Made by a program: the position numbers and the translations under genes. A stretch of DNA of 23,910 nt from positions 1 through 23,910 of the forward strand of contig JBIKLL010000038.1 in assembly GCA_044359815.1 (NCBI GenBank). Reading direction: 5' to 3'. The DNA comes from Pseudobdellovibrionaceae bacterium. GTDB taxonomy: Bacteria; Bdellovibrionota; Bdellovibrionia; Bdellovibrionales; Bdellovibrionaceae. The notes beneath the pieces were generated by a model. That model was given only the letters and a program-made list of their open reading frames with translations. It had not been told where the DNA came from and made no database searches. This document shows, in pieces, positions 1-23,910 of the stretch; the stretch's first letter is position 1, and every line of letters starts with the position of its first letter.

Positions 1-452
1 AATTCAGCGAAGATCCCACGGACTTTGCACCAGCAACGGAAACAGAAATAGCCTACGGAGACAAAGAAAAAAAAGTCAGGCAAGATCAGTTCCCAAAGCG
101 CGGTAAGGGCACCTACAGATATATCAAAAGGGACCGAGGACAGTATCATGACAGTCAACCCTATCATTCCAATCGATCAAAATTTCCCTGGAAACGAATC
201 ATTCACAATGTACTGAGACCACCGGTCTATTTTAGAAATAACAATGTCAGTTCGGTGACTTGTTCAGCAAGAGATCGCCGTGGGTACAATTATTCCGTAG
301 TCGAATACGGTTACAACAGACGGATGAATCAATCTCAGATCAGAAACCTGCAAGACGCGGCTCTGGACAAATGTTATTATGAATCTCGTGGTGGCAGCTG
401 CACACTGACCGGCTGTACAGTTGAGTATGGTCGTTCCAGATACAATTATTAG
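1..452 (+). CDS. 5'-partial hypothetical protein with C-terminal 4-Cys domain (loosely DUF4189-like)
   Basis: The frame of ORF 255..452 is open back to position 3 (FSEDPTDFAPATETEIAYG...), so the gene starts before the window. It ends TCSARD...QDAALDKCYYESRGGSCTLTGC...TAG and is followed by a terminator-like hairpin. Confidence 0.7.
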   Translation, partial: FSEDPTDFAPATETEIAYGDKEKKVRQDQFPKRGKGTYRYIKRDRGQYHDSQPYHSNRSKFPWKRIIHNVLRPPVYFRNNNVSSVTCSARDRRGYNYSVVEYGYNRRMNQSQIRNLQDAALDKCYYESRGGSCTLTGCTVEYGRSRYNY

Positions 453-537
453 AACTTAAAAGGGTGGATTTACAGTTTATATAACAAGGCCCCCTGACAT
501 GATGTTTATGGCCCAAGTAAATCCACTCGTAGAACCT

Positions 538-566
538 AAGTGGGGATTAAATATCCCCACTTTTTT
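538..566 (+). terminator. Rho-independent terminator
   Basis: AAGTGGGGAT-taaat-ATCCCCACTT perfect stem running into a T tract, downstream of the 1..452 gene. Confidence 0.75.
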
Positions 567-620
567 GACATATATCATGAGGGTTGAACTTGAATCGTTT
601 CTTTGATCTAAATATTGGCC

Positions 621-1382
621 ATGGCAGACGCACCTGTTTTAGAGCTTAAGAATGTTCAGATTAAATTTGGTGATGACCTGATACTGGACAACGTTAATAT
701 GAAGATTAATTCTGGCGAAAGCGTTGTTCTAATTGGTTTGAGCGGCGGTGGTAAGACCGTTTTGTTAAAAACCATAGCTGGACTGATTCCACCGGCAAAG
801 GGCACCGTCAGCTGTTACGGTCATGATTGGGAAAAGCTGTCTTCGATTGGCAAACATGATCTGGCCAGCAAGATTGGAATGCAGTTTCAAAAAGCGGCTT
901 TGTTTGACGAACTGAACACCTATGAAAATGTCGCCTATCCCCTGAGGGAACATTTAAAATTATCTGAGGAAGAAATTAAAACCAGAGTGCTTGAATGCTT
1001 AAGAGCTGTTAATCTGGAAAAAGCTCAGAACCAACAGGCTCATGAATTATCTGGTGGGATGAAACTTAGACTGGGCGTGGCCAGGGCCATTGCTGCCAGA
1101 CCCGAAATTTTGTTTATGGATGATCCCACTGCCGGATTGGATCCAATCAGTGCTGATGAAATGGCAGAGTTGATTTTAAATATTAAAAAACAAATCAATG
1201 CCACATTGATCATTGTAACCAGTGACATTATGAGAGCTTACCAGTTTGCTGGCAGGATTTTTATTGTGGCTGACAAAGCGGTTCTGGAAACAGGCACTGT
1301 CGAACAAACTAAAAACCATCCCGACCCTCGTGTGCAACAATTTCTACACGGCTGGCTTAAGGGTCCACTGACACCCTTATAA
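621..1382 (+). CDS. mlaF: ABC transporter ATP-binding protein, MlaF/Mkl/Ttg2A family (atypical Walker B and H-loop)
   Basis: Walker A GLSGGGKT, Q-loop FQKAALFD, signature LSGGMKLR, DDPTAGLDP, and C-terminal DPRVQQFL typical of MlaF. ATG at 621 preferred over TTG at 615. Confidence 0.85.
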   Translation: MADAPVLELKNVQIKFGDDLILDNVNMKINSGESVVLIGLSGGGKTVLLKTIAGLIPPAKGTVSCYGHDWEKLSSIGKHDLASKIGMQFQKAALFDELNTYENVAYPLREHLKLSEEEIKTRVLECLRAVNLEKAQNQQAHELSGGMKLRLGVARAIAARPEILFMDDPTAGLDPISADEMAELILNIKKQINATLIIVTSDIMRAYQFAGRIFIVADKAVLETGTVEQTKNHPDPRVQQFLHGWLKGPLTPL

Positions 1383-1408
1383 AAACCAAACACCGAGGTC
1401 ACGAGCCA

Positions 1409-2836
1409 ATGAGCACTGCAACTAGATCTGACTCAACAAAATATTCAAATGAAGATTCAAAATCATCGACAGAAAAACCCAGGATCAGATTTTTAGGTGC
1501 TGCCCAAACAGTGACTGGATCCAAGTATTTAATTACTTACAATCACCAACGGATACTGGTGGATTGTGGACTTTTTCAGGGCCTGAAAGAACTGAGATTA
1601 AAAAACTGGGATCGCTTTCCCGTGGATCCAAAAACAATCAGCGCCATAGTGTTGACTCATGCCCACATTGATCATTCAGGCTATATCCCCAGACTCATCA
1701 AAGAAGGCTTTACAGGAAAAGTTTACTGCGCGGATGCCACTAAGGCACTTTGTAAAATACTGCTTCCTGACACGGGATATTTGCAACAGGAAGAGGCCGA
1801 GTTTTTGAATCGCAGAAGACTGTCTAAACATAAGCCCGCACTGCCTTTGTTTTCTGAAAAAGAGGCCGAAAATTCATTGGATTTCTTTGAATCAAAAAGT
1901 TTTAGCACCCCATTTCAGATTGCAGAAGGGATTGAAGCCACTTTTTTGTACGCAGGCCATATCTTGGGCGCAGCACAGGTTGTTTTGAGACTGGGCGAAA
2001 CCACCATTGGCTTTTCGGGTGATTTAGGCAGACCCAATGATGCTATTTTGATGAATCCTGAGCCCATGAAAAAGGTTGATTATTTAGTGATGGAATCAAC
2101 CTATGGCAACCGCACCCATGAAGATTCTGATCCATCGATCGAGCTTGAAAAAATAATCAATCAGGCTGTTAAAAATAAATCAGTAGTCGTGATCCCATCC
2201 TTTGCCGTGGGCCGTGCCCAAATGCTGCTTTATTATTTGCATCAGTTAAAATCCCAAAATAAAATTCCAGATATTCCCATGTATCTGAACAGCCCCATGG
2301 CAACCAATGTTACTCAGTTACTGAAGCAATTCAGATCTCTGCACAAACTCAGCATCGAAAAATGTGATGAAATCTGCTCAACGGTGAAATACGTTAAATC
2401 GGTCGAGGAATCAAAATGGCTGAATGAACAAAAAGGCCCTATGGTTATAATCTCGGCCAGCGGCATGGCAACGGGTGGAAGGATTTTGCACCACTTGAAA
2501 GCCTTTGCTGGGGATCCCAAAAACTTTATTGTTTTAGCTGGGTTTCAGGCAGCTGGCACCCGAGGACGTTCACTGCAAGACGGCAGTCAGGAAATAAAAA
2601 TATTCAGAGAACTGATTCCAGTCAGAGCCAAAGTTGAAGTGCTGGAAAACCTGTCTGCCCATGCTGATGGCGCTGAGCTCACAGATTGGCTTAATAAGTC
2701 AAAAATAAGTCCAAAGAATATATTTGTGACCCACGGCGAATCCCAAGCCAGTCAGTTTTTGGCGCAGAAACTGCGCACCGAGCTTGGGTTCAATTGTACG
2801 GTGCCAATCCCCGATCGCGAATACGATCTGGATTGA
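1409..2836 (+). CDS. MBL-fold metallo-hydrolase, beta-CASP/RNA-specificity domain (YSH1-like ribonuclease)
   Basis: FLGAAQTVTGS, DCGLFQG, THAHIDHSG, AGHILGA, SGDLG, MESTYG, FAVGRAQ, LSAHAD, FVTHGE motifs. Confidence 0.93.
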   Translation: MSTATRSDSTKYSNEDSKSSTEKPRIRFLGAAQTVTGSKYLITYNHQRILVDCGLFQGLKELRLKNWDRFPVDPKTISAIVLTHAHIDHSGYIPRLIKEGFTGKVYCADATKALCKILLPDTGYLQQEEAEFLNRRRLSKHKPALPLFSEKEAENSLDFFESKSFSTPFQIAEGIEATFLYAGHILGAAQVVLRLGETTIGFSGDLGRPNDAILMNPEPMKKVDYLVMESTYGNRTHEDSDPSIELEKIINQAVKNKSVVVIPSFAVGRAQMLLYYLHQLKSQNKIPDIPMYLNSPMATNVTQLLKQFRSLHKLSIEKCDEICSTVKYVKSVEESKWLNEQKGPMVIISASGMATGGRILHHLKAFAGDPKNFIVLAGFQAAGTRGRSLQDGSQEIKIFRELIPVRAKVEVLENLSAHADGAELTDWLNKSKISPKNIFVTHGESQASQFLAQKLRTELGFNCTVPIPDREYDLD

Positions 2837-2871
2837 TTAATTGCTGAGTTCAGTTGTAATGTGCAGGACCT

Positions 2872-3351
2872 ATGGCTTTAGTGGCGCAACCGAAATGGTT
2901 TAAAAGATTTCTATTAAAAATTTGGAATGTCTGGCCACCCTTTCTGGGCTCTGGAATCACAGTGCATATTCTGACCCAGGATTTGCGCCAGGTGGAAGTC
3001 CGATTGAAACTCAGATTTTGGAATAAAAACTTTTTTGGCACTCAATACGGTGGCTCGTTGTTTTCAATGACCGATGCCATGTATTCGGTGATGTTGATTG
3101 AAAACTTGGGGCCTGGTTATGTGGTCTGGGATAAATCAGCAACCATCAGATATTTGAAGCCTGGCAGGACAAATGTAAAAGCAAATTTTGAAATCACTCA
3201 GTCCGACATTGATAAAATCACCAGCCAATTAAATGAAGTCGAAAAAATGGATTGGCACAAGCCTGTTCAAATTTATGATACCCATCAAAACCTGGTGGCA
3301 GAAGTTGATAAGGTTATTTACATCAGACGTAAGACAACCAAGCAAAAATAA
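2872..3351 (+). CDS. DUF4442/YiiD-C hotdog-fold thioesterase-like protein
   Basis: WPPFLGSGI, NKNFFGTQYGGSLFSMTD, VVWDKSATIRYLKPG. Confidence 0.85.
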   Translation: MALVAQPKWFKRFLLKIWNVWPPFLGSGITVHILTQDLRQVEVRLKLRFWNKNFFGTQYGGSLFSMTDAMYSVMLIENLGPGYVVWDKSATIRYLKPGRTNVKANFEITQSDIDKITSQLNEVEKMDWHKPVQIYDTHQNLVAEVDKVIYIRRKTTKQK

Positions 3352-4189
3352 TTACGCCAGCCAATAAGGCTCCCCAAAAAATTAAAGTCAGCTTTAACAC
3401 CAAAAATTTAAACGATTTTTCTGCCAGCAGGAATACCAAACCCAGTTTTGACAAAAACGCCGCAAACAGTGAAATCGCTACCAACAAACCTAACTGGGTC
3501 ACCTGCAAAACCCCCTGATTGTGAATCTGGCTGTTAGCGATCATAGAGCCATGAATTTCAAAAAGAGATACCAAAAAGGTGATCAAATAAATTCCGCTTT
3601 CACCAAAAGTGATTTGCAAAAATTTAGAGGTCATCAAAATAAAAAATATAAACCCTGTCAGTTTGATCAATCCCCAAGGGTCCAGCGTACTGGGCGGTAA
3701 AGCTTCCTGATGTTGATTTTCTTTCCGCGAAAAATAAATCAACAAAATAGCAATGGCAAACATGGGACATAAAATTACAGCAATCACTGGCAAATGAATG
3801 TGATCAGACCCAACCATAATAATCAAAATAGCCTCTGCCAACATGGCCAAGTTTGTACTGAGAAAAACCAAAACATGACTGGTGATGTTTTTTGATGTTT
3901 GGCTCTTTTTGGCCAAGGCTGCGGTGGTGGCAGTGCTGGAGACTAAACCGCCTAAAAATCCCGAGGCCACAGAGCCTGCTTTGACGCCCAGCCAAAATAT
4001 TAAAACTGACCCCAAGGTCTGCACCAAAGCCAGGGCGAAAATTAATTGTAAAACCCTTTTTGGATTGAATAAATCAAAAGAAAACAGCGTTCTATCAGGC
4101 GATACCCAAGCAAGAATCCAAAGCGCTACTACGATTACCACTGACTGCAGAAAGGGTTTGTAGTTTTGGATCAAGACTTTGTTTTTCAT
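3323..4189 (-). CDS. DUF4010 (MgtC/SapB-associated) integral membrane protein
   Basis: Multiple hydrophobic segments with FNPKRV and GFLGGLVSSTATT signature. Confidence 0.8.
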   Translation of the reverse strand: MKNKVLIQNYKPFLQSVVIVVALWILAWVSPDRTLFSFDLFNPKRVLQLIFALALVQTLGSVLIFWLGVKAGSVASGFLGGLVSSTATTAALAKKSQTSKNITSHVLVFLSTNLAMLAEAILIIMVGSDHIHLPVIAVILCPMFAIAILLIYFSRKENQHQEALPPSTLDPWGLIKLTGFIFFILMTSKFLQITFGESGIYLITFLVSLFEIHGSMIANSQIHNQGVLQVTQLGLLVAISLFAAFLSKLGLVFLLAEKSFKFLVLKLTLIFWGALLAGVIIFAWLSYV

Positions 4190-4220
4190 TAATCCCTTTT
4201 ATACAAGATTGCATTTGCAA

Positions 4221-4235
4221 CTGTCACTGTGACAG
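4221..4235. promoter_or_regulatory. Perfect palindrome, candidate transcription-factor site in a divergent intergenic region
   Basis: CTGTCAC-T-GTGACAG between divergent genes (4189 minus, 4407 plus). Confidence 0.35.
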
Positions 4236-4406
4236 CTGATTTATTTAAGCTTATTCGGGGATCTGCAAAATCCATCCGGCAATTGAATCACTTCAGATCA
4301 TTGTAAAATTCATATAAACCTACACTAATCGCTAATAATCGTTGTCCCTGGGCATTCAGCAGCTTAAAAACTGGAACTTCAAATTTTTAAATCAACAGGG
4401 GTTCCT

Positions 4407-4850
4407 ATGAAGCTATTAATCTGCGCTCTTTCACTACTTTTAACTCCATCTGTTTTTGCCAAAACCATTTTTGCATTGGGAGACATCAAAAATCCCGAAC
4501 TGATTTTTATCGACTCGATTGAAACACGAACCACAAAAGACCAAGTTATAACTGTGATCACTCATGGATCCAAAAAAATTTCTGCTATTTCGCCCATCGA
4601 ACTGAAAGCTCAAATGATTGATTTGTCTCTGCTAGAAGAAAAAGTTAATGGCAAAGTTATTTCCAGCGGAGTGCTTGCTCCGTATATGAAAGATCCCAAT
4701 CATGAATTGTCAGTTGATACAGTTATTCATTGTACAAAGGTCGTTCAAGAAATCTGCAAAGGCTTATCAGTATTTTCGATTCCCCCTACCCCGGTGGCTT
4801 CACTGACCAAAATCAAAGCCGAAACCAAAAAAGGCCTTCTGAAAAAATAG
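4407..4850 (+). CDS. Hypothetical secreted protein
   Basis: Signal peptide MKLLICALSLLLTPSVFA; 147-aa ORF; no family recognised. Confidence 0.7.
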   Translation: MKLLICALSLLLTPSVFAKTIFALGDIKNPELIFIDSIETRTTKDQVITVITHGSKKISAISPIELKAQMIDLSLLEEKVNGKVISSGVLAPYMKDPNHELSVDTVIHCTKVVQEICKGLSVFSIPPTPVASLTKIKAETKKGLLKK

Positions 4851-4918
4851 CTTTGCCTCAAAAAAATTTCGTTGTGACATTTCACTTCGGAATCGAAACT
4901 ATAAAGCCAAAATTTCTT

Positions 4919-5449
4919 TCAAGCTATTACAGTTTCGCCCCTATGGACCTTTGGTGGTATAAAAACTAACTCCCGAACATTGTCTTTTTTTACCTTTTCA
5001 TAGTTGATTACTGGAGAACCAGTCACGTATCTTGTAAGTTCAGCAATCATAAATTCTTTGCCGTCAAGAATTGCCTCGACTACTTCTTCTAATGACAAAA
5101 GGGCCAAAACTTCACCGCCGACTCCAAGTACAGGTAAATGACGAATGTTTTTTCTGGTCATTAAAGCCAAGCACTCATCCAACAAATACTCGGGAGTGAC
5201 ATAAATTACTTTTTTGGCCATAACTTCATTAATTTCAGTTGATAAAGATGACTTTCCAAAGAGCAGTATTTTTCGAGCATAGTCACGTTCAGAAAATAAC
5301 CCCAATATTTTACCTTCTTCCATTACCAAAATGGCACCCAGATTATTCACTGCCATTTTGCGAAGCGCTTTCGCTACCGAGTCTGATGGTGAAACTGAGA
5401 AGATTTTCTTTTTATTTGTCGAGATAAGTAATTCTTTTACCGTATTCAT
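4919..5449 (-). CDS. CBS-domain pair protein
   Basis: VSPSDSVAKAL, GLFSERDYARK, VTPE..LDECLALM..IRHLPV; strong RBS AAGGAGG. Confidence 0.9.
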   Translation of the reverse strand: MNTVKELLISTNKKKIFSVSPSDSVAKALRKMAVNNLGAILVMEEGKILGLFSERDYARKILLFGKSSLSTEINEVMAKKVIYVTPEYLLDECLALMTRKNIRHLPVLGVGGEVLALLSLEEVVEAILDGKEFMIAELTRYVTGSPVINYEKVKKDNVRELVFIPPKVHRGETVIA

Positions 5450-5521
5450 TTTGCCCCTCCTTGTTATTATACAAATCTTTAGTCATTTGGTTTTCGCTGA
5501 TCAGCTAATTATCAAAAAGAA

Positions 5522-5608
5522 CTAAGCAAATTTCACTTTATATAAATTTGTGAAGGCAGCTGGGAAAGGCGGCGATAAACCTGATCTGTAGAGGTTAAAA
5601 TAATTCAT
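5522..5608 (-). CDS. Possible 28-aa small ORF upstream of the CBS gene
   Basis: GAGAGGAG RBS just before ATG; MNYFNLYRSGLSPPFPAAFTNLYKVKFA*. Too short for the ORF track. Confidence 0.35.
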   Translation of the reverse strand: MNYFNLYRSGLSPPFPAAFTNLYKVKFA

Positions 5609-5776
5609 AAGCTCCTCTCAAATAAAATTTCTCTTAGTTGAAAAGCGTTTACGTTTTCTTCTTTGTGCAAATTGGGATCAATGAAAAATTTGTCAAGGCA
5701 ACGAACCGAAAAAAATAATAAAATGTTTGTGCCTTATTTACCGTGCTGGACCAAAGTCCTATGGGTCTGCTAACAG

Positions 5777-6211
5777 TCAATCTATAGGAAACGCGGAAGA
5801 TTTTAAATATATATAATGGGTTGGATAGGAGATTTCAGTGTTTTTATAAATGCAAATAATTGTGCGAGTGTCTGACTTAAGAAATGCCAATTTCATCATA
5901 TCGTATTGGTATAAATTAACTGGATAAATCACTGCCGTGGGGCGAGTAAAATGGGCAATGTATTTTGCCGCCATCACATCCCGAAGCCCATCAGCCGAAT
6001 TGTCTTTTGCCCAACGAAGTGTCGTGGGGTTTAGCGTTAAAGTTCTAACAACAAATCCAACCTTCCATGGACCTGATGCTGTATTTGGCCCCTCCCACAT
6101 TCCCTCGACAATGGCGCACTTTTCCATTGGCCTGGCAAAAACTGAAACTGAAACTGAAACTGAAAAAGAAATAAAAAAAGTTATACAAAATAATGATTTT
6201 AATTTAAGCAT
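5777..6211 (-). CDS. Hypothetical secreted protein
   Basis: Signal peptide MLKLKSLFCITFFISFSVSVSVSVFA; RBS GAGGG; no family recognised. Confidence 0.7.
   Translation of the reverse strand: MLKLKSLFCITFFISFSVSVSVSVFARPMEKCAIVEGMWEGPNTASGPWKVGFVVRTLTLNPTTLRWAKDNSADGLRDVMAAKYIAHFTRPTAVIYPVNLYQYDMMKLAFLKSDTRTIICIYKNTEISYPTHYIYLKSSAFPID
6141..6164. repeat. Hexamer tandem repeat (ACTGAA)x4
   Basis: actgaa actgaa actgaa actgaa encodes the SV repeats in the signal peptide of 5777..6211. Confidence 0.85.
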
Positions 6212-6280
6212 AAATTCCCTCTGTTTTAAACTGATGTCTGTCTAATTATTTCTTTCAGAAAGGTCAAGACAATCAACAGA

Positions 6281-6317
6281 ATAATTCGCATGGCCCTTGC
6301 TTATTTAAAAATCAGTT
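6281..6317. repeat. Isolated copy of one arm of the tRNA-trailer foldback
   Basis: ATAATTCGCATGGCCCTTGCTTATTTAAAAATCAGTT vs 8999-9035 ATAATTCCCATGGCCCTAGCTTATTTAAAAATGAGTT. Confidence 0.85.
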
Positions 6318-6327
6318 CAGTGAATCG

Positions 6328-6684
6328 CTACTTTTTAACCGTACCCTGATGAAATTCCAACTGCCATCTATCTGAATTTTTGCGCCAAACAGTACTCCTT
6401 AAAAATTCAGTTTTGATTCCAGCGACAGTGGTAATTGATATGTATGTTATCAAAACAACTTCGGGAGCCAAAGCTGTAGCTTTAAAATTTATTGATTCGA
6501 TTTTGGAGTCTCCATCCTCGGTGGGAAGCCTCTTTAATATGTCTTCTCTTGTTCAAAGACTTCCAGAAGAGCCATATTCGAAAAAGTCTGGGCTCAATAG
6601 ACCGGCGAGTTTAGCTGCGTTCGAGCGGAATTCAAAAGTATGAAGGGTTTTCTCCAGCTTAAATAAAATTTCAAATTTCTCCAT
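6328..6684 (-). pseudogene. DUF4440 (NTF2-like) pseudogene, paralog of 7966..8322 with internal stop
   Basis: Same 357-bp length as 7966..8322, about 22 substitutions by manual alignment; Trp44 TGG->TGA at 6553-6555. Confidence 0.9.
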
Positions 6685-6691
6685 AACATTC

Positions 6692-6746
6692 CCCATTTGA
6701 GGTCCATGACCAACTTTACATACAAAGTATGCACTCATAAAGTCAG
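6692..6746 (-). pseudogene. Remnant of brnT promoter/operator and first codons
   Basis: CCCATTTGAGGTCCATGA (reads MDLKWG) matches the brnT start CCCATTTGAAGTCCATGA (MDFKWD); TACATACAAAGTATGCACTCATAAAGTCAG matches 8759-8788. Confidence 0.85.
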
Positions 6747-6759
6747 TTTTGGTGCGGCC
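6747..6759 (-). repeat. tRNA-Arg 3'-end copy (att-like) no. 3
   Basis: TTTTGGTGCGGCC identical to 9106-9118. Confidence 0.75.
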
Positions 6760-6858
6760 TAATTTTAACATTAGTAGAGACCAACCGAGAAATTATTAGA
6801 GATTTTTAAAAACTTATTCTACCGTTAAGCAATTGCACGCCAATCAGCAAAAGACGAA

Positions 6859-7740
6859 TTATCTCAGAACCAAAACAGGAACTCGGCTTGCACGTAAAAT
6901 CTGCCGAGTTACGCTTCCACCCATGAGGGCTGTACCTCGACCCGATTTAGCAACGACTGCGACTAGATCAGCTCGCTGCTTGGATGCATGCTTAAGCGCA
7001 AGGGTGCTAATCATTTCAAATTTCGTTGAAATGATAAATTTGCAGATCACTTTCTGTTTGGCACATGCATCTTCTACAGATTTCTTTGTCTGGTTCAGTT
7101 TTTGGTTATAGGCTTTCTCATCGGAACTCAGATTTTTGTCAGCGATATTATAACTGAAACGTGCCGCATGAAACACAATCAGGCGTGCGCCTTTTTCTTT
7201 ACAGAACACGATGGTATCTTCGAGCGCCTTTTGCGAACCACGTTCGCCATCGTAGCAAAAAAACACACTCTTGATCCCACTTTGAAGCTTTGAATGTGGA
7301 TTCACAACAAGAAGCTTGTTTTGAGCCAGGTGCACGATGGACTCGGCAAAGCTGCCAAGAAATAATTTTTTAACAGAACTCCCGCCCTGACTATAGACAA
7401 CGCAAAGATCACAACTGTTTTGTTTTGCCATTTTTAGAAGGTACTCTGCCGCTTTAGTCGTCGATAAAGTTGGAAAATCAACAACATGCAAGCGAAGTTT
7501 TTGAGTGGGAATTCCAGCGTTCTTTAGCTTTTTCTCGAGAACTTTTTTGGGATACGAAGTGAAGCGCTCATCGATAGGAACGTCGAAAGCTAGTGTGAGG
7601 TCAGTTTCGTTACGAGTTACCACATACCCAACATGGATTTCGTCCTTGGGCTTGGCTTGCATGGCTAAAATCAACTTATATGCTCTTTGCAATTGAGTCT
7701 TGTTTTGATGAAAAGGATCTATTCCCCAAAAAATTTTCAT
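6859..7740 (-). CDS. Tandem-domain universal stress protein
   Basis: Two USP repeats: KIFWGID...LFLGSFAESIVH..KLLVV and VFFCYDG...LMGGSVTRQILRASRVPVLVLR; RBS GGAGG. Confidence 0.9.
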   Translation of the reverse strand: MKIFWGIDPFHQNKTQLQRAYKLILAMQAKPKDEIHVGYVVTRNETDLTLAFDVPIDERFTSYPKKVLEKKLKNAGIPTQKLRLHVVDFPTLSTTKAAEYLLKMAKQNSCDLCVVYSQGGSSVKKLFLGSFAESIVHLAQNKLLVVNPHSKLQSGIKSVFFCYDGERGSQKALEDTIVFCKEKGARLIVFHAARFSYNIADKNLSSDEKAYNQKLNQTKKSVEDACAKQKVICKFIISTKFEMISTLALKHASKQRADLVAVVAKSGRGTALMGGSVTRQILRASRVPVLVLR

Positions 7741-7917
7741 ACCTGTACCTCCATGAACCTAGCCGCAAAATTTCTATATTAGCTTACAGTAGAAACGATA
7801 ACCTATATTTTACGTATTTAAAATGGATAAATGTTCTACTACTTATCGTTTGAAAGTATAGTCGCAGACGACGTTTTTGAGTTAAACCTAAAAGTGTCAA
7901 AAAGTCCCGAAAAAGAA

Positions 7918-7949
7918 ATTTGGTGCGGCCGGCTTGAGGAGTTTCGAAC
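7918..7949 (-). repeat. tRNA-Arg 3'-end copy (att-like) no. 2, with displaced T-loop motif
   Basis: Minus strand GTTCGAAactcctcaagCCGGCCGCACCAAAT vs tRNA GTTCGAAtctctCCGGCCGCACCAAAA. Confidence 0.85.
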
Positions 7950-7965
7950 AAAGTACATTAAATCG

Positions 7966-8322
7966 CTACTTTTTAACGGTGCCCTGATGAAATTCCAACT
8001 GCCATCTATCTGAATTTTTGCGCCAAACAGAACTCCTTAAAAATTGAGTTTTGATTCCAGCGACAGTCGTAATTGAAATGTATGTGATCAAAACAACTTC
8101 GGGAGCCAAAGCTTTAGCTTTGAAATTTATTGATTCGATTTTGGAATCTCCATCCTCGGTGGGAAGCTTTTTTAAGATGTCTTCTCTTGTCCAAAGACTT
8201 CCAGAAGAGCCAAATTCGAAAAAGTCTGGGCTCAATAGACCGGCGATTTTAGCAGCGTTTGAGCGGACTTCAAAAGTATGCAGGCTTTTCTCCAGCTCAA
8301 ATAAAATTTCAAATTTCTCCAT
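7966..8322 (-). CDS. DUF4440 / NTF2-like family protein
   Basis: LLSPDFFEFGSSG, VVLITY, RSSVWRK...WQLEFHQGT; starts immediately after the brnA stop. Confidence 0.9.
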   Translation of the reverse strand: MEKFEILFELEKSLHTFEVRSNAAKIAGLLSPDFFEFGSSGSLWTREDILKKLPTEDGDSKIESINFKAKALAPEVVLITYISITTVAGIKTQFLRSSVWRKNSDRWQLEFHQGTVKK

Positions 8323-8547
8323 TTAAACGGACTTTTTCCATATCGTTTTTGGAGTCATTTTTTGTTCTTTACAGCTTTTTAGAAAATCGTTTACTAACGT
8401 TTGATACGGGACATGGGTTTGTTCGCTTAACTTCTTGAAATACTCGATTACATCAGCATCAAGGCGAATGGTGACACTTTTTTTAAGCTTTTCGATATAA
8501 GGATTGTCAACCAGTTTCATTTTTTTTAAGTCATACTCTTTACGCAT
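8323..8547 (-). CDS. brnA: BrnA-family antitoxin (ribbon-helix-helix)
   Basis: MRKEYDL..MK...NPY, KKSVTIRLDADVIEYFK, PYQTLVN; overlaps the brnT 3' end. Confidence 0.9.
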   Translation of the reverse strand: MRKEYDLKKMKLVDNPYIEKLKKSVTIRLDADVIEYFKKLSEQTHVPYQTLVNDFLKSCKEQKMTPKTIWKKSV

Positions 8548-8749
8548 AAATTTCTCCCTTAAATATTCTCAAAATCATGTTTTTCTGACTGTGCCCAATA
8601 AGAATATACCTATCTTCATCTTCAGAATGGTCTGGGTCATGCCCTAACTTTGCAAGTGGATCATAAAACACTGTTGCGGCCTCCTCAAAAGAGACTCTGT
8701 GCTTTTCAAGATTAGCTTTAGCCTTTTGAGAATCCCATTTGAAGTCCAT
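8540..8749 (-). CDS. brnT: BrnT-family toxin, C-terminally deleted (probably inactive)
   Basis: MDFKWD..KA.ANL.KH.VSFEEAATVFYDP....DPDHSEDEDRYILIG; only 69 aa and lacks the usual IRIISAR segment. Confidence 0.85.
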   Translation of the reverse strand: MDFKWDSQKAKANLEKHRVSFEEAATVFYDPLAKLGHDPDHSEDEDRYILIGHSQKNMILRIFKGEIYA

Positions 8750-8754
8750 GATTT

Positions 8755-8783
8755 ATTGTACATACAAAGTATGTACTCGTAAA
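8755..8783 (-). promoter_or_regulatory. Sigma70-type promoter of brnTA with palindromic operator, probably leaderless
   Basis: Minus strand TTTACG-17 bp-TACAAT, then 5 nt to ATG; perfect GTACATAC-aaa-GTATGTAC (8758-8776) covers the spacer. Confidence 0.7.
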
Positions 8784-8862
8784 GTCAGATTTTTAACTTC
8801 CGATTTTCTGACTCTATCTATATGAATTTATGGTATTTTCTAAAATCTTAAAATGTGATATT

Positions 8863-8993
8863 TGGTGCGGCCGGAGAGATGGCTTCGGGCTCCTGCCCTC
8901 AGCCTTACACTTCGTTTCAGGCCAGCTACGCTGTCCAAAAAGGCCCTCATGGCCTTTTTGCCGAACGGGGAGTTCTCATCTACTCCAACCACA
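8863..8993 (-). ncRNA. RtT-like tRNA-linked structured repeat ending in a tRNA 3'-end copy with CCA
   Basis: Minus strand: TGTGGTTGGAGTAGATG pairs with CATCTCTCCGGCCGCA(CCA); internal GATGAGAA..GTTCG and hairpins CAAAAAGGCC/GGCCTTTTTG, CAGCgtaGCTG, GGGCaggaGCCC. A 20-bp direct repeat links 8861-8880 and 9107-9126. Confidence 0.7.
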
Positions 8994-9136
8994 TCAAAAT
9001 AATTCCCATGGCCCTAGCTTATTTAAAAATGAGTTAGGAGCACAGGCTGTAATCAGCCGAGCACCTCTGTTTGAATTTTTAATTAAGCTAGGGACATGCG
9101 AATTATTTTGGTGCGGCCGGAGAGATTCGAACTCCC
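8968..9136. repeat. Long imperfect inverted repeat overlapping the tRNA 3' half
   Basis: Core arms 8989-9030 and 9075-9116 (37 of 42 Watson-Crick pairs), extendable to 8968/9136; 44-nt GC-richer loop containing GGCTG-taat-CAGCC. Confidence 0.9.
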
Positions 9137-9185
9137 GACACCCTGGTTCGAAGCCAGGTACTCTATCCAGCTGAGCTACGGCCGC
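9109..9185 (-). tRNA. tRNA-Arg (anticodon TCG)
   Basis: GCGGCCG TA GCTC agctggata GAGT A CCTGG ctTCGaa CCAGG gtgtc GGGAG ttcgaat CTCTC CGGCCGC A CCA; 77 nt with encoded CCA. Confidence 0.97.
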
Positions 9186-9248
9186 ACATTCTGTAATGAC
9201 CTGTATTGCTAAATATTTAGCCCATCGAAATTTGATCGGCAATAGCTT

Positions 9249-9884
9249 TCACATAAAAATAATCTGATTACAGATCTGATCCTTCTTTTGACCTTTAAAA
9301 GGGAACTTATCATGCAATACACCCATGCAAAGATTTATCCCCAGCTCAAGCCCTGAAGCTAACCCCTGATCACCGATTTTACTGAGCATTTGCTGCATAA
9401 TGCCCTGCCAATAGTCTTTGGGTACCAGTTTATCGATTTTATCATCAGCCAAAATAACGGCCTGTCTTTCCATCAATGACAGGTAAATTAAAACCCCGGT
9501 TTCGGAATGTGTTTTTGAATTCACTCGTCTGTGAAACTCCAGTTCCGCCATGGCATTGACAGCCATTATTTCGGCCCTATCAGAGGTCAAAAATCTTTTA
9601 ACGAAATCCAATCGATTCAATCCAAAACAAATCCCTAAACCCAAAAAATAAACTACTCCAGAAATCAATTCCTCAGAAGGCAGAAAATTTTGATGAAAGA
9701 CTCCCCAAAATCCAAAAAACACAGCAGACCAACCTAAAATTAACAAAGCAATAACATGATTTGTATGAGCCGACTGTGAAGCTACCACAACCACTAGTTC
9801 GCCTTCGGTTTGCTTTTCAGCCTTGGCAATAGTTTCTTCAAGTCTGATCACATCTTCTTTGGAAAGCAATTTACCAACCGCCAC
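9249..9884 (-). CDS. TPM-domain membrane protein (third gene of lemA operon)
   Basis: IAKAEKQTEGELVVVV, TGVLIYLSLMERQAVILAD. Start reassigned to GTG at 9884, which follows GGAGG. Confidence 0.85.
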   Translation of the reverse strand: MAVGKLLSKEDVIRLEETIAKAEKQTEGELVVVVASQSAHTNHVIALLILGWSAVFFGFWGVFHQNFLPSEELISGVVYFLGLGICFGLNRLDFVKRFLTSDRAEIMAVNAMAELEFHRRVNSKTHSETGVLIYLSLMERQAVILADDKIDKLVPKDYWQGIMQQMLSKIGDQGLASGLELGINLCMGVLHDKFPFKGQKKDQICNQIIFM

Positions 9885-10605
9885 TGGCACCTCCACCGCT
9901 GAATCCACCGCCACCACCTGACCAGCCGCCCCCACCGCCGCCAAATCCTCCACCACCAAATCCGCCACCGCCCCATCCACCGTGACGGGATCGATAACCA
10001 CTGCTGTGATAGGGGATTGCTCCACGTAAAATTCGTGACAGCAGAGACCCGAAAATAAAAAACAATAACATTATAAAGGGCATTTGATTGCCAATCCAAT
10101 TTGCCCAATTTTTGATTTCAAAATTCAAATCCTGCGGCACCAACTGCGGATCCAGTTTGTAAGCCACAGCCGAGGCTCCCATTAAAATTCCCTCAGAAAA
10201 TTGCCCTTTTTTAAAAAAAGGGATCATCTGTTCCCGGATTATTCGCGAGGCCACCACATCTGGCAGATCACCCTCAAGACCTTGACCGACTTCGATACGG
10301 ATTTTACGTTCATCACGTGCAACCAGTATCAAAACACCGTTGTCCTGTTGGGCCGTGCCCAGTTTCCATTTCTCAGCGACTTTTAGGGCTGCGGTTTCTA
10401 TTGTCTCGTTGCCAATAGTTGGAACAGTCAATATGGCCAACTGAGCCTTGCCTTGATTATACAAAGCTCCTGAAACTTTCTGAATTTCCAGTCTCTCGGG
10501 CCGGCTGATCAGCCGGGCTTCATCGTGAATGATTTCGGTCAAGTTAGGAAATTCAAACTCTTGGGCCCAACCAAAACTTAAAAATACAAACAGTAATGAC
10601 AACAT
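9871..10605 (-). CDS. TPM-domain protein (YgcG-like) with Gly-rich tail
   Basis: WKLG...DNGVLILVA..ERKIRIEVGQGLEGDLPD; C-terminal GGGGFSGGGASGGW. Confidence 0.93.
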   Translation of the reverse strand: MLSLLFVFLSFGWAQEFEFPNLTEIIHDEARLISRPERLEIQKVSGALYNQGKAQLAILTVPTIGNETIETAALKVAEKWKLGTAQQDNGVLILVARDERKIRIEVGQGLEGDLPDVVASRIIREQMIPFFKKGQFSEGILMGASAVAYKLDPQLVPQDLNFEIKNWANWIGNQMPFIMLLFFIFGSLLSRILRGAIPYHSSGYRSRHGGWGGGGFGGGGFGGGGGGWSGGGGGFSGGGASGGW

Positions 10606-11186
10606 TAAAATTTAACTTCTGGAGTTTTCTCGGCCGCAGCTTTTTCGGAAGCTTCTAAATCCCATTGAGGCATTTTTTCGTGATGATAAAAAAGTGCATT
10701 AGTCCAGCTGGTCACAGGAACAGTCACCAGATTATTAAATTCTTTTATCGACTCAATAAAACGTTGTCTGGCCACCGTGATGCGATTTTCGGTGCCTTCC
10801 AATTGGGCCTGTAAATCCCTAAAATTAGCATCCGCTTTTAAATTTGGATAGTTTTCGGTGATCGCCAGTAATTTACCCAGAGCCGCGGAAAGAGCGCCTT
10901 GGGCCCTTTGAAACTCAACCAACTGTTGAGCTGATACTTTTGAAGGATCAATCGTCATTTGAGTGGCCTTAGAACGAGCTTCAGTCACGCCTTGCAATGT
11001 ATCTTTTTCGTGTTTTGCATACCCTTTTACCACGTTAACTAGATTTGGAATCAAATCAGCTCGGCGCTTGTATTGATTAGTCACTTCTGCCAAAGAAGCC
11101 TCAGTATTGTTTTTTGCTTTTGGGATTGATTGCAACCCGCAAGAACTCAGTAACACAAATGCAGAAAGATAAAACATCTTTTTCAT
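10605..11186 (-). CDS. lemA: LemA family lipoprotein
   Basis: Lipobox LLSSC, YKRRADLIPNLV, ENYPNLKA, LEGTENRITVAR; RBS AGGAG. Confidence 0.95.
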   Translation of the reverse strand: MKKMFYLSAFVLLSSCGLQSIPKAKNNTEASLAEVTNQYKRRADLIPNLVNVVKGYAKHEKDTLQGVTEARSKATQMTIDPSKVSAQQLVEFQRAQGALSAALGKLLAITENYPNLKADANFRDLQAQLEGTENRITVARQRFIESIKEFNNLVTVPVTSWTNALFYHHEKMPQWDLEASEKAAAEKTPEVKF

Positions 11187-11249
11187 ATAGACTCCTTTTT
11201 TCTAGAGCGCTAAAAGTAACAAACAAATGATTTTAGGAAAACCAAAAAA

Positions 11250-12752
11250 ATGCATGTGATCATAGGCGACGTAGTCTTTGCCGATAAGCCCAGCGGTGTT
11301 ACAACTCACCAATCAAATGCGCATTTATTAGGATATGTCGAATACCTGCAATCCCATTTAGGCACCAGTCTGCACGTAGTGCACAGGCTGGATAGGGAAA
11401 CTACAGGTGCAATTTGTTTTGCCAAATCAAAAAACACAGCTGCTGAATTGTTTGAATTCTTCAATCAAAGAAAAATTAAAAAAACTTATTTGTTTTTGAC
11501 GGCTCAAAAATCCGAAAAAGATGAATTTACTTGTTCAATACCCATTGATGAAAAGCCCAGCGAAACAGTTTTTAAACGGATCAAAAGAAACGCCTTTTGT
11601 GAAATGTGGCAGGCCGAACCACTGACCGGCAGACCCCATCAAATCAGAAAACACGCTCAAGCCTCTGGAATTTCCATCTTAGGTGATCAAACCTATCAGG
11701 GAAAACCTTTTCCGCATTTGTGTTTGCATTCTGCCAGCCTAGAAATCCCCGGGTATCCCAAATGGATCTGCCCAGAACCTCTGTTTTTTAAGCGCATGGG
11801 CCTGGCCATGAACGAACCCGTTGTCAAATTGCTTTCCAGTGCGGATCGCCGACAAAGGCTGTTTGATTTTTTAAAAAATCGTGATGATTGCTTTAGGCTG
11901 TTTCACTTTGAAAACCAAATGGATCTGGCCATCGATAAATTGGGGCCCCAATTATTTATCCTGGAAAATGAAAATCTATCAGATGAATCTTATAAATCAG
12001 AATTTTTGATGGAAGCTTTTTGTGATGCTTTAAACACCCCGAAGATTATCCGTAACCGGGTGGACAGGGGCAGTGCTAATATACTGGGATCAGCTTCTGC
12101 AGGTCAGGATCAGCAATCGCAAACCTGGATGGCTTTTGAAAATTCAAGCCAGTACCATTTTAAATCTGACAGCGGCATGTCAGCAGGATTATTTTTGGAT
12201 CAAAGATTGAATCGCCTGAAGGTCCGAAACCTCGCAGAAGGAAAATCTGTGCTAAATCTATTTGCCTACACCTGCGGCTTCAGTTTGGCGGCCGCACTAG
12301 GCAAGGCCTCAAAAGTCGTCTCGGTTGACACCAGTCAAAACTATCTGGATTGGGGTCAAGAAAACTTTAAGCTGAATCAGTGCCAAGGTGATTTTCAATT
12401 TATCAAGCAAGACTCCATGCTTTATTTAAAGGGCGCTCGAAAACACAAATCACAATTTGATCTGATTATCATCGACCCACCGTCGTTTTCACGAGGCAAC
12501 AAAAACACAAAACCCTTTAAAATTGATAAGGACCTGCCCGAACTGATTCAAAATGCACTGGCCTGCCTGAAACCCAAAGGTCAGATTTTAGTGTGCACTA
12601 ATTTTGAAAAATGGAGTCCTGAAATATTTGAAAAAAAGATTTTAAAATCCATACCTGCAAAGATAAAAATCCAAAGCCTGTCTGGTGACTGGGATTTTGA
12701 ACTACCCGGCACCGAACCCCGCATGAAATCTGCAATACTCAGCCTAATATAA
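11250..12752 (+). CDS. Fusion of RluA-family pseudouridine synthase and RlmI/RlmK-like SAM methyltransferase
   Basis: N-terminal DKPSG, HRLDRETTG, TGRPHQIRKH, ILGDQTY; C-terminal GLFLDQR, VLNLFAYTCGFS, IIIDPPSF. Confidence 0.9.
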   Translation: MHVIIGDVVFADKPSGVTTHQSNAHLLGYVEYLQSHLGTSLHVVHRLDRETTGAICFAKSKNTAAELFEFFNQRKIKKTYLFLTAQKSEKDEFTCSIPIDEKPSETVFKRIKRNAFCEMWQAEPLTGRPHQIRKHAQASGISILGDQTYQGKPFPHLCLHSASLEIPGYPKWICPEPLFFKRMGLAMNEPVVKLLSSADRRQRLFDFLKNRDDCFRLFHFENQMDLAIDKLGPQLFILENENLSDESYKSEFLMEAFCDALNTPKIIRNRVDRGSANILGSASAGQDQQSQTWMAFENSSQYHFKSDSGMSAGLFLDQRLNRLKVRNLAEGKSVLNLFAYTCGFSLAAALGKASKVVSVDTSQNYLDWGQENFKLNQCQGDFQFIKQDSMLYLKGARKHKSQFDLIIIDPPSFSRGNKNTKPFKIDKDLPELIQNALACLKPKGQILVCTNFEKWSPEIFEKKILKSIPAKIKIQSLSGDWDFELPGTEPRMKSAILSLI

Positions 12753-13092
12753 CTGCGTTAAAAGTACTTAACTTTCATTCCGTATAGCCGGCCCAGAACT
12801 GCAATTTTACTAGATTCATTTGGCTGCCATTAATGTGTTTCTGAATTTGAATTTTAAAAAATCTAAATATTTGATTTTATTTTAAAAGACCCTCTGCGGA
12901 GCCTGGACGGCGGGGGCTTGGCCCGAGCAGAGAAGCAGGAGCTGTGGTCTTTTTAAATAAAAATATTTAGATTTTTTAAAATTCAAATTCAGAAACACAA
13001 TTGAGATAGCTAAATAAATTCAAAAATCCAAATTAAAATATCAGTTCTGGGTCGGCCAATACAGATGGAATTTGTGTTTTTTTAACGCAGTT
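12751..13092. repeat. ~340-bp foldback (long inverted repeat) filling a convergent intergenic region
   Basis: 39-bp perfect arms 12834-12872/12961-12999; further paired blocks 12877-12891/12946-12960, 12787-12801/13042-13056, 12751-12763/13080-13092; GC-rich 54-nt loop. Confidence 0.93.
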
Positions 13093-14131
13093 CTTTGGCC
13101 ATCTTGACGGCTTGGTATGCATCCACCACTCCACCGCAGCTAAATTTGTCGGCTAGTGCTGAAACCTTGCGGCAGCTATCAATCAAAATCTGCTTTACCT
13201 GTTCTGCCTTCAACGAAGGATTTGCAGATCGAATCAGGCCAGCAACTGCGGCTACCATCGGCGCAGAAAAAGAAGTCCCATTAGCATGATACCATTTCCC
13301 ATCAATCCAAGGTCCTATGATATTGAACCCAGGAGCTCCCACGTGAACAAATTTGGGACTGAAGTTTGAAATGGTTGACCAATTGTCCTTGGGCGTAGAC
13401 CCACCCACTGTGATCATATTAGGTTCATTAAAATTTGCAGGCCACAATGGATTTTTATCTGAATTTTCACCATCATTACCTGCTGAAACCACAACCAAAA
13501 TATCTTTGGTCCCAGCATATCTGATGGCATTTCGAATCAATAAAGACTTTTCGTCAGAGGCAAAAGAATAATTAATAATTTTAGCACCGTGATCAGCAGC
13601 ATATTTAAAAGCGCTGACGGCGTCTTCGGTGTCGCCAAACCCTTCGGAATTAGAAAACCTAAGAGGCATAATTTTACAAGCAGGACAAATGCCGACACTG
13701 CCATGGCCGTTGTCAGGTTGAGCCGCTATGATGCCCGCGATAAAAGTTCCATGTCCGTTATCATCATAGGGCAAAAACATTTCGTCTTCCCAATTCCAGC
13801 CAATGATATCATCGATAAAACCGTTTTTATCGTTGTCTTCCTTATCCCTTTGGATCTCTGATGGGTTCCACCAAATCGCATCGTAAATATCCGGATCATT
13901 ATAAACCACACCGCTGTCTATGATGGCTATCACAGTGGAAGCCTCACCCTTGGTGATTGTCCAAGCTTGCTCTACATTCAGATTTTTAAGATGCCAAGAT
14001 TTTGGTAAAAAGGGATCCCCGGATTTTCCACTGTCCTGGGGCTTAGCGGGATAAGGAACCTTTCCCTTGTAAGCCCATAGGCTGGTTGATATCAAGCACA
14101 CCCAACAGAAAATAAATAATTTTTTTACCAT
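13082..14131 (-). CDS. Secreted S8 (subtilisin-family) serine protease
   Basis: Signal peptide; catalytic motifs IAIIDSG, HGTFIAG, SAGN, GTSFSAP; Ca-binding-type DNDKNGFIDDIIGWN. Confidence 0.95.
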   Translation of the reverse strand: MVKKLFIFCWVCLISTSLWAYKGKVPYPAKPQDSGKSGDPFLPKSWHLKNLNVEQAWTITKGEASTVIAIIDSGVVYNDPDIYDAIWWNPSEIQRDKEDNDKNGFIDDIIGWNWEDEMFLPYDDNGHGTFIAGIIAAQPDNGHGSVGICPACKIMPLRFSNSEGFGDTEDAVSAFKYAADHGAKIINYSFASDEKSLLIRNAIRYAGTKDILVVVSAGNDGENSDKNPLWPANFNEPNMITVGGSTPKDNWSTISNFSPKFVHVGAPGFNIIGPWIDGKWYHANGTSFSAPMVAAVAGLIRSANPSLKAEQVKQILIDSCRKVSALADKFSCGGVVDAYQAVKMAKELR

Positions 14132-14162
14132 AAGACAATCGGACTATTTGTCCAATAAACTG

Positions 14163-16829
14163 TCAATCCAGAATTTCAAAATCTTCATAGGGTTTATGAT
14201 TTTGCTTTTTGACTTGATGTTTTTGTTGATTCTGAACCGAGCTCCACAGCAGGGGTCTGAATTCTGCTGGGTCTAACCCCAGATCCCGCAAATGCGCTTC
14301 TGCAGCTTGAAACCACTTTTCGGGATTGCGCTTCCAATTGTATACATCTAATCCAGAAAATTTGGGCTGCAGCAATATTGGTGCACTGGCATTGAGCCCT
14401 TTATTCATAAAGGCTCTCCACCATTTGATCTGCAGGGCTGCCATAAACTCATCCTCGGGGGCATCAAAAAATCTGGCCTCAATTCGGTCAGTGACACGGT
14501 TAAAATTTGGAAACCATTTTTGCTTGGGATTTTTGATGTCCAAGGTTTTTTCCATATACTGATCAGGTATGATTTCTGTCATTAATGCCGTCACGTTCAG
14601 CGGCACGTACTTAGGTTTGCGGCCCACATAAACATTAAAATATTTTTCCTGATACAACAGCTTTGCCAATTCCATCCAATCACCCTGAAACTGATTCAGC
14701 TTTTCAATCAGAGTCTTTGTAAGCTTCACCGGAGTCGAGGCATGCGACCTAAATGGATGCTGCCACATAAATAAAATCAGCTGCTGATTGCTTTCAAAAT
14801 AATTAATCATATTCACGATGGCCCGTGCGCCTTGCTTGGGGGGCAAAAGCTCTTTGATTTTTTTAATATCCATGTTCATGTGAGCACCGCCAGCACTTCT
14901 GCGAGGCCTCATATTTAATTTTCTGCCAGTCACAAAAACTTGCTTTAAAGCATCATCAAATTCATAGGGTACAATTTTGGGAGTAGGAACTTCGACATGA
15001 CCGCCCCAAGCACGCAAGGGCTTCCCATTTTTGTAAGTTCTTTGAATCCCATCCCATTCAACACGCCAAGTTTTACCCTGTGAATCTTTGAACTGGTATT
15101 TCACAATGATATTGTGTCCATGCCCGCCTTTTTCAATTAACTCGGGAGCTGTGCCGCCAATGGCCTCTGACAACTGGGTGGCGTATCTGAAAATCATTGC
15201 CTGCGCCTGCGATTGACTTCTGGGTTCAAATCCAGAGGTAAACCTTAAGGAATACTCAACTCCCAAAGCAATCTGATTAATAGGGATCTGACCGGTTTCG
15301 GCCACCCTTATGGATGGCAGATTTTTAGGACTGGGTATTAGGTAATTTTCAAAATCAATGTCCAGTCTGACTTTTGCTGAAAAATCAAATAAGGCTTTTT
15401 CGATACGAGCCATTGTAGCCGCTCGCAATTGATTGGCAGGAATCTGTTTTTTGACTGAACTCAAATATTTTTCAGCGATCGCTTTTAATGCGTAAGCATA
15501 TTCTTTTCGCGCCGTAAACATCAGGCCTTTTTTATAACTTAAATCAAAACGACTTTCCCAATTAAAAAAAGGCGACAAGATTCTGTTGCGATAATGATTG
15601 TCTGAATTTCCATGAGTTGAAAACTTCATTTCTTTAAACTGTTCTTCGAATTGCTTTAAGGGCTTGAGCTCGGATTCTGACAGCATGCCCTCAAACAATT
15701 TTTCAAGGGGCGTTGAGGGGTCAAATTGATTATCCCGAAAATCACGCAGTCTTGCATAATCACCACTGACCAAATGAGCCTCAATCATCATATCGATCAA
15801 TGGCTCCTTAGGGCCTTTGTTACCCGATCGGATTTCCCAATCAGGCACTGATCCTGAACCCTGCTCAGGGATATCGGGATGGGCCTTGAAATTTCTGGCA
15901 CCAATCATCCTATGCATGTCTTCAAAAGCTTCGACTTTGTTTTCAACAAAAGCTTGATACAGTCGCTTCAGTGATTGACGAGTGTAAACCCCCAGATAGG
16001 GATGAAACAAAATCGAATCGATTTCTGTAGGGTCACGTTTCATCTGTCGCCAAAATAAAAACCATGTGGTGGCATCCAACAATTCAATATATTTAGGACC
16101 AATGCGTTCGCGCTCAGCCCGATCAGTGGGCCATCCATGAAATTTGTGCTGATGACCGACCCGACCTTCCAGATAGGTTTCAATTTTAGATTTTAACTTT
16201 AAATATTCCGTGCGATCAGCTAAGCCCAAATCCAACAACACTTCGTAAGAACCTAGATCGTCCATAACCCTAACAGACTTTGGCGCACGATCCGAAGGCA
16301 GCAAATCATCAAAACTTAAAATCTCGGCATCAAAAAGCTCTTCAATTTTCTGCACCTCGATCAAATCAAAAAAGTTTTCCTGTTTCAGTAAAAACATTAA
16401 TTTTTGATAAGGTGTTCGTTGTCCCCAATTGTTGGGCTGGACTTCAGATCTGAGTTCCAAATCCTGAAGCCAATTAAATAATCGCCCTTTACGGTTTTTG
16501 ATTTCATGATCAAATTTGTTTCGCAATTTTTGGTGAGCTTCTGGCTTGACTTGATTAAACCAAGCCGCAATGTCCGAATACAATAAGCCTTCCTTTTCCA
16601 AACTGCGAACGATGGGCATAGGACTGCCATAAGAATTTAAAATTTTTCCTTCAGTTGTTAGCTGATTATCAACAGAGTATTTATGGTCTTTGATTTTTTG
16701 AAAAGTTTGATAGGCATCAAGGGAATGTGGGACAAAAGCATATTCGCACAAATTCACTGACAGGGCTTGAAAGCCCGCCAAGTTCATTGCAATAAAAAAC
16801 CAATAAATTAAGGCTCCCCTAAAGCGCAA
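14163..16829 (-). CDS. Large exported hypothetical protein with putative amidoligase (COOH-NH2 ligase/GCS-fold) domain(s)
   Basis: 888-aa ORF with hydrophobic N-terminus; C-terminal half has LGVEYS, WRVEWDG, VEVPTP, GGAHMN, KYVPLN, IEARFF in amidoligase_2 order. The CDS is secure; the function is inferred from motifs. Confidence 0.65.
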   Translation of the reverse strand: MRFRGALIYWFFIAMNLAGFQALSVNLCEYAFVPHSLDAYQTFQKIKDHKYSVDNQLTTEGKILNSYGSPMPIVRSLEKEGLLYSDIAAWFNQVKPEAHQKLRNKFDHEIKNRKGRLFNWLQDLELRSEVQPNNWGQRTPYQKLMFLLKQENFFDLIEVQKIEELFDAEILSFDDLLPSDRAPKSVRVMDDLGSYEVLLDLGLADRTEYLKLKSKIETYLEGRVGHQHKFHGWPTDRAERERIGPKYIELLDATTWFLFWRQMKRDPTEIDSILFHPYLGVYTRQSLKRLYQAFVENKVEAFEDMHRMIGARNFKAHPDIPEQGSGSVPDWEIRSGNKGPKEPLIDMMIEAHLVSGDYARLRDFRDNQFDPSTPLEKLFEGMLSESELKPLKQFEEQFKEMKFSTHGNSDNHYRNRILSPFFNWESRFDLSYKKGLMFTARKEYAYALKAIAEKYLSSVKKQIPANQLRAATMARIEKALFDFSAKVRLDIDFENYLIPSPKNLPSIRVAETGQIPINQIALGVEYSLRFTSGFEPRSQSQAQAMIFRYATQLSEAIGGTAPELIEKGGHGHNIIVKYQFKDSQGKTWRVEWDGIQRTYKNGKPLRAWGGHVEVPTPKIVPYEFDDALKQVFVTGRKLNMRPRRSAGGAHMNMDIKKIKELLPPKQGARAIVNMINYFESNQQLILFMWQHPFRSHASTPVKLTKTLIEKLNQFQGDWMELAKLLYQEKYFNVYVGRKPKYVPLNVTALMTEIIPDQYMEKTLDIKNPKQKWFPNFNRVTDRIEARFFDAPEDEFMAALQIKWWRAFMNKGLNASAPILLQPKFSGLDVYNWKRNPEKWFQAAEAHLRDLGLDPAEFRPLLWSSVQNQQKHQVKKQNHKPYEDFEILD

Positions 16830-16967
16830 AATTTTACCCTTCCCCTACAAAAACAAGAACCCAAATATAATAGCGGCGGTTTCATTAAATCACTGTGGTT
16901 TTAACGCTTTGAAAAGAATTTCCAACAAAAAATTTAAATTTTTGATTTATTAAAAATTATTATCGCC

Positions 16968-17459
16968 CTAATAAAGTTTTGAGGGCATTTCTGAATAAGA
17001 CCCTGGCCTGTAATTGATTTTACGGGCTTTCAGCAAATCCTGATGGCTTTTTTGCGACCAACAGCAATAAGGATAAATCGCAATGCCACCGCGCGGAGTG
17101 AACTCCCCGATGACCTCAATAAATTTGGGCTTCATTAATTTAACCAAGTCATCACAGATTTTTTGCATGCAGTCCTCGTGAAAATCGCCATGATTTCGAA
17201 AGCTGAACAAATAAAGTTTCAACGATTTGCTTTCCACCATTTTTTTATCAGCGATGTAATTGATGTAAACCCTGGCAAAATCCGGCTGGCCAGTTTTAGG
17301 ACATAAGGAAGTAAACTCCATGCAAAGCAAACTGGTCCAAGCTTCAGAATCTGGGTTTTTATTATCAAAGGCCTCCAACACCGAGGGATCATAGGTGGTG
17401 GGTATGGCTGATGGTTTTCCCAATCTAAAATTCTTAAGTTCTGATTTTTTTCGGCTCAT
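16968..17459 (-). CDS. queF: NADPH-dependent preQ0 reductase (preQ1 synthase), unimodular type
   Basis: [43 protein letters not shown]; start taken at MSRKK. Confidence 0.96.
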
Positions 17460-17524
17460 AACGGTTTCCACCAATAAAGGATTTATGATGGCATTTTTTT
17501 GCACGGTTTACGCAAAAGCTCAAG

Positions 17525-18238
17525 CTAAGCACGGTTGTTTAAGGGCTTTATTTTACCTTTTTCAAAGCTCATTTGTATCTGATCAGTGGCTGAATCCAAG
17601 GTTCTTAAAATATAATGAGCTTTAAGCACATTCAGTTGCTCTGCAGTCAGCACCTGGGGCTTTTTATGCAGGTAAATGTGATAAAAGCAAAGGGCTGCTG
17701 CCACTGAAATATTGTAGCTTTGTACCAGACCCCTGATCGGTAAGATCACGCATTCATCAGCCAGATCCTGGCTTAATTGACTGATGCCGGATTTTTCGTT
17801 TCCCAAAACCAGGGCGCAGTTTTGATTAAAATCAATTTCAGAAATAGGTTTTGCTTTGGGCCCCAGACTGGTAGCAAAAATTTTAATTCCGTTGGCTTTC
17901 AGATTTTTTAAACAGCTTTCGGTGTCCTTCCAACGTGTGATTTCAACCCATTTATCGGCACCAGCCGTAGTCCTTGATGATTCTTTAAAACGTTCGGTGA
18001 GTTCAATTAAATGAAAATCTGTAAAACCCAAAGCTTCAGCTGATCGCATCACGGCGCTGGCGTTACCCCTGTCATAGATGTCTTCCAAAACCACTGATAC
18101 ACTAAAATCCCTTTGGACAATCACACTGTCTATGCGATTTTGTCTGGCCTCAGTCAACTGTGACCACAGTAAATCGATAATGTCGGTAGCAGAGAATAAA
18201 TTTTTGTTAACCTGTATTTCAGAACTAAAGGGAAACAT
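17525..18238 (-). CDS. trmH: SpoU/TrmH-family tRNA 2'-O-methyltransferase
   Basis: VVLEDIYDRGNASAVMRSAEALG, LVLGNEKSG, LPIRGLVQSYNISVAA. Confidence 0.9.
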   Translation of the reverse strand: MFPFSSEIQVNKNLFSATDIIDLLWSQLTEARQNRIDSVIVQRDFSVSVVLEDIYDRGNASAVMRSAEALGFTDFHLIELTERFKESSRTTAGADKWVEITRWKDTESCLKNLKANGIKIFATSLGPKAKPISEIDFNQNCALVLGNEKSGISQLSQDLADECVILPIRGLVQSYNISVAAALCFYHIYLHKKPQVLTAEQLNVLKAHYILRTLDSATDQIQMSFEKGKIKPLNNRA

Positions 18239-19440
18239 TAAAAAATCAGCGACTGATTTTTAGCCAGATCTCTGGTGATGTTTTTCTGGTGAGCTTCCAA
18301 AGTTCCTCCGCCAATTTCTAAAAGCTTTGCATCCCTCCAAAGCCTTTCAACGACATATTCACCCACGTAACCATAGCCGCCCAGAACCTGCATAGCCCTG
18401 TCTGCCACGTTTTTACCCATAGTCGTCGCCACCAGTTTGACGCCGTCAGAATCCAATCGATTACCTTCTTTGTTTAAGTCCATTTTGCGAGCCACATCGT
18501 AAACATAGGTTTTCGCAGATTTGTATTCGGCATAGCTGTCAGCAATGTATTTCTGAACCTGTCCAAAAAAATTCAAAGGTTTACCAAAAGCCTCGCGCTC
18601 GGTGGCGTAGCGATTCATGATTTCCAATGACCGTTTGGCGATTCCTATGCTCATGGCTGCTAATGTGAGTCGCTCGACTTCTAGATTTCTCATCATATGC
18701 ATCATCGAATCGCCTTCGTGACCCACCAAATGAGTCTTTGGGACTTTGCAATCGTCAAAAACTAATTCAGCAGTGTTCGATGCACGCATTCCAGTTTTAT
18801 CCATAATTTTTTGTCCCACCGAATACCCAGACATACCTTTTTCCACCAAAAAGGTAGAAATTTTGGGGCGATCGTTGGCATCACCCGTTTTTGCATAGAC
18901 CAGAACGCAGTCTGCAGGGGTTTTGTTTTCATCCAAAGTTCCATTGGTGATCCACATCTTACGGCCATTTAATAAATAATGGTCGCCCTTTAAAGTCGCA
19001 GAAGTCTTCATGCCCAGCACATCTGTCCCTACCGCAGGTTCACTCATGGCCATGGCACCCACCCATTCACCCGAACATACTTTCGGAAGAACTCGCTTTT
19101 TTTGGTCTTCGCTGGCATTGATGGCAAAATTATTTACTATCAACATCGAATGGGCTAAATACGCCAAACACAACCCAGGATCACTATAGCTCAGTTCTTC
19201 GTGAGCAATCACCGCTGCTGTGGCATCCAGGCCCGAGCCGCCGTAGGTTTCAGGAACTGTGATTCCCAAAAGCCCCATCTGACCCAATTTACGAAACAAT
19301 GGCAGATTAAATTGTTCTTTACGGTCAAACTGATGAGCCTGAGGTTCAACCTCGGATTTGACAAAAGCCTGCAAAGACTCACGCAGCATCTGATGTTCTG
19401 GAGTGGGGTTAAATAAATCAAAAGTTTTGAAATCTGACAT
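18238..19440 (-). CDS. ivd: Acyl-CoA dehydrogenase, isovaleryl-CoA dehydrogenase-like
   Basis: AMSEPAVGTD, KMWITNG, catalytic Glu in LEVERL, and DAKLLEIGGGT (IVD type); ATG at 19440 follows AGGAG. Confidence 0.85.
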   Translation of the reverse strand: MSDFKTFDLFNPTPEHQMLRESLQAFVKSEVEPQAHQFDRKEQFNLPLFRKLGQMGLLGITVPETYGGSGLDATAAVIAHEELSYSDPGLCLAYLAHSMLIVNNFAINASEDQKKRVLPKVCSGEWVGAMAMSEPAVGTDVLGMKTSATLKGDHYLLNGRKMWITNGTLDENKTPADCVLVYAKTGDANDRPKISTFLVEKGMSGYSVGQKIMDKTGMRASNTAELVFDDCKVPKTHLVGHEGDSMMHMMRNLEVERLTLAAMSIGIAKRSLEIMNRYATEREAFGKPLNFFGQVQKYIADSYAEYKSAKTYVYDVARKMDLNKEGNRLDSDGVKLVATTMGKNVADRAMQVLGGYGYVGEYVVERLWRDAKLLEIGGGTLEAHQKNITRDLAKNQSLIF

Positions 19441-19503
19441 TGAAACTCCTGTTGAAATTTGGCTTTCGTATGTTCTAGTAAACCAATTTTTTATTGGCAA
19501 CCC

Positions 19504-20400
19504 TCAATGCTGTGTGGATGTGGTTTCAAGCCTTTTGACCGAAAATCCCTGCTTTTCTAAAAGCTTCAACAGACCCTTATCACCCACCAGATGATTAACT
19601 CCTAGGCTGACAAATAATGGGGCTTTAACCAGATTCTGAATTTCGTTGATTCTGCTGGCAAAATCTTGGTTTCGATCGACAATAAGGCATTGTTGTACAG
19701 CCGGATTGTCATCCTTGGTGATGTTTTGAATTTCTGCTTCCTGACCGCTTAAATAGAATTTCTTTGTGTCATCAAGCTCTCTAACAAAATCTTTTGCAGA
19801 TATCGTAAAATGCCGCTTTATTAGTTCGACAAATACCAGATCTTCGCAGTCTTTGTTTTTAAAGGTTTCCTCAGTGTCCAGTTCAAAAATTTGTTTTTGC
19901 TGTTTCAAAGATTCTCGGTAAATTTCAATATCAAGGGATTTTGAAGGGTCCCAATTGGTCTTACGCAAGCTAGCCATTTTGCTGTCCAAGATCTGCAGAT
20001 TATAAAAGGCCGCCTTGGGCGTTAAGAACTGAATGTACCCTTCATCAGGAATGTATTTAGACATGATGGTTTTGACATTATTATAAGTTGGCTGATCTAA
20101 AATCTCATTTAATTTTTTGCGTTTTGATCGCACCAACATATCCTGCCCCAGCTTTTTAAAAAATTCTTTCATGCCGTCTTCAGATTCATCGATACGGTTT
20201 TCAACAACTATAACTGGGGATTGTTCAAATTTCTGCAACACCATCTGAGGCAATTGTTTTTTACTGACCCCCATGTGAATTGTCCCAAACACATAGGATT
20301 TTATATTTTGTTTTTCGATTTCATAAATAAAAGGCCTCTCAATCTTGTGAGCACAGGCTGATAATAACAAAAACAACAGGGATACAAAAAAACTTTTCAC
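19504..20400 (-). CDS. TraB/GumN family lipoprotein
   Basis: GTG at 20400 after GGAGG; lipobox LLSAC; SYVFGTIH, DRNQ, FVSLGVNHL..KGLLKLLEKQGF. Confidence 0.88.
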   Translation of the reverse strand: MKSFFVSLLFLLLSACAHKIERPFIYEIEKQNIKSYVFGTIHMGVSKKQLPQMVLQKFEQSPVIVVENRIDESEDGMKEFFKKLGQDMLVRSKRKKLNEILDQPTYNNVKTIMSKYIPDEGYIQFLTPKAAFYNLQILDSKMASLRKTNWDPSKSLDIEIYRESLKQQKQIFELDTEETFKNKDCEDLVFVELIKRHFTISAKDFVRELDDTKKFYLSGQEAEIQNITKDDNPAVQQCLIVDRNQDFASRINEIQNLVKAPLFVSLGVNHLVGDKGLLKLLEKQGFSVKRLETTSTQH

Positions 20401-20401
20401 A

Positions 20402-22576
20402 TTAACCTCCGCAATCGACACATTTGATTTCTGTAAAAGGATCCAAGGATTGACCGACTTTACCGCGGGTCAGAGGCTCTGACAATTTTGAGCCTTCCCT
20501 GTAAATAGCCACAGATTTCAACCCCAGTTCCCAGGCCCTGAAATACAAATCAGAAATTTCATCAACCGTAGTGTCCATCGGTAAATTCACTGTTTTTGAA
20601 ATCGCACCACTGATAAAGGGCTGCACCGCTGCCATCATCAGCAAATGAGCTTCGGGTTTTATAAATCTTTTCCCCACTCCATTTTTCATCGCGCAATCAA
20701 ACACGGCTAAATCCTGATCTTTAATGGCGCCTTCGATGCCCTGGTGTTCTAACAAATGCTTTTCGATTTTTTTAATTTCCGATTCCTGGTATCCCCGCGC
20801 AGCCAGTCCCTTAAATAAACTGCTGCTGATAAATTTCAGACTGCCTCCTCCAGCTAAAGTCTTAAATTTAACCAACGAAAATTCGGGTTCAATACCCGTG
20901 GTTTCACAATCCATGACCAACCCTATGGTCCCCGTCGGTGCAATCACCGTCAGCTGGCTGTTACGAATCCCGGTTTTAGACAGATTTCTGAGTGCCACTA
21001 AAAACTGTCCTACAATACGGTCTTTCACAGACAAATCATCCGAAAGATTTTTCACAAACTCAAAGTGCATTTTATGCACTAGCTGCACATGTTTTTTATT
21101 TTTTGAATAGCCTGCAAAAGCGCCTTTGATTTTCGCAAAAACTGTCGATTGCATAAAACAACTGGCCTGCATCAGTGCCGAAATTTCAGAGGCTCTGTTG
21201 CGGCCTTGTTCGGAATCGTAGGGAACACCGGCTGACATCAGGGCTGCACCTAAGCCACAAATACCCATGCCCAGCGGCCTGTAGTCATGGGAATTTTGGC
21301 AGATTTTTTCGGTGGGATAGCCCGCATAATCAACCAACAGTTCTTGGGCTAAAAACACAGTTCGCACTGTGTGAATAAAATCATCGACTAAAAAATGCCC
21401 CTGGTTATCAAAAAACTTAAGCAGATTAATGCTGGCCAGGTTACAGGCTGAATCATCTAAAAACATAAATTCAGAGCAAGGATTTGAAGCCCGAATTTCA
21501 CCACTGGCTACGCAGGTATGCCACTGATTGATGGTGTCGTGAAATTGCAATCCCGGATCAGCACATTCCCAAGCGGCTTCTGCAATGTTTTTCCAGATAT
21601 CCTGGGCCGGCAAGGACTTCCAGGACTTTCCATCACTGCGAAATTTTAAATCAACAGATTGTTTTGATTTCAGAGCCTTCATAAACTGATCAGTGATGCG
21701 CACAGAATTATTAGAATTTTGCCCAGATACTGATCTGAAAGCTTCGCCCTCAAAACCATCTTGGTAGCCATTCTGAATTAACACTTTGGCCTTTTTTTCC
21801 TCGGCCCTTTTCCAGTTTATAAAATCCAACAGCTCCGGATGATCCAAATCCAGGCAAACCATTTTTGCAGCCCGTCTGGTGGTTCCCCCAGATTTGATAC
21901 TGCCAGCTGATTTATCAAATATTTCTAAAAATGACATCAGGCCTGAACTGGTGCCGCCCCCACTCAGTTTTTCAAAACGGCTTCTGAGAGATGAAAAATT
22001 TGTCCCGCTGCCTGATCCAAATTTAAAAAGCTTGGCTTCGCTCTTAAGCAGTTCGTAAATCCCGTCCATTGAATCTTCCACGCTTTGGATAAAGCAGGCC
22101 GACACCTGGGGATGCTTGTAAACGCCTTTTTCTAAAACAGGTTTACGGTTCCAAACCCAGTGCTGATCATCGCCCTTTATTCGGTACGAATCCCACAAAC
22201 CACAATTAAACCAAACGGGACTGTTAAAAAATGCCCTCTGCGAAGCTAAAATGTATTTTAGTTCCTCAAAAAATATTTTAGCGTCTTTGGGTTTTAAAAA
22301 ACCCTGTTTGACAGATTCTTTCTGAAGCACTTTTGCAACCCTGAGGATCATTTGCTTAACTGAAATTTCAGACCCTGTTTTAGGAACCTCGGTCTTACGA
22401 AAATATTTTTGAAAAGCCATCTGCACAGCCACAGTGGACCATTCGGCAGGGGCCTCAACCTGATCCCCTGACTCCAATTTAAATTTATTCCATCGCAGCA
22501 AAGAAAAGCTGTCCTTTGCACCTTTGACAAAATATGATTTTACCAGTTCATTAGGTTTTTTATTTATCATTTTCAT
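20402..22576 (-). CDS. nrdJ: Adenosylcobalamin-dependent (class II) ribonucleotide reductase
   Basis: FNSPVWFN, QVSACFI, GGTTRRAAKM, SNPCSE, ACNLASINL, IAPTGTIG, ISGAISKTVN, YREGSK; ends CVDCGG. Confidence 0.95.
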   Translation of the reverse strand: MKMINKKPNELVKSYFVKGAKDSFSLLRWNKFKLESGDQVEAPAEWSTVAVQMAFQKYFRKTEVPKTGSEISVKQMILRVAKVLQKESVKQGFLKPKDAKIFFEELKYILASQRAFFNSPVWFNCGLWDSYRIKGDDQHWVWNRKPVLEKGVYKHPQVSACFIQSVEDSMDGIYELLKSEAKLFKFGSGSGTNFSSLRSRFEKLSGGGTSSGLMSFLEIFDKSAGSIKSGGTTRRAAKMVCLDLDHPELLDFINWKRAEEKKAKVLIQNGYQDGFEGEAFRSVSGQNSNNSVRITDQFMKALKSKQSVDLKFRSDGKSWKSLPAQDIWKNIAEAAWECADPGLQFHDTINQWHTCVASGEIRASNPCSEFMFLDDSACNLASINLLKFFDNQGHFLVDDFIHTVRTVFLAQELLVDYAGYPTEKICQNSHDYRPLGMGICGLGAALMSAGVPYDSEQGRNRASEISALMQASCFMQSTVFAKIKGAFAGYSKNKKHVQLVHKMHFEFVKNLSDDLSVKDRIVGQFLVALRNLSKTGIRNSQLTVIAPTGTIGLVMDCETTGIEPEFSLVKFKTLAGGGSLKFISSSLFKGLAARGYQESEIKKIEKHLLEHQGIEGAIKDQDLAVFDCAMKNGVGKRFIKPEAHLLMMAAVQPFISGAISKTVNLPMDTTVDEISDLYFRAWELGLKSVAIYREGSKLSEPLTRGKVGQSLDPFTEIKCVDCGG

Positions 22577-22599
22577 AATTATGGATAGGGTCCAATTGA

Positions 22600-23733
22600 A
22601 TGAAAACACTTTATTTTGACTACAACGCAACAAGCCCAGTGGATCCCCAGGTGCTAGAGGCCATGAAGCCTTTTTTTACTGAAAAATTTGGCAATCCCAC
22701 CAGTCAAACCCACGCCTATGGGTGGGATGCAGAATCTGCTGTCGAGGAAGCACGTGCGCAGGTGGCAAAGCTATTGGGCTGTTTGAAAAAAGAAATCTAT
22801 TTCACAGGCAGCGCTACTGAATCCAACAACTGGGCCATTTGGGGCTTAGTGAAATCACATTTTAACGAACTGCCGATTCATATTGTAACTACAGAAGTGG
22901 AACACAAATCTGTCCTGGAGCCTTTGAAAGAATTGATTCAACTAAAACTGATCGAAGTGACTTTTGTAAAACCACAATCAGATGGATCTATTCAAATTTC
23001 AGATATTGAGTCTGCTGTTAGACCCAACACCAAATTGGTGTCAGTGATTTGGGTGCAAAACGAAATCGGCACTATCGCCAAGGCTTCTGAAATCGCTCAG
23101 TTTTGTCATGACAGAAAAATTTATTTTCACACGGATGCCACACAGGCTATTGGTAAAATAAATATTAATCTGCAGGATCAGAAAATCGATATGCTGTCAT
23201 TTTCAGGGCACAAGATTTATGCCCCCAAAGGCATTGGCGTTTTGTACATCAGATCCAATAATCCCAAAGTCACGTTAGCGCCTTTTATCAGCGGCGGTGG
23301 TCAGGAAAGCTCTATGCGTTCAGGAACACTCAATGTCCCTGGTATAGTGGGCATAGGTAAAGCCTGTCAATTGGCTCAGATGCATTTGTCCACTGAACCT
23401 GAAAGGCTGCTGGGACTTAGAAATAAATTTTTGGATTTAATTTATCAAAATTTCCCAGGCGCTGAATTGAACGGCGGATTAGAAAACCGTATCTGCAATA
23501 ATATGAACATCTTTTTTAAAGGTTATAAGGTTCCTGGTCAGTTCGCCAATCTGGCAGTCAGCCAAAGCTCGGCCTGCCTGTCGGGTCCAGCCAGCACCAG
23601 TCACGTCTTAAAGGCCATCGGCAGAAGCACCGAGGAAGCCGATAAATCCCTCAGAATCAGCCTTGGCCGATATACCACTGAATCGGAAATCCACAGCGCC
23701 ATCGAAATCCTCAAAAACCAAATAAAAAAATAA
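22600..23733 (+). CDS. iscS: Cysteine desulfurase, IscS/NifS family
   Basis: YFDYNATSP, FGNPTS, HTDATQ, SGHKIYAPKGIG, RSGTLNVPG, catalytic SQSSAC. Confidence 0.92.
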   Translation: MKTLYFDYNATSPVDPQVLEAMKPFFTEKFGNPTSQTHAYGWDAESAVEEARAQVAKLLGCLKKEIYFTGSATESNNWAIWGLVKSHFNELPIHIVTTEVEHKSVLEPLKELIQLKLIEVTFVKPQSDGSIQISDIESAVRPNTKLVSVIWVQNEIGTIAKASEIAQFCHDRKIYFHTDATQAIGKININLQDQKIDMLSFSGHKIYAPKGIGVLYIRSNNPKVTLAPFISGGGQESSMRSGTLNVPGIVGIGKACQLAQMHLSTEPERLLGLRNKFLDLIYQNFPGAELNGGLENRICNNMNIFFKGYKVPGQFANLAVSQSSACLSGPASTSHVLKAIGRSTEEADKSLRISLGRYTTESEIHSAIEILKNQIKK

Positions 23734-23910
23734 ATTTTAAAAAAATATGTCTATGATTTTATATCTTGTGAATACATTTGCGAGCGCGCATGGCATATCT
23801 GGTGTTGTGTCATAAAGTGAAAGCGTAATTTTTATTGATTCTGAATTAGTCTTCTGAAGGCAGATTTTCTATTTTCAAATATTTCTTTATTTTATACCTT
23901 TTGAATACTT

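Follow-up and report, generated by a model that had tools for sequence, protein, structure and literature searches.

Stacked units at the 3′ end of a tRNA gene

The region from 6270 to 9185 of the window, by which we mean the whole 23,910-nucleotide stretch of DNA analysed, is probably a hotspot for site-specific integration into the tRNA-Arg(TCG) 3′ end, where serial non-autonomous units would have been moved by a recombinase acting in trans. Gene capture at tRNA ends is a known kind of hotspot, and its form here is unusually small. The region contains the following features.

6274–6317, + strand: orphan copy of the inverted trailer arm (89% identical to 8992–9035; 87% complementary to 9075–9113)
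6318–6746, − strand: decayed second unit (alignment with 7900–8900; translation)
6747–6759, + strand: core copy O4, a 13-nt match to the tRNA end without either conserved arm
6859–7740, − strand: tandem universal-stress-protein (USP) gene, 293 aa (Pfam PF00582, two stretches)
7889–7917, + strand: class-a flank, which adjoins the canonical site distally and is in common with sites of relatives G018, G005, and G097 (blastn)
7918–7959, + strand: canonical family-wide site (nhmmer 41.4 bits, E 2.8e-11)
7966–8322, − strand: DUF4440 gene, 118 aa (Pfam PF14534)
8323–8547, − strand: brnA antitoxin gene, intact, 74 aa (Pfam PF14384, E 5e-11)
8540–8749, − strand: brnT′, truncated BrnT ribonuclease toxin gene, 69 aa (Pfam PF04365)
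8750–8860, − strand: P′ arm and region upstream of brnT (sequence comparison with G015)
8861–8880, + strand: core copy O2, a 20-bp exact match to the tRNA end
8881–9106, − strand: non-coding insert of 226 bp, or 246 bp counting one repeat (inverted repeat; tRNA comparison)
9109–9185, − strand: tRNA-Arg(TCG) (ARAGORN; Rfam RF00005, 67.2 bits)

The anchoring attachment site is the last 20 nucleotides of tRNA-Arg(TCG) with AA (9107–9126, + strand). This 20-mer, TTTGGTGCGGCCGGAGAGAT, is identical at 8861–8880, 246 bp away, where it forms both the outer limit of the 246-bp insert and the beginning of the brnTA unit. Core O3 (7919–7932) has 14 nt in common with the tRNA locus, and the core-to-core spacings are 246, 942, and 1171–1172 bp. 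The 10-mer TGGTGCGGCC has four exact copies in the whole assembly (2,949,856 bases; 2.95 Mb), all of them at this locus, where they span 2.4 kb in the same orientation; one is the 3′ end of tRNA-Arg(TCG) itself. Its four exact matches in the window are all on the + strand, and exact and one-mismatch matches together number nine, compared with a shuffle mean of 0.74 and at least nine in none of 100 shuffles. The core repeats beside tRNA-Arg(TCG) are not due to chance, and their interpretation as recombination joints at the tRNA 3′ end is supported. The right flank, tRNA-TPM-TPM-LemA, is kept in all five tRNA-Arg(TCG) loci examined from relatives in other genera.

The preliminary description had the tRNA end recurring directly at 20, 14, and 13 nt, and these repeats and their spacings are as it stated. 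It further read the shortening with distance as a trend, but there is no simple age gradient. The three downstream copies differ in kind: the first terminates a member of the 246-bp non-coding element family, the second is part of a canonical site of ~43 bp, and the third is a core alone. Only one of them carries the conserved arm. An nhmmer search with the family site gave no match at core O4.

The non-coding insert next to the tRNA

The 226-bp insert contains the tRNA trailer, a 48-nt inverted copy of the trailer and tRNA end, and a segment that we call module Q. The two arms of the inverted repeat (8983–9030 and 9075–9122) are 85% complementary. Module Q (8881–8978) has three hairpins and abuts the 20-bp repeat; the alignment of six copies contains 18 predicted pairs, seven with a compensatory change. 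No Rfam family matched the 246-bp element. Previously described as a structured repeat, it is in fact a unique insert bounded by the 20-bp repeat, with the 48-nt inverted repeat inside. The earlier proposal that the unit adjoining the tRNA is the newest holds: in G015, the flank that here follows 8861 sits directly at the tRNA, and hence the 246-bp unit would have been the last to arrive.

A genome-specific non-coding family, with copies of 150–340 bp, lies behind 12 of the 33 tRNA genes. In each member, conserved hairpins are enclosed by two repeats of the end of the tRNA that it follows, one direct and one inverted, and the direct repeat closes the element. We know of no transposition or integration mechanism that readily explains this pattern, and these elements are possibly of interest in their own right. 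As the preliminary description noted, the distal cassette ends at a fragment of the tRNA-trailer hairpin; 6274–6317 repeats one arm of that hairpin and is probably a relic of an older tRNA-trailing element.

The cargo-bearing units

The P′ region of the proximal unit is 81% identical over 56 nt to the tRNA-Arg(TCG) trailer in G015. A palindrome, GTACATAC-AAA-GTATGTAC, lies upstream of brnT at about 8758–8776 and is likely an operator or promoter. The P′ and core motif, AAAATGAGACAW directly followed by TTGGYGC, recurs across the family. BrnT′ matches only positions 1–55 of the 77 in PF04365 and lacks about 30 C-terminal residues, a conserved block present in four relatives according to protein alignment. 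The pair is thus not a type II toxin-antitoxin system with both members at full length, as BrnA is full length and BrnT is cut. At the nucleotide level, brnA is 81–83% identical to its counterparts in G018 and G119. The DUF4440 start abuts the brnA stop. This position is occupied by other genes in relatives, such as an FMN reductase gene (FMN_red) in G018, and the homology of the brnTA unit to relatives stops at 8323, at the brnA stop, where there is no site. Hence, not all exchange proceeds via sites.

The USP gene is patchy accessory cargo, with a homologue at E ≤ 1e-30 in one of the 40 relatives searched. Its interval has no conserved site arm; the interval and the core at 6747 could stem from local rearrangement. 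The previously listed gene content, i.e., truncated brnT′, brnA, DUF4440, and USP, agrees with the Pfam matches, and the units are, as had been claimed, devoid of a recombinase; a scan of 16 ORFs from 615 to 12752 detected none.

The distal unit consists of the operator region and first brnT codons (6692–6746) joined to a DUF4440 pseudogene (6328–6684) whose reading frame is interrupted by a stop at codon 44; deletion has removed brnA and the greater part of brnT. The unit is a decayed deletion derivative of the proximal one. An alternative for this part only (6270–6760) is local duplication or unequal crossing-over between cores followed by deletions, with no separate integration. Favoring it, the two units are co-linear and their DUF4440 copies are 94% identical over 300 nt (6314–6613 versus 7952–8251), the distal copy is a deletion derivative without both conserved arms, and core O4 runs straight into the brnT operator region, 71–72 nt nearer than in the proximal unit. 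However, the 6% divergence and the different downstream junction, which is the orphan trailer arm and not a P arm, suit an older independent copy equally well, and a simple tandem duplication leaves the USP unit between the copies unexplained. We consider local duplication the less probable origin of the distal part, albeit one with appreciable weight.

A conserved site shared across the family

The site at 7918–7959 lies 7 nt past the DUF4440 stop and is composed of core O3 and a conserved P arm, CTTGAGGAGTTTCGAAC (7933–7949). This 17-mer has a single mismatch-free occurrence in the source genome. With at most one mismatch, it is found in 35 of 182 genomes of the family, which is Bdellovibrionaceae-like judging from record titles, representing 20 of 41 genera, whereas the reversed 17-mer, used as a control, gave eight matches in seven genomes. 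A TGGTGC-type core is present at 21 of the 32 17-mer places read. The GTDB species genomes hold 75 exact 17-mer places, 38 of which have the full site (at least 30 bits), most of these in records titled Bdellovibrio, Bdellovibrionales, Pseudobdellovibrionaceae, Bdellovibrionota, or Bacteriovoracaceae. Among 30 full sites, 17 follow a co-oriented ORF at a distance of at most 30 nt from its stop. A tRNA in the same orientation (Arg-TCG, Arg-ACG, Leu-TAA, or Leu-CAG) precedes 11 of them within the sequence examined, and eight have no co-oriented ORF of at least 70 aa ending within 300 nt upstream. Where a locus has several sites, all are direct in eight of nine cases.

The site is conserved in sequence, positions 13–29 being invariant or nearly so among 21 aligned copies; RNAalifold returned an empty consensus structure for this alignment. 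The class-a flank together with the site is 82–85% identical over 61 nt to G018, G005, and G097 (blastn), and the flanks of G018 and G005 are 90% identical to each other over 133 nt. In their placement, the conserved sites behave like cassette ends.

Small units recurring in relatives

The brnTA unit is found at three tRNAs, which are Arg-TCG in the window, Arg-ACG in G018, and Leu-TAA in G119. The homology ends at 8872 with G018 and at 8874 with G119, both inside core O2. The preliminary description had set against its own reading the case that the modules are the ends of one large island; the brnTA unit is instead free-standing with core-bounded homology at each of the three tRNAs, which favors trans-mobilized cassettes. 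A parDE-like unit of ~610 bp is present in five genomes. Its homology ends 7–12 nt into the detected site in G187, G102, and G117, inside the tRNA-Arg(TCG) end itself in G015, and at a P′ and core motif with no detected site in G095. A MepB unit is shared by G015, G101, and G102, and a mazEF unit is bounded by a site on either side in G117 but by tRNA-Leu(CAG) on one side and a site on the other in G156. The flanks of the shared units are exchanged exactly at the core on both sides. Between genera, the cassettes reach 87–93% identity as compared with 65–71% for the neighboring LemA and TPM genes, which indicates horizontal movement.

Recombinases and a model of accretion

No PF00589 domain was detected among 231 ORFs within 4.5 kb of sites at 20 loci (231 of the 239 chosen ORFs scanned), nor among 35 ORFs of at least 180 aa on site-bearing metagenome contigs (35 of the 58 chosen scanned). 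The only PF00589 tyrosine recombinases in the source genome are two Xer-like ones, and no resolvase or other tyrosine or serine recombinase was found there. The preliminary description had suggested looking for a recombinase next to the same core elsewhere, but none of the 20 full-length integrase loci of four site-bearing genomes (G196, G187, G111, and G018) has the site. No related autonomous element with the same attachment site and a cognate integrase was found at those integrase loci or on the metagenome contigs. The one integrase near a site on these contigs (356 aa, L244/L262) belongs to its own tRNA-Leu(GAG) and has the opposite orientation. In G111, the tRNA-Arg(TCG) array contains a broken PF00589 integrase fragment interrupted by two stops, and a Xer-like 311-aa recombinase is located 5.8 kb from both sites of G101; integrase-bearing ancestors are thus possible.

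Read in the direction of the tRNA, a unit would comprise a core O of about 12 nt, similar to tRNA ends in GCACCA, followed by a P′ arm, cargo, a P arm, and another core O. The core of a free unit, presumably a circular intermediate, would recombine with that of the tRNA or of a site already present, and the unit would be inserted. Crossing-over inside the core would exchange the flanks exactly there. The recombinase would be supplied in trans, as the units encode none. Each new unit would be added next to the tRNA, pushing older ones outward. The inferred order of arrival begins with a brnT-brnA-DUF4440 unit, since decayed (6318–6759), and continues with the USP unit (6760–7918) and a second brnT′-brnA-DUF4440 unit (7919–8860), which would have retained the full site at its far end; the 246-bp non-coding element would be the fourth. 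Of the overall reading given in the preliminary description, the recombination joints, recombinase-free units, and newest-at-tRNA order stand; a simple age gradient and an integron proper do not.

The array is probably idle in the source genome, because brnT′ is incomplete, one of the cargo genes has become a pseudogene, the arms of the distal core are lost, and just two Xer-like recombinases are encoded. The contigs of four lake metagenomes show the window arrangement only; neither excised circles nor empty sites nor other joints were seen, although contigs drop rare forms.

Alternative explanations

Loss of the integrase and other genes from islands is a classical outcome at tRNA hotspots, and the intervals might be remnants of larger integrase-bearing tRNA islands whose small units never moved as such. 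The broken integrase fragment in the G111 array, the visible decay of the window units, and a GC content of 0.35–0.41 from about 3200 to 9000, compared with about 0.41–0.47 in most flanking windows, fit such erosion; given the low GC from about 3200, older island DNA may continue leftward. It is nevertheless unlikely, as units of 0.6–0.8 kb recur in various arrays of up to five genera and their homology invariably stops within the core, which independent erosion would not yield. Sites abutting the stop codons of diverse genes (17 of 30) also argue against erosion, as do the absence of an integrase within 4.5 kb at the 20 loci and of the site at the full-length integrase loci. Far less probable is that the tRNA-end-like sequences are conserved as RNA-level signals for 3′ processing or stability of the cargo mRNAs and not for recombination. 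Sites just past stop codons, co-oriented with the genes, and the compensatory changes in the module Q hairpins would be expected of such signals, but the aligned sites yielded no consensus fold in RNAalifold, eight of the 30 follow no co-oriented ORF within the above limits, and flanks that switch exactly at the core on both sides are a DNA-level signature.

An integron cassette array without integrase (CALIN) is the least credible reading, with a probability close to negligible, even though co-oriented small cassettes, a 3′-end site, much toxin-antitoxin cargo, and an array free of recombinases resemble it. Of the 182 family genomes, only G116 has an integron integrase (TIGR02249) scoring above the curated cut-off, and it lacks the 17-mer site; the source genome had no such match; the ~43-nt site is conserved in sequence with no predicted hairpin or attC-like consensus fold, and the arrays start at tRNA genes. 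Integron identity was rejected on the integrase and fold results, so that the integron-like array of the preliminary description survives as a resemblance in layout. Returning to integration at the tRNA end, a bolder version, which we regard as speculative and rather improbable, is an integron-like capture system of different build. tRNA 3′ ends would serve as its reception site, and every cassette, of one to three genes, would be marked by a P-O-P′ sequence of ~75 bp. The recombinase would be neither in nor beside the arrays and might be a host Xer-like enzyme, as the source genome has no other tyrosine or serine recombinase; in the lineage of the window, a second, non-coding family of 150–340 bp would likewise have come to lie behind a third of the tRNA genes.

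Comparison with known systems

The cis-mobilizable elements (CIMEs) of the ICESt1/ICESt3 group are integrase-less units flanked by direct repeats of attachment-site origin; they undergo tandem accretion at the primary attachment site and are presumed to be moved in trans. The window likewise has direct repeats from an attachment site bounding its units, with four co-oriented cores. Different from CIMEs, its units measure 0.25–1.2 kb and hold one to three genes, and the site, of ~43 bp or, counting the P′ arm, as much as ~75 bp, is conserved in 20 genera. Several different tRNAs provide anchors, and the integrase loci and metagenome contigs covered gave no related autonomous element that has this site. 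Integron arrays and CALINs have one anchoring site, co-oriented cassettes with the site just past the gene, toxin-antitoxin-rich cargo, and no recombinase within cassettes; their attC sites are imperfect palindromes conserved in structure rather than sequence. Co-oriented cassettes with a 3′-end site are common to both systems, whereas the anchor here is a tRNA 3′ end and not attI, and the site is not attC-like as judged by RNAalifold. In composite SCC and pseudo-SCC of staphylococci and enterococci, direct repeats of the rlmH 3′ end separate stacked elements, some recombinase-free. The direct repeats of a housekeeping gene 3′ end between stacked units are alike, but SCC elements target a protein gene, use ccr serine recombinases, and measure tens of kb. 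The sites of IMEX and pdif modules resemble host dif with XerC and XerD arms, and pdif sites alternate in orientation; the sites here are direct, and a dif-like pattern search of the assembly gave nothing usable for comparison. Prochlorococcus tRNA-anchored islands are described as having partial tRNAs and degraded elements scattered within them, and tycheposons as carrying tyrosine recombinases and replication modules (bioRxiv 10.1101/2020.12.28.424599). Tycheposon-type islands would be recognised by a tyrosine recombinase of their own together with a replication or packaging module; the window has none, no such element with this site was found, and the source genome has only two Xer-like genes.

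tRNA-anchored variable islands are a main route of gene gain in many bacteria, and to our knowledge the movement of integrase-less pieces within them is poorly understood. Near-minimal cassettes with a short, well-conserved, definable site that can be traced between genera and tRNAs make this question directly testable. Toxin-antitoxin pairs, restriction enzymes, and stress proteins make up most of the cargo, and the arrays therefore probably contribute to tolerance of stress and to defence against phages. Judging from record titles, the Bdellovibrio-like lineage is a group of predatory bacteria; its mobile elements are little studied. The source organism is an uncultured Bdellovibrio-like bacterium from a lake.

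The 3' end of tRNA-Arg(TCG) is repeated along the window

Read on the plus strand, the 3' end of the tRNA-Arg(TCG) gene is TTTTGGTGCGGCCGGAGAGAT. The 20-mer TTTGGTGCGGCCGGAGAGAT from this end has an exact second copy at 8861-8880, and 14 and 13 nt of the end are found again at 7919-7932 and 6747-6759, respectively, the orientation being identical for all copies. The 10-mer TGGTGCGGCC has four exact matches in the window, which are its only places in the 2.95-Mb assembly of the window's genome (125 contigs, 91% complete). With one mismatch allowed, the window contains nine matches against 0.74 expected, and at least nine were obtained in none of 100 shuffles. Repeat finding, ORF and domain reading, and the genome-wide 10-mer count confirm the tRNA-end repeats, spacings, and gene content of the preliminary description, which had depicted 6270-9185 as an integrase-free stack of mini-cassettes. 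The copies of the tRNA end are referred to as cores O2, O3, and O4, and the conserved flanks on the two sides of a core as the P and P' arms. The features are listed below as they follow one another when read from the tRNA onward, in its own direction.

Features of the array in tRNA direction
9109-9185, minus strand: tRNA-Arg(TCG), Rfam tRNA 67 bits, sole tRNA gene of the window
directly after the tRNA: non-coding stretch of 226 bp with an inverted copy of trailer and tRNA end, plus three hairpins
8861-8880: core O2, after the 226-bp stretch
between O2 and brnT': upstream region of 110 bp with a palindrome
next: brnT', 69 aa, without some 30 residues at the C terminus that are retained in four relatives
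after brnT': brnA, intact
after brnA: DUF4440 gene, stop codon 7 nt before the site at 7918-7959
7918-7959: site, composed of core O3 and CTTGAGGAGTTTCGAAC
beyond this site: conserved flank, then tandem-Usp gene
6747-6759: core O4, after the tandem-Usp gene
directly after O4: distal unit, with operator region and first brnT codons retained, brnA and the remainder of brnT lost
6274-6317: orphan copy of the inverted trailer arm, end of the stretch

The inverted repeat next to the tRNA pairs 8983-9030 with 9075-9122 at 85%. The USP unit has the conserved far-side flank and no P arm, and Usp homologues are patchy, being found in one of 40 relatives. The DUF4440 copy of the distal unit has a stop at codon 44. 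This unit is a decayed copy, which may stem from an earlier integration event or have been duplicated locally. The GC content is 0.35-0.41 over approximately 3200-9000, as compared with about 0.41-0.47 in most windows on either side. Because the GC content is low from about 3200, acquired, older DNA may reach leftward to ~3.3 kb, without recognisable joints. The low-GC genes at 3200-6270 encode a DUF4010 protein, an unknown protein of 147 aa, a CBS-pair protein, and an unknown protein of 144 aa; none of them has a counterpart beside tRNA-Arg(TCG) in five relatives. A tandem run of about five AAACTG units (6136-6165) lies just upstream of the 144-aa ORF (5777-6211).

A site shared by 20 genera

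The relative G018 carries, downstream of tRNA-Arg(ACG), a brnT-brnA-FMN-reductase unit flanked by two direct copies of TTGG(T/C)GCA(G/C)CCAACTTGAGGAGTTTCGAACTGCGTGCTT. We searched the 17-mer CTTGAGGAGTTTCGAAC with at most one mismatch in the family (182 Bdellovibrionaceae-like genomes by record titles, 41 genera) and found it in 35 genomes of 20 genera; the reversed 17-mer, serving as control, gave eight matches in seven genomes. The only mismatch-free copy in the window's genome is at 7933-7949. A TGGTGC-type core is present at 21 of the 32 places read, and these 21 copies were used to build a site profile. Among GTDB genomes, one per species, the exact 17-mer occurs at 75 places, which is about the chance expectation for 596 Gb, and a full site (at least 30 bits) is present at 38 of them. 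Most of the 38 carry the titles Bdellovibrio, Bdellovibrionales, Pseudobdellovibrionaceae, Bdellovibrionota, or Bacteriovoracaceae, and a few are MAGs labelled otherwise.

In the tRNA direction, the site consensus is CA(C/A)GCAGTTCGAAACTCCTCAAG-YYGRSYGCACCA, in which a T-loop-like arm precedes a core resembling the ends of tRNAs that terminate in GCACCA. The site consensus has no consensus fold. The far side of the core has a recurrent P' arm that ends in AAAATGAGACA(A/T). Clear P' matches with zero or one mismatch coincide either with tRNA ends or with sites that the same contigs contain; at two mismatches, the reversed control of this motif is noisy too.

Cargo units and their boundaries

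The context of the site was counted for 30 full sites at 22 loci. A co-oriented ORF stops within 30 nt before the site in 17 cases and within 300 nt in 22. For 11 of the 30 sites, the available stretch includes an upstream tRNA of the same orientation (Arg-TCG, Arg-ACG, Leu-TAA, or Leu-CAG), 0.7-16 kb away, and the sites are all direct in eight of nine multi-site loci. The cargo consists mainly of toxin-antitoxin pairs (RelE/HTH, ParE/DUF6290, BrnTA, MazF, Gp49/HTH, and PIN/RHH), with DUF3224, a MepB-like protein, a ThsB-type TIR protein, a Bpu10I endonuclease, and a type III restriction pair as further examples. Site-bounded units are not always small, since in the genome G111 (locus L071, G111:C3:58000-77900) the interval between two canonical sites (8658-18231 of L071), downstream of tRNA-Arg(TCG), spans 9.5 kb and contains a porin gene together with the complete kdpABC-kdpDE operon.

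We then inspected where homology between related units stops. An all-against-all comparison revealed a parDE-like unit of ~610 bp in five genomes of five genera, with 73-84% identity. In G015, G187, G102, and G117, its homology stops 7-12 nt inside a detected site or, for G015, within the end of tRNA-Arg(TCG) itself; in G095, it stops at a P'-plus-core motif, where no site is detected. The MepB unit is up to 93% identical between G015 and G102, and in G101 the interval between two sites is exactly this unit. A mazEF unit between two sites in G117 is 87% identical to that between tRNA-Leu(CAG) and a site in G156. The brnTA units of the window, G018, and G119 are 70-83% identical, and their homology stops at 8872-8874, inside O2. 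For the neighbouring core genes LemA and TPM, comparisons of the same kinds of genomes give just 65-71% identity. Taken together, these sequence comparisons suggest that the units recombine at the core, both with tRNA ends and with one another's sites. Within the window, the proximal brnTA-DUF4440 unit is the only clear member of this family-wide set of cassettes.

The gene following brnA varies by genome, being DUF4440, FMN reductase, or others (window 8323, L025 10698, L079 3975). The homology breaks exactly at the brnA stop codon, where the site is absent, so a second route of cargo exchange, independent of the sites, would exist. In the G018 locus (L025), a run of N occupies 11897-11995 between a TetR-like gene and tRNA-Arg(ACG).

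Non-coding elements trailing the tRNA genes

The 246-bp unit adjacent to the tRNA is a different thing from the cassettes. In the window's genome, 14-27 nt of the gene's own 3' end recur in direct orientation 120-330 nt downstream of 12 of the 33 tRNA genes, for which we estimate a chance expectation of about one case; at tRNA-Ala, the repeat, as read from the printed sequence, appears to continue through the trailer to ~60 nt. The segment separating the tRNA from this copy contains the tRNA end and trailer in inverted form, giving a long hairpin, as well as hairpin modules that are conserved and almost restricted to tRNA trailers. The loci are L110-L120, on contigs C25, C27, C30, C33, C55, C59, C76, C84, C107, C111, and C122, together with window 8861-9106. 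Modules of the type named Q are positioned at the would-be T-loop of the copied tRNA piece and have 18 predicted pairs, seven of them with compensatory change. Module Q was found in none of the other 181 family genomes at E<=1e-6, and Rfam gave nothing except tRNA at gathering score for the window stretch and the 12 tRNA trailers. A crude ungapped alignment of the inverted tRNA-end copies gave 17 G-U versus 9 A-C, a difference that is not significant. The tRNA-Asn on contig C4 (L121) has a giant hairpin alone, with arms of ~60 nt.

In G015, the flank that adjoins O2 in the window directly adjoins the tRNA, so the 246-bp element would be the last insertion, duplicating 20 nt. A second, small stack, of the type that the preliminary description had proposed to look for at other tRNAs, is present in the same genome. 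On contig C111 (L119, G000:C111:400-1690), a non-coding element of 174 bp comes after tRNA-Met(CAT), and beyond it lies a Gp49-like/HI1420-HTH toxin-antitoxin pair of 0.89 kb; three exact copies of a 13-mer from the tRNA-Met(CAT) end act as separators. The cargo of this stack is on the strand opposite to the tRNA.

Recombinases near and far from the sites

None of the 16 ORFs at 615-12752 of the window encodes a recombinase. PF00589 was matched by none of the 231 ORFs scanned (of 239 chosen) within 4.5 kb of sites at 20 loci, and by none of the 35 ORFs of at least 180 aa scanned (of 58 chosen) on site-holding metagenome contigs. Conversely, the site is absent from all 20 full-length integrase loci examined in four genomes, and the 17-mer has four places in viral contigs, none with a full site. 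The search for a recombinase beside the same core elsewhere, covering these integrase loci and the metagenome and viral contigs, hence gave no cognate integrase. Two findings are a point against the absence of a linked recombinase: the G111 array holds a broken integrase fragment (~5788-5964 of L071), and G101 has an Xer-like gene of 311 aa at 5.8 kb from its two sites. The latter is 31% identical to the 319-aa gene of the window's genome.

PF00589 matches two genes of the window's genome, with products of 300 and 319 aa; for both, XerC/XerD models are the top-scoring ones, yet the scores stay under the cut-offs of these models. The two genes are located on contigs C96 and C26. In other site-bearing genomes, the number of PF00589 matches is 7-15. 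Family homologues of the Xer-like recombinase on contig C26 of the window's genome are just 31-38% identical, and no presence/absence pattern is readable. Pattern searches of the assembly for a dif-like site gave nothing usable. Serine recombinases (resolvase) are lacking in G000 (the window's genome), G018, and G101, reverse transcriptase is lacking in G000, and an integron integrase is present in one of the 182 family genomes.

A 356-aa integrase located 345 nt from a site on metagenome contigs (L244/L262) could not be linked to that site; it lies behind its own tRNA-Leu(GAG) in opposite orientation. Its homology with the orthologous loci in G180 and G001 stops at the integrase stop codon, and the tRNA-Leu(GAG) end is not repeated within 40 kb in G001. 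This tRNA and the tyrosine integrase, separated by 125 nt, are kept together in three unrelated contexts (L244 21-1299, L263 1292-2565, and L264) with 75-89% protein identity, the homology extending from ~146 nt before the tRNA to the integrase stop. Judged by sequence, the pair looks like a module travelling as one.

Proposed serial insertion and comparison with known systems

The best-supported explanation of the array is that non-autonomous cassettes were inserted serially and site-specifically at the 3' end of tRNA-Arg(TCG); the cross-over would be located in the core, and the recombinase would be supplied in trans. In the window's genome the array looks idle, because it has a truncated toxin, a pseudogene, and lost arms, and the assembly has no dedicated integrase. 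Part of this logic is common to tandem accretion with cis-mobilizable elements (CIME), SCC composites, integron arrays, and tycheposon-type tRNA islands. Compared with these four systems, the array differs in that its units are very small, a short sequence-conserved site is common to 20 genera, several tRNA species are used in the family, and no recombinase is linked. Judged from the titles listed, no paper found on Bdellovibrio islands describes such sites.

The array in lake-water metagenomes

The window stretch was found in part in 24 lake-water metagenome runs from the years 2020 and 2024. Over 3000-12000, contigs of the runs X3, X4, X6, and X7 have the window's arrangement alone. As to the excised or circular forms that the preliminary description had suggested, no unit-skipping joint was seen in these four runs, whose contigs would miss rare forms. 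Contig pieces in X3 and X4, which are not flagged as source, span O2, O3, and O4 with 0 differences. A low-depth record of X3 (depth 2) joins 5725 to 11462 via 30 unrelated letters; it could be a chimeric contig or come from a relative that lacks the tRNA region altogether.
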